Shown here piece after piece: positions 1 to 64,000 of a stretch of 64,000 nucleotides of DNA. The DNA is from Octopus sinensis. Lineage: Eukaryota. Location: NCBI RefSeq assembly GCF_006345805.1, contig NC_043006.1:13020001-13084000 (forward strand), in the 5' to 3' direction. The translations under genes and the position numbers were made by a program. Numbering within the stretch: position 1 is the stretch's first letter; each line of letters opens with the position of its first letter. The notes beneath the pieces were generated by a model. That model saw nothing but the letters and a program-made list of their open reading frames with translations, had not been told where the DNA came from and did no database searches.

Positions 1-1064
1 CGTACATCAGAGCCATGGCAGAAGCTTTTCGTAAAAAAATTAAATTGTAAATGTTTTCAGAGAGGAAAACTAGGTGGTCTAAGTGAGATTTGGCCGTCGT
101 TACTATCACATCATAAGACAACCCTACTCATTACTTTCTCACTGTCGAATGGGTTTAATGGGATCGGCTTTTCAATATTATTCTCCCCAAATAAATACAT
201 AAGAAAAATGTGAAAAATCATGATTATTTGCAACCCCAGACCCTGCCCCCGATTGTTTCAGTTTGTGATTTAAAACACTGGAGAGCCTGAAATGGTCATT
301 GCTGGCATTTATCTACAGTAATTATTTTTTTAAATGAGGTATGTAAACGATAATTCATATTAATAGCATGATTTTCTGTTACAAAGTGTTTTTCTGACGC
401 CCACATATACGACTTCGCTTGATTGAGGCGGGAGTGCAAATCTAAATTACTTTTTTTTGCTTATATTCCACCAATGGACCACACGTGCGTTACTTCGGGA
501 TCATCATTCCATAAAATGTGTTTAATAGGACAAAAACTTTGCAAAAACCACAAGTACATGCGACAATGCGAGAGGGTGGTTTGGGATGTGCTAGAAGCAA
601 CAGCCGAATCTCCATTGGATCATACACCATTTCATCTGAACATATTTACATTTTCTTTACCGAAAAGTCTCCTCCCATGGTATTTATTTTTTTCAGTAAT
701 TTATCGTAGTTGTTTGCAAATAGCGAATTAAAACTTGAAATGAAAACATTAAAATAGAAAGTGAGAGGTTTCGCAAATAAGAACGAAAAATTTCACCGTT
801 GCTACGTCAATGCCGGAATTTGACATTAAAAAACATTTTAAAAGAAGTGAATCATATATATAAAGCAATATAATTTATTTATAATAAAAAAAATTAACTG
901 AAGGATCTATTATGTGTCCGAGGTCAAATTATTCATGCATCCCAAATATAGAAAGCAATTCGCACACCCGTTTTTGCGTGAAAAGTGAATACACACAAAC
1001 ACACACACAGGTGTACTTTATGTAAGATATATATGTGTGTATGTGTGCGTGCGTATGTATGTAT

Positions 1065-1088
1065 ACGTATAGATAGACAAATAGATAG

Positions 1089-1119
<31 letters not shown>

Positions 1120-1178
1120 GACAAACTGGTATATTGACAGACAGGTAGACAGACAGACAGACAGACAGATAGATAGAT

Positions 1179-1227
<49 letters not shown>

Positions 1228-1262
1228 TAGACAGACAGATAGATAGATAGATAGATAGATAT
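1065..1262. repeat. (GATA/GACA)n microsatellite
   Basis: Direct tandem tetranucleotide run; source of the spurious YLSI-rich ORF 933-1289. Confidence 0.95.
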
Positions 1263-1282
1263 TACATTATAGAAAACATCGG

Positions 1283-1327
<45 letters not shown>

Positions 1328-1386
1328 ATAATATATATATACTATATTATACACACACCACACATATATATATATAATATATAAAT

Positions 1387-1424
<38 letters not shown>

Positions 1425-1674
1425 GTACGCATGCATAGCCATATAAGTATAAATGTGTGTGTATGTGAGTGTGTGTTCGTGTGTGTGTCTGTGTGCGCGC
1501 GTGTGTGTGCGTAGAGTTTCTTGCAATTACCGTATACTAAATCATCTGTTGAGGTTTCTTGTAGTAGAAGAAGCTTGACCAGATGCCAGATCGTGGGACT
1601 GAATCCAAATCCATGTGGTCAAAAAGGAAATCTCTTACCACATATTCACGACACAGTCAATATGTATGTTTCTT

Positions 1675-2078
1675 ATTTCTTTATTGCCCACAAGGGGCTA
1701 AACATACAGGAGACAAACAAGGATATTAAGTCGATTACATCGACCCCAGTGTTTAAGGGGTACTTAATTTATAGACCCCGAAAGGATAAAAGGCAAAGTC
1801 GACCTCGGCCGAATTTGAACTCAGAACATAAACACAGACGAAATACCCATTTCTTTACTACCTACAAGGTGCTAAACACAGAGGGGACAAACAAGGACAG
1901 ACAAGCGGATGAAGTCGATTATATCGACCCCAGTGCGTAACTGGTACTTATTTAATCGATTCGAAACGATGAAGGGCAAAGTCGACCTCGGCTGAATTTG
2001 AACTCAGAACGTAACGGCAGACGAAATACCGCTAAGCATTTCGCCCGGCGTGCTAACGTTTCTGCCAGCTCGCCGCCT
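1675..2078 (-). mobile_element. SINE-A (tRNA-derived, Meta/MESC-like core), dimeric copy
   Basis: Reverse complement of GGCGGCGAGCTGGCAGAAACGTTAGC head, B-box GAGTTCAAATTC, core GTCGACTTTGCCTTTCATCCTTTCGGGGTCGAT; two body units. Confidence 0.85.
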
Positions 2079-2362
2079 TATAAGCCAATATGTATGTCTC
2101 TAATTGTCGTGGAATATAATTTCTATGTTACTTTTTATTCTTTTGTTACCTAATGACGTCATCAAATTTTATATACAAAACTAGCTTTTCTTAAAATAAC
2201 CTTTTCTACTCTCAGCACAAGGCCGGAAACTGTGGGGGAGGTGGCCAGTCGTTTAGATCGACCCCAGTACGCAACTGGTACTTAATTTCTTACCCCGAAA
2301 GGATGAAAGGCAAAGTGGATCTCGGCGGATTTGAACTCAGAACGTAGCGGCAGACGAAATAT

Positions 2363-2414
<52 letters not shown>

Positions 2415-2851
2415 CAAGAACAAGAACGCAAAACACATCTATTTATTGATGATTGATAAAACCATACCTTAGCGCTGATCGTGTCGCTTGTGTCATCTTA
2501 TTTAGAATTAGAAACAAAAAAGGCATGAAATACAAATGAAATTAATATAACGTTATCAAGACAATCTAAAATGGGCTAAATGCAAAGTGAACTAAAAAAT
2601 GTCACGGCCTTGTGCTTAGAGTAGAAAAGGTTATTTTAAGAAAAGCTAGTTTTGTATATAAAATTTGATGACGTCATTAGGTAACAAAAGAATAAAAAGT
2701 AACATAGAAATTATATTCCACGACAACTAGAGACATACATATTGGCTTATAAGGCGGCGAGCTGGCAGAAACGTTAGCACGCCGGGTGAAATGCTTAGCG
2801 GTATTTCGTCTGCCGCTACGTTCTGAGTTCAAATTCAGCCGAGGTCGACTT
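1979..2851. repeat. Local inverted duplication, arms 1979-2225 and 2605-2851
   Basis: Arms include unique non-SINE flank and share the private SINE variant GGCTGAATTTG. Confidence 0.9.
2195..2365 (-). mobile_element. SINE-A partial copy (alternative tail)
   Basis: Core motif plus ...GGCCTTGTGC..AGAGTAGAAAAGG-type tail. Confidence 0.75.
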
Positions 2852-2919
2852 ATATGCATATATGTATATATACATATATACATGTATATTCATATATATA
2901 TATTTCTTTCATTTTCTCA

Positions 2920-2971
<52 letters not shown>

Positions 2972-2992
2972 TTATTTATATATATATATGTC

Positions 2993-3270
2993 ACAGTGAG
3001 CACCGTGACCGACCAGGCTATCAGATGTTACTACACATCGCTGGTCACAATGCGAAGCGCATTGTTTTAGCCTTCAAATGACGCAACAGAAGAAAGAGTG
3101 AGAGAAAGTTATGGCGAAAGACCACTGCAAGGATCGCCACAACCCCTTGCTGGAGCCTCGCGGAGGTCTTAGGTGTTTTTGCTCAATAAACAGTCAAAAC
3201 GCCCGGTCTGGAAATCGCAACCGTGTTCCCACGACTGCGAGTCCGCTACCCTAAACCACTGGGACATTAT
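2993..3270 (-). mobile_element. SINE-C head/body with variant 3' module
   Basis: Matches the SINE-C head (CCAGTGGTTTAGGGTAGCGGACTCGC) and body; 3' part differs from other copies. Confidence 0.7.
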
Positions 3271-3271
3271 A

Positions 3272-3303
<32 letters not shown>

Positions 3304-3322
3304 TATATATATATATATATAT

Positions 3323-3376
<54 letters not shown>

Positions 3377-3385
3377 AATAATATA

Positions 3386-3432
<47 letters not shown>

Positions 3433-4332
3433 ATAGAGGCAAATTAATTATAAATGTCTTCAATTAATTATATGAGCCAATAATTTAAAGTAGCGTTGAT
3501 TTCTTGACTTTACTGTTACCAAATATATTTAGCTGAAAGACCTCCTGATTCAATTACAGTTTCAGAAATTCAGGAAAACAGAATCGTTCGGAGAGGACAA
3601 CTTTTAATTAGAGTGCTGTGTTTTATTATATTGTGCTCTGTTTTTCAATTTGTTCCTCCAAAAATTCTCCATTAGAAACCTATTTCATTGATTTGAATAT
3701 TTTCTTAATTAAAATAAATATTATTAATCGAAGTGTATTGAAAAGAATTATAACCTACACAGTTAAAATTTGTATTATTCATGATTACATCACTTGATTT
3801 GGCTACATTCAAAGCGTTATAACTGTACCGCAATGGTACCGGAACGTTTTTACACCATGTGTTTTTGATACTAGTACTTAAGTAGCTAAACGTGTATTTT
3901 GCGGTATGTATGTATATCTGTGTGTGTATGCATGTATATATGTTTGTGTACATATATGTATATGTACGCATTTATGTGTGTGTGAATATATGCACACTTT
4001 TATATGCATATATGTTTATAAACATGTGTCAATGTGCGCGTGCCTGTATGTGTGTGTGTATGCATATATCTTTGGTTCAGTAAACAACTGAAAGAAAATG
4101 GTACTCGATGTATTGAGTAGGACTCACAAGTATATCATTTAAGACAGTCTGATTCGGATTGATGCGACTTAGTGTTTCGTTGTTTTCTATCAGAGACCCA
4201 ATTCGTTCAGTCTTACATTACCGAATGAAGGAATACAGGAAATATAATATGACTACCAGGAAATGGGATGCTATTGGGCTACATTCGCTTCCATAAATGT
4301 GATGTTCCCACGTTCACCACTCATATATATAT

Positions 4333-4550
4333 ATAACAGGAAGGTTTGCGAAAATAAACAAAGACGAAGGCAGGTGGAGTACAAACAAACGAATGTATTA
4401 GTATGGTGCTCAGGAATAGAAATTGAATAAGTCCATTTACGTTTCGAGCCTACGCGCTTCGACAGAAATATACACAGAAAAAAACAAGGAGAGAAACAAG
4501 GAGAGAAAAAAATGCGTGTAGGAGCTAACGATCAATCATGGCGTCCTGAT
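4333..4550 (-). mobile_element. Penelope-like terminal repeat fragment (family P1) with hammerhead-like motif
   Basis: Similar copies at 20790-20925 and 39685-39905; minus strand CTGTCGA-AGCGCGTAGGCTC-GAAACGTA. Confidence 0.6.
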
Positions 4551-4552
4551 AT

Positions 4553-4601
<49 letters not shown>

Positions 4602-5896
4602 GCAGGAGAGAGGCTGGGGAAGAGATACTCTTTCACAAGATATTAACCTCGTAGGGAATGCTTATGCTTTTAATGTTACTGCATTTGCCGTCTAAGGTTA
4701 GAACCTGATTATATGACCGAGTAACACTATACGTAAGAAGGAGCGAGATATAAAGAACAAAAGCCGATGTTGCACGGGGGCACAATTGTTTACTCTGTGT
4801 GGGGACAAATATACTTATGTGTTAAACGTATGAAAGGGGGATATTTTTAGTAAGCACATATTTTTAGTCTGTTTGTGAAAAGTAGACACCAGGAATAAAC
4901 TACGTATTTTTGTTATTATCTCTATAAGATTGTCATAGAAGTAAGTTTAACTCACATTATATTTATCTGAATGTCATGAGGTGCTCCAACTAATTATTTC
5001 ATATTAACGATTTCAAACTTGTGCAAATTATGACAAAGAATGTATATCTATCCGACTTTGTGCAGACTGTAAATAACTGAAAGTTACTATGCAGACTGCG
5101 ATCAACAAAATTAAAAAGCTTATCTCTAATAAGGCACCAAACATAGCTGAAACTTGTTAAATCGATCACATTTTTTTATCCATAGAAAAGAAAATATCTT
5201 CAGTAAAGTCATCTCCAATTCAAAGCGTCTTCAGCAAAAATAAGAAGAGAAATATAATAAACTTGGAAGTCTGGAAACACAAATCTGTTCGAGTTTCATA
5301 ATTTTTTTATGGTTTTTCATATTTCGTCGATGTTTAGGATTACTTTGGAACAATAATATTCCTTAGTCTAACTGTAATCTTTCAAGATATTTATGGTCTC
5401 ATATTCTGAATGAAATCGAAACAAGTAGCGTTTTCTTGTTGCATTTTGTACTAGGGAGCAAGGGGTAACAACAATAACATTGTAACTGACAAAATCACCA
5501 ACGCCAAAAAAAATTTATATAAAGGTAAATTACGGGCTACTTTCATAATTTATTCTGGTGTACGTGCCAGTTGATTTTGCTATTAATAAAACTTAAATAC
5601 TTAATCTACTTTTTTATAGAATCATATAATATGGCACCTTGATCTGTTTTGCCTATCAAGATTTGTTGCATGTTCAAACATGAACTCAAGGAAATCAGAA
5701 ACGGCAACGTTTGGAAGCCTGCATTATGCTACTTTTCTCGTCACAAAAATGAATCATTTTTGAATCGTAGCATGTGATGAGAATTGTAACATGTCACGAA
5801 AAATGGACCCGATACAATAACCCTACATAATATTTCTTCTAACCGGATTTGTCTCTTTGTTCTCTTCATATTGAATGAATAATATTGTATTTAAGA

Positions 5897-6128
5897 AGGC
5901 GGCGAGCTGGCAGAAACGTTAGCACGCCAGGCGAAATACTTAGTAGTACTTGGTCTGCCACTACGTTCTGAGTTCAAATTCCGCCGAGGTCGACTTTGCC
6001 TTTCATCCTTTCGGGGTCGATTAAATAAGTGCCAGTTACGCACTGGGGTCGATGTAATCGACTTAACCTCTTTGTTTGTCCTTCTTTGTCCCCTCTATGT
6101 TTAGCCCCCTGTGGGCAATAAAGAAATA
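5897..6128 (+). mobile_element. SINE-A full monomer
   Basis: Head, B-box, core and tail ending GTGGGCAATAAAGAAAT. Confidence 0.9.
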
Positions 6129-6224
6129 AATATAGTATTTAAGTATTTTCGGAAAATCTGTGACAGTTTGCAACAGTCATGTCTCCATAGCAGTGTTTAT
6201 GGTAACCACTCTGTAATTCTTCTT

Positions 6225-6600
6225 ATTCTTTAATAAGTTTCAGCCCAGAGGCTGTAGTCGTGCCGGAGTACCGCCAGTGTAATCCCCTTTTCAGTGTCTA
6301 TTCCAATGTGACTGGCCATTGATGAATGAAGGAGGTCGACAACGCTGCCCTCTTTTGTGATTCTTGCCGTGATATAGGTTCATTTGGGACGTTCGAAAGC
6401 AAGAGATCAAGTTGTTGCTTGAAAACATCTACCCCTTCTCCATGAAGATCTCTCAGATTTTTTGGCAAAGAATTAAATAGCTGTGGGACGTCACTCTAAA
6501 CGGAATACCTGGGACTTTTGGAACAGTGCATGGAAATCCAGTCCATGGAGTTAGTATAGCTCTCGAAGCGAAAGTTTGGTGTCAATTCCAGTAGGGCCTT
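6225..6600 (-). mobile_element. CR1-clade LINE 3' end relic
   Basis: Minus translation ...KNLRDLHGEGVDVFKQQLDLLLSNVPNEPISRQESQKRAA resembles the CR1 ORF2 C-terminus; followed by GCGGTACTCCGGCACG...CTGAAAC tail. Confidence 0.75.
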
Positions 6601-6609
6601 CAATGGATC

Positions 6610-7800
6610 TTTTCATAATTACAATTAATCAAACGCTAAAACCCGGCATATATTTATTAATGAATTGTTTTTCGTTGGTGATTCACTTATACTTTGTAGC
6701 TACATCTAAACATTATAGCGATAATTTGTTAAAATTAAGTACGTTTATTATAGCACATATCGCAACAATTCCACTTAATGGAATTTCTCGGATATCTCCA
6801 TAATTTTATGTTGCTGGGTTAATGTTATTCATTAGTTTAGTGACAATCCTATTTGTTCTATGCAATTTTTCAGGCATTCATAATATTTTATTACATGGAT
6901 TAACTTCTGAATCCTACAATTAAAATATACTTTCTCTTTAAAGATTTGTGTACGATTAAACGTAAACTTTTATTGCTCTGTCAATTGTATGCAATTACCA
7001 CTATTTGACCTCATGAATTATGTAAGAATTTGTTCAGAAATTTGTTCTTGAAATTTTGCCCAAATAAATATATTTTCAGTGTGGTAGATTATCTTTTGCT
7101 TTTGAAGACTCGTTGATTTTTCCGAAGTTGTTCCATTTTCTTCATATAAATTCGCTATTATTGTTACAAATAAGATTAGATATTTCAGCGTTTCTAGGGC
7201 TAAACGATGTGACTTATGGTAAGACATTTGATTTTTTTCGGGGGCGGGGAGTAGATTTTATTCTTCTTAGAACTTGTATATACAAGAGTAATCATTCCGT
7301 TCAACTTATTTAAAGAATGTCTACAATAGTATTAGATTCTGCTAAACGTGATCAAAGACTGGTCAATTTGAAAAGCATCCTTGTTCAAAAAGCATTTCCA
7401 CTAACTTTCATTACAATTTGAATAGAAAGCACAAAACTTACAGATAATTGAGATCTGAGGAGAGTAAAACCTAAAATCAAGATAAACATTTTTCAATATA
7501 TTTAGATTTAACCCCAAAACTACCGGAATATTTAACGACCGAATTTGTAAAAAAAAGAAAAAGAAAACTTACCTCTTTTATAGGAAGATAGAATATTCTG
7601 GACACAACAGGTCTTCAAACGCAAATGCAAACGTAAAAGACAATTTAAATGATTGAAAAATAGAGCAAACATAAGCTTCCAATCCACTAATACAAAATGC
7701 AGATCAGATTCATTAGTGGCTTAGATTTTACTGCAGGATTCGACATTAAGTATGGAAGTAAACAAACATTGAAAGTGGAAAAGAAATTTACTTATAACTT
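6610..7800. mobile_element. Decayed Penelope-like ORF fragments in opposite orientations
   Basis: Plus 7340-7500 RDQRLVNLKSILVQKAFPLTFI resembles the PLE post-RT region; minus 6640-6900 EIPLSG...KQFINKYMP resembles a GIY-YIG C-terminus; many stops. Confidence 0.45.
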
Positions 7801-7826
7801 TCTGAATTTAATATATAAGATATTTA

Positions 7827-8410
7827 AAGCGGTAGCCTGGCAGAAACGTTAGCACGCCGGCGAAATGCGTAACCGTATTTCGTCTAACGTTACGTTCTGA
7901 GTTCAAATTATGCCGAGGTCGACTTAGCCTGTCATCCCTTCGGGGTCGATTAATTAAGTACCAGTTACGCACTGGGGTAGATATAATTGACTTAATCCGT
8001 CTATCTATCATTGTTTGTCTCCTCTGTGTTTAGCCCCTTGTGGGTAGTAAAGAAATAGGTATTTCGTCAGCAACTACGTTCTGAGTTCAAATTCCGCCGA
8101 GGTCAACTTTGCCTTTCATCCTTTCGGGGTCGATTAAATATGTACCAGTTACGCACTGAGGTCGATATAATCGACTTAAACCGTTTGTCTGTCATTGTTT
8201 GTCCCCTCTGAGTTTAGCCCCTTGTGGCCAGTAAAGAAATAGGTATTTCGTCTGTCTTCATTTCTGAGTTCAAATTCTGCCGAGGTTGACTTTGCTTTTC
8301 ATCCTTTGGAGATCGATAAATTAAGCACCAGTTACGTACTGGAGTCGATCTAAGCGACTGGCCTCCCCTGCCCAAAATTTTGGGCCCTGTGCCTAGAGAA
8401 GGAAGGAATA
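7827..8410 (+). mobile_element. SINE-A concatemer (head plus three core units)
   Basis: Repeated GAGTTCAAATT...GGGGTCGAT units joined by AAAGAAATAGGTATTTCGTC. Confidence 0.9.
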
Positions 8411-8574
8411 TATATGATATTTGTTAAAAACTGAAAAGTGACCTTGACGCATTGTCTTATTTTAATGTATACGAATAAGATAGTTTAAGAATGTACATCA
8501 GTTATCTCATTCAGTCTCTGTTAGTTTCAAAGCGTTTAACTTGATCCATCACCATAAAATTATGTTACTTTTTG

Positions 8575-8710
8575 CTTTCAAAGATATATTCATAATTATC
8601 AAAGATAATTATGAATATATTCATAATTATCAAAAATGTATTCATAATTATCAAAGATATATTATCGACGATATATTCATAATTAACAAAAATATATATC
8701 ATAATTAGAG
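8575..8710. repeat. Degenerate minisatellite of TATTCATAATTATCAAAGATA-like units
   Basis: About five imperfect tandem units seen directly. Confidence 0.7.
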
Positions 8711-9608
8711 GAAGAAGAATGCCTCGTTGGCTTTTCTCAGTGCCTCCGAGATTGCAAGCGTGAAGGGAGGAAGTTGTTCTCACCGAAGTGAACTGGCCCA
8801 AATGCTTGCAACAGAGTGGGCTCTGCTAGAAGTAAACAAGCACTAAGCGATGCTGCTAATCTGAGTCACAGATTAAGTCTATTACCGAAGACGTTTATTT
8901 CAGAAGAAGAGTCCCTTTGACTAGATTATTGAAGTTACAAAGACATGTTAGATTCAATGGTAGAAGGAAAATAATCTTAATGAAGGTATCGTGCTGTGGA
9001 ATCAAACACGAAGTCATATACTAGCGAAACGAATATTTTAACCAGGGTGCCATGCTTACACTTCTAACTTGCCATTCTCAGTATTGACACACGCAAATGC
9101 AAATTCGTATCTATATGTCTATCCATCTTCTGTCTTCTTATTTAATATAATTTCATTTATATTGTTCGCGTCTTTCTTTCGATTATTAAGGCGATTATTA
9201 GATACAAACTTACGTCAGTAGTTTATTTAAAATGTCATACGGTTATATCTATAATCTATAAGGTGTTAGAGACATCGAAAACTTGTCAACATATGATATA
9301 TTTAATGCCTAGCAGTCTATTAGATCTCGTCCATCTCCACAATGTTACTCACAAGAAGAATTGACATTTACGTTTGAAATTAAATTTGAACTTAACACCC
9401 ACGGTACTTATTTACAACAAGTTAGAGTTGACAATTGAGACAATGCAATATCGGAAACGAATACGAATTTCGGATCCGTCATTCCACTGTTGAACTCGCT
9501 ATCAACTTTGAAATTCCCAGATCCACTTAATTCATACTAGACCGTTTCGACCTAAACATTAAATTATGAATTATCATAAGTTTTACTTCTGTGATTTGTG
9601 ATACCAAT

Positions 9609-9806
9609 TTCTTTACAACCCACAAGGGGCTAAACACAGAGGGGACGAACAAGGACAAACAAATGGATTAAGTCGAGATTATATAGACCCCGAAAGGATG
9701 AAAGGCAAAGTCGACCTGGGTGGAATTTGAACTCAGAACGTAGCGGCAGACGAAATACCGCTAAGCATTTCGCCCGGCGTGCTAACGTTTCTGCCAGCTC
9801 ACCGCC
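9609..9806 (-). mobile_element. SINE-A copy with internal deletion
   Basis: Head, B-box, core and tail motifs. Confidence 0.85.
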
Positions 9807-10293
9807 AAACGGCGATACCATGCTGCTCAACTGTTCCTCTGTGAAACTCCCGTAGTTAATCTTCAAAAGATTTAATGCTAAAATGAAACGAACACGCAAT
9901 AAATATATCTTCAACTTCCTGCTTTTCTCTCTGATCGTAGCTCTCAAGTACTATGTGTTTTAAATTCTCTTAGCCTTGAATATTTAAAACGTAGATGAGG
10001 CTATAGATGGAATCATTTCTCTACATCAACAAGATATGATATTTATGTGTGAAAATAAAGTAGCGACAGGTGTATATTGATTTCTTTCGAAGTACTAACT
10101 CTGTGAAAGGTAGATTTGAAATTACGTAAAGATTTGTTCAAGCTAATAAACTACCTGGGTGGGAAATCAATGAAGCGTTAGCAATATCAAACGAATCTGA
10201 CCAGAAATTATGGCTACAACACTATTTCATTATCCAGAGAAGAAACACGAAAGGTCATATATTCAAAGGTTCATATAATTAATGTGTATGTAC

Positions 10294-10353
<60 letters not shown>

Positions 10354-10433
10354 ATATATATATATATATGTATATATGTATATATAATATATATATATAT
10401 ATATATGTATCTATATGTATATATATATTATAT

Positions 10434-10484
<51 letters not shown>

Positions 10485-10923
10485 GTATATATATATACAT
10501 ATATATATGTTATATATATATGTATATATGTATATATATATTATATATATATATATATACATATATACATACATGTGTGTGTATGTATGTATACATATAT
10601 ACACACACACATACATATACGTATATACGTGCTAAGGCATACAGCATGCCTAACCTTTTTAACAAACATGAAGTGGATTCTCAGTCGTAGAAGAAGGAAA
10701 TAATTAAGACGTAGAAGATACGAAGGTAATAAATTTAAGTAGTAATGTAAAAAATTCAGTAGGTATCTTGTAATTTACTTATGGGGCTGAATGATCGATG
10801 GCGAGGCCATATTTGGAGATTAACAGCCTAATGTTCACCATATGCGAGGTTTTTGTATTTTGATATTTGTCAGGATTTGTTGTCATATTACTCTATTTCC
10901 GACTCTCTGCTTTTATATACTGA

Positions 10924-11295
10924 CTAGCAGTATCGCCCGGCGTTGCTCGGGTTTGTAAGGGAAGTAACTATAAAGCATTTTTAGAGAGTTATAACCAAAA
11001 AATGGAAAAAAAATTATGGTAAATTTTTTTTTTAGTTAAAAAGGTCGAGTTGCGTCCCCTAGACAGTCTGTGGTTTGTGTTTCTGATTCTCGACCTCATG
11101 TCGAATTTATCGATTTTTTTCAGAACCGGGGGAAATTTTCAAAATTTTCGCTGCGTTACTTTTGAATTATGACATTGGGCTATGTGTGTGTCAAGTTTCA
11201 TCAGAATCGGTTGAAAGCCGTGGTCAGGGTGAGGGTACAACCTAACAGACACACAGAAACACACACAGACAAACTGCCGTTTATATATATAGAGA
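10924..11295 (-). mobile_element. Non-autonomous Helitron (family H1)
   Basis: Minus strand A|TCTCTATATATATAA ... CCCGAGCAACGCCGGG hairpin - CGATACTG CTAG|T; canonical TC/CTAG termini between A and T. Confidence 0.85.
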
Positions 11296-11402
11296 TATCT
11301 TGCTGCTGAAGAAGTAGTCAGTCAAAACTCAAAACGAGAACGATTTCAATATTAGTTCGTTATTTGCAGAAGGTGTGAAGTAAAATCATGTATCAACACC
11401 GA

Positions 11403-11460
11403 ATGGCGGTGCCCCAGCATGGCCACAGCTCGTGAGCTGAAACTAGAAAAAGAAAATAGA
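11403..11460 (+). mobile_element. Solo CR1/SINE-B-type 3' tail
   Basis: GGCGGTGCCCCAGCATGGCCACAG...CTGAAAC followed by A-rich run. Confidence 0.6.
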
Positions 11461-11779
11461 AAAAAAAAGAAAGATATTTCACGAACTATGTTGTGGTTAT
11501 TGTCATCGACGTTGCTTGTTATAGGCCGTTCAGCAACCCTAATCGAGATTACCTATAATGAAATGCTTTCACGCGAACAAACCATCTTTTTAGGAATCCA
11601 TAGCATTACGCTATGTAAAGTAGTTATTCATTATATAAGGTGAGTCTGATCTGATAAAGATTTAACTTCTATTTCTAGCCACATAACTACAAGAGGTTCC
11701 ACCATTCATACTTTACATCGTTCACCGGTTCGTTTTCTTTTTACGCCCTTGTGGTACGACAGACTGGACACCAGCCACA

Positions 11780-12166
11780 GTGGAGGCGCAATGGCCCAAT
11801 GGTTAGGGCAGCGGACTCGCGGTCGGATGATCGCGGTTTCGATTCCCAGACCGGGTGTTGTGTGTGTTTATTGAGCGAAAACACCTAAAGCTCCACGAGG
11901 CTCCGGCAGGGGGTGGTGGCGACCCCTGCTGTACTCTTTCGCCCCAACTTTCACTCACTCTTTCTTCCTGTTTCTTGTCCCCGACTTCCTACGCAACCGC
12001 TGAGCCTGGATGCGCATTCATCCATCCGGGTCGGGGGTTGACTTGCTTTCTCTTCTGCAGGTCTTACGAATAGCAAAGGAGCACGTTTCGGACTTCTCCC
12101 ACTGGACGAAGACCGCTACGCTCAACAGCAACAACAGCAGCTTCTCTCAACAAACAAACAAAAAAA
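11780..12166 (+). mobile_element. SINE-C (tRNA-derived head) with variant 3' module
   Basis: GTGGAGGCGCAATGGCCCAATGGTTAGGGCAGCGGACTCGC head; (CAA)/A-rich tail; imperfect TSD ACACCAGCC(T)CACA at 11768-11779 and 12167-12180. Confidence 0.8.
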
Positions 12167-12744
12167 ACACCAGCCTCACAATTACATGCTCAACACGTCC
12201 TGCACTTTAATAATGTTTAGCGAATCCAATCTCACAAATTGTCTTTGGTTATAAAATTTGGTACTGTAATTTCATGATTTGGTACGAGGGCAGATAATAA
12301 GAACAACAGTCTTTTATAACAATAATTTATTGGCCAATTGTGTTTATATCACAGAGGAACAAATCTTAATTAAAATATTTAAAGGGAATAGAATAACCAT
12401 GTATACGCTGCTGAGTTAATTCTTTTCAGACGTATGAAAGATTAATGATATTATTTCTATAGTAAATAAACCCTTCACGAATGGAAACTGAGCAGGTGCA
12501 GTTGCTCTGTTTTCCTTCTCCATAGTTAAGTGATGATACCCAGTTCCTCACCTGTTAAGGTTTGAGATATTGAGTCACAGTTTCTCAAGGACTTCACCCA
12601 CAGTCTTTTCACTATGAATAATGCTAGCATTATTCTCGACAGCATAACATGTGAAAAATAGAAACAGCCGAATCCTTTCGCAGTGGAAAGGTGTTGTTCT
12701 ATACTTCATGTATATATTATCTGCATAGTTTGACATACATTTTT

Positions 12745-13035
12745 TTCTCGCCCTTTTCAAGCCTAGCCAGGTTCATGGGCCCGGTTTCCCGGTTTTGTGG
12801 CGTATGTGTTCCCCCCGGCTGGACGGGACACCAGGCCATCGCAGCGTTACTCAAGAAACAGGAAGAGAGAGTGAGAGAAAGTTGTGGCGAACGAGTACAA
12901 CAGGGGTCACCACCACCCCCTACCGGAGCCTCGTGGAGCTTTTAGGTGTTTTCGCTCAATAAACACACATAACGTCTGGTCTGGGAATCGAAACTGCGAT
13001 CCTCCAACCGCAAGTCCGCTGTCCTAACCACTGGG
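12745..13035 (-). mobile_element. SINE-C head with V-domain-like 3' module
   Basis: Same head/body; 3' part GCGATGGCCTGGTGTCCCGTCCAGCCGGGGGG resembles the V-SINE domain. Confidence 0.7.
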
Positions 13036-14134
13036 CCATTGCGCCTCCATTTAACATACATTTACAGAAGCAATACTCGGATTCATCGACAATGTCTCAC
13101 TCTGGAGTTACTGAGTATCTCGTATCTGAAAACATGCACCCTCGTTCCGATGGCCCAACCTATGATGATAAAGTCTAGGTCTGTGCCCGAGAGTCATTCT
13201 GCTAACGCCTTCGATCACCTCTTTTCAGCCAACGCATCTATATATAATATATTCATAATTTACTACCGTTTTAAATCCCAGGAAGAGCCTGCTCCAGCTA
13301 GTTATCGATGCAGTCACCACCCGATATATATAGCTAGTGAACCCCTAACATCTTCTAGTGGACGAGAAGGACTACTACACTGTACGGTTTCGGTATATTT
13401 GTGCTCATCCTTATTAGTGGACACCCGTCCGCTAGAGGTAGCAGTAATCCGCTCCAGCTAACAATTCCTACAAACAAATTAGCTAGTTAAATAAATTTAT
13501 TCCCTACTTTTAATATAGATCGGGTGCAAATTATACCCTGGTTTTAAAAACGTTAGTAGCGTCGATTCTTACGGAACAGCTTAATTGTAGTGACAGTAAA
13601 CGTTACCTCTCAGTATACTTACCACTTTTATTTCTTATATTCATAACGTTATGCCAAAATCAAGAATTAATTTATTATGACTACCAGACAATAAAGTATC
13701 GCAAGTATTATTTCATGAAACCCAGGTAAATATTTTTTGTTAGATATCCAAAGTAATCAGATATATTCTAGATTATTTTAACACAAAGATAAAACTCGAA
13801 GTAGATTAATAGTACTTGAGATTATATAGTAGTAGCTAAGTGTAGATATCAGAATCCGATATGGTAGATAATAGCAGCAGCATACGTAATAAGCATGAAG
13901 ACAAACCAATGATGTATCATGTACCTGATCAACCAATCTACTAGACATAGCAGCCAAATCGCTCTCAGCCTCACCGTAATGCTTTATAAAGGAAAGACAT
14001 ATCGGAAAATAGTGTCTGAGATAAAATACGTCTGTAACAAAATGTAATGGTCGGAGTTAGGATGCCTTTGATCATAGACGGGCTAAATGAGAGAAGTTGG
14101 GGTCTAAATGAGAAGAACAAAAACAAACCCCAAT

Positions 14135-14565
14135 AGGCGCAGGAGTGGCTGTGTGGTAAGTAGCTTGCTAACCAACCACATGGTTTCGGGTTCAGTCCCA
14201 CTGCGTGGCATCTTGGGCAAGTGTCTTCTGCTATAGCCTCGGGCCGACCAATGCCTTGTGAGTGGATTTGGTAGACGGAAACTGAAAGAAGCCTGTCGTA
14301 TATATGTATATATGTATATGTATGTGTGTGTGTGTGTATGTGTTTGTGTGTCTGTGTTTGTCCCCCTAGCATTGCTTGACAACCGATGCTGGTGTGTTTA
14401 CGTCCTCGTCACTTAGCGGTTCGGCAAAAAGAGACCGATAGAATAAGTACTGGGCTTACAAAGAATAAGTCTCGGGGTCGATTTGTTTGACTAAAAGCGG
14501 TGCTCCAGCATGGCCGCAGTCAAATGACTGAAACAAGTAAAAGAGTAAAAAAGAGAAAGAGTAAA
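14135..14565 (+). mobile_element. SINE-B (CORE-like, internal (TA)n(TG)n)
   Basis: GGCGCAGGAGTGGCTGTGTGGTAAGTAGCTTGC head; GCATCTTGGGCAAGTGTCTT CORE-like motif; near-identical copies at 25563, 40468, 59301. Confidence 0.9.
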
Positions 14566-14784
14566 GAGTTCAATGATTACGTAGTTGTTTCTAATTAAAG
14601 CACAGGGAAGGAATGATGATAGGAGGCTGTTAGTCTGTTACATTAGATCCAGAAAGGGGAAAGTAATATATTTTATTGATTCTGAAGAAATGAAAAACAA
14701 ATTTCACCCGGGATATATATTTGAACTAAAAAAAAAAAAATCAAGTAGAAAAAGAGCGTACCTACGGAAATAATAAAACTAACG

Positions 14785-14960
14785 GTTCAAAAGTTTGGTA
14801 CAAGGCCAGCAGTTCCAGGAGATCAGGTACTTATTTTATCGACGCCGAAAGAATCAAAGCCAAAGTCGACCTCGGCGGAATTTGAACTCAGAACGTAAAG
14901 TCGGACAAAATGCCGCCAAAATTTTTCTCGGCGTGCTAACGACTCTGCCGGCTTTCCGCT
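14785..14960 (-). mobile_element. SINE-A diverged copy
   Basis: GTCGACCTCGGCGGAATTTGAACTCAGAACG recognisable. Confidence 0.7.
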
Positions 14961-14984
14961 TTAATGCTGTTAATGACAGACTAT

Positions 14985-15275
14985 CTCTCCCGTCAAACAC
15001 GACGTATGAGCGCTCAGCTGTTGCTCAAAGACCTGCACAAATGATTTGCTTAAAGTGATCAAATGTTCGTGCCGTGCGTTAGCACACTTCTTTTAGCAAA
15101 TCCACGTTGTCCGAACAGGTGTACGGTGTAGCACGCACCAGGTGTAGAAATGATCGCAGGGTAACGGGAGATGAAGTGTTTTGCTCAAGAACACAGCTCA
15201 CCATCCGGTTTCGGAATTAAAACCGTGATATCGCGATCGCGTGTGCAACTCCCTAACCACTAGGCCGTGCGTCCT
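14985..15275 (-). mobile_element. Older CORE-like SINE (family D)
   Basis: Minus strand GGACGCACGGCCTAGTGGTTAGGGAGTTGC head and GTGTTCTTGAGCAAAACACTTCAT. Confidence 0.55.
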
Positions 15276-15289
15276 CACTAATAATAATG

Positions 15290-15391
<102 letters not shown>

Positions 15392-15670
15392 TTCTTTATT
15401 TGTTGGCCATAAGGGCCGCCTACAAAAACAAAGGATAGTGGGGATTTACATATAGTGTGCGTAATGAGGGAAAAATAACAAATAATAAAATTTCGAACGA
15501 TAAAATCCCCTCAAAATGAAAGCTTAACTCAATGGCAACCAAGGAACCCCACTCATCCTAGACACCCCGAACGCCAAAGGCATCACATGCGGACACCTCT
15601 CTCCTCTCTATTTCCTATGTATACAGGTGCATGCTCAGTGTAGGCCCATTAACACGAAATTACTGGCCTT
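15392..15670 (-). mobile_element. Probable Tx1-like LINE 3' UTR fragment
   Basis: Minus end GCGGCCCTTATGGCCAACAAATAAAGAAT + (ATT)n resembles the 3' end of the Tx1 copy at 18240-18264. Confidence 0.4.
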
Positions 15671-16408
15671 GTGCAAAAAAGAAATAATAATAATAATAAA
15701 ATAATAATAATAATAATAATAATAATATATAATGGCTTTCTGCTCAAAGTCCAAGATCTTATAAGCTTTCCCCCTCAGGTGGTGATATCTATATAACCAG
15801 TTATTTATTTGTGTAAATATATTCGGATATGGTAGATAGCACTTAATTTCATTTTCGCTGTTCTAAATATACACGGTCTTAATATGTGAAAACATGTAAT
15901 ATCCCGCCATTTTAATAACATAGATTCCTTTCAATGTCGCACAGAGTTTATCAGTTTCTCTGTGACATGCAGCATCTGCTAATTCCTGCGTATTCCTTGT
16001 TCCAGCGAGACAGTTTTATCAGACATAGGTTTACACACATCGATTCCTTCGAAGATTTTTCATATCTGGAATTACTACGTACGTGATTTTACCTGTGGTA
16101 ATCCGGTGTCCTTATTATACGTAGGAATAATTCACACACCTGTGGATTTAGAAGATGTTTATATAACAACCAGTTGATTGAAATCAGTTTGATTAGTGCC
16201 ATGAACAAAACTGTGAGACCATGAGGCTCTTTTGTTAGAGTCTCGTGATTTAAAAAGAATTTTACACGTACTCCTGTATTGAGACAATTTCCTATTTGTT
16301 CAACCGAACCTCACTATATGTACGTGTAGGCATGCATACGTGTGTATATCTCTAATTATTTATATGTCAGTCTAATTATCTATCTGTATGTCTGTCTGTA
16401 TATCTATC

Positions 16409-16895
16409 TACAAGAGTTGGCTGAAAAGCTCACAGGCTGACCAAGATACTCTCATGCATAAGAAAAACTGAGGTCATCAACTTCCATGCAGATGAAAAGA
16501 CCTGGGCCCATTCTAGAGCAGACGAGGAGAGAGGTTCCACTGCATGGATTGTGTCTTCTTCTCTGGCTCAAACTGGTGAACCCAACACTCATACTAGTTT
16601 AAGAAACTACCACTGAGGTAATTTGATCAGGTGTCATATGACATGGCACCCACTGAGCAAAAACCTTTGTCGTGCCAAGTTCATTGGGCAGAATATTCTC
16701 AACTCTTTCTCTCAAGATATACAAACAGCATTGGCAATTTGATTTATTGTCAATCGCCTGTCATTCATCACTGTGTAGTGAAAAAGATCAATGTCTTCTA
16801 CTGCAGTGGCAGTAGCAGGACGTCCAGAACTTGTATCATCCTCAAGACTCTTGTTTTCCATCTTAAATTCAGCTGCCAACTTTTCACGGTACGTC
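16409..16895 (-). mobile_element. Mariner transposase relic with TIR-like end
   Basis: Minus translation LEDDTSSGRPATATAVEDID..VMNDRRLTINQIANAVCIS-RERVENIL...AQWVP (mariner HTH to WVPH region); TIR-like GAGTTGGCTGAAAAG at about 16412. Confidence 0.8.
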
Positions 16896-17161
16896 ATACC
16901 CTAGTATATTAACAATACCAGCGGGAATGTCATTGGCGGCTGAACTTTTTTCTGCAGATATCCACAACACTGCGATACCAGATTTTGTCGATTTTCAAGG
17001 TAACCCGCTACATTTGAAGTCTTCCTTGAACAGTCGGGAGTCAGTTTACCTGGAAAGAAACGTTGCAGTTATTAATACGGAAGTGAAATCAATGTAGGCA
17101 AGAATTCAAACTCTAGCATCATTGCTTCATAGTCATCCTATGAACTTGTCAGCCTCCCGTT

Positions 17162-17162
<1 letters not shown>

Positions 17163-17246
<84 letters not shown>

Positions 17247-17284
17247 TTATCTATCTATCTATCGATCTATCTATCTATTTATCT
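17163..17284. repeat. (CTAT)n microsatellite upstream of Tx1 insertion
   Basis: Direct; the same motif resumes at 18266. Confidence 0.95.
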
Positions 17285-18264
17285 GAGGAATACCTGACCC
17301 GCCTGTTCGCGACGACTTTCGGGCCAGGGCCCATGGACAACTTCCAGAGAACCCTGGCCTGGCAGTGCTACCGTGAAGCGCTACCCGTTCGGGATAAGCT
17401 CTACAGACACGGCTCAAGAAACACGGGGCCGACCTGTCCGAGATGCAGTCAGAGCGACGAAACCGTTCTGTACGCACTCGTGCAGTGTCCAACAATTTCC
17501 GACCTGTGGGCTTATGTCGAACAACTGCTGTCACGTGTGGGACGAGTCGGTTTATAAGCTGAGTCTATCGTCAATATTGTCACGCCTCATTCCTTCAAAC
17601 GGGAAGGAAGAGCTATTTTCATCATCCTTGTGGCTATGGCGAAAGAATGTATCTGGTGGACGCGTCTGAAAGGATTGGAAACAAACACTTTCCTCTCTGG
17701 TCAACCTCTCATCAACTTCTTCAAGTACCACTTGAAAAGGAAAGTGAGAGTAGAGAGGCAAGTTTTGTCTAGCGAATGTTTTATAAAAAGATGGGTGAAT
17801 GTAGCAAGGATGGCACGTATGAATGACGAAGCCACCTTGAGCATAATCCTATGAACCCAGAAATTGAAAACAGAGGGTTACCCTCTTGCAAACAAATGTG
17901 GTAACATATAACAATATTGACCGAGGTTGCCGTGGTCTTTTTCGTAGGCTTTTCTTCCCACGGATAAACCTTATCTGCTTCCCCCTTTACACCGTACATC
18001 ATGACACGATCCCTATTGATCGCTTTTTTCCCTCTTCCCCTTTTTCCTCTTTTTTCTTCTTTTTTCCTTTTTTCTCTTGTTTCTTTTCCTTTTCTTCCCT
18101 TTTTTTTCTTTTTTCCCTTTTACGATCCCTTTTGATCGAAAACCTATGCCACCTTTTTTTGTTTCTTTTGTTTTTGTTTTTTGTTTTTTTCATCCCCCAA
18201 AAGAAAAGCTCTACCTTGTAATTTGTCCCATCTGTGTGCAGCCCTGTGTGGCCAATAAAGAAAC
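17285..18264 (+). mobile_element. 5'-truncated Tx1/L1-clade LINE: ORF2 C-terminus plus 3' UTR
   Basis: LAWQCYREALPVRDKLYRHG..TCPRCSQSDETVLYALVQCP (zf-RVT type), one in-frame stop at 17555-17557, continues AKECIWWTRL to stop 17854; T-rich UTR and AATAAA at the end. Confidence 0.85.
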
Positions 18265-18307
18265 TTTATCTATCTATCTGTCTATCTATCTCTCTCTCTC
18301 TCTCTCA

Positions 18308-18359
<52 letters not shown>

Positions 18360-18453
18360 GTCTGTCTGCCTGTCTATCTGACTGCCTATCTATCTGTCCG
18401 TTTGTCTGTCTGTCTATATGTGTATAGAGTACACATACATATATCTAAATCTA

Positions 18454-18499
<46 letters not shown>

Positions 18500-18951
18500 C
18501 TATAGCATGACACACACACACATACATTGAAGCAGGTAATTCTATATGAGATTATGCATCTTATAGGTATATGCATTTATGTACGAGTTTATATACATAA
18601 ACAGAGATATGATGTAATTCAGTATATGAATGTGTCTGTCTGTATATATGTGTATGTATGTATGTACGATTGTGTGTGTGTGTCTACGTGTGTGTATGAA
18701 TATGCTTTAGTGAATGGATTCATTTAGGCGATGAAAGTACATTAAATTGATGTGCTGCAATGTGAAGCGAGATTTCGCAATCAATAAAAAAAACCGTTTC
18801 TAAGGTAATATCAAGTGACTCAAATGTTGCTCATAGTTGATTCATACCTAATATAAATTAAGACAGTAATTTACTTTTTTCGGTATACTTAGTATGGGCA
18901 GGAGTAGTGAGATGGCATCAGAGCGATGTGCTGAGAGGAATACTATGATAT

Positions 18952-19183
18952 TCTATTTCTTTACTACCCACAAGGGGCTAAACACAGAGGGGGACGAACA
19001 AGGACAGACAAACAGATTAAGTCGATTATATCGACCCCAGTGCGTAACTGGTACTTATTTAATCGACCCCGAAAGGATGAAAGGCAAAGTCGACCTCGGC
19101 GGAATTTGAACTCAGGACGTAGCGACAGACGAAATGCGGCTGAGCATTTCGCCCGGCGTGCTAACGATTCTGCCAGCTCGCCT
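18952..19183 (-). mobile_element. SINE-A full monomer
   Basis: All family motifs. Confidence 0.9.
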
Positions 19184-19189
19184 CGAATA

Positions 19190-19468
19190 ATTCATCCCTG
19201 GGAAAAAATGGGGATTTCGTCAATCATCTTTCAACAAAACTTATTCAGAGACCTACTGGACCCGAAGAAAATTCTAACTGGGCCCCATTTATAAATTGAT
19301 GCGCTGTTTATCATATGCTGCAACAGTGTCGTGCAGATAAGGTTGTGAAGCATGTGTCTGTTGTGCTCCTATATGAAGGAGAGTCATGAAGGAGAGTCAT
19401 GAAGGCTTCGTATATATACGTCCCAGCATCCCTATGATGGCGTCTGACAGTGCTCTCTCACTCAATAA
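19190..19468 (+). mobile_element. Diverged 3' half of non-coding element E
   Basis: Shares GAAGAAAATTCTAACTGGGCCCCA and terminal TGCTCTCTCACTCAATAA with 24535-25091 (opposite strand). Confidence 0.65.
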
Positions 19469-19801
19469 ATATATGAAATGTAATGAATACAAAGTCAGTG
19501 AATTTCAGTTTAAGGGCTGAAAGGAAATGAAATAAGGAACAGAAAAGAATATAAGAATATATATATATATATATATATATGGAGAGAGGGAGAGAGGGAG
19601 AGGGCCAGAGGAATACATGTATTAACACACTTATGTATATATATGTATATATATATATATATGTATATATATTGTATGCATATATATATATATGTATATA
19701 TATATGTATATATATACATGTATATATATATATATATATATTATATATATTATATATATATATATTATATATATACTACTCAATTAAACCCTGTTTTGTA
19801 T

Positions 19802-19848
<47 letters not shown>

Positions 19849-20235
19849 ATGCGTAATGCATGTATATAATAAACAAGAGACATTAATTCTAAGCAATAAC
19901 CCTTATAGTACATATCAGTATATGAAAACCTAGCTTCGTATGCTCATTTATGTAAGTTTATGCATGTTTAGTATGTAGATATTTACGTATATATGCATAA
20001 TATACGTTTATCTTATATAACTACTTATATATGCATGTGCCTAAAGTAATATCGCAAATACTCATCCTCATGTGTATCAATATTTATAGATGTATATAAA
20101 CATACATACATATATATATACATACATATACATATATATACACACACACACACATTATTATATATATATACAAGCAAACACACACACGCACACACACACA
20201 CTCACACACACACACTCACACACACACACTCACAC

Positions 20236-20273
<38 letters not shown>

Positions 20274-20302
20274 CTGTGTGTGTGTGTTGTGTGTGTGTAT
20301 TT

Positions 20303-20335
<33 letters not shown>

Positions 20336-20657
20336 TTCAAAAACTTGACCTCTAGGCTGGCGCATACTCTTTGAAATCGATATCAAAGCACCTATGTTTT
20401 TGTCCAGGTTTCTGTATCTATATAATTCAAACAGGTATCAAACATTTGATTCTGACCTATGTTTCCTCCAGTAACAATTTTGCACTTGAACTTTCACATC
20501 TATGAAAATGTAGCTCAGAAAGATACATTGCTCTATTATAACCAGAATAACAAGATCTAATCCCCAAAACAAAGTCTGAACATTGTAATTCTAAAATGGG
20601 CCTTGTATACACATCCCACACACACACACACACACACACACAATACACACAACACAC

Positions 20658-20698
<41 letters not shown>

Positions 20699-20750
20699 TA
20701 TGAGCGTGTATATATATATATATGATATAATATTATATATATATATATAA

Positions 20751-20793
<43 letters not shown>

Positions 20794-20936
20794 ACACAGA
20801 CGGTATTAGTATAACGCTCAAGAATAGAAGTCTTTTACGTTTCGATCCTACGTTCTTCTATAGAAAGTGACACAGAAAAAACAAGGAGAGAAAAAATGTG
20901 TGCAGTGGCTATTGATCTATCATGATATTATATATA

Positions 20937-21000
<64 letters not shown>

Positions 21001-21008
<8 letters not shown>

Positions 21009-21318
21009 CAATATTAAATATGTACATATATATATGAGTACCTATATCACTAATGATAGAAGTCAAACAATACTTCTGTACCACCGAATAGTCACAAATC
21101 TATTACAGACAAGATAGGAAAATATATCAGTGATATATAATAACGTCTTACCTCAAATGGGTCAGAACAAGTAAATGCTGGTCAACCTGGTACCGGTTTC
21201 GAAATTTAGCGCTAAATAGGCGCGTGATTTCTCATCAGCCAAAGTCCTATCATTAGCGATATAGGTACTCATGTAGTACCCTTGTCTATATATGTACATA
21301 TCTAATATTGTATGTATA
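21001..21318 (-). mobile_element. Penelope-like fragment with inverted termini and canonical hammerhead core
   Basis: Inverted arms 21001-21059 / 21247-21318; hammerhead at 21186-21243. Confidence 0.6.
21186..21243 (-). ncRNA. Minimal type-I hammerhead ribozyme motif
   Basis: TTGG-CTGATGA-GAAAT...ATTTC-GAAA-CCG-GTA-CCAG: intact core, 5-bp stem II, palindromic ACCGGT stem III, GUA cleavage triplet. Confidence 0.7.
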
Positions 21319-21415
21319 TATTTTATTAAATTGCTTGTGCGGCTGATAATTCGTTTACCACTTGTGATAATATTTTAATAATACCATCCCTGTATTTATA
21401 TATATATATATATAT

Positions 21416-21796
21416 CGTCGTGGCACTCCGTTGGTTGCGACGACGGGGGTTCAAGCGGATCCGATCAACGGAACAGCTTGCTCGTAAAATTAACGTGCAA
21501 GTGGCTCCACAAATACATATAACCTTAGCGTAGTTCTCGAGGAGATTCAACATGACACGGTGTATGGCAAGGCTGGCCCAGTGAAATACAAGTACAACAC
21601 AATCAGAATGAAAGAGTGAAATGAAGTTGTGGTGAAACAGTATGTCAGAGTTTGCCACCACCACCCTGCCGGAGCATGGGGTGGTGGAGCTTTAGGTGTT
21701 TTCGCTAAATAGACACAACGTCCGGTCTGAAAATCGAAACCGCGACCCTACGACCGCGATTCCACTGCCCTAACCACAGGGTTATTGCGCCTCCAC
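21416..21796 (-). mobile_element. SINE-C diverged full-length copy
   Basis: Head GGAGGCGCAAT and tail CGTCGTCGCAACCAACGGAGTGCC. Confidence 0.8.
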
Positions 21797-21921
21797 ACAC
21801 ACACACCACATATATGTATATATATTACATACATATATATATATATATATATAGATATATATATATATAATATTTATATTTTATTATATACATGCATATA
21901 CATACATAACACAACACACAA

Positions 21922-21997
<76 letters not shown>

Positions 21998-22539
21998 TAT
22001 ATATAGCTACCTCATGAGATATTTTTCAAATACCAATGTGTTCTGAACGCTCAATGTAAAAGTGCTTTGAGGTAGACATTTTGTAATCCTAACAAATTTG
22101 ATTATTCTTAACTGATTAATTTTATTAATGTCGTATCTTCTGAACAAATCTCCAGAAGACTCTAAACTTTATTTTTAAAGTATTCGGTAAGAATTTACTG
22201 CGGATACTTTTAACATTAAGTATTATTAGGAACATTGTGCATCAGATTGATATATTTAATATCTAGTTCATACGTATACTTTACTAAATATTTTAGAGTC
22301 GTATATAATTGGAGAGAGAGGTGCAGAGATATACTTTCCATAATTCACTATTTGACGTGTAGTTGATGGAATAGTAAACTCTCTTTACATCAGTCTATGT
22401 TTTTCATCATCCTCGCCTTTTGCTGTCTTTCTCTCTCTTCTTCTCCCTCTCTCTCTCTCTCTCACTCCCTCTCCACATCTCTCCCTCGACCACAATTCCT
22501 CTCATTCACTCTCTTTCCCTGCTATCTCCCTGTCTCTGA

Positions 22540-23645
<1,106 letters not shown>

Positions 23646-23649
23646 TTAT

Positions 23650-23762
23650 TATCATTCAGTAGTTTTATTTTTATAACGTGCGTTCACTTCTATACCGAGC
23701 GCAGCTCTGTGTGCCTTGGGTATGTGCTGTGCTGTGGTTTGATGCTCTTATGGTTACTGTAT
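23650..23762 (-). mobile_element. Second copy of the same R4/Dong 3' UTR
   Basis: Closely similar to 23338-23452; flanked by (TAA)n. Confidence 0.75.
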
Positions 23763-23767
23763 TATTA

Positions 23768-23827
<60 letters not shown>

Positions 23828-23830
<3 letters not shown>

Positions 23831-24225
23831 TATGTTTGACTTTTGCTTTATGTCTGTACAAGTTGGCTCCAAGTCTCACCCAAAGACCTCAAGAGACAAC
23901 AGGTTAGAAGTTCTGTGCCATATATTGGGGTTTTTTGGGGTTTTTTTGTGTTGTACTAGTGAATGTCTAATATATAAAAATAAAAAAAAATTAAAAAAGT
24001 TAAAATAAATTAAAATAAAAAAAAAAGTTTGTTTTAAACCTTGGGATTACATAGAGAGTATTTTGCGTAGGATATGAGCAGTTCCCATGAGCACTATCTT
24101 TGAATTTCTGCCATTTTGGGATTTCCTGGTATCTGAGTTAGGTAGCAATCAGTCCCTTTCGCTATCTTCCCAGGGCACCTATGACAACAGGTATTGTTTT
24201 AGTCTTCAGCTTCCCCACATTATTA
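23828..24225 (-). mobile_element. R4/Dong 3' end (different family)
   Basis: Minus translation KLKTKTIPVVIGALG-IAKGTDCYLTQIPGNPKMAEIQ-IVLMGTAHILRKILSM* (frameshifted); (TAA)n on both sides. Confidence 0.85.
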
Positions 24226-24497
24226 TCTTATATTATTGTTATTATTATTATTATTATATATTATTATTATATATATTATTAAGGCTGTGAGCTGGGAAGT
24301 CTTGGGCACGGCACGTGGCAATATGCTTAACACATTCATCCATGCTTACGTTTTAACTTCAAATTTCGCCGAGTTAGAATTTACTTTTCGTCGTTAAGGA
24401 GTTGATAAAATAAGTACCACTTGAATACTGAGGTTCGATGTAATCGACTTGCCCCCTTCGGAATTTCTGGCCTCTTGCCAAAATTTGAAACCACTAC

Positions 24498-24534
<37 letters not shown>

Positions 24535-25091
24535 GAGTGAGAGAGCAGTGCATGCCATCAAAGTGTCACTGGGGTAAAATATACGAAGCCCAATATACCC
24601 ATCATGACTACCCGTCTGATAAAGGTACACCAGGCACATGCATGACAACCATATGTGCGCGACATAGTGATCTCATATCAAGATAAACAGCACATGACCT
24701 TGCAGGTGGGGCCCAGTTAGAATTTTCTTCAGGTTGAGTAGCCCATCCCGCTCAAAAGGTCCCTGAATAAGGATTGTTTAAGGATGTTGAAAGAACCACC
24801 CATGTTTCCAGAGGTGAATTATTCAAACCCCAAAGAATCCCTCTCAACACATGGCTATGATGCTCCCCCACTACTTCTGCTCGTGATCAGGAGATGCACA
24901 TCGTCAGCCACTAAGGGACATGCTCAACTGGTTAAGGTCAACAAAACTGACAAGCAAATCTGTGGTATTGAGCAGAATATTTGCTGTAGCCCATCTTTAT
25001 ACCAAGACAAAACAATGTACATGATAACACTTCCAATCAGTTAAGATCAAAAGCCATGAGAGCCACTGCCTGGTACTGCATCAGGGCATTT
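24535..25091 (-). mobile_element. Non-coding (AAT)n-tailed element E, full copy
   Basis: Embedded in (TTA)n on both sides; partial copies at 19190 and 43177; no credible ORF. Confidence 0.7.
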
Positions 25092-25300
25092 ATTATTATA
25101 TTATATTATTATTATTATTATTTATTGTTGTTGTTATTGTTTTATTATTAATAATATATTATTATCACTATTATTATTATTATTATTATTTTTTTTATAT
25201 TATTATTATTATTATTATTATTTTATATTATTATTATAGATTATATTATGATTATCTATTATTATTATTATTATCATTATTATTATTATTATTTTTATTA

Positions 25301-25350
<50 letters not shown>

Positions 25351-25562
25351 TTTGTGATGCAGTACAGTGATATTATTTAAAACACATTCAGTTCACTTCA
25401 TGCGACTTGCAGTTTCACGGGCTTCTGGAATAAACCCGTTTCTCTCAAGCTTAGAGGACCGAATTCGGTAATCTAAGCTTTAAAGTGACAGGTTTTTGTT
25501 AGAAACTCAGGAAACTTTAAGTCCCCTGAAGCTGAATCAAACTGTTTTGAATAATAATACAT

Positions 25563-25734
25563 AGGCGCAGGAGTGGCTGTGTGGTAAGTAGCTTGCTAAC
25601 CAACCACATGGTTGCGGGTTCAGTCCCACTGCGTGGCATCTTAGGCAAGTGTCTTCTGCTATAGCCCCGGGCCGACCAATGCCTTGTGAGTGGATTTGGT
25701 AGACGGAAACTGAAAGAAGCCTGTCGTATATATG

Positions 25735-25765
<31 letters not shown>

Positions 25766-25970
25766 TTGTGTGTCTGTGTTTGTCCCCCTAGCATTGCTTG
25801 ACAACCAATGCTGGTGTGTTGACGTCCCCGTCACTTAGCGGTTCGTCAAAAGTGACCGATAGAATAAGTACTGGGCTTACAAAGATTAAGTCCCGGGGTC
25901 GATTTGATCGACTAAAGGCGGTGCTCCAGCATGGCCGCAGTCAAATGACTGAAACAAGTAAAAGAGTAAA
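25563..25970 (+). mobile_element. SINE-B
   Basis: Near-identical to 14135-14565. Confidence 0.9.
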
Positions 25971-26873
25971 AATAGTATCTATTTCAAATAATAATACATC
26001 TAACTCCTGCTAGCTGTGTTGAGTGCCTTTTTCTTTCGTTTGCCCATAATTAGCAGTTATAACGGTTTTATAAAAGTTAGCTGCAACTGTAATGTTTCGC
26101 TAAGGAAGGCTCATCTGTTTGATAAGAGTCCTTTGAAGTGAGAGTCTATTTTAAAACATTACTATGTGATTTACATCAGGCTTTACGTAATTTCTTCAGT
26201 GAATGTCTGCGGCATTCAATTATAAGGGAAATGTTATGAATGATGTGTATGTGTATGTGTATGTGTCTATGATTGTATATGAGATTTACGCATTCAAAAA
26301 GAATGTGATAAAAAGACTATTGATTCCAGTAGGAATGGGACCATTAATTGGTTGGTTACTACGAAATAGGAAAAAGTTCTAAGCTAATACACCAAAAGAC
26401 TTTTGCCGTATTTTTCTATGAAATTAAGGCTGAAATGTCTTCTCTGTATTAGTAATGTCTTCTCCTGTATTAGCTTTTAACTTATGGCTGAGTATACGTG
26501 CTGATGAGCATGCTTGTACATACATCCAGCGATAAATACATATATGCATATATACACAGATACACATATATATGTATACACATGTTTACATATGCTTATA
26601 TTTGTATAAGTATGCGGATATCTAAGTATATACATTTGTGTGTATATAGACATATATGTATGTATATGTATATATAAATACAAGTATATATATATATATG
26701 TATATATAGATATTATATATATATATATATATATATGATATATGATATATGTCTGTTTGTATGGGGAGAGAAGACACCTATGGCGAATAAATATATATAA
26801 ATACAAGTACATATATATGTATATATATGTATATATATAATATAATGTATAATAAATATATAATGTATGTATG

Positions 26874-26922
<49 letters not shown>

Positions 26923-27179
26923 CATTTGATATATGATACATGTCTGTTTGTATGAGGAGAGAAGACACCTATGGCGAACATAAATTTTCGCTTGCTGCTC
27001 TTATTTCTGTCATTAATGGTGTAGTAATGTTAGTCAGTTTCTGTTAAGTAATACTTTTGTGTTGATACCTCACATTTTCCAAAGTATGATATTTGTTTCT
27101 GTAGCATTTACACTTTACTGAAACCATTTAATTCAACATGTTCTAAACCACTATCGGAAATTAGTTTTCAGTATCGAGT

Positions 27180-27279
27180 NNNNNNNNNNNNNNNNNNNNN
27201 NNNNNNNNNNNNNNNNNNNNNNNNNNNNNNNNNNNNNNNNNNNNNNNNNNNNNNNNNNNNNNNNNNNNNNNNNNNNNNN
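27180..27279. other. Assembly gap (100 N)
   Basis: Run of N. Confidence 1.
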
Positions 27280-27387
27280 TAACTCAAGGATTACACAATA
27301 ATTATTCTTGAGTACACATTCAGTGTGTATTATCAAGAACTGTGCTGACAGTAACTTCGAAGTTTCGAAGTTCTACTAGCATATATA

Positions 27388-27615
27388 CGGCGAGCTGGCA
27401 GAAACGTTAGCACGCCGGGCGAAATGCGTAGCCGTATTTCGTCTGCCGTTACGTTCTGAGTTCAAATTCCGCCGGGGTTGACTTTGCTTTTCATCCTTTC
27501 GGGGTCGATAAATTAAGCACCAGTTACGCACTGGGGTCGATGGAATAGACTTAATACCTATGTCTGTCCTTGTTTGTCCCCTCTGTGTTTAGCCCCTTGT
27601 GATTAGTAAAGAAAT
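27388..27615 (+). mobile_element. SINE-A full monomer
   Basis: All family motifs. Confidence 0.9.
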
Positions 27616-27715
27616 ATAATATGTGTATATAATATATATATATATATAGATATAATATCTATTATATATATATATATGTGTGTGTATGTATGTCTGTATG
27701 TCTGTTACGTATATG

Positions 27716-27752
<37 letters not shown>

Positions 27753-28938
27753 ATACTATATATACATATGAAACTTAAAAAGCGTGGCTTGATAATTAGA
27801 ACGTAAAGGCATATATTTATGAATGGATGGATGGATAGATGGAAGGATCGATCGATCGATAGATTAGTCGATTGATCGATCGATGGACGGATGTGTGCAT
27901 GTATTCATGTATATATATATATATATGTAAGTGTGTGCGTGCTTGCGTCCGTGTGTGCGCGCGCATGTGAGAGAGAGAGAGAGAGAGACAAACAGATAGT
28001 GTGTACGTGAGAGTGAGAGAGAGAGAAAGAGAGGGAAACTGACGGATAGAGTGTGTATGTGTGTGTGGAAATTCAAACCTTTAAACATCTAAAATTATTA
28101 CACATTACACAGCATTTCATGAATCCTATATTCGGTCAACTACGGAAAACAGAACCCAAAAACTGCATATAATTTACATAGAGGTGTGGTTATTCTTATA
28201 TCATTGCAAATACACTTTAGTCATTGTTTGAAAAAGTGAGATTTAGGGGAGTGATATCTTTTACGTCTTGCTTGTTTTATTCACAGCAGTTCGGCGTCTC
28301 AAATGTTAACCATGATTCTAACCAGCGTTAGTGTAATTTCTTTTAAAAGTAAAGTGTGTTTGAAAGGTATGTGATTGTCTGCTTCTGCTTCTTAAATAAA
28401 TGCATATGTTGACAAAAACGAATCTTGAAAGTGTTGTTGGTCAATTACAAATATGTAATTGCATTTCAGAACAATTGTTTCAAGCACTGAAGTTGCAGAA
28501 GAGAATATAATTCCTCCTTTGTTTTCTCTTTCGGTGTTGCCGTTGGGAAATATTTAAGCGCTGAAATAACTGGAATTGCAGATTTTTAGAGTAAGATAAC
28601 GTATATCTGTTGCAGACCATATGATATATCCCGAAATTAAATTAGATTTTATTTACAAAGCCCTTGGTTGTATTTATTCATATGTTTAAACTATGTAATA
28701 GATTATACCACAAATTATCAATTGAAATACTTTTCGTTAAAAACACAACTTGTAGTGTTGTAGTTTATATATATTTGTAAGATTGCCATAACAAATATAT
28801 ACTGTTTAAAATGTATCCATATACATTTATATATCACTCTCCTTTTCATATTGATTTGTCATTTATCCTTCCATAATTGTAGGTTATACTTCAAATTCTC
28901 ACACGTTCGCGCAACTGCAAACATACACATACACACAC

Positions 28939-29015
<77 letters not shown>

Positions 29016-29600
29016 GCATACATATAAACAGCATATAAACATATATATACAAATATGATCATATATTGAGCATATATATATGAGTAGGATATATATATGC
29101 ATATATGTATGTATATATGCATATGTGTGTGTGTGTGTGTGTGTGCGTGCATTTATTTATATATATATATATTATATAAAAAAATAACACAGGAAATGGA
29201 AATATTACAAAAATATAAGAGAAAGTTCGTAGATTATTCATCGTTATATGTGTGTGAATGTGTCTGCTTGTGTGTGTGTATATGTATGCATGTATATATA
29301 TTTATACATATTTATACAGGCACAAACACTCACACATATATAGAAACGCGTATGTGTTTGTATTGTACATATATATATATATGATTATGAGTATATTTAT
29401 GTGTGCGTGCGTGCGCGCAGCATATGTGGGCTGTCTGTTCCTAAACTTGACCGAAGCTACTGCCATCAATGAACAGCTCTATTAATGGAAAGAAGTCTGT
29501 TTGTTATAAACAAAATGACAAAATAATAAAGAAGTAAATAATAACAATCTGTACTTGGTAATTATTGACAGATCTGTCTCTTCCAAATCATATACATACT

Positions 29601-29986
29601 CATGGAAGCACTCCGTCGGTTACGACGACGAGGGTTCCGGTTGATCCGAACCAACGGAACAGCCTGCTCGTGAAATTAACGTGTAAGTGGCTGAGCATTC
29701 CACAGACACGTGTTCCCTTAACGTAGTTCTCGGGGATATTCAGTGTGACACAGAGAGTGACAAGGCCGGCCCTTTGAAATACAGGTACAACAGAAACAGG
29801 AAGTAAGAGTGAGAGAAAGTTGTGGTGAAAGAGTACAGCAGGGATCACCACCATCCGCTGCCAGAGCCTCGTGGAGCTCTAGGTGTTTTCGCTCAATAAA
29901 CACTCACAACGCCCGGTCTGGGAATCGAAACCGCGATCCTATGACCGCGAGTCCGCTGCCCTAACCACTGGGCCATTGCGCCTCCA
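29601..29986 (-). mobile_element. SINE-C full-length (major form)
   Basis: Near-identical to 42486-42872 and 56307-56694. Confidence 0.9.
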
Positions 29987-30743
29987 CACACTTGAACAAG
30001 ACACTTTAGTTTACGTTGCTCCAATCCATTCAGATGCCAAACGTGAATTGTAATACAAAGGGGCAGCTTTGTCACATTCTTTGACACTGTATCTCCTTTA
30101 GAACTACGTTAAGGGCACGCGTATCTATAGAGTAGTCAGCTACTTGCATGTTAACTTCAGAAGTAGTTTCTTCCATTGATCAGATCAACTGGAACACTCG
30201 TGGTCGTAACCGACAGAGTGCTAGTACAATTATCCAATTACAACCGTTAGCAACTAAATCTAGTGGCACATCTGCTGACCACCGAAAAACAAAACCTCCC
30301 CAAATACCTACATTGTTTTGTAAACCCCTAAAAAACAAAAATATGATCTACAGCTGACGTACCTAAATAGACACACCTCATTACATATTTCTACGTGCAC
30401 GAAGTATTGTTCAACAATATCACAACCAAACAATATCACAAATTTAATCAAAAAATCAACTCTCCAACACAAATTAATTGTCGTTCAACCAAACTCCGCT
30501 AACTTCTGAAAACTTTAATTTAACATGGACTATATAAAGCCAAAATGAACTGACATGTACCACAATCCGATGATTGGTTAACTAGCCGAACCTTTGAAGC
30601 CACTGCTAATACTATTCTTCATCTGTGTGTGTGTAGAAAGATAGATAGATAGATAGATAGATCGATAGATAGATAGATAGATAGAGAGAGGATTATAATA
30701 TATATATATATGTATATATGTATATTATATATGTATATATGTA

Positions 30744-30793
<50 letters not shown>

Positions 30794-30889
30794 TATAGGC
30801 TATAAAATGTTACACCCCGCTATAACGTCATAATACTAATTACTGTAATAACTTAAAAGTAAAAGCAGAAAATCTGGAATTTACACAAC

Positions 30890-31075
30890 ATTTATGTGGT
30901 CACCTGAGTCTTAATTGTTAGGGTGTTGCATTTATGATCATAAAATTCCTGGCGATGCGTTGTGTTTCTGAGCAAAATATTTAAATTCACGTTGTTCCCC
31001 TCCACTGTGCTCGCAAGAATAAGTGATCCTGCAACGGGCTGACATCCCGACAAGAGTGGGATCGGGTAAAAATAC
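30890..31075 (+). mobile_element. Old SINE relic with CORE-like and V-like motifs
   Basis: GCGTTGTGTTTCTGAGCAAAATA and CCTGCAACGGGCTGACATCCCG. Confidence 0.4.
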
Positions 31076-31397
31076 ACCACAAAATCCGGAAAATCGGCGT
31101 CGTGATCTTATGGCTCAGGAAGTACATTTGAGGTATTTTCAAAACAATAATTATAATTTAACTTTAATCAAATTTCTTTGCGTTTATTCAAAATGATTCT
31201 ATCAATTTTAATACTCAAAAGAAAAATATTTATTACTTAAAAATTAAAATGAATAAACAGAATTCTCATTTGTATATTTGCAATTAATATAAGTTAGTTT
31301 TCTTCATTTTTAAATGAAGCTTGCATTATATTCCATGGAAAAGCTTTCGCTAAAAAAATGTGTTTTTCGTAAAGTCGTAAGATACTCTTATATTAAC

Positions 31398-31405
31398 TCT
31401 CTCTT

Positions 31406-31497
<92 letters not shown>

Positions 31498-31550
31498 ATC
31501 CCCCTCTCCTCCTCTCCTCCTCTCCTTCTCTCTCTTCTTCTCCTCTCTCT
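31398..31550. repeat. (CT)n polypyrimidine microsatellite
   Basis: Direct. Confidence 0.95.
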
Positions 31551-31679
31551 CTAGATATATGTGTATATACGCGGGCATACACAGTGATAAAACACACACG
31601 CACAAAAATATATACAAATATTGAGTCGTTCGGGAAGTTCTGAATGCATTTCAGTGATGAAAATTTGCAAGATAACAAT

Positions 31680-32680
31680 GTTCAGTCATTAATATATCCT
31701 CCATTTTTTAATGATCTTGGTCCATCTGTGCGGCAGCTTCAAATTTCTATCTGCGTAGGAATCGGCTGTCTTAGAGGAAAGATAGTTACCTAAATCATGA
31801 AATGAGTTTCCGTTCAAAAGATTTTACAGGGAGCTAAACAAATGGAAGTCAAGTAGTGCAATGCTGTGGCAATATGATGGATACGGTAACAGATACCACC
31901 CAAGATCATGGAACTTTGTGTGGGTAACCAAAGACCACAAGATCTTGCGCAGTCTTGTTGAAATACATCCCCAATCTCTTGATTAGTTCTGGAGAGTTCT
32001 ATATCTTTATTCATTGATTCCAGTTGGCGGCAGTACACACCAGAATCGATGGCCTTGTTATGTGTGAGTAGCACATAATAAACAAGAGATTTTGAAATAC
32101 TGCTTTTGCAGCTGTTTTGGTGTATTCTCCTGAAACCCCTAGTATCGTTTCTGTACTATGTTATCGGAGAAAACCCTTTTTATTTTCATCATCTGTAACT
32201 ATTCATTTGAAAAAAACCTCTTCGGTGCTATTGCGTTTTGAAAGCATGCCACAAAATGAATGCCGTTTCATGTAGCTTTTCCCTGGCATGTTGTAATCGA
32301 TCCATATATCATACTAGAAGTTGTACCCAAGTTTCACTAAGAGCTCAAGGATAATAACAGTTGGGACTTCCAACATTTCTCTCTTGTCGCGATATTTTGG
32401 TTGTTTTCTTCATGTTTACCTTCAAAAGATCGTCGTAAAAATCTGAAGGTCTTCCTGAGTGATTAGCATTTTGAAAGCTGGAATACGCACGTTGAAATTT
32501 TGCTAACCTTCTCCGAACGGTTGAGGCATCAACAGCAACTTCACAATGCATTTCACAAGCGGTTTTACACATTTCTGCAGTGTTTTCACCACTTTTAAAG
32601 AAGAAAATCATTACGAACTGAAAATGTAAATTTTGGTTATTCAATTTCCACGTGACAAGCACCGACAAAATTAAGAGATC
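31680..32680 (-). mobile_element. Decayed mariner (DD34D-type) transposon
   Basis: N-terminal FFFKSGENTAE..AVDASTVRRRLAKFQ..NHSGRPSDF; C-terminal IDSGVYCRQL..VFQQDCAR and frameshifted YPPY..DFHLFSSL. Confidence 0.8.
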
Positions 32681-33606
32681 TAATTTTTAGCGTGAGACGT
32701 AACCTGTACGCTATTACGCTACAAGCGATTACAAGAGATCAGTTCTTCCAACATTACAGTTTTATATGAAGCATATAAAAACACACTTGTGTCTGTAACA
32801 TATATATGCCTGTGTGTGTGTTTGTGTATGTGTGTGTGTGTGTGCCTGTGTGTGTGTGCCTGTGTGTGTGTTTGCGTGTGTATTATTTCATGCAGTTTTT
32901 TCTAAGCTCTTAGGTAAGCAATTGTTTATTGAAATACATACAACATAGTTACGTCGTCTAAGTTACATGAATGTAAATAACTGCAGGTTCATTCCCAGTA
33001 TTACAGAATCGTCACCAATGACTAGTTGGACTCTCAATGATTCCTTGGGTAAAAGATACGTAGTTCTTCATTTTCTGATATTTATCTATTTAAACACTAA
33101 GTGAAATTTTCCATATCATCATTATCATCATTATTCTCGTCGTCATCCTGCTCATATTTATTCTTAGTTATTACGTCGTTATGTCTGTACAGTCAGGATT
33201 CGTTGTTATTAGCGGCGATATCAGCCTCCATTTTCGCTTCACTTAGTAGAAGACTTTAACTCCTATTTCTTTGTGCGCTTAGTTAAAAGTTATCTTTGCG
33301 CTTTTTATTAGTGATTGATTCTACTTGTTTTCATTACTGATTTCTTTTGCTTTTACTTGCATTAATAACGTTGCAAACGACGCGGTTTCAGTTCTGTTCT
33401 TCTGTTTCATGTCCGCCATAAAAGGCTTTCTCTCATAGGCCAATTACTTTTTGATCTCGCTATGCCTTTAACATTTATGCATCTCTACGCTTTTCAGTCA
33501 CTCAATCAACACTATACATACATACATACATACTACATACATACATACATACATACATATACATATGCAAATACATACATATATATATATATATATATAT
33601 TATATA

Positions 33607-33645
<39 letters not shown>

Positions 33646-33659
33646 TATATAATATATAT

Positions 33660-34132
33660 AAATATTGTTATATTTCGGAATGGTCATATTGCCAGTTTAG
33701 CCAAATTTAGCTTCAGTGTTATTTATTTTTTACATTAATCTTAATCTTATTTCGGCCAGAGTTCTTTCGTCACACTCCTGTGACCGCATCAGTGGTCTTT
33801 TATTTTCTTCTTTCTTATTTGTGTCTCTCCTTACTAACCGTCAGCAATTTTGTATTTCTATTGTATGTTTTCATTTGCGCATGCTTATATCTCTATGCGC
33901 GTCTATGTTTATTTAGTGTCTGTATGTGGGGGGATGCCTGTGATATTTGTATCTTCTGTTTATATATGTTCATGTAATTTGTATTTTGTTTTTTGTTTAT
34001 TCTTATTTTGCTCATGTGTTTACATCCACTTATTATTATCATTACATATGCTTGTATGTATGTATGTATGTATAACAACAATACTAGTAATAATAATATA
34101 AATCGAATCGAAAAAAAATTAATATATATATC

Positions 34133-34177
<45 letters not shown>

Positions 34178-34400
34178 CATATTTTATATATATACGTGTA
34201 CCACACAAAAAGTACGAAGCAACAGTGCATGGGACATGAACTTTCTTTCGAACAACGAAGGCAACCTAGAAAAACCGCCAACACTGATGAAGGGTCGTTT
34301 TTTATGTCGTTTGTTTTGTTTTCCATTTGTGTCTTTCGTTGTTCGAAAGAATAGTTCATGTTCCATGTATTCGTGCTTCGTACTTTTTTGTTGTACACGT
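33660..34400. mobile_element. Penelope-like terminal fragments with a degenerate hammerhead (33754-33797) and a fold-back hairpin (34194-34400)
   Basis: CTGATGC-G-GTCACA-GGAG-TGTGAC-GAAAG on minus strand; 67-bp inverted arms. Confidence 0.5.
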
Positions 34401-34724
34401 TTCATGACGTCCTTTCGTACATATGCTATATATATATATATATATATATAATCATATATATAATATATATATATATGCATATATATACGTGTAGATCTAA
34501 GTATGTACATATACATATGTATGTACGCCTATATATTTCGTATATATATATAATGTATTGGTATATAGAAGACCCAAAGTGTGGCAGGAAACGCTAAGTG
34601 CTATGGACAGACCGTGTTAAACTCTTGGTTCGATAGTAATACGGTGGGGAGTTAGTGTGGATCTTGTTTAAGCAGTATATATATATAATATATATATATA
34701 TTATATATATATATATATATAAGT

Positions 34725-34945
34725 ATATTATCCAAACATGAAAACCCAAAGAGAAAACACAAGAACTCGAGGACGTGGAACAAGTATAGTATTATTGGAC
34801 GCTCAGGAAAGGAAGGAAAGAAGAAGGATTTAACGTTTCGAGCGGAGCTCTTCGTCAGAAACATAAGAAAAAAAAGATCCAAGGAAGGGAAGATGGAGGG
34901 AAAAAAATCACCAACGGTACACACGCGGTCACAGGCAAAAAGAGG
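34725..34945 (-). mobile_element. Penelope-like terminal repeat fragment (family P2) with hammerhead
   Basis: CTGACGA-A-GAGC-TCC-GCTC-GAAACGTT at 34828-34862; second copy at 49200-49400. Confidence 0.65.
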
Positions 34946-35320
34946 TAACAAACCTAGGGCTGTGAGGAGTTTTCATTTATAAGAATAGTGATATAGACTT
35001 ACAGCTGTTTCTGGGATATCATGAATATCCCTTCATGAGAGACGATGTGTCATGGTTAAATAGAGGTATATGTTTGAGTTCTAAATAAGGAAGTATTGTG
35101 GAATAGGAGATAGGGAATATAGAAGGAAATAAGAAACTGAAAATAGAAGTAAAATATATAACATTGTAGTCGCAGTTCCATTAATCGAGTAAAGTGGTGT
35201 GCAGAAGTGGTAAAAAAAAAGGTTCGTGTACATGGTAAGTTCCAATAGTAGTTCATGTTTAGTCATTTCTAAGAATGGAGCTGTGGATTCTGTGTGGCTC
35301 ATTCATTGTGGTGTGGATTA

Positions 35321-35922
35321 TCTATTATATAAAATCCGTTCTGTCTGTCTGTCCGTGTGTCTTCTAGGATCTCGGGCATCCTCCATCCGATTGCGCTCAA
35401 ATTTAATATGTAGATACCCACGGTATCAGGGCGTGTATAAGTCTTTAAAAAATTACAAAAATCGATTCCAGGTGAGAATGCGATCGATAAAGCCGTGAGA
35501 ACGTACATTTGTACGCGCAAGTACAGCAGCTGTTGTGATCGATACTACGCGTGCGCGAGAAAAGTGCACGTGCAGTTTGCACAAAAATGTCGGCTGGGTT
35601 GAAATAATGCCACAAAATGCAGTATATTTAAGAGACCAGAAAATAAGATGCAAAAGAGATATTTTCTTCAAACTTGGCATGAGGGAAGGAAAGACTATTT
35701 AGTTTCTCAAGAAGTTTTTTTTTTCGATAAAATCGTTTTTCTTTGAAATAGAAAAAAGTCTATCTTTATTTCTTCTTTTGCTGGTGTCTCAAATTTGGGT
35801 TAAATCAGTGTTTTTTAAAGGGGTGGCCTATGGGACGCCCGGCCAAGTTGGTTTGAGAAAATTTGGTTTAAATAATTGACAACTCAGCACCGTCCATTGG
35901 ACGGGGGGGGTCATTTTGCTCG
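35321..35922 (+). mobile_element. Non-autonomous Helitron (family H2)
   Basis: A|TCTATTATATAAAATCCG 5' end; subterminal CCGTCC-ATT-GGACGG hairpin; CTCG|T variant 3' end. Confidence 0.6.
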
Positions 35923-35944
<22 letters not shown>

Positions 35945-35962
<18 letters not shown>

Positions 35963-36333
35963 TGAGGTTGTGTGCTGTCTGTCTCCTACGATTTAGATTC
36001 CTAACTACTCCCACATTTTGCGGTGCAATTTAACCAAAACCGGGTATCTTATAGTCGTGATTCATATCAAGCCCTTCTGGGTATAAGCGCGCATCTACGA
36101 TGAGTCTACGATTTAAAAAAAAATTTACCATCATTTTTTTCCCATTTTTAATGCATTTTTGGCATATATAAGGGAAGTAAAATTTATTATTAAATCTTAA
36201 AACGTAAAAAGCTACAGTAACCCCCCCCTTTATGGTTAGCCATATTGAGATGGCTATTATACTTTACATCTCTAAAAATGCTTATATAGTTATTTCCCTT
36301 ACAAACCCGAGCAACACCGGGCGATACTGCTAG
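35945..36333 (+). mobile_element. Non-autonomous Helitron (family H1)
   Basis: CCCGAGCAACACCGGG hairpin then CTAG|T; body matches 55671-56065. Confidence 0.85.
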
Positions 36334-36692
36334 TATATATATATACATACACATACACACTCACGCACGCACCCACACATCCCTACATACATACATACGC
36401 ATTGCACTGGGTTCTCATATATTCATATACATTTAGTTACACACACTCACTCACATACGCGCATACACACACATACAAACACACACGCACACACTCTTTG
36501 GAAAAAAGCGGTAATGATAAGCTGCTAGAGAGTGATTGTTTCCGACAGGTTTAAATATTTTACCGGTAACCTTAACAATCCATGAAAGACACGGGAGCCC
36601 AATGCAATGCATATATATGTGTGTGTGGGCGTCGTGTGTGTGTGTATGTGTGTGTGTGTGTGTGTGTGCGTGAGTGTCTGTATATATATATA

Positions 36693-37103
36693 TTTCTTTA
36701 CTGCCCACAAGGGGCTAAACATAGAGGGGACAAACAAGGAGAGACAAACGGATTAAGTCGATTACATCGACTCCAGTGCGGAACTGGTACTTTATTTATC
36801 TACCCCGAAAGGATGAAAGGCAAAGTCGACCTCGGCGGAATTTGAACTCAGAAAATAACGACAGACGAAATACCTATTTCTTTATTACCCACAAGGGGCT
36901 AAACACAGAGGGGACAAACAAGGACAGACATAGGTATTAAGTCGATTACATCGACCCCAGTGCGTAACTGGTACTTAATTTATCGACCCCGAAAGGATGA
37001 AAGGCAAAGTCGACCTCGGCGGAATTTGAACTCAGAAAATAACGACAGACGAAATACCGCTAAGCATTACGCCCGGCGCGCTAACGTTTCTGCCAGCTCG
37101 CCG
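36693..37103 (-). mobile_element. SINE-A dimer
   Basis: Two core-tail units with the fixed junction at 36864-36883. Confidence 0.9.
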
Positions 37104-37450
37104 TCTGTATATATATAATCCAATCTAGCACATCACTTTTGCCAATTCCGTACCACTTGAAAATCTCCACTCGATAAAAAGAAAATCTGTTAACACACGT
37201 CGTAAGAACAGGAAGTTAATAATCTGGTCTATAAAATTGATCACAAATTCTTCTTCGATTTTTCACAGATTGTGTGCTGTGTGTCTTCATTTAACATTTC
37301 AATATCCTATCCAGCTGAAAAGATATATCTTGATAAACTTCTCTCTCTCTCTCGTTCTCGCTCGCTCTCTCTCTCTCGTTCTCGCTCGCTCTCTCTCTCC
37401 CTCTCCCTCTATCACCGTCTTTCTTTCTCTCTCTCCCTTAGTGTGAATAT

Positions 37451-37481
<31 letters not shown>

Positions 37482-37589
37482 GTAATTACATGTATGTATG
37501 TATGTATATGTATACATATATATATATACATATATGTAAATAAATAACAAGGATGTCGAGGCATTTTATATAAATATATATATATATAC

Positions 37590-38259
37590 CAATAATAATT
37601 CTCTAAATGAGATATAGACAGTGACTGCTCCATAATATAAGGGATATTAGCCTACTGAATATGGCTAGGGACAGGGCAGGGTGGTGGGGGTGTCACTGTT
37701 GCATTTAGCCCCAGGCGAACATCAACGTCACCAGATAGGCCGACGCCATCACGGCGTCCTCTATCTTGCAAAGGGAGATCATTCACCAAGAAGCGGATAC
37801 CACACACGTATCAACGTGTGGTAGGTATCGCTTCTCGATGAACGACCAACAGTGAAAGATATATATAAGGATTTTCAAGTAAATACATTTACTGATTTCG
37901 AAAATCCGTTCGACAGCAATAATAATTCTCTAAATGAGATATAGACAGTGACTGCTCCATAATATAAGGGATATTAGCCAACTGAATATGGCTAGTTGAA
38001 AATCCTTATATATATCTTGCACTGTTGGTCGTTCATCGAGAAGCGATGCCTACCACACGTTGATAATAGGCAATACACCTTGAAACCTAGGTCCGTGTGT
38101 GGTATCCGCTTCTTGGTGAATGATCTCCCTTTGCAAGATAGAGGACGCCGTGATGGCGTCGGCCTATCTGGTGACGTTGATGTTCGCCTGGGGCTAAATG
38201 CAACAGTGACACCCCCACCACCCTGCCCTGTCCCTAGCCATATTCAGTTGGCTAATATC

Positions 38260-38266
<7 letters not shown>
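37590..38266. repeat. Complex duplication-inversion A-B-spacer-A-B(inv)-A(inv, partial)
   Basis: Near-identical arms read directly. Confidence 0.9.
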
Positions 38267-38318
<52 letters not shown>

Positions 38319-38319
<1 letters not shown>

Positions 38320-38635
38320 TGGAAGCGCTATGGTCCATCGTGGGATCGCGGTTTCAGTTCCCAGCCCGGGCGTTGTGAGTGTTTATTGTTCGAAAACACC
38401 TAAAGCTTCCCATGGCTCCGGCAGGGCGTGTTGGCGAACCCTGCTGTATTCCTCTACTACAACTGTCTCTCACTCCTTCTTCCTGTTTCCGTCTCACGCT
38501 GAATCTTCCCGAGAACTACGTTAAAGATACACATGTCTGTGGAGTGCTCAGCCGCTTGCACTTTAATTTCACATGTAGGCTGTTCCTTTGATCGGAACAA
38601 CTGAAACCCCCGTCGTCGTAACCGACGGAGTGCCA

Positions 38636-38637
<2 letters not shown>
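38319..38637 (+). mobile_element. SINE-C with internal deletions
   Basis: Head and tail motifs. Confidence 0.75.
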
Positions 38638-38704
<67 letters not shown>

Positions 38705-39684
38705 ACAATTAAGGAATGGCCTATTAAGGCCATTCCTTAATTGTTAAATTATATATTTAGTCTTTGACTATTTTCTCTTTCCCACTAGACCGCTGGTAGC
38801 GATAAATTTGTATTGAATTTTTTGCTACCCTAAATTGATTAATATATATATATATATATATATGCGGACACCCTTATGCTAGAAATAGATCCGCCGATCT
38901 ATTTCTAGCATATGGGTGTCCACATAATGGTTTCCCTGTAATATGTATATAATACTAATACAATTTTCTGAACCTTCAGGTTTTTTATATGCTAGACCAC
39001 TGTTGTGAAATCGATGTTAATTGAATTAATATCTAATTTCTCACCCTCAGTTTAAATATAAATATAAATAAATATATAAATAAATAAATATACATATATA
39101 TATGTGTGTGTGTGTGTATGTAGGCCTGGTTGGCTGCGTGTTAAGAAGTTTTCTTCCCATCCACATGCGTATGGAGAAAATCAAATCTTTAATTGTAGAA
39201 TTCCCCTTACAGAGCCAACAATTGTTTCTTCGGTTAGCATATTTAGACATAGAAAATATTCACATTAGTATTTCCGAAAATACAACATTTTCAAGCTCAT
39301 TCAGAATTAGTTGGATATAGCGGCTGATGTTTGTCATGCGTACAAGTCTATGCTTATCACATATACTACTCATAGACCGATGTAAATTTGCTGTCATTTT
39401 ACCAGCCAAACTCTTTTCAAATTGATCGTTTATTTGCGTGTCTTTTGCCCGTGTTTTCATGAAAATAAACATAATCAAAATGATTTAAATTACAAAGATT
39501 ATATTTAATATTCTTCACCAAATTGTGATATAATAGTTGGTGTCTGAAGCTTCTACACTTACCATTAAAGTATTAATTCTCATTTCTCAAATACACCCAC
39601 CTGATCCCTGTAAATATTGTTCTAATTACATTGGCTCTCTCTCTCTCTCTCTCTCTCCCTCTCACTATATAGCTATATCTATAT

Positions 39685-39905
39685 ATAACGGGAAGCTTTA
39701 TGAAAATAAACGAAAGACGAAGGCAGGTGGAATACGAACAAACAATTGTATTAGTATGGCGCTCAGGAATATAAATAAAACAAGTCTTTTACGTTTCGAG
39801 CCTACGCTCTTCAACAGAAAGATACACAGAAAAGAAACACGGAGAGAAACAAGGAGAGAAAAAAATGCGTGCAGAAGCTAGCGAATCAACATGGCGATCT
39901 TGTAT
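39685..39905 (-). mobile_element. Penelope-like terminal repeat fragment (family P1)
   Basis: Homologous to 4333-4550; CTGTTGA-A-GAGC-GTAG-GCTC-GAAACGTA. Confidence 0.6.
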
Positions 39906-40433
39906 ATATATATACAGCTATATCTATATGTATATATAAATTGAAAATAAGGGTGAGAAATTAGATATTAATTTAATTAACATCGATTTCACACCAGCAG
40001 TCTAGCATATAAAAAGACAGAAGGTTCAGTAAAATTGTATTATATACATATTAGAGGGAAACCACTATGTGGTTTTCCGATAATTTAGCGCGCCAAAACG
40101 AGGACATTTGAAATAATACCCACGAGTGTAATGGGTAGAACTGTTTACAGGTCTGACTTTGTGCGGACGTCCTAGTATGCAGTCCAGCAAATCATATTTA
40201 TCTGGCCGGTCACACCGATGATCTACGGACATTTACGTAATATGTTAATAGTGAAACATGTATGCGAATAATTCATATTTTTATTGCTTTTTTCTTTTGT
40301 CATGCTCGATTACGTTTTGGTTGTTTTGCTAAAGTTTTCTTGAGAACATTTCTTAGTGGTAAGACCATAGCGGATCTATTTCTAGCATAAGGGTGTCCAC
40401 ATAGTGGGTTTTTTTCTCTCTCTCTCTCTCTAT

Positions 40434-40467
<34 letters not shown>

Positions 40468-40868
40468 CTCTTTTACTATTTTACTTGTTTCAGTCATTTG
40501 ACTGGGACCATGCTGGAGCACCACCTTTAGTCGAGCAAATCGACCCCGGGACTTATTCTTTGTAAGCACAGTACTTATTCTATCGGTCTCTTTTGCCGAA
40601 CCGCTAAGTGACAGGGACGTAAACACACCAGCATCGGTTGTCAAGCAATGCTTGGGGGACAAACACAGACACACAAACATATACACACACACTTATATAT
40701 ATATATACATATATTCGACAGGCTTCTTTCAGTTTCCGTCTACCAAATCCACTCACAAGGCATTGGTCGGCCCTGGGCTATAGCAGAAGACACTTGCCCA
40801 AGATGCCACGCAGTGGGACTGAACCATGTGGTTGGTTAGCAAGCTACTTACCACACAGCCACTCCTGC
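40468..40868 (-). mobile_element. SINE-B
   Basis: Reverse complement of the family consensus. Confidence 0.9.
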
Positions 40869-41407
40869 ATATACATATACATATATGTATTTATATTTGT
40901 AATTACGACAGTTGATCTTTTTTTCCATACTTCTAAGTCGTCTCTTTGTTGAAGACACACAACACTTTATTCCGGATATCCAGTTCAATTCATTATCCTT
41001 CCCGACATTTTCCTATGTAACATATTTACCAACTATTTATATCATTTTAATCTAATTTACGTAATTTTCCGAGGCGCAATAAAATGTCTCGCAAGTTGGA
41101 ATTTCAAATTTCCTACTTGTGTTTCGTTATTGTAAAGCTGGAAGGTTTATGGGGGGGGGACAGTTTATTTGTAAAAGACAAGCTTCCACTCGGAGGAAAC
41201 AATACATAGCTGCTCTCCTCTAAACACTGCAGAAACCTGAATAAAATTGATCACGAATCGGAATAAGGTATTCTAATATTTATTTTTCAGGACTCCTTTC
41301 AAACACCACAGGATATCTAAGATATTCATCTTCTCCTTATGTTTATTAATGATGAATCAAAACTGATTTTCTGATAGAAGACAAAGGGAGCAATGTCCTC
41401 TCAAGAT

Positions 41408-41437
41408 TATTATTATTATTATCATCATCATCATCAA

Positions 41438-41488
<51 letters not shown>

Positions 41489-41566
41489 CATCATCATCAT
41501 CATCATCATTATTATTATTATTATCATCATCATCATCATTATCATTATTATTATTATTATTTTTTG

Positions 41567-41609
<43 letters not shown>

Positions 41610-41625
41610 TATTATTATTATTATC
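41408..41625. repeat. Compound (ATT)n/(ATC)n microsatellite
   Basis: Direct. Confidence 0.95.
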
Positions 41626-42154
41626 ATGTATGAATTCATTAAAGCATACTTCGAAGACATGCAAATCGTTCCAATTTTTCAATTGAAAATCAGAGATGCG
41701 ATACTCAAGACTCTATGGTCTTATATGCATATTTATACTCCCATTATATTGTTATTGATGGTTTCCTTAAATTTAAAATGGCATCTAAAGAATTCAACGA
41801 GCTACGAGATTTTATTTCCTCTGCTTTTTCAAGAAATTTTCCCCTCATTCAGATCAGACAAATATTGTATTTTACGCTTGATTGATGGAAATAAAGAAAC
41901 GAAAAGAAAGGACTATTATGCAAATAATAAAAACGTAAAATCTTGAGGGTTCTTGAATCGGAAATATTGCCCTGTATTTAAAGATAACATTACCAACTAC
42001 GTCAAGAAAGCAAAATATCTATTATCTAAGCTGCTAATGGTTGGTGGAGAGAACATCTAATATGTGTTACTTACTAAGAGCACTTTTCACCATTACAATT
42101 CAGAGATAGCATCAGATATGAAAAAAATATTATCATTATTATTATTATTATTAT

Positions 42155-42186
<32 letters not shown>

Positions 42187-42199
42187 TAGTAGTAGTAGT

Positions 42200-42350
42200 A
42201 GTAGTAGTGTACGTTGCACCCAGTAAGGCTGCTCTTTGCAAGATATCAATCTTACATGGGGTTTCCAGTTGCCTTAAGAAGTCTTGACGTTTCAAAGTCA
42301 CCAGTGACATCACTCTTACATTACCCTCTCGCATTCCATACAGTCTTGCT
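42200..42350 (-). mobile_element. R4/Dong ORF C-terminal fragment
   Basis: ARLYGMRE...FLRQLETPCKIDILQRAALLGAT; homologous to 45690-46030; within (TAG/TAA)n. Confidence 0.75.
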
Positions 42351-42379
42351 ATTATTATTATCATTATAATAATAATAAT

Positions 42380-42418
<39 letters not shown>

Positions 42419-42425
42419 CAGTAGC

Positions 42426-42485
<60 letters not shown>

Positions 42486-42487
<2 letters not shown>

Positions 42488-42872
42488 ATGGAAGCACTCC
42501 GTCGGTTACGACGATGAGGGTTCCGGTTAATCCGAATCAACGGAACAGCCTGCTCGTGAAATTAACGTGTAAGTGGCTAAGCACTCCACAGACACGTGTA
42601 CCCTTAACGTAGTTCTCGGGGATATTCAGCGTGACACAGAGAGTGACAAGGCCGGCCCTTGAAATACAGGTACAACAGAAACAGGAAGTAAGAGTGAGAG
42701 AAAGTTGTGGTGAAAGAGTACAGCAGGGATCACCACCATCCCCTGCCGGAGCCTCGTGGAGCTTTTAGGTGTTTTCGCTCAATAAACACTCACAACGCCC
42801 GGTCTGAGAATCGAAACCGCGATCCTATGACCGCGAGTCCACTGCCCTAACCACTGGGCCATTGCGCCTCCA
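42486..42872 (-). mobile_element. SINE-C inserted in (TAG)n
   Basis: Full-length copy with (TAG)n on both sides. Confidence 0.9.
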
Positions 42873-42914
<42 letters not shown>

Positions 42915-43095
42915 AAGAGAGGCGGCGAACTGGCGCAATCGTTACCGCAACGGACAAAATGCTTAGAAGCATTTCGTCGAGATACACATTCTGAGTTAAA
43001 ATTCCGCCGAGGCCAACTTTGACTTTCATCTTTATGGGGTCGTACTCGCACCCTCCCACGAAAATTCAAACCTTGTGTCTATGGCAGAAAGAATT
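42915..43095 (+). mobile_element. SINE-A diverged copy (alternative tail)
   Basis: Head and B-box motifs. Confidence 0.75.
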
Positions 43096-43109
43096 ATTAC
43101 TACTACTAT

Positions 43110-43165
<56 letters not shown>

Positions 43166-43176
43166 ATATTATCGTT

Positions 43177-43373
43177 GAGTGAAACAGCAATGCATGTCAT
43201 TAAAGTGACACTGGGGTACAAATATGCGAAGTCCAATATACCCATCATGACTACTCGTTTGGTAAGGTTATACCAGGCACATACATCACAATCATATGTG
43301 AGTAACTTGGAGATCTCATATCAAGATAAACTGCGCATGAATTTTCTTCACACCGAGTAGCCCATCTCGCTCG
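43177..43373 (-). mobile_element. Element E, 3' partial
   Basis: Homologous to 24535-24750. Confidence 0.75.
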
Positions 43374-43376
43374 AGG

Positions 43377-43840
43377 GCGAAAGAGGTTATATGGTGGACA
43401 AGATTAAAAGAGCTGAAGGCTAAAACTTTTCTCTTTGGCCACTTGTTGATCAGTTTCTTCAAGCTTCACCTGAAGATGGAAATAAGGGTAGAGAGAAGTG
43501 TTGTCTTCTAACCAGCTTGTTGAAAGGCGGATGAATGTGACGGGAATGGTGCAAGTGAACGGGTTTGCCCTGATTATACACCTGTAATTGGAGAAAAGGG
43601 GAGACAAGGTAACTGCACCAAAAGTTAAAGCACCCTTAGTTTTATGGGATTTTTCCATGAGCAACTCTCGAACGTCTCCTCCTAATTGAGGACTACACGT
43701 TGAATTTTCCCCCTATTATGTTAATCTTGTTTACACGCAAAACCATAACAATAACACACATACACACACATTCTTTGTTTTGTCCAGTATTGTCCATAAT
43801 GTTTTCTTAAATGTAAACCCTTTGTGGTTAATAAGTAAAT
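43377..43840 (+). mobile_element. Tx1/L1-clade LINE 3' fragment (second family)
   Basis: AKEVIWWTRLKELKAKTFLFGHLLISFFKLHLKMEIRVER aligns with the 17630-17854 peptide; ends CTTTGTGGTTAATAAGTAAAT + (ATT)n. Confidence 0.75.
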
Positions 43841-43866
43841 CATTATTACTATTACTGTTATTATTT

Positions 43867-44450
43867 TGAGTTAGCTCAGATTTGGTCTTATTCCTGATAG
43901 GATTTATGAGGGTAGCAGGTTTTTACCTGTAACCTAAGGTATCCACAAATTTTCAGCAGTCTTTCAACTGCTTAGAACCCTCCTCGTAATCCTTACTGTC
44001 CCTAAGAGACAAACTTTCTGCAGGACCTTTACCGGGTATTCTATTTCAATCTCCTTCAGCCAGTTGTCTATAACTTTGCTTACTGTTCCCAACGTACCAA
44101 TTATTATGAGCACGACCATTACTGTTTGCATGCTCCAAATTCTTCCTATTTCAAATTTTGAAAGATTGCGTTTTTTTTTTCTCTCTTCCTTTTTCTTTAC
44201 GATCCTGGAATCAAACGAGCATGATGGATCGATAATTAAGCAGCTTTGCTTTTCCTTATCTATAATCATTTTATCTGGTTTATCATTTTCTAACTTCTTG
44301 TCCATTTGAATAGGAAAGTCCCACAAAAATGTTACACTTCCCCGACTTTAGTACTCGTTGACTCGATGTTTGTACCATGTGTATTCAGCTTCCAATCCCC
44401 ATTTCTGGTACAGTTTCCAGTGTAAGGCTTGTACAACCTTGTCGTGCCTA
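43867..44450 (-). mobile_element. R4/Dong element: restriction-like endonuclease domain
   Basis: RHDKVVQALHWKL..WYKH then WDFPIQMDKKLENDKPD..IDKEKQSCLIID..IIIGTLGTV..LQKVCLLGTVRITRRVLS* (PD-(D/E)xK RLE). Confidence 0.9.
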
Positions 44451-44504
44451 ATATTGTAGTTGTTGTGGTTATTGTTATCGTTATTAGTATTACTATTATG
44501 ATAA

Positions 44505-45530
44505 ACGTCGCACAGTATATAATATCGTGAGGTTGTTCATTGAAGATATTGTGTCTACCGGGGTTTGTACTGTTTGTCAAGTCACAACAAGAAAAGAAAA
44601 GAAAGGACTATTATGCAAATAATAAAAAGTAAAATCTTTACGCAATATGCATGCAGTTCTAACTAATACCGACTTTTTTTTTCTTTACTACCCACAAGGA
44701 GCTAAACACAGAGAGGACAAACAAGGACAGACAAACGGATTAAGTCGATTATATCGACCCCAGTGCGTAACTGGTACTTAATTTATCGACCCCGAAAGGA
44801 TGAAAGGCAAAGTCGACCTCGGTGGAATTTGAACTCAGAACGTAGCGGCAGACGAAATACGGCTACGCATTTCGCCCAGCGTGCTAACGTTTTTGCCAGC
44901 TCGCCGCCTTGCTAATACTGACTTTTACAATACACCTTGATTGTAGGGTATTTCTAAAGTTACCAGAGGTTTTTTCAGACAATAGGGATAAATTTATGTT
45001 TGACTCTCGTAGCTGCCACAGCTTAGTGATCTCAATTCTCAGGTCTCCATATTTGCTAACATTTTCTCTTTCTTCTATAGAATATATATTCATCTCCTGG
45101 CACTGCCACGTCAATTATTAGGCACTCTTGGTTGTCCCTCCTAAAGGTTACTATATCCGGCCTTCAGTGCTCTAATATTTTGCCTGACTAGAAGTCAAAG
45201 TCCCAGAGGCCTTCTCCTTGTCATTCATTTCCTTTTCCGGTGTATGTTGGTACCAAGCACACGTAACCCCATACCCATACTTACGGCACAGTAGCCAATG
45301 GAGGTTTGGGGCTACGCTTGTACACTTGTACAGAAAGTGTCTACGCTTGTACACTTTCTGTGCAAAATTTTCACAAGCACTAACAATGTGAGTCACGCTT
45401 TTGATTCCCCTTCCCCACACATTCTGTGGAGGTCCGTTGTACTTGTGTGTTATATATTCGTTTTTCACTGAGTTACTATTCAATGCCTGGTCCTAGGCAG
45501 CTATGATTTGGCCTTCAGTATTCTTTTAAG
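44505..45530 (-). mobile_element. R4/Dong element (zinc-knuckle region to 3' UTR), interrupted by SINE-A
   Basis: GQIIAA*DQALNS..SVTHIVSACENFAQKVYKRRH..NLHWLLCRKYGY..WYQH; KYGDLRIEITKLW; KSVLVRTACILRK restored after removing the SINE. Confidence 0.85.
44678..44910 (-). mobile_element. SINE-A with 15-bp target-site duplication
   Basis: CTAATAC(C/T)GACTTTT at 44663-44677 and 44912-44926. Confidence 0.9.
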
Positions 45531-45594
<64 letters not shown>

Positions 45595-45689
45595 CATTAT
45601 TATTATCATTATTGTTATTAATACTATTATTATTATCATTATTATTCCTTCGTAACACAGTGTAGCTAAGAATGCACCGGAGTCTTAAG

Positions 45690-46030
45690 TCATCTGTCAA
45701 GTCACAACAAGGACCTCAGTCAGATAGTACTTACTGTAAGAAATGCGCTGTGCCCAGTAAGGCTGCTTTTTACAAGATATCAATCATGCATGGGGTTTCC
45801 AGTTGCCATAAGAAGTCTTGAAGTTTCAGTGGGATTGAGCCCAACACTCCGATCACCACTGGTATCGCTTTTTATATTACCTCCCACATCCCTTACAGTC
45901 TTGTCATTTCCATTTCAATTCGGAGTAATTGGTGATATATTTTCAGCCTATTTACTCACAGCATTCATGTCATTTAGTTTGGTACATCAATGATCTGACG
46001 GCATTTGTCTCTCTTATTCAAATGACAATA
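45690..46030 (-). mobile_element. R4/Dong ORF C-terminal fragment
   Basis: IPVVIGVLGSIPLKLQDFLWQLETPCMIDIL*KAALLGTAHFL; shares TGTCAAGTCACAACAAG in its UTR with 44576-44592. Confidence 0.8.
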
Positions 46031-46070
46031 TCAGGCCGACGTTGAGTTTTCTCTTTGGTTTAACTATATA

Positions 46071-46102
<32 letters not shown>

Positions 46103-46160
46103 TTCTACACATATATATATATATATATTTCTACATATATATTTCTATATATATATATAT

Positions 46161-47010
46161 ATTTCTACACTGGATCAAGTATTTCCTGGCGAATAGAACA
46201 CAGCATGTTGTAGTTGATGGAGTCCACTCAAGCCCAGCAAAAGTCACCAGCGGTGTCCCCCACGGGACTGTCTTGGGTCGCTACTCTTCATAATCTACAT
46301 AACGACCTTTCCAGTGTCGTACATTACTGCAAAGTGAAAATATTTGCTAAGACACCAAGCTCCAGTAAATCGTCAATGAAGAAGCAGACCGAACTCAACT
46401 CCAGTCTGATCTATATGCTGTGAGTCAATGGGCAGACAGAAACAAAATGCAACTGAACGAGGGAAATTTGAGCTGATCATTTTGGAGAAATTCCTCACTA
46501 AAACAGCCATTACTCTCTTCCTTTAGGGGAACTACACAGCCTCTAACAACATCAGAGACCTAGGTGTAATGTTGATGACGATCTCTTGAAACTTTACTCT
46601 CTCCAGCGTCGCCGTGAGCGGTACATCATTTATACGCTGTGAGAATTACACCCCAACTTTGCCCAAACGACCTGAACATAGGCTTCAAGGTCATCAAGAC
46701 TGGGACCACGGGCCATACGCCCCCTGCCCAATTCAAGATCACAGCATACAATACACTACAACATATTTCTTTTCTTCAACAGGCCCTGCCTTATTAACAT
46801 TGTCCGAAAGAGATCAAAGAGGAACAGGATCCCACAACTTTAAACGGAGTCTGGATAGATTCCTTCAAAGATACCAGATAAGCCACCCATAATTGGATAC
46901 ACTTCACCAACAAAATTTCACTACTTGATGACCATATGCAAAATTGACTAACAGGATTCAAATATCCTATCAGGTGATGCATTAAGTTAGACATGGCCTG
47001 GACCAATCAT
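46161..47010 (+). mobile_element. 5'-truncated CR1-clade LINE (RT to 3' end)
   Basis: LHWIKYFLANRTQHVVVDGVHSSPAKVTSGVPHGTVLG..NDLSSVVHYCKVKIFA; later NFKRSLDRFL; frameshifted. Confidence 0.9.
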
Positions 47011-48359
47011 TGTCGAACACATCTAGGTTTATATATATATATATTCATTTTGTTACCAAATCCATTCACAAGGCTTTAGTCGACCAAAGGCTATAGTCGA
47101 AAAGAACTGCTTAAGGTGCCACGCAGTAGGACTGAACCTGGAACCATATGGCTGGGAAGCAAGCTTCTTACCACATAACCACTAATAGCTGCTTTATATT
47201 TAAGCTCTTAATTTAGCACAGTATTAGCAGGTCATTATATTCCTTTTTTTAATGATTAAATTCTGTTCTGTTTTTGCTGACTAATTTATTATTTCAGCTA
47301 AATATTTAATGTCCTTCTACACTTCCATTGCTTATTGAGTTCGAAACAAATGTTTTGACTGACTAACCGTCTTGTTATTTCAACAAAATAATAAATCAGC
47401 TTCCATACTTTCAATATTTATGGTGAATGAAGTTTATATTTTGCTAATTTCAAAATGTCCCTCAATATTCTCTTGGCTTATGGAGGCCCAAGATTGCGAT
47501 TTTGCTTATTAACTGTATTACTTCATCTAGATATTAAATGTTTTATGTGACTGTTCGAAGTATATGCTTTTCTAAGTGCATTTGTATCATACGAAAGATG
47601 CAAATTTCTAAAACTATCTTGCCAAATACTTGTTTTTTTGTCTATGGCACTCAGGTATAACGCTCAGCTATACTGAGTCTATGGCACTCAGTATCGCTTA
47701 GCAAATGTAAACAGTTAATGATAAATATTTGACATTATATAGTGAAATAGAGGAGTAAGAAGATATAAATCTTAATCAGCATTTATCTTATTCTCACGCA
47801 AGCAAATAAAGTTTATTAGAGCTTAGTGCAAAAGAAACACGCACTCTTAAAGTCGATACAATGAATAAACTCTTAAAAATAAAAGAATAAATGGAAAAAA
47901 AAACATCTGAGAAGAAGAAACCCCTTAAATAAGCAGGTCAATGAAACCTTATTGCAAAATGTTTTATAAAAGAATTCAATGAAATTGCTTAAAACTACAT
48001 TGAGATATCTTTCTTAGGAATTAATCCTTGTTGTTGTTTTTTATTTAACATATGTGACCTTCGAAGATATGTTTGTGTGTGCGTGTGTGTGGGGGGGAAA
48101 GAGAGAGAGAGAGAGTAAGAGAGTGTGTTTGTGTGTCTGCATTTGTCCCCCACCATCGCTTGACAACCGATGTTAGCGTGTTTACGTCTCCGTAACTTAG
48201 CGATAGAATAAGTACTAGGCTTACAAAGAATTAGTCCTGGGTGTCAGTTTGTTCGACTAAAGGCGGTACGCCAGCATCGCCCTACTCAAGTGACTGAAAC
48301 AAATAGAAGAATGAAGGAAAAACAATTATATTTGTAAGGGGAGATAATTTAAATATCCA

Positions 48360-48540
48360 TACATCCATCTTCGTCCATTATACCAGAAAGGATTGCACAA
48401 GTAGAAACTTCTTTCAGTCCTTCCAGAGGCTTATAGAATCTGTCTTACGAATCTTTTCTTCGACATTCTAATGATGTGTCTGTAGTGCCGGAGCTGTGAT
48501 CTCTTAATGCGCAGAAGTACAAAGAAAGCCTGAGATACGA
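48360..48540 (-). mobile_element. RTE ORF2 relic
   Basis: LLRIKRSQLRHYRHIIRMSKKRFVRQIL resembles the RTE RLRWxGHxxRM motif. Confidence 0.55.
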
Positions 48541-49156
48541 TGAAGATAACGAGAAAATTCAAATATAATTAACATATAATGATGAAACAAAATACTGTAC
48601 ATACGAAGGAATTGCCAAATGATCTCAGAAAGAATTCAATAAGACAGAAATTGATAAGACAGAAAGCCAGTTTTTACGATATAGCTTGTTAAGGTTATAT
48701 CTATAGGTTTTCTATAGAGATTACAACATGTACTGATTTGTTAGGAGGTCGTAACAAATCAGTGCTGGCTATAATTTCTATAGAAAGTCTGTAGCGACAA
48801 CCTTAACAAGTGATTTAATAACACTGCTAACACTGTAGGACACAAGTTTAATGTATAAAGCGTGTAATGTACTTTGTTTCATATTATGGATGCACAACGA
48901 AAGACGGTGTCCCTACAAGTCATTATCACAATATAGATGTATAAACTTTGCTTCCATTCCATGTACTACTCTATTATGGACTATTAAAATTTTATGTGTC
49001 CTTTTTTCAGGAACGGTTTGATGTATTGGCGAACATTCAAGGGCGTGGAAGACCATAAAGTTTAAAGGTTCAGTTGAAGGGACCTCAATTATATATATAT
49101 ATATTATATATATATATTATATATATATATATATAATATATATATATAAATACACT

Positions 49157-49199
<43 letters not shown>

Positions 49200-49201
<2 letters not shown>

Positions 49202-49400
49202 TAATCCAAACAAGAAAACAAAAAGACAACAACGCGAGGATGTGGAACAAATAAAGTATTATTGGGCGCTCAGGAAAGAAGGGAAGAAGGAGAGTATGAC
49301 GTTTCGAGCGGAGCTCTTCGTCGGAAACATAGGAGAAAGAAAGTTCCCGAGGTGGGAGGACAGAGGGAAAAAAATGCAAGTGGTCTTCACGAGGTCACAT
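49200..49400 (-). mobile_element. Penelope-like terminal repeat fragment (family P2)
   Basis: Homologous to 34725-34945; CCGACGA-A-GAGC-TCC-GCTC-GAAACGTC. Confidence 0.65.
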
Positions 49401-49576
49401 ACTATATGTATATATATATATTTAAGTTCAGCAAAATTTTGATTCAGATGAATATGGTACTTAAGTTAAAGGCACCAGAATTTGGTATGGTATTATCCAT
49501 ATAAATCAAATAGAATAAAATGAAGTACCATGAAACGATTGTACTACACTGCCTTGGATATCCTTGTTGCTTATTT

Positions 49577-49620
<44 letters not shown>

Positions 49621-50829
49621 ATATATATATATATATAATATATATATATAGTAGTTTGGGGTTAAAGTTGACAATTTATATATATATATATATGAGGTAA
49701 TCAGATCGGATGGTTCATATTTATAGATATTTATTTATATATTACATTTTTTACATATATATCTCTATCATATCATTCAGATCATATCATTCGGATTATT
49801 AGCGCTTTCTCCCAATCCAGTGGGGTTTTCAAATCAAATCAATTCCTTTGTGGGGAATTTGAACATTTTATAGAGTTTCGTAGCAGTGGGGACGAATAAG
49901 ACAGTATAAGAGGGTGAGGAGGAAGTGAGACAGAGAAAACATATATATATATATATAGTAGTTTTGGGTTAAAGTTGACAATTTATATATATATATATTT
50001 AGGAACTGTTTGATGTATTGGTGAACGATGTCAAAGGTATTGGAGAGAATAAAGATTAACGATGTACTTGACAAAACGTTAGCTGACTAGGAGGACTGGA
50101 AGTCATCCGAATATTGGAAAGAGCTACTTGAATCATGATGATTAGCACCGGGTATCAAAGTACCGACATAATTGACTACTGCTCAATATTGTGTTATCGC
50201 GGTAAGGGCAATAAGATGTGACATAAACAACTACAAATGAGGCTATGAAGATGAGGCCAGCAGGACGGGACAAGGCAGGCGTTGTTCTGATTGCTTCTTC
50301 TCGCAGGAGTTCAACCAACACCTGCAAGAGAAGGTGATGGAATATCCAAGTAAGGGAATCCGAGTTTTGGCAAAAAAGGTTGGGTTGGCATCGCCACTAT
50401 AAAGCTGCCACTAATATAAGAGGTACAATGGACAAATTCTGGCAACCGGATCCAAGGAGAACCGCTTGACGAAGACAAACTCCTAAGCAAGCCTAGGCAT
50501 CCTGTTGAGCCAGGGATGATCTGGTTCTTCTGAGATAAAACGAACGTCTGCCAGAATCAGTTTCACAACACTCAAAATAATAGGTATGTAATTATTAATA
50601 TATTTTTTAATGGATGCGTTGCAGAGTATTTCTTCTGTATTATCAAAATCTGTTTCATATTTTTTAAGGAAAACTATTTCCGGATTATACATACAAACTG
50701 GATATGCTAATCGTTGTATTTTGTCTACAGAGGACTTTTTTCTGACCATGTGTTTTCAAAACACATTCGATTCATTCAAGTAAAGGGACATCAAATCACC
50801 GCGGTTTTTTGATCTGCTTGCCTCTTCAG

Positions 50830-51230
50830 TCGAAGATATCTTCGAAGATTTAATGGGATTTGTGTGTTTCGCCAGTGAGGGTGACGTCATACTACTCCAA
50901 ATCTTCAAACAGGGCCTTAGGCTAATTTAGACAGTTATGTGAAGATGCTGGACACTGGTCAATAGTTCGTGAGAGATAATTACTGCTGAAAAACTATGTA
51001 TAACAAGAGGATTCGGCTCCTTGCTTTACCTCCGCAAAGAGTCAGAAATGGTTGTCGGAGAAATTTTACGACCTCACCGGGCTAAATATCTGGTTCCCTA
51101 ATTCCCCCTGTTGTAATCGCATGAGTGGCACGCGATTGAGAGACATTCGCCAGGCTCCAGAGCCATCTTCTAGCTATGGTAGAAGTTGAGGGCAGCTACT
51201 TTGAATAAATTGTTATCTCTCAGCATTATC
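50830..51230 (+). mobile_element. Tc1/mariner (maT/DD37D-like) transposase relic
   Basis: CFASEGDVILLQIFKQGLRL..; DSAPCFTSAKSQKWLSENFYDLTGLNIWFPNSP. Confidence 0.65.
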
Positions 51231-51362
51231 TGATTGTTTTTTTTGTTGTTCTTTTTTTCAATTTATCAAAATACTTTATTTTGGGATGGGATACTATGTT
51301 TTCCTTTCTTTTTATGCAAACCATCAAACTTTAGTCCTACCTTCCTATATATATATATTGTT

Positions 51363-51851
51363 TGGCATCCTTTCTGTCTCGGGAGACAATGGAGTTGCGC
51401 ATTTTTTTTTTTTTTTTTTTTTTTCTAGGTCTAGTCCGGCTGTTATATTTTATTTCCTGTTACATTTCTTGCTGTGGCTGTGTAGTCCTATCCTGGACAA
51501 ACACTCCCTCTGGCAGGTACTGCAAATGTAGCGAAGACTGTTCCTGGCTGATTGTAGTGCCATGGTCTCTTGTTTATGTCTCTTCCTTTCTTTCCATTTC
51601 TCCTCTCTCTTTCTGTCACTCCTCTGTATACCCTCTTTTACTGTACGTCGCCATTCTCCACGGTTGCCGGCGACTGCCTCCCAACCGCTAATGGTTGATG
51701 TTGCAGGCCTTCATATCCCTTTTGCAAACATCCTTGTAACGCAAGATCGGTCTACCCACAGACCTAGTACCCCTAGCAAGCTCTCCGTAGAGTATGTCCT
51801 TGGGGATTCTGCCATCTTTCATACGGCTAACAGGCCCAAGCCATCTCATAC
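51363..51851 (-). mobile_element. 5'-truncated RTE-clade LINE
   Basis: RMRWLGPVSRMKDGRIPKDILYGELARGTRSVGRPILRYKDVCKRDMKAC; C-terminal YICSTCQRECLSRIGLHSHSKKC*; tail CTCCATTGTCTCCCGAGACAGAAAGGATGCCA. Confidence 0.9.
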
Positions 51852-51878
51852 GTATGAGATGGCTTGGGCATGTTAGCC

Positions 51879-51914
<36 letters not shown>

Positions 51915-52045
51915 TTATTTATTTTATAGAATGAAACAGTTCTAGTTCTGTAGAAGCTCCTTCTATGAAATAAATTACTTTACTCTGCTATGTATTGAGT
52001 ACCTTATTTACTGTGGTTAACCCCGACTCAACCCGGGACCTACAT

Positions 52046-52074
<29 letters not shown>

Positions 52075-52076
<2 letters not shown>

Positions 52077-52315
52077 TGGCAAAAATGGTAAGATAACAAA
52101 AGAAATAAAGAGACCTCAATATTATGTAAACAGAGGAAATTTATCTGTAAAATAATATGTGACAATTATTCGGTAGCCAAGTTAAAAACTCTGATTTTCG
52201 GATGCCGAGGTGGCCAGATAACCGAAGAGATGGTGTTGTGGATTTCCAACTCGGCATCCGAAACTCAGAGTTTTATCTTGGCTACCGAATAATTGTCACA
52301 TATTATTTTACAGAT
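52075..52315. mobile_element. Penelope-like terminal repeat folded into a hairpin; hammerhead motif 52213-52282 (+)
   Basis: Arms 52143-52209 / 52250-52315; CCGAAGA-GATG...CATC-C-GAAA with stem I GCCAGATAA/TTATCTTGGC. Confidence 0.6.
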
Positions 52316-52321
52316 GTATCT

Positions 52322-52358
<37 letters not shown>

Positions 52359-52547
52359 GGTTAATATATATGGTTAATGGACAATATGTCCAATTTTTCG
52401 GCATATTTGGCATTAGAAATTTTTTCGCTTGCCCTTATTTATGAATTGTTTATGATTTAAACCTTTAAAGGTATTTTTTAATATGCTGGCCATTGATAAC
52501 ATTTTTTGGGGAAAATAATTTTTTTCAAAAAAATTTTATCCTACATT

Positions 52548-52625
<78 letters not shown>

Positions 52626-55206
52626 TACGTGTACAAATATATACTTATATAGAAACCCATATGCAAAGACATAGTCCTGTCAGCTGGAGTGATGAGTATA
52701 AATGACCTTAGATAATTGTGACACGACTCCTTCCATTACGATGAACTTTATACCCTACATTTACTGTAAGACGCTTTTTACTTGCTGGCAATGGACTCCA
52801 CTTAGCAAGACGATAATTATCTTCACGTTATAATTATTAGTGCTTGGTGATGTTTTCTTTGGCTTCCTTGCTTTCAATCTTATGCTAGTTCATAGCGTTT
52901 CTTTTATTGATCGTCTCCATCAGAAATTCTTAATATGTTACTTGACTTTTATTTCTACTACCAGTTTCTAGCGATCCGCATAATGATTCACCTATATTTT
53001 TTTAATATATATATATATTACAAAAATATATGATTTTGCTTTAAAATTCAGGTATGTAATTATTATATCTATTTTTAATGGGTTAGTTGAAGAGTATGTC
53101 TTCTGTATTATCAAAATATGTTCCATATTTTTTAAGGAAAACTGTTTCCTGATTATACATACAAACTGGATATGCTAATCGTTGTATTTTTTCTGACCAT
53201 GTGTTTTCAAAACACATTCGATTCATTCAAGTAAAGGGACATCAAATCACCGCGGTTTTTTGATCTGCTTGTTTTCTTCAGTCGAAGGTAACTTGGATAA
53301 AAGAAACTAAACATGAATTGTAGCTCTTGCTTAAAGGTATCAGCAAAAATTTATTTGCTGATGCATTCTGATGAATGCAAAACCCATAATAAATCGTCAA
53401 CGTACACAGAAAACAGTGAAAATTTACATTCGATTCTGTCGGAACGTGTTAAGAATGATTAGGTATGTGATTACTTTGATGTTAAATTTATGAAAATTCG
53501 TTGATGTCTTTGTAAGCTCTATAGTTGGATATGATACTTTCTAATTAAGACACAAAGTCAAACGCTTAAGAAGCACGAGTTACTCAATATCAACACCAGT
53601 ACTTCAATGCTACTTTATTTTATCGATCTCGAAATGACGTACGGCAACGTTGACCTTGGCAGGATTTGGACTCGGAATATAAAGAACCAAAATGATATCA
53701 CAAGTCATTTCCAGACGCTCCAACGATTTCCCTGCTCACCGCTTTTCAGTTTGTATGGGTTTGTACGTCTTAGCAACGTGTACAATGTTTTCTTAATTTT
53801 TTAACAACTTATGTAGTTGCTAGCATCTGTAGACATTCCGTAGGTACCCTCACTCTTGCTCTAGCAGGTTATCCACGATGTAGCAGCTGGGTAGAGAGCC
53901 AGTGGGCGGCAACAGCATCCGGTTAATACGCATTACACATCATAAGGCTGATTGCTCAGTCCCTATATTGAATGCGTGACTATCGTAATACGACGAACAA
54001 CATAATCACTACGTCTAGCCCCAAAACCATAATGAAAATATAACTTCATAGTATAAAACTGTATCAAACATATTTCATATTTCCATCATCACGCAGGAAA
54101 TGCTGCAATATATATATATATTTATTATATTTTTATTTATTCTATCAATCTACCAGCATTTCTTTCTATAACTTTATCTGAATCTATTTACCATCCGTTT
54201 GCGTGTCTATAGAAATCGTTCCACACAGTAAAGACTAAAATCATCATCTATAAACACACATGCAACGGAGATTGTTATTTAACTACATACACACCTACGT
54301 ATACTTACGCTAAAAACAATAAATAAATAACCATGATTCTATTTGTCAACAGAAGTACAATCTGCATTAAATTCCTTCGCTGTGTATTATTGTGTGAGTC
54401 GTTAAAATAATATTAGAGACACAGTGATATCGTTTTGGTCTTTTTTTTCCAGCGCGACTCTGTAGTTAACAAGTTAGGAAATCTTAATGATATTTTCCAC
54501 ACATTTCACAGAGAAGCATTCTTGCTCCAGTGAGTATTATTTTGTCTTTTGTAAAAAACGAATATCATGATATACAAATTATTTCTCATAAATTTCACAC
54601 TTGTAAGGGGTTTTATTATCGATTTTCCCCTGTTTTCGCTTCATGCGTGAAAGCCTCATGTTTCGAAGAGAATATTTTCCTGCAAATCATTCAGCAGCAT
54701 TCAGAAATATATCAATGCAATGTCTTTGTTTAGTAAACGTTTCAATTGGTTAAGATCTCTCGTCCCTGTATTACCGTCGTCCTACCGATAGACCATTTCA
54801 ATTCGAGAGATTCCAACATCTATACACGTAGTCTTCACGATGCCCATTAACAAATATAAGGTTAAAAGTTGAATGTAGCTGATCTGCAGTAGGAAGAGTT
54901 CAAGACAGACAGATATATTTTGGATATTCTCACGCGTTGGAGGCCAGAACGGTCATCGTATTAACGCTCAAAAAGAGAAAAAATGAACAAAAAAACAAAT
55001 TAAAAATGGTGATTTTAATGAAGCTCTTCAATGGGAATTATTTTATATATATATTACCAGTGCTTATGGATTATCAAACAGGAAATTTCTTACGTAATGA
55101 ATATTAACGTTACTTTTCAAATCTCATACAGAATTTGCATGATGCCTTTTCAATAAATTACCACTTTTGAGACGTCGGCTCACCAAGTCCCACCGAGTAG
55201 CCTGCT

Positions 55207-55312
<106 letters not shown>

Positions 55313-55485
55313 ACAAAACACAGCGTTGTAGAGGAAGCAAAATGGTGAAACATAGACAGAGAGCAGTTAAGATAAACCCTGGAAGCGTATAATTACTCTG
55401 TCTCTCAAACACTCTCACTCATTCTCTCCCCCTTTCTCCCTTTCTCCATCTATGCAGTTGTATATGTATGTATGTATTTATATAT

Positions 55486-55532
<47 letters not shown>

Positions 55533-55670
55533 AGAAAAACTATTGGAGATTCAGTATACATCACGTGGCAAAAGTACGAGTTGAAAATATACGAAAAACA
55601 TAAAAAGTGGAAGAAAAATGCCTTCGCTTCACATAGTTTAATTCCTTTTTATAAAGAAATTTATATATAA

Positions 55671-56065
55671 CTAGCAGTATCGCCCAGCGTTGCTCGGGTT
55701 TGTAAGGGAAATAACTATATAAGCATTTTTAGAGATGTAAAGTATAATTGCCATCTCAATATGGTTAACCACAAAGGGGGGGATTACTGTAGCTTTTTAC
55801 GTTCTGAGATTTATTAATAAATTTTTAGAGAGTTACTTCCCTTATATACGCCAAAAATGCATTAAAAATGAAAACAATTCATGGAAAATTTGTTTTTAAA
55901 TCGTAGATTCATCGTAGACGCGCGCTAATACCCATAAGGGCTCGATATGAATCACGACTATGAGATACCCGGTTTTGGTTACACTGCACCGCAAAATGTG
56001 GGAGTAGTTAGGAATCTAAATCGTAGGAGACAGACAGCACACAGCCTCTCTTTTATATATAAAGA
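55671..56065 (-). mobile_element. Non-autonomous Helitron (family H1)
   Basis: A|TCTTTATATATAAAA ... hairpin-CTAG|T. Confidence 0.9.
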
Positions 56066-56306
56066 TATGGATAACGGTGTTGAAATGATCCATTTTCCAT
56101 ATACTTGTGCCTTATTTTATTTTTTTTCCATGTCCCAGAATGACAGTTTTCTGGTGTTGAGGTTTTTGAACGAAGTGTGACTAATGCGGTTTTTAATTAG
56201 ACGTGTTTTCATACGGGTTGGGTGAATTTTGCAGTGTATCTTTTAAGGCATAATTTGTGAAAATGTTAGTAAAGAATTCGTTTAATGTAGCGCATAGTTC
56301 GCTTAG

Positions 56307-56694
56307 GTGGAGGCGCAATGGCCCTGTGGTTAGGGCAGCGGACTCGCGGTCATAGGATCGCGGTTTCGATTCCCAGACCGGGCGTTGTGAGTGTTTATTG
56401 AGCGAAAACACCTAAAGCTCCACGAGGCTCCGGCAGGGGATGGTGGTGATCCCTGCTGTACTCTTTGACCACAACTTCCTCTCACTCTTACTTCCTGTTT
56501 CTGTTGTACCTGTATTTCAAGGGGCCAGCCTTGTCACTCTCTGTGTCACGCTGAATATCCCCGAGAACTACGTTAAGGGTACACGTGTCTGTGGAGTGCT
56601 CAGCCACTTACACGTTAGTTTCACGAGCAGGCTGTTCCGTTCATTCGGATCAACCGGAACCCTCGTCGTCGTAACCGACGGAGTGCTTCCATCC
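56307..56694 (+). mobile_element. SINE-C full-length with 11-bp TSD
   Basis: AGTTCGCTTAG at 56296-56306 and 56695-56705. Confidence 0.95.
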
Positions 56695-57850
56695 AGTTCG
56701 CTTAGATTTTGACTGGGATTCTCTGTAGATTGCTTTCCTTTATCTTTTTCTCAGTCCTTTCGGGCTTGATGGCATAGTCCATCGATTTTGTTGGTTAGAG
56801 TGACTAAATTTGTGTTGATTTCTTTTAATTCCTCAAGGATGTCCTCTTTGGTAATTTTATCCGATGAGGTGGAGGTAGGTTTCGCAGGCATTTTGTGCAC
56901 CACGTGAGGTAAATAGTAGAAATATAAACATATAAAAGGAGCAAAAATACTGGTGATTCGGTATACACCACGTGGCAAAATCATAAGTTGAAACTATGTG
57001 GAAAACATATATAAAAAGAGGAAGAGAAATGCCTTCGTTTCACATAGTTTAATATCATTTTATAAAGAAATTTAAATATATATATATATGCACACACATA
57101 GTTTATGGATGTCGTGATATGCAACTAGTTTTCGCTATTTATATTTATATATGTATGTATATATATATACACACACACAACTATATATATAAAATATATA
57201 TATAACTATATATATTATATATATATATATATAAATATCTATATACCTATATATATATATATATTATATATATATATACACACATACATATATAAACATG
57301 CATACTCACACAGATATAGATATATAAATGCATACATACATACATACATACATACATACGTACATACATACATACATACATACATACATACATACATACA
57401 TACATACATACATACACACACATATGCATACATATATACGTGTATGTGTGTGTATGTGTGGTGTCTCATATGGGTATAGATGAACACATGCACATTTGAA
57501 AATCTACATATTGTAAACAAACTAATCGCAAGCCAATACATTCTGCTACCGATCAATGGAAATTTCACAAACGCACACCTGAAAACCATTCACCTAACTC
57601 TGGAATGTAGGGAAGTTGACTTTGAGCGAACAAAACATGTAATATAAAACAGTTCGCGTGTTTTACAGTCGTGAGATTTGTTTGCACTCACTTCATCGTC
57701 TTTTATATCTCTACATCTTTTCATATTCTATACTAGGCAGTGATTCTGAAAATAGCGTGTTTAAACCAAAGAGCTGCATCCATTTATTGGCTTCTTGGGT
57801 TCGAAAAGAACTGGCAAATAGAATGTGGTTTTGGAAGAAACATGTCAAAC

Positions 57851-57888
<38 letters not shown>

Positions 57889-58404
57889 TTAGTTTGTGGA
57901 AGTATATCTTACAAGTATAGATATCCAGCATAATAAAATGCAGATGAAATTTTCAATTTGAAAGCCACATTGTATTTTATTTAAATTGTTTCTGCAATTT
58001 TATAATGCTTATTGAAATATATTTACCACTATTTTAGTAGCTCTAATATATATTGGGTGAATTTTATTGTGTGAATTTTCATGTAGGTTAAAATTAAGGT
58101 CAATCGAAAACTATAAAAAACAGAAACATTTATCATAGCTAAAATTTTTACCGTTCCTTCTTTGTTTATCGTACCATACGTAAGACATTAATTCGAATAA
58201 GAAATATCATTAAAAATGTGTTTTGTGTTAACATAAAATTTGTGTTTTATGAACGAATATACCATACGGCGAAACTTCATGTTGATACTTTCTATTCTCT
58301 CTGCTTTCATGTTGCCATCAATCAGAAGGCTACCACATATAAATATATATGCGTCTGAGAGATTGCGTATTTATGTATGCATGTTAAATCTATATATATA
58401 TACG

Positions 58405-58495
<91 letters not shown>

Positions 58496-58634
58496 ATCGA
58501 TCATAAGAATGCTATGTACATATACACTCATGTTTATATATATATATGTGTGTGTTGTGTGTGCGTATTTATATAAATTTATATATGTATATACCATATA
58601 TATCTATCTATCTATCTATCTATCTATATATATA

Positions 58635-58665
<31 letters not shown>

Positions 58666-59300
58666 CCATCAATCATAAGAGTGCTATGTACATATACACT
58701 CATATTTATATATATATTTATTTATTTATATGTGTGTGTGTGTGTGTCTGTGTATGCGTGTATTTATAAGTGTGTATGTGTGTGTCAGTATGTACAAAAT
58801 ACATTATAAAAAAAATATACGGAAGAATCAAAAATTTTATCAATATTTTTTCCCCCGTTTACCTGTAGGATAGTTTTACATCAAGAACCATCCCTGTGTT
58901 AAATCTATGTGAAGAACAAAGAACAAAGTTCGTGTGAAGTAGATATCCTCAGACTTTCAGATTTCAAAGGAAGGAGTGATGTGGCATGACATGACTTTCG
59001 ATTTTACGTCTTGATGTAGCAACATTCAAAGCGAACTCGGTGCAAGCTGCTAGATTTCCTTGAGGTGCCAAATATTACTTCTCGAAAGACAGTGATTAAA
59101 CCCGATGTTGCTTTTTCCGATGAGTTTAGTGGAATTCTTTCCAACGTAACTGTATTCTCCTCAATTGAGTGGCATTTTTTTGTAAAATTAGTGGTATTCT
59201 CTTATGTTTAGTGCCGCTCTCTTTATTTTAGGGACCTTCGAAAATTCAACATAATTATAATTAAACAAATTACCTGCAGTTTGTAATCAGGAGTGGCTCA

Positions 59301-59467
59301 TAGGCGCAGGAGTGGCTGTGTGGTAAGTAGCTTGCTAACCAACCACATGGTTCCGGGTTCAGTCCCACTGCGTGGCATCTTGGGCAAGTATCTTCTGCTA
59401 TAGCCCCGGGCCGACCAATGCCTTGTGAGTGGATTTGGTAGACGGAAACTGAAAGAAGCCTGTCGTA

Positions 59468-59518
<51 letters not shown>

Positions 59519-59715
59519 TTGTGTTTGTCCCCCTAGCATTGCTCGACAATCGATGCTGGTGTGTTTACGTCCCCGTCACTTAGCGGTTCGGCTAAAGAGA
59601 CCGATAGAATAAGTACTTACAAAGAATAAGTGCCGGGGTCGATTTGCTCGACTAAAGGCGGTGCTCCAGCATGGCCGCAGTCAAATGACTGAAACAAGTA
59701 AAAGAGTAAAAGAGA
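59301..59715 (+). mobile_element. SINE-B
   Basis: Near-identical to other copies. Confidence 0.9.
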
Positions 59716-59814
59716 GAGAGGTAAATCCTATTTCGAGACACGTTGAACGGCTGTATAATAAATGCTGGCTTCACGTCTCAGCTTCCTAATATGAATCTCA
59801 GTCCGTTTATTATT

Positions 59815-60270
59815 GGTTTCAAATTTTGACACAGGGACAGCAGTTCTGGGGCAGGGGGCTAGTCGATTACTTCGATCCCAGTACTCAACTGGTACTTATC
59901 TTGAAATCCCAAAAGGATGAAAGGCAAAGTCGAACTCGGCGGAATTTGAACTCAGGACGTAAAGACGGACGAAATGCTGCTAAGCACTTGTCCGGCGCGG
60001 TAACGATTCTACCAGCTCACCACCCTCAGTACAATTAATATTGGCTTCAAAATTTTGGCATTAGGCCTGAAATTCTGTGTAGGGAGTGAAAGGATGAGGG
60101 TTGAGTCGACTACATAGACCCCCAGTACTCAACTGATGCTAATTTTATCGCCTCCGAGAGGATGAAAGGTTAAGTTAACATCGGCGGAAATGGACGTCAG
60201 AACGTAAAGACGGACGAAATGACGCTAAGCAATTTGTCCCGCTCGGTAACGATTCTGCCAGCTCGCCGCC
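59815..60270 (-). mobile_element. Two tandem diverged SINE-A copies
   Basis: Core and head motifs twice. Confidence 0.75.
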
Positions 60271-60351
60271 ATCGGTACGTTTAAATTTGACAAGTTCATT
60301 TCCTTTTACAAGTATCTTTGATACATGTAAATTAGAAAATAATAATATTAT

Positions 60352-60687
60352 AATAAAACTGAATCGGCTGGCTCTTCTTTATCTTATCACCTCAAAGATC
60401 CAAGTGCTTTCGCCGTTTAATTGGCAGTCTGTTTCCTATATTTGCATTCTGTACACTCCATTTGAAGGACAATTTTCTTGGTGGTTTTAGCATTTTTGTG
60501 AAAGATACGTTTGATCTGACCACCTCTTTATTTTCTATCGTAACGTTTCTTACCTTGGGCACAAAATGAGGCTGTACCAGCCTTGTACTGTGAGACCTTG
60601 TGAAAAGTATGTTTCCTGCAGTTTTTACCTTTGCAGCAAGTTCCCCGGGTTTTGGGGACGTTCACCATTTTCAACGCTAAGCAAAAG
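60352..60687 (-). pseudogene. RPL36A: Processed pseudogene of 60S ribosomal protein L36a/L44 (eL42), full CDS plus 5' TOP-like leader
   Basis: ATG at 60668: [98 protein letters not shown]; intronless; nonsense codons, 6-nt deletion, frameshift; leader CTTTTGCTTAGCGTTGAAA. Confidence 0.95.
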
Positions 60688-60904
60688 TAAAAAAATGCAG
60701 GAAACCTACTCTTCACAAGGTCTCACAGTACAAGACTGGTAAAGCCTCATTGTGTGCCCAAGATAAGAGACGTTACGATGGAAAACAGAGAGGTTATGGT
60801 GGTCAGCTCAAACCTATCTTTCACAAAATGGCTAAAACCACCATGAAAATTGTCCTTCGAATGGAGTGTACAGAATGCAAATAGAGGAAACAACTGCCAA
60901 TTAA
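60681..60904 (+). pseudogene. RPL36A: Inverted partial RPL36A copy (about codons 13-87)
   Basis: [69 protein letters not shown]. Confidence 0.95.
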
Positions 60905-62734
60905 TATAATGATAAATAGTGAATATTGTGATTGTGTAAATAAGTAACTGATGTTAATACTACTGTACTTGAGTCTCTGCTAGAAGGTAATTTAAAAGCG
61001 ATGAGGTAACTTCAACATGAAACAGTATTCATTTGATTATATTTCGGGAATATAAACGGCTGCAATGTTACCAAAGTATTACATTCTTCTTTTTAGAAAT
61101 TAATAAGTCTCTAATTTTCTGTCCTTATCAGTTTATTGGTCACTTGTAAAACATTATCTATGATTAGTAGCCGACTGATATTTATTTCTCTTCAGAAATG
61201 TATTCGACAGAAAATACTAAATTTATGGAGCCAAACCAATTGCAATTAGTCTACAGGACTAATTAACTTTAAAAGAAAATTAGATAATGCCTCTAAGGAA
61301 AGTATAAATGAAATCAAATTTATGTGTCGCAGCGAAATTCTCCTAAACAAGAAATAATAATAAAAAAACATGGCGTATTTACAAATTCCGAAAATACATA
61401 CCAATTAAACTCAACGAAAGTTCGAAATTGGAAGCACCATTTTTTTTTCTTTTTTACGCAAAACTTTACATCATAAACAATTTGGATAATATATGCTTTT
61501 CAGTGGAATCTCAGTTTTATTCGCGATAGCTTCACATATTTTGTTGATAAGTTACGTTCCTCAATTATCATCGAACATTTTTTATATATATTATTGCGAA
61601 GTCTTTGAAACTTCAAAAATTTTCGAATAGAATTTTAGGAGCGAAGTAAAAGAGAGAAGTATGATTAAAGTACGTGGTAATGAGAGAAATTGCGTTTTTA
61701 TGGAGAACGACTATGACATTATGGTTATGAACATAATGAAGCCTAGAAATACATTGCTTTTAAGTTTATAAAAAGAAAAATAATACCGATCTTAAGACTT
61801 AGTTCCAATGAAAAATCTCAGGAAAAAGAACGTGTTCGAAAATTACAAAGTGATCTCATCATGCCAAGACGGAAGCTCATCAACTGAAGCTTATCTTGCC
61901 AAGACCAGGATGAAAAAAAGGCAGAACATTAATTTTAACCTTGAGACACACTAGAAAAAGAACAACCTGAAATAAATTGTTAAATCGAAGAGCGTCGAAA
62001 TGCATTTATTATTCAAGAATGTACTTAGTGGAATAATACTCTCAGTCGATTATACCATTAGACATAAAATATAAATTGAGGATTTCAGACGGAAGATCTT
62101 AGATACTATTGTTAAATCAACGCCAAAGATTTCTAGACATTAGACAAACCTAATCCGCTATTTTTTTTCATTTTTTGAATTATTAAATACTTTGCGCTAG
62201 GTTAAATAATTTCAATTTCTATTAGACACAATAGTCCCCAATTCCCACTGAGGATTTTAAATACTATTGTTAAATCAGCACCAGAGATTTCTTGAGACTA
62301 AAACACTAATCCGTTCGTTTGTTTCTCTTTAAAGAATTAAATATTTTTGATTAGGTCAAATAATTCCAATCACTATTAGACGCTATAGCTCCATTTCACA
62401 CTGACGATACGACTTCCTTCTTCTGTTTCGAATTGGCGCTTTTAATTTATAATTTCATTTTACTTTGAAAATCTTAGCATTTAATTAATTTATAATATTT
62501 AGGGTATTTACCGACTTCTATAGCGCATTTCTTTCAAAAAGAACGCCATAGACAATTTTCCTTGGCTTTCAAAGCCTTGTGGTACTGATAAGTGCCAAGA
62601 GGTGATTCAGATGCTTTCAGTACCCGATAAAATGAACTGCACACATTCGTCTTACAAAACTGCTAGCCAGAGCAATTAATATATTCTAACTTAACTATAA
62701 ATATCAGCAGTACATATTTTGGTAAAAATATGTT

Positions 62735-62962
62735 TCTTTATTACACACAAGGGGCTAAACATAGAGAGGACAGACAATGACAGACAAACTGATTAAGTTG
62801 ATTGCATCGACTCCAGTGCGTAACTGGTACTTAATTTATCGATCCCTGAAAAGATGAAAGGCAAAGTCGACCTCGGCGGAATTTCAACCCAGAACGTAAC
62901 GGCAGACGAAATACGGCTACGCATTTCACCCGGCGTGCTAACGTTTCTGCCAGCTGGCTGCC
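62735..62962 (-). mobile_element. SINE-A monomer
   Basis: All family motifs. Confidence 0.85.
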
Positions 62963-63329
62963 TTGAAATAACTGTATAAATGGCGTTGGCCATGCTTGTA
63001 AACGAAGTAGCGTTTAATTGTAAACATCATGTCATTTCCACTACATTTCATAAGTTGAAGCCACGATAGTCACAATAAGATACATTCATAAAGCTTGAAA
63101 TTAATCTGCAATATTTGTTTAAATAATAGAGACGAAAAGTTTATGTTTGCGTGAACAAAGGTAAGACTGCCCTTCTTCATAAAACTGTTAAATTAACTGT
63201 GCAATATTTCTTTACTTGATTAACGCAATCTACAGTTTTGTCATATCGTCATCCAATTTTAAACGTTCAGATTATCATTACTGCAACATAATGGAGCCAT
63301 AGAGAAAACATTCTTACGCAATTAGTCGT

Positions 63330-63900
63330 GAGTTATACAATTTCGCAAGAAAAATGATAAAAGAGTTGCATCCAGGCATTTTGGATCACCTTCAACAGAG
63401 AAAATAGGGAATCATAGGCGGAAACAAGAGAAAAAGTTTAAGCAGTGTAATCAAAGCACAATTTTTACACTAGAAAGCAAGATGAGAGGAATTCTATGAA
63501 AATGAAAGAAAGCTTAGGTTGCAAAAAGGAACAAAGTTTAATATTACCCACTAAACAAATATTTTTTACGTTAAAGTAAATGAAGCGAAAGTGATCGGAT
63601 TTTTTGTATTGAAGATTGGTGCGATAGATTGATTGATTGATTGGATTTAGAAGAGCAAATCAGAAGATAAATAACACCAAAGATAATCGTAGAATATGAA
63701 AACAGAATTCTGGAGTTCATAAAGATCAGAAAAAAAAAGCAACTTGGAAATGGAACAGATTGCAAAATGGAGGAGTACCGTTGATGTTTGATGAACTTTC
63801 TAATGCAACAGTTGATCTTAAGACAGTAACTACTAAAACACACATTGATGAAATTATCATTATTCTGCAGCGCTGCCTTGTGCTCACATCACCATATTAC
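63330..63900 (+). mobile_element. Decayed pogo-like (DDE_1) transposase
   Basis: Frameshifted GGVPLMFDELSNATVDLKTVTTKT..IIIL resembles the pogo MDEVPLTFD..NRTV..KT motif; upstream WCDR-like motif. Confidence 0.5.
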
Positions 63901-64000
63901 GACTTTCACTAATATTTAACATCAAACCATCACCTAAAGAAAACATTCCGTGCAATCTTATATACGTTTAGAATAAATATTGCATGAAGATAAATGTTAC

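Follow-up and report, generated by a model that had tools for sequence, protein, structure and literature searches.

How can a single ribosomal-protein mRNA come to stand in an animal chromosome as two copies of itself, joined head to head at the mRNA 5′ end? The question is raised by a locus at positions 60352-60904 of a 64-kb stretch of the Octopus sinensis genome (C10:13020001-13084000 of a 2.72-Gb assembly; this whole stretch is hereafter the window, to which all coordinates without a contig name refer). A first-pass annotation of this DNA had proposed that a retrocopy of RPL36A (eL42) folded back at its 5′ end and primed its own second strand. The locus comprises the following features:

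60274-60353, no strand: left flank, single-copy and AT-rich (GC 21%), between the retrocopy 3′ end and a SINE head
60354-60687, minus strand: intronless, disabled eL42/RPL36A retrocopy, delimited by aligning it with a parental mRNA assembled from the exons on C21
60417-60634, minus strand: arm 1, the segment of the retrocopy present a second time as an inverted copy, running from Cys12 (the TGC of TGCAAAGG) to about codon 84
60635-60680, no strand: loop or spacer of 46 nt with codons 1-11, the ATG and leader positions -1 to -12
60681-60687, no strand: turn heptamer GCAAAAG, readable as leader-antisense or as CDS-sense, from alignments and a by-hand crossover count
60681-60904, plus strand: arm 2, an inverted, intronless partial eL42 copy that covers exon junctions 2/3 and 3/4 and ends within exon 4 at CCAATTAA
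60905-61300, no strand: right flank, single-copy, abutting arm 2 at its distal end

Gapped alignment of the region with itself returned an imperfect inverted repeat, 60417-60634 against 60681-60904 around a 46-nt spacer, and these are exactly the arm coordinates that the first-pass annotation had given. A repeat search resolved two gap-free blocks, one of 111 nt (60522-60632/60684-60794, 88% identity) and one of 95 nt (60430-60524/60798-60892, 93% identity). The loop was also found as described, with the leader and the start codon (60668-60666, minus strand) lying inside 60635-60680. Folded as RNA, the region is predicted to form an imperfect stem of ~220 bp at −327 kcal/mol, against −123 ± 6 kcal/mol for shuffled sequences (z = −33), which rules out a chance origin of the inverted repeat. 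A window-wide self-BLAST for close inverted repeats was dominated by microsatellite palindromes, and the eL42 pair was not in its list, presumably owing to HSP culling.

The minus-strand copy contains a complete CDS. From the ATG, 82 residues can be read before a +1 shift and 23 more after it, giving a complete but disabled eL42 frame with four lesions (CAA>TAA, a 6-nt deletion, a +1 insertion and GGA>TGA). Its leader is secure to -14 (60682) and possibly extends to -19 (60687). It had been called full-length, which is correct for the CDS and incorrect for the mRNA, since homology to the parental transcript stops inside the stop codon at 60354 and the 3′UTR is absent. The plus arm encodes residues ~12-84 in a 74-residue reading and carries lesions of its own, TAT>TAG and an additional A (+1) besides the substitutions counted below. 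Both arms are recognized by the Pfam family PF00935, at 73 bits on the minus strand and 87 bits on the plus arm.

An assembly search for eL42 returned exon-sized matches on contig C21, and the locus read there proved to be a five-exon eL42/RPL36A gene, the parent of the copies described here. Its exon 1 reads CTCTTCCGCTAAGCATTGAGAATG and is followed by gtgagt; three internal exons come next, and the last exon (GGCCAGATGATTCAGTTTTAA) leads into a 3′UTR of 31 nt (AGTGTTTCTTAGGAATAAATGTGAAAGAGAA). The spliced product is 106 aa long, reaches 119.7 bits against Pfam Ribosomal_L44 and has its best named relatives among molluscan eL42 proteins (86-91% identity), with marine transcriptome entries reaching 96%. 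Four further intronless eL42 copies were recovered in the same search, two on C23 and one each on C16 and C11, so that at least five eL42 retrocopies are present in the assembly when the window locus is counted.

Two of these sister copies point to the probable 5′ end of the mRNA. The C16 retrocopy starts with CTCTTCCG, keeps the whole 3′UTR, ends in an A-run and is flanked by an 11-nt TSD (TTGACCGAAAA/TTGACGGAAAA), and the C11 retrocopy begins at the same C. Because the two share this start, C(-21), the first base of the CTCTTCC 5′TOP tract, was taken as the cap site, and the parental TSS would accordingly lie at -21, as judged from these two canonical retrocopies. The C16 copy, with its A-tail and TSD, further shows that in the same genome eL42 mRNA has served as a substrate for LINE machinery that depends on poly(A) and generates TSDs. 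A Penelope-like reverse transcriptase had been suggested for the window locus; we found no pointer to such an enzyme, and the C16 copy suggests an ordinary poly(A)-type LINE.

Several other features of the eL42 family were observed in this search. At five sites within the overlap the C21 parent differs from all retrocopies, both window arms included (for example GGTAAAAAA>GGTAGAAAA, Lys>Arg), which may mean either that the functional gene has changed since the youngest retrocopy or that the retrocopies derive from another allele. The retrocopy at C23:12957905-12958158 is 5′-truncated behind a T-run and loses homology inside exon 4; shortly after it stands GTTAGGGTTAGGGTTAGGGGG, a short interstitial telomere-like (TTAGGG)n tract (C23:12956901-12959200). 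Two more L44-family matches were found at C7512:39779-40031 (plus strand) and C12470:290202-290452 (minus strand), with open frames in very AT-rich surroundings and a single intron of ~25 nt (AAGgtgattg...acacAGGC), whereas introns in the C21 gene are kilobases long. Both contigs, unplaced and 300-370 kb in size, may come from another organism, e.g., a co-sequenced symbiont or parasite, and their eL42 genes were rejected as a source of the arms on account of the ~25-nt intron and a DNA identity to the C21 gene of only ~60%.

Both arms are retro-derived. All four parental exon junctions are contiguous in the minus copy, from which every intron is absent, and both of the junctions spanned by the plus arm are contiguous as well; the distal end of the plus arm lies within exon 4 and not at an exon border. 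The arms are 91.4% identical to each other, with differences at 18 of 209 aligned positions and 7 gap columns, close to the 20 or so substitutions plus indels that had been estimated by eye. Within the overlap, they are 92.3 and 92.1% identical to the present parent, 80-89% identical to the other retrocopies, and 5.3 and 5.6% different from a source reconstructed by majority rule. The arms are thus nearer to each other than to any other retrocopy, and are not drawn from two different paralogues, a pattern that the first-pass annotation had named as one that would speak against its proposal.

The distribution of substitutions allows the separation of the two arms to be placed in time. Private changes amount to 8 substitutions and 2 indels in the minus arm and ~11 substitutions in the plus arm. 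Both arms differ from the parent at seven sites, but five of these seven states are common to all other retrocopies and therefore represent changes on the parental lineage. This leaves at most two substitutions exclusive to both arms, compared with ~10 private to each. Such a small number of shared exclusive sites beside many private ones indicates that the arms split when the retrocopy arose or very shortly afterwards; the two have a single source and are of equal age. As a test of whether both arms arose in the same event, these counts are compatible with one event and would also leave room for a later duplication that came early. Transitions and transversions occur in similar proportions in the arms (6:5 and 7:5), disabling lesions have accumulated at neutral-looking rates, and both arms look to have decayed neutrally.

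The two exclusive sites differ in kind. The first is the third position of a Val codon, occupied by T in the older copies, by C in both arms and by G in the parent; this synonymous position evolves fast, and its state probably reflects the source allele. The second is a non-synonymous change, ACC>xTC, in both arms. With 5% divergence per arm over ~215 sites, we estimate that ~0.2 parallel identical changes are expected by chance, so that a single shared site of this sort is unremarkable. The two substitutions could also record a brief period in which the retrocopy was present as a single copy before it was duplicated.

Such a period is what would be expected if the inverted repeat had arisen after insertion, by a break or replication template switch beside the 5′ end from which fold-back synthesis copied ~220 nt of chromosomal DNA before resealing. 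We consider a DNA-level duplication of this type very unlikely. The shared substitutions would allow it to have occurred at up to ~20% of the lineage's age, and repair of breaks is known to produce short inverted duplications templated by a foldback (PMC11724301; bioRxiv 10.1101/2024.12.14.628481). However, the shared sites can be explained as the synonymous state of the source allele together with one parallel C>T, and the arms are equidistant from the reconstructed source.

The comparison of the arms also bears on less specific explanations, namely two independent eL42 insertions that happened to land head to head, a mobile foldback element or MITE with a captured eL42 segment, or an artefact of assembly. 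The genome does contain at least five eL42 retrocopies, and the window is rich in repeats. However, the plus arm has neither the 5′ nor the 3′ end of the mRNA and so lacks the 3′UTR and poly(A) that an independent insertion would retain, and among the retrocopies the arms are closest to each other and share their two exclusive states. A mobile foldback element is contradicted by the single-copy state of the structure and of both its flanks. The first-pass annotation had judged a read artefact improbable; a palindromic read or assembly artefact is excluded by the 8.6% divergence of the arms and the indels between them, and the only assembly gap in the window (27180-27279) is 33 kb from the locus. 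As a group these explanations are scarcely credible, and we regard them as effectively refuted by the arm ends, the single-copy state and the 8.6% divergence.

The position of the turn is the second line of evidence. On the minus strand the window leader reads CTTTTGCTTAGCGTTGAAA-ATG; the corresponding sequence of the parent and of every other full-length copy is CTCTTCCGCTAAGC... With the alignment anchored on the ATG and the heptamer at 60681-60687 included, the leader extends to -19 (60687), and the leader end at 60682-60687 runs straight into a sense copy that begins at codon 12. Measured from the cap site that the sister retrocopies suggest, the distance to the turn is 2-7 nt. The first-pass annotation had taken 60687 itself as the cap site and had regarded a parental TSS well upstream of it as fatal to its reading; the TSS is only 2 nt further upstream. 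A turn at the mRNA 5′ end favours formation during retrotransposition. For a DNA-level duplication, it would require that a breakpoint fell by coincidence within ~7 nt of the 5′ boundary, in a target made up of a 330-nt element plus its flanks, and that it did so very early in the life of the copy.

The pairing that the first-pass annotation had proposed at the turn fared less well. It held that the seven bases at the end of the first-strand cDNA paired exactly with a site in the same strand, but this exactness stems largely from counting the same seven bases twice. The heptamer GCAAAAG matches the CDS-sense sequence GCAAAGG at 6/7 positions and the ancestral leader-antisense sequence GCGGAAG at 5/7; the leader has CTTCCGC at this place in the parent and in all other copies, where the window reads CTTTTGC. 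We counted by hand, on the alignments, the changes needed for every possible crossover position. A crossover after the first two bases (GC) requires one later substitution, whereas the earlier reading requires two (CC>TT). The most parsimonious crossover therefore involves a 2-nt GC microhomology (60681-60682), with the leader stopping 7 nt short of the cap. Ancestrally, the cDNA end would have been complementary to the site used at 4/7 positions, and only GC is secure. What the alignments make secure is a leader present to -14 and a microhomology at the turn of at least 2 nt.

We also considered whether the turn took place at the best self-complementary site available to the cDNA end. This was rejected for every plausible cDNA terminus assumed; 19 other sites in the cDNA pair with its end as well or better.

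At the opposite end, the locus lacks the signatures of a canonical insertion. The 31-nt parental 3′UTR is absent from the 3′ end of the retrocopy, where a local alignment to the downstream sequence scored no better than shuffles, and the left flank contains no poly(A) or A-run (a T-run on the plus strand). Across the boundaries no exact direct match exceeds 7 nt, a length equalled in 71% of shuffles, and thus no TSD is evident. The first-pass annotation had already noted that poly(A) and TSD were missing; this is borne out, and strengthened by the loss of the whole 3′UTR. The 80 nt that follow the retrocopy are single-copy sequence of 21% GC, and a search of the 2.72-Gb assembly yielded no paralogous empty site, both immediate flanks being single-copy. 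The missing 3′ end would fit either a non-canonical insertion, 3′-truncated and made at a break, or a later deletion. Poly(A), 3′UTR and TSD would have been the hallmarks by which to prove a target-primed insertion, and their absence may mean that the locus underwent a later rearrangement. It is not a pristine insertion, and from this a DNA-level duplication gains some plausibility.

The surroundings of the locus are repetitive. Directly downstream of the retrocopy, and in its sense orientation, stand two tandem SINE-like copies of ~245 nt (59861-60273, minus strand) with a GGCGAGCTGGCAGAATCGTTA... head and 77-80% identity, and ~20 copies of the same family occur within the 64-kb window. No host gene or gene-like ORF was evident in the window, which consists of microsatellite-rich repeats and one LINE fragment; the latter is an ORF remnant at 17144-17557 (plus strand), embedded in microsatellite sequence, with a match to zf-RVT (PF13966, 30.4 bits), the C-terminal zinc-binding part of a non-LTR retrotransposon ORF2. 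An Rfam scan of 58-64 kb gave no matches. A second inverted repeat, much younger than the eL42 fold-back, was seen at 1979-2225/2605-2851 (247 nt, 98% identity, 379-nt spacer), with arms composed of a SINE head and ~148 nt of adjacent sequence. It may be a TE with terminal inverted repeats, the product of a recent inverted duplication, or an effect of the assembly.

On balance, we lean modestly toward the formation of the fold-back by snap-back, that is, by self-annealing of the cDNA in the course of insertion. The single origin and age of the arms, the turn at the mRNA 5′ end and the nesting of the inverted piece within the direct piece make this the simplest account. In the proposed sequence of events, reverse transcription of spliced eL42/RPL36A mRNA from the C21 gene would have ended just short of the capped 5′ end. 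While the cDNA was not yet joined to the upstream side of the target, its free 3′ end would have folded onto the same strand ~46 nt away, held by a very short microhomology of which GC is secure, and would have been extended for ~220 nt with the cDNA itself as template, either by the retroelement reverse transcriptase in a DNA-dependent mode or by a repair polymerase of the host. The extended end, which had reached mRNA position ~275 inside exon 4, would then have been joined to the target, and synthesis of the complementary strand through the unfolded molecule would have fixed a head-to-head inverted repeat whose arms thereafter decayed neutrally and independently. We infer both the order of these events and the polymerase from the finished structure.

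Parts of the evidence sit less easily with snap-back. The microhomology at the turn is weak (2 nt secure, 4/7 ancestrally) in a cDNA predicted to offer better self-pairing sites, and the two substitutions exclusive to both arms may point to a short interval between insertion and duplication. The origin proposed in the first-pass annotation is supported in part: the retrocopy and the turn near the TSS are retained, the one source and equal age of the arms speak for it, and the exact pairing is given up.

The same product could also come from twin priming with an exceptionally long overlap, in which two cDNAs are joined through their 3′ ends at a short microhomology. The first cDNA would have been primed near the mRNA 3′ end and would have run to the 5′ end; the second, primed by the other target strand in exon 4 (~275), would have stopped ~57 nt from the cap. 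The head-to-head geometry of the locus is exactly that of 5′-inverted L1 and processed-pseudogene insertions (strands traced as left flank, antisense b>a, sense c>3′), and the equal age and common source of the arms fit twin priming equally well. Since snap-back ends in the same geometry, sequence alone would not separate the two models. Among human polymorphic processed pseudogenes 13% carry a 5′ inversion, and the two cDNAs are known to overlap in some cases (PMC12016303). In 287 human L1 5′ inversions, however, the overlap has a median of 12 bp (quartiles 4-17 bp; PMC12016303), whereas here it is 218-224 nt and the inverted piece is nested in the direct piece. Twin priming would require the same stretch of RNA to be copied twice, or two RNA molecules to be used; it leaves unexplained why the second cDNA ended 57 nt from the cap; and its usual companions, poly(A) and TSD, are absent. 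For these reasons we think twin priming rather unlikely. The first-pass annotation had set classical twin priming aside because the arms overlap, and the long, nested overlap upholds that argument; with its identical final geometry, twin priming is disfavoured.

Further examples of a fold-back were sought. In a Pfam L44 search of the assembly, no head-to-head eL42 pair was found besides the one in the window. The L37ae and L34e families yielded one retrocopy each and no head-to-head pairs, and the ~20 SINE copies in the 64-kb window include no clear snap-back. This sample (eL42, L37ae, L34e and ~20 SINEs) is too small for a frequency.

The most fitting class for the locus is that of processed pseudogenes with a 5′ junction of the snap-back type. 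Whether it is a natural, germline-fixed fossil of the snap-back (self-primed second-strand synthesis) of a cellular mRNA cDNA in a cephalopod-type genome is a question on which we find ourselves evenly poised. If it is, a reaction documented to date only in engineered R2 insertions and in tumour or cell-line L1 events also shapes animal genomes, and the locus would be a clean natural specimen of a failed retrotransposition 5′ junction, in which the cDNA end primed on itself before it was captured by the chromosome. Snap-back would turn a single mRNA into a long inverted repeat, and could in this way give rise to hairpin-RNA loci as well as to fragile palindromic DNA. In practice, the locus is useful as a search image, i.e., nested head-to-head partial copies at the 5′ ends of retrocopies, SINEs and LINEs; a genome-wide scan with this image would give the frequency of snap-back by resident reverse transcriptases and reveal whether it differs between LINE clades. 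The locus itself is a single decayed specimen of modest significance, with no demonstrated function.

One consequence of such an event would be that a single step makes a hairpin homologous to a ribosomal-protein mRNA, which could have fed RNAi or ADAR pathways. Pseudogene hairpins yield endo-siRNAs in mouse oocytes. The human hairpin retropseudogene psiPPM1K does so as well (PMC3616710), and loci of this type resemble ours in being partial retrocopies with internal inverted repeats and the potential for a long dsRNA homologous to the parent mRNA. By comparison with them, the octopus arms are neutrally decayed and their stem identity is down to 91%; a dsRNA, endo-siRNA or ADAR role would be a legitimate possibility.

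Among retrotransposition products, L1 twin priming (Ostertag & Kazazian 2001, as cited in PMC12016303) shares with the octopus locus an inverted 5′ segment and a direct 3′ segment from one RNA, with short microhomology at their junction. L1 twin priming joins adjacent pieces of the RNA with a small gap or overlap, in contrast to the ~220 nt of overlap, the nested inverted piece and the absent poly(A) and TSD of the octopus locus. At L1-associated breaks, inverted duplications are formed by self-annealing of 3′ overhangs at 2-bp microhomologies, and 3′-truncated, non-polyadenylated insertions are also among the outcomes (bioRxiv 10.1101/2024.12.14.628481). The likeness lies in a small hairpin closed at ~2 bp of microhomology on a DNA end made by retrotransposition and then filled in. 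However, in those tumour and cell-line clones it is the genomic DNA beside the insertion that is duplicated, whereas in the octopus it is the cDNA itself.

Insertions made by R2 protein in human cells (PRINT) include snap-back 5′ junctions in which the cDNA 3′ end primes synthesis on the cDNA itself, often after full-length cDNA synthesis and for one enzyme especially, so that the upstream target is then joined to antisense sequence (PMC11371274; PMC11204384). Those events are engineered, site-specific and known from sequencing reads, whereas the octopus locus goes back to an old event, fixed in the germline, in which a cellular mRNA was involved and a non-canonical 3′ junction was left. The two are alike in the antisense segment joined to upstream target DNA and in its appearance after cDNA synthesis that, in R2, is often full-length. 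Snap-back is an outcome already known from these engineered retrotransposon experiments, and on this reading the octopus locus is a tidy natural member of the described class and not a new kind.
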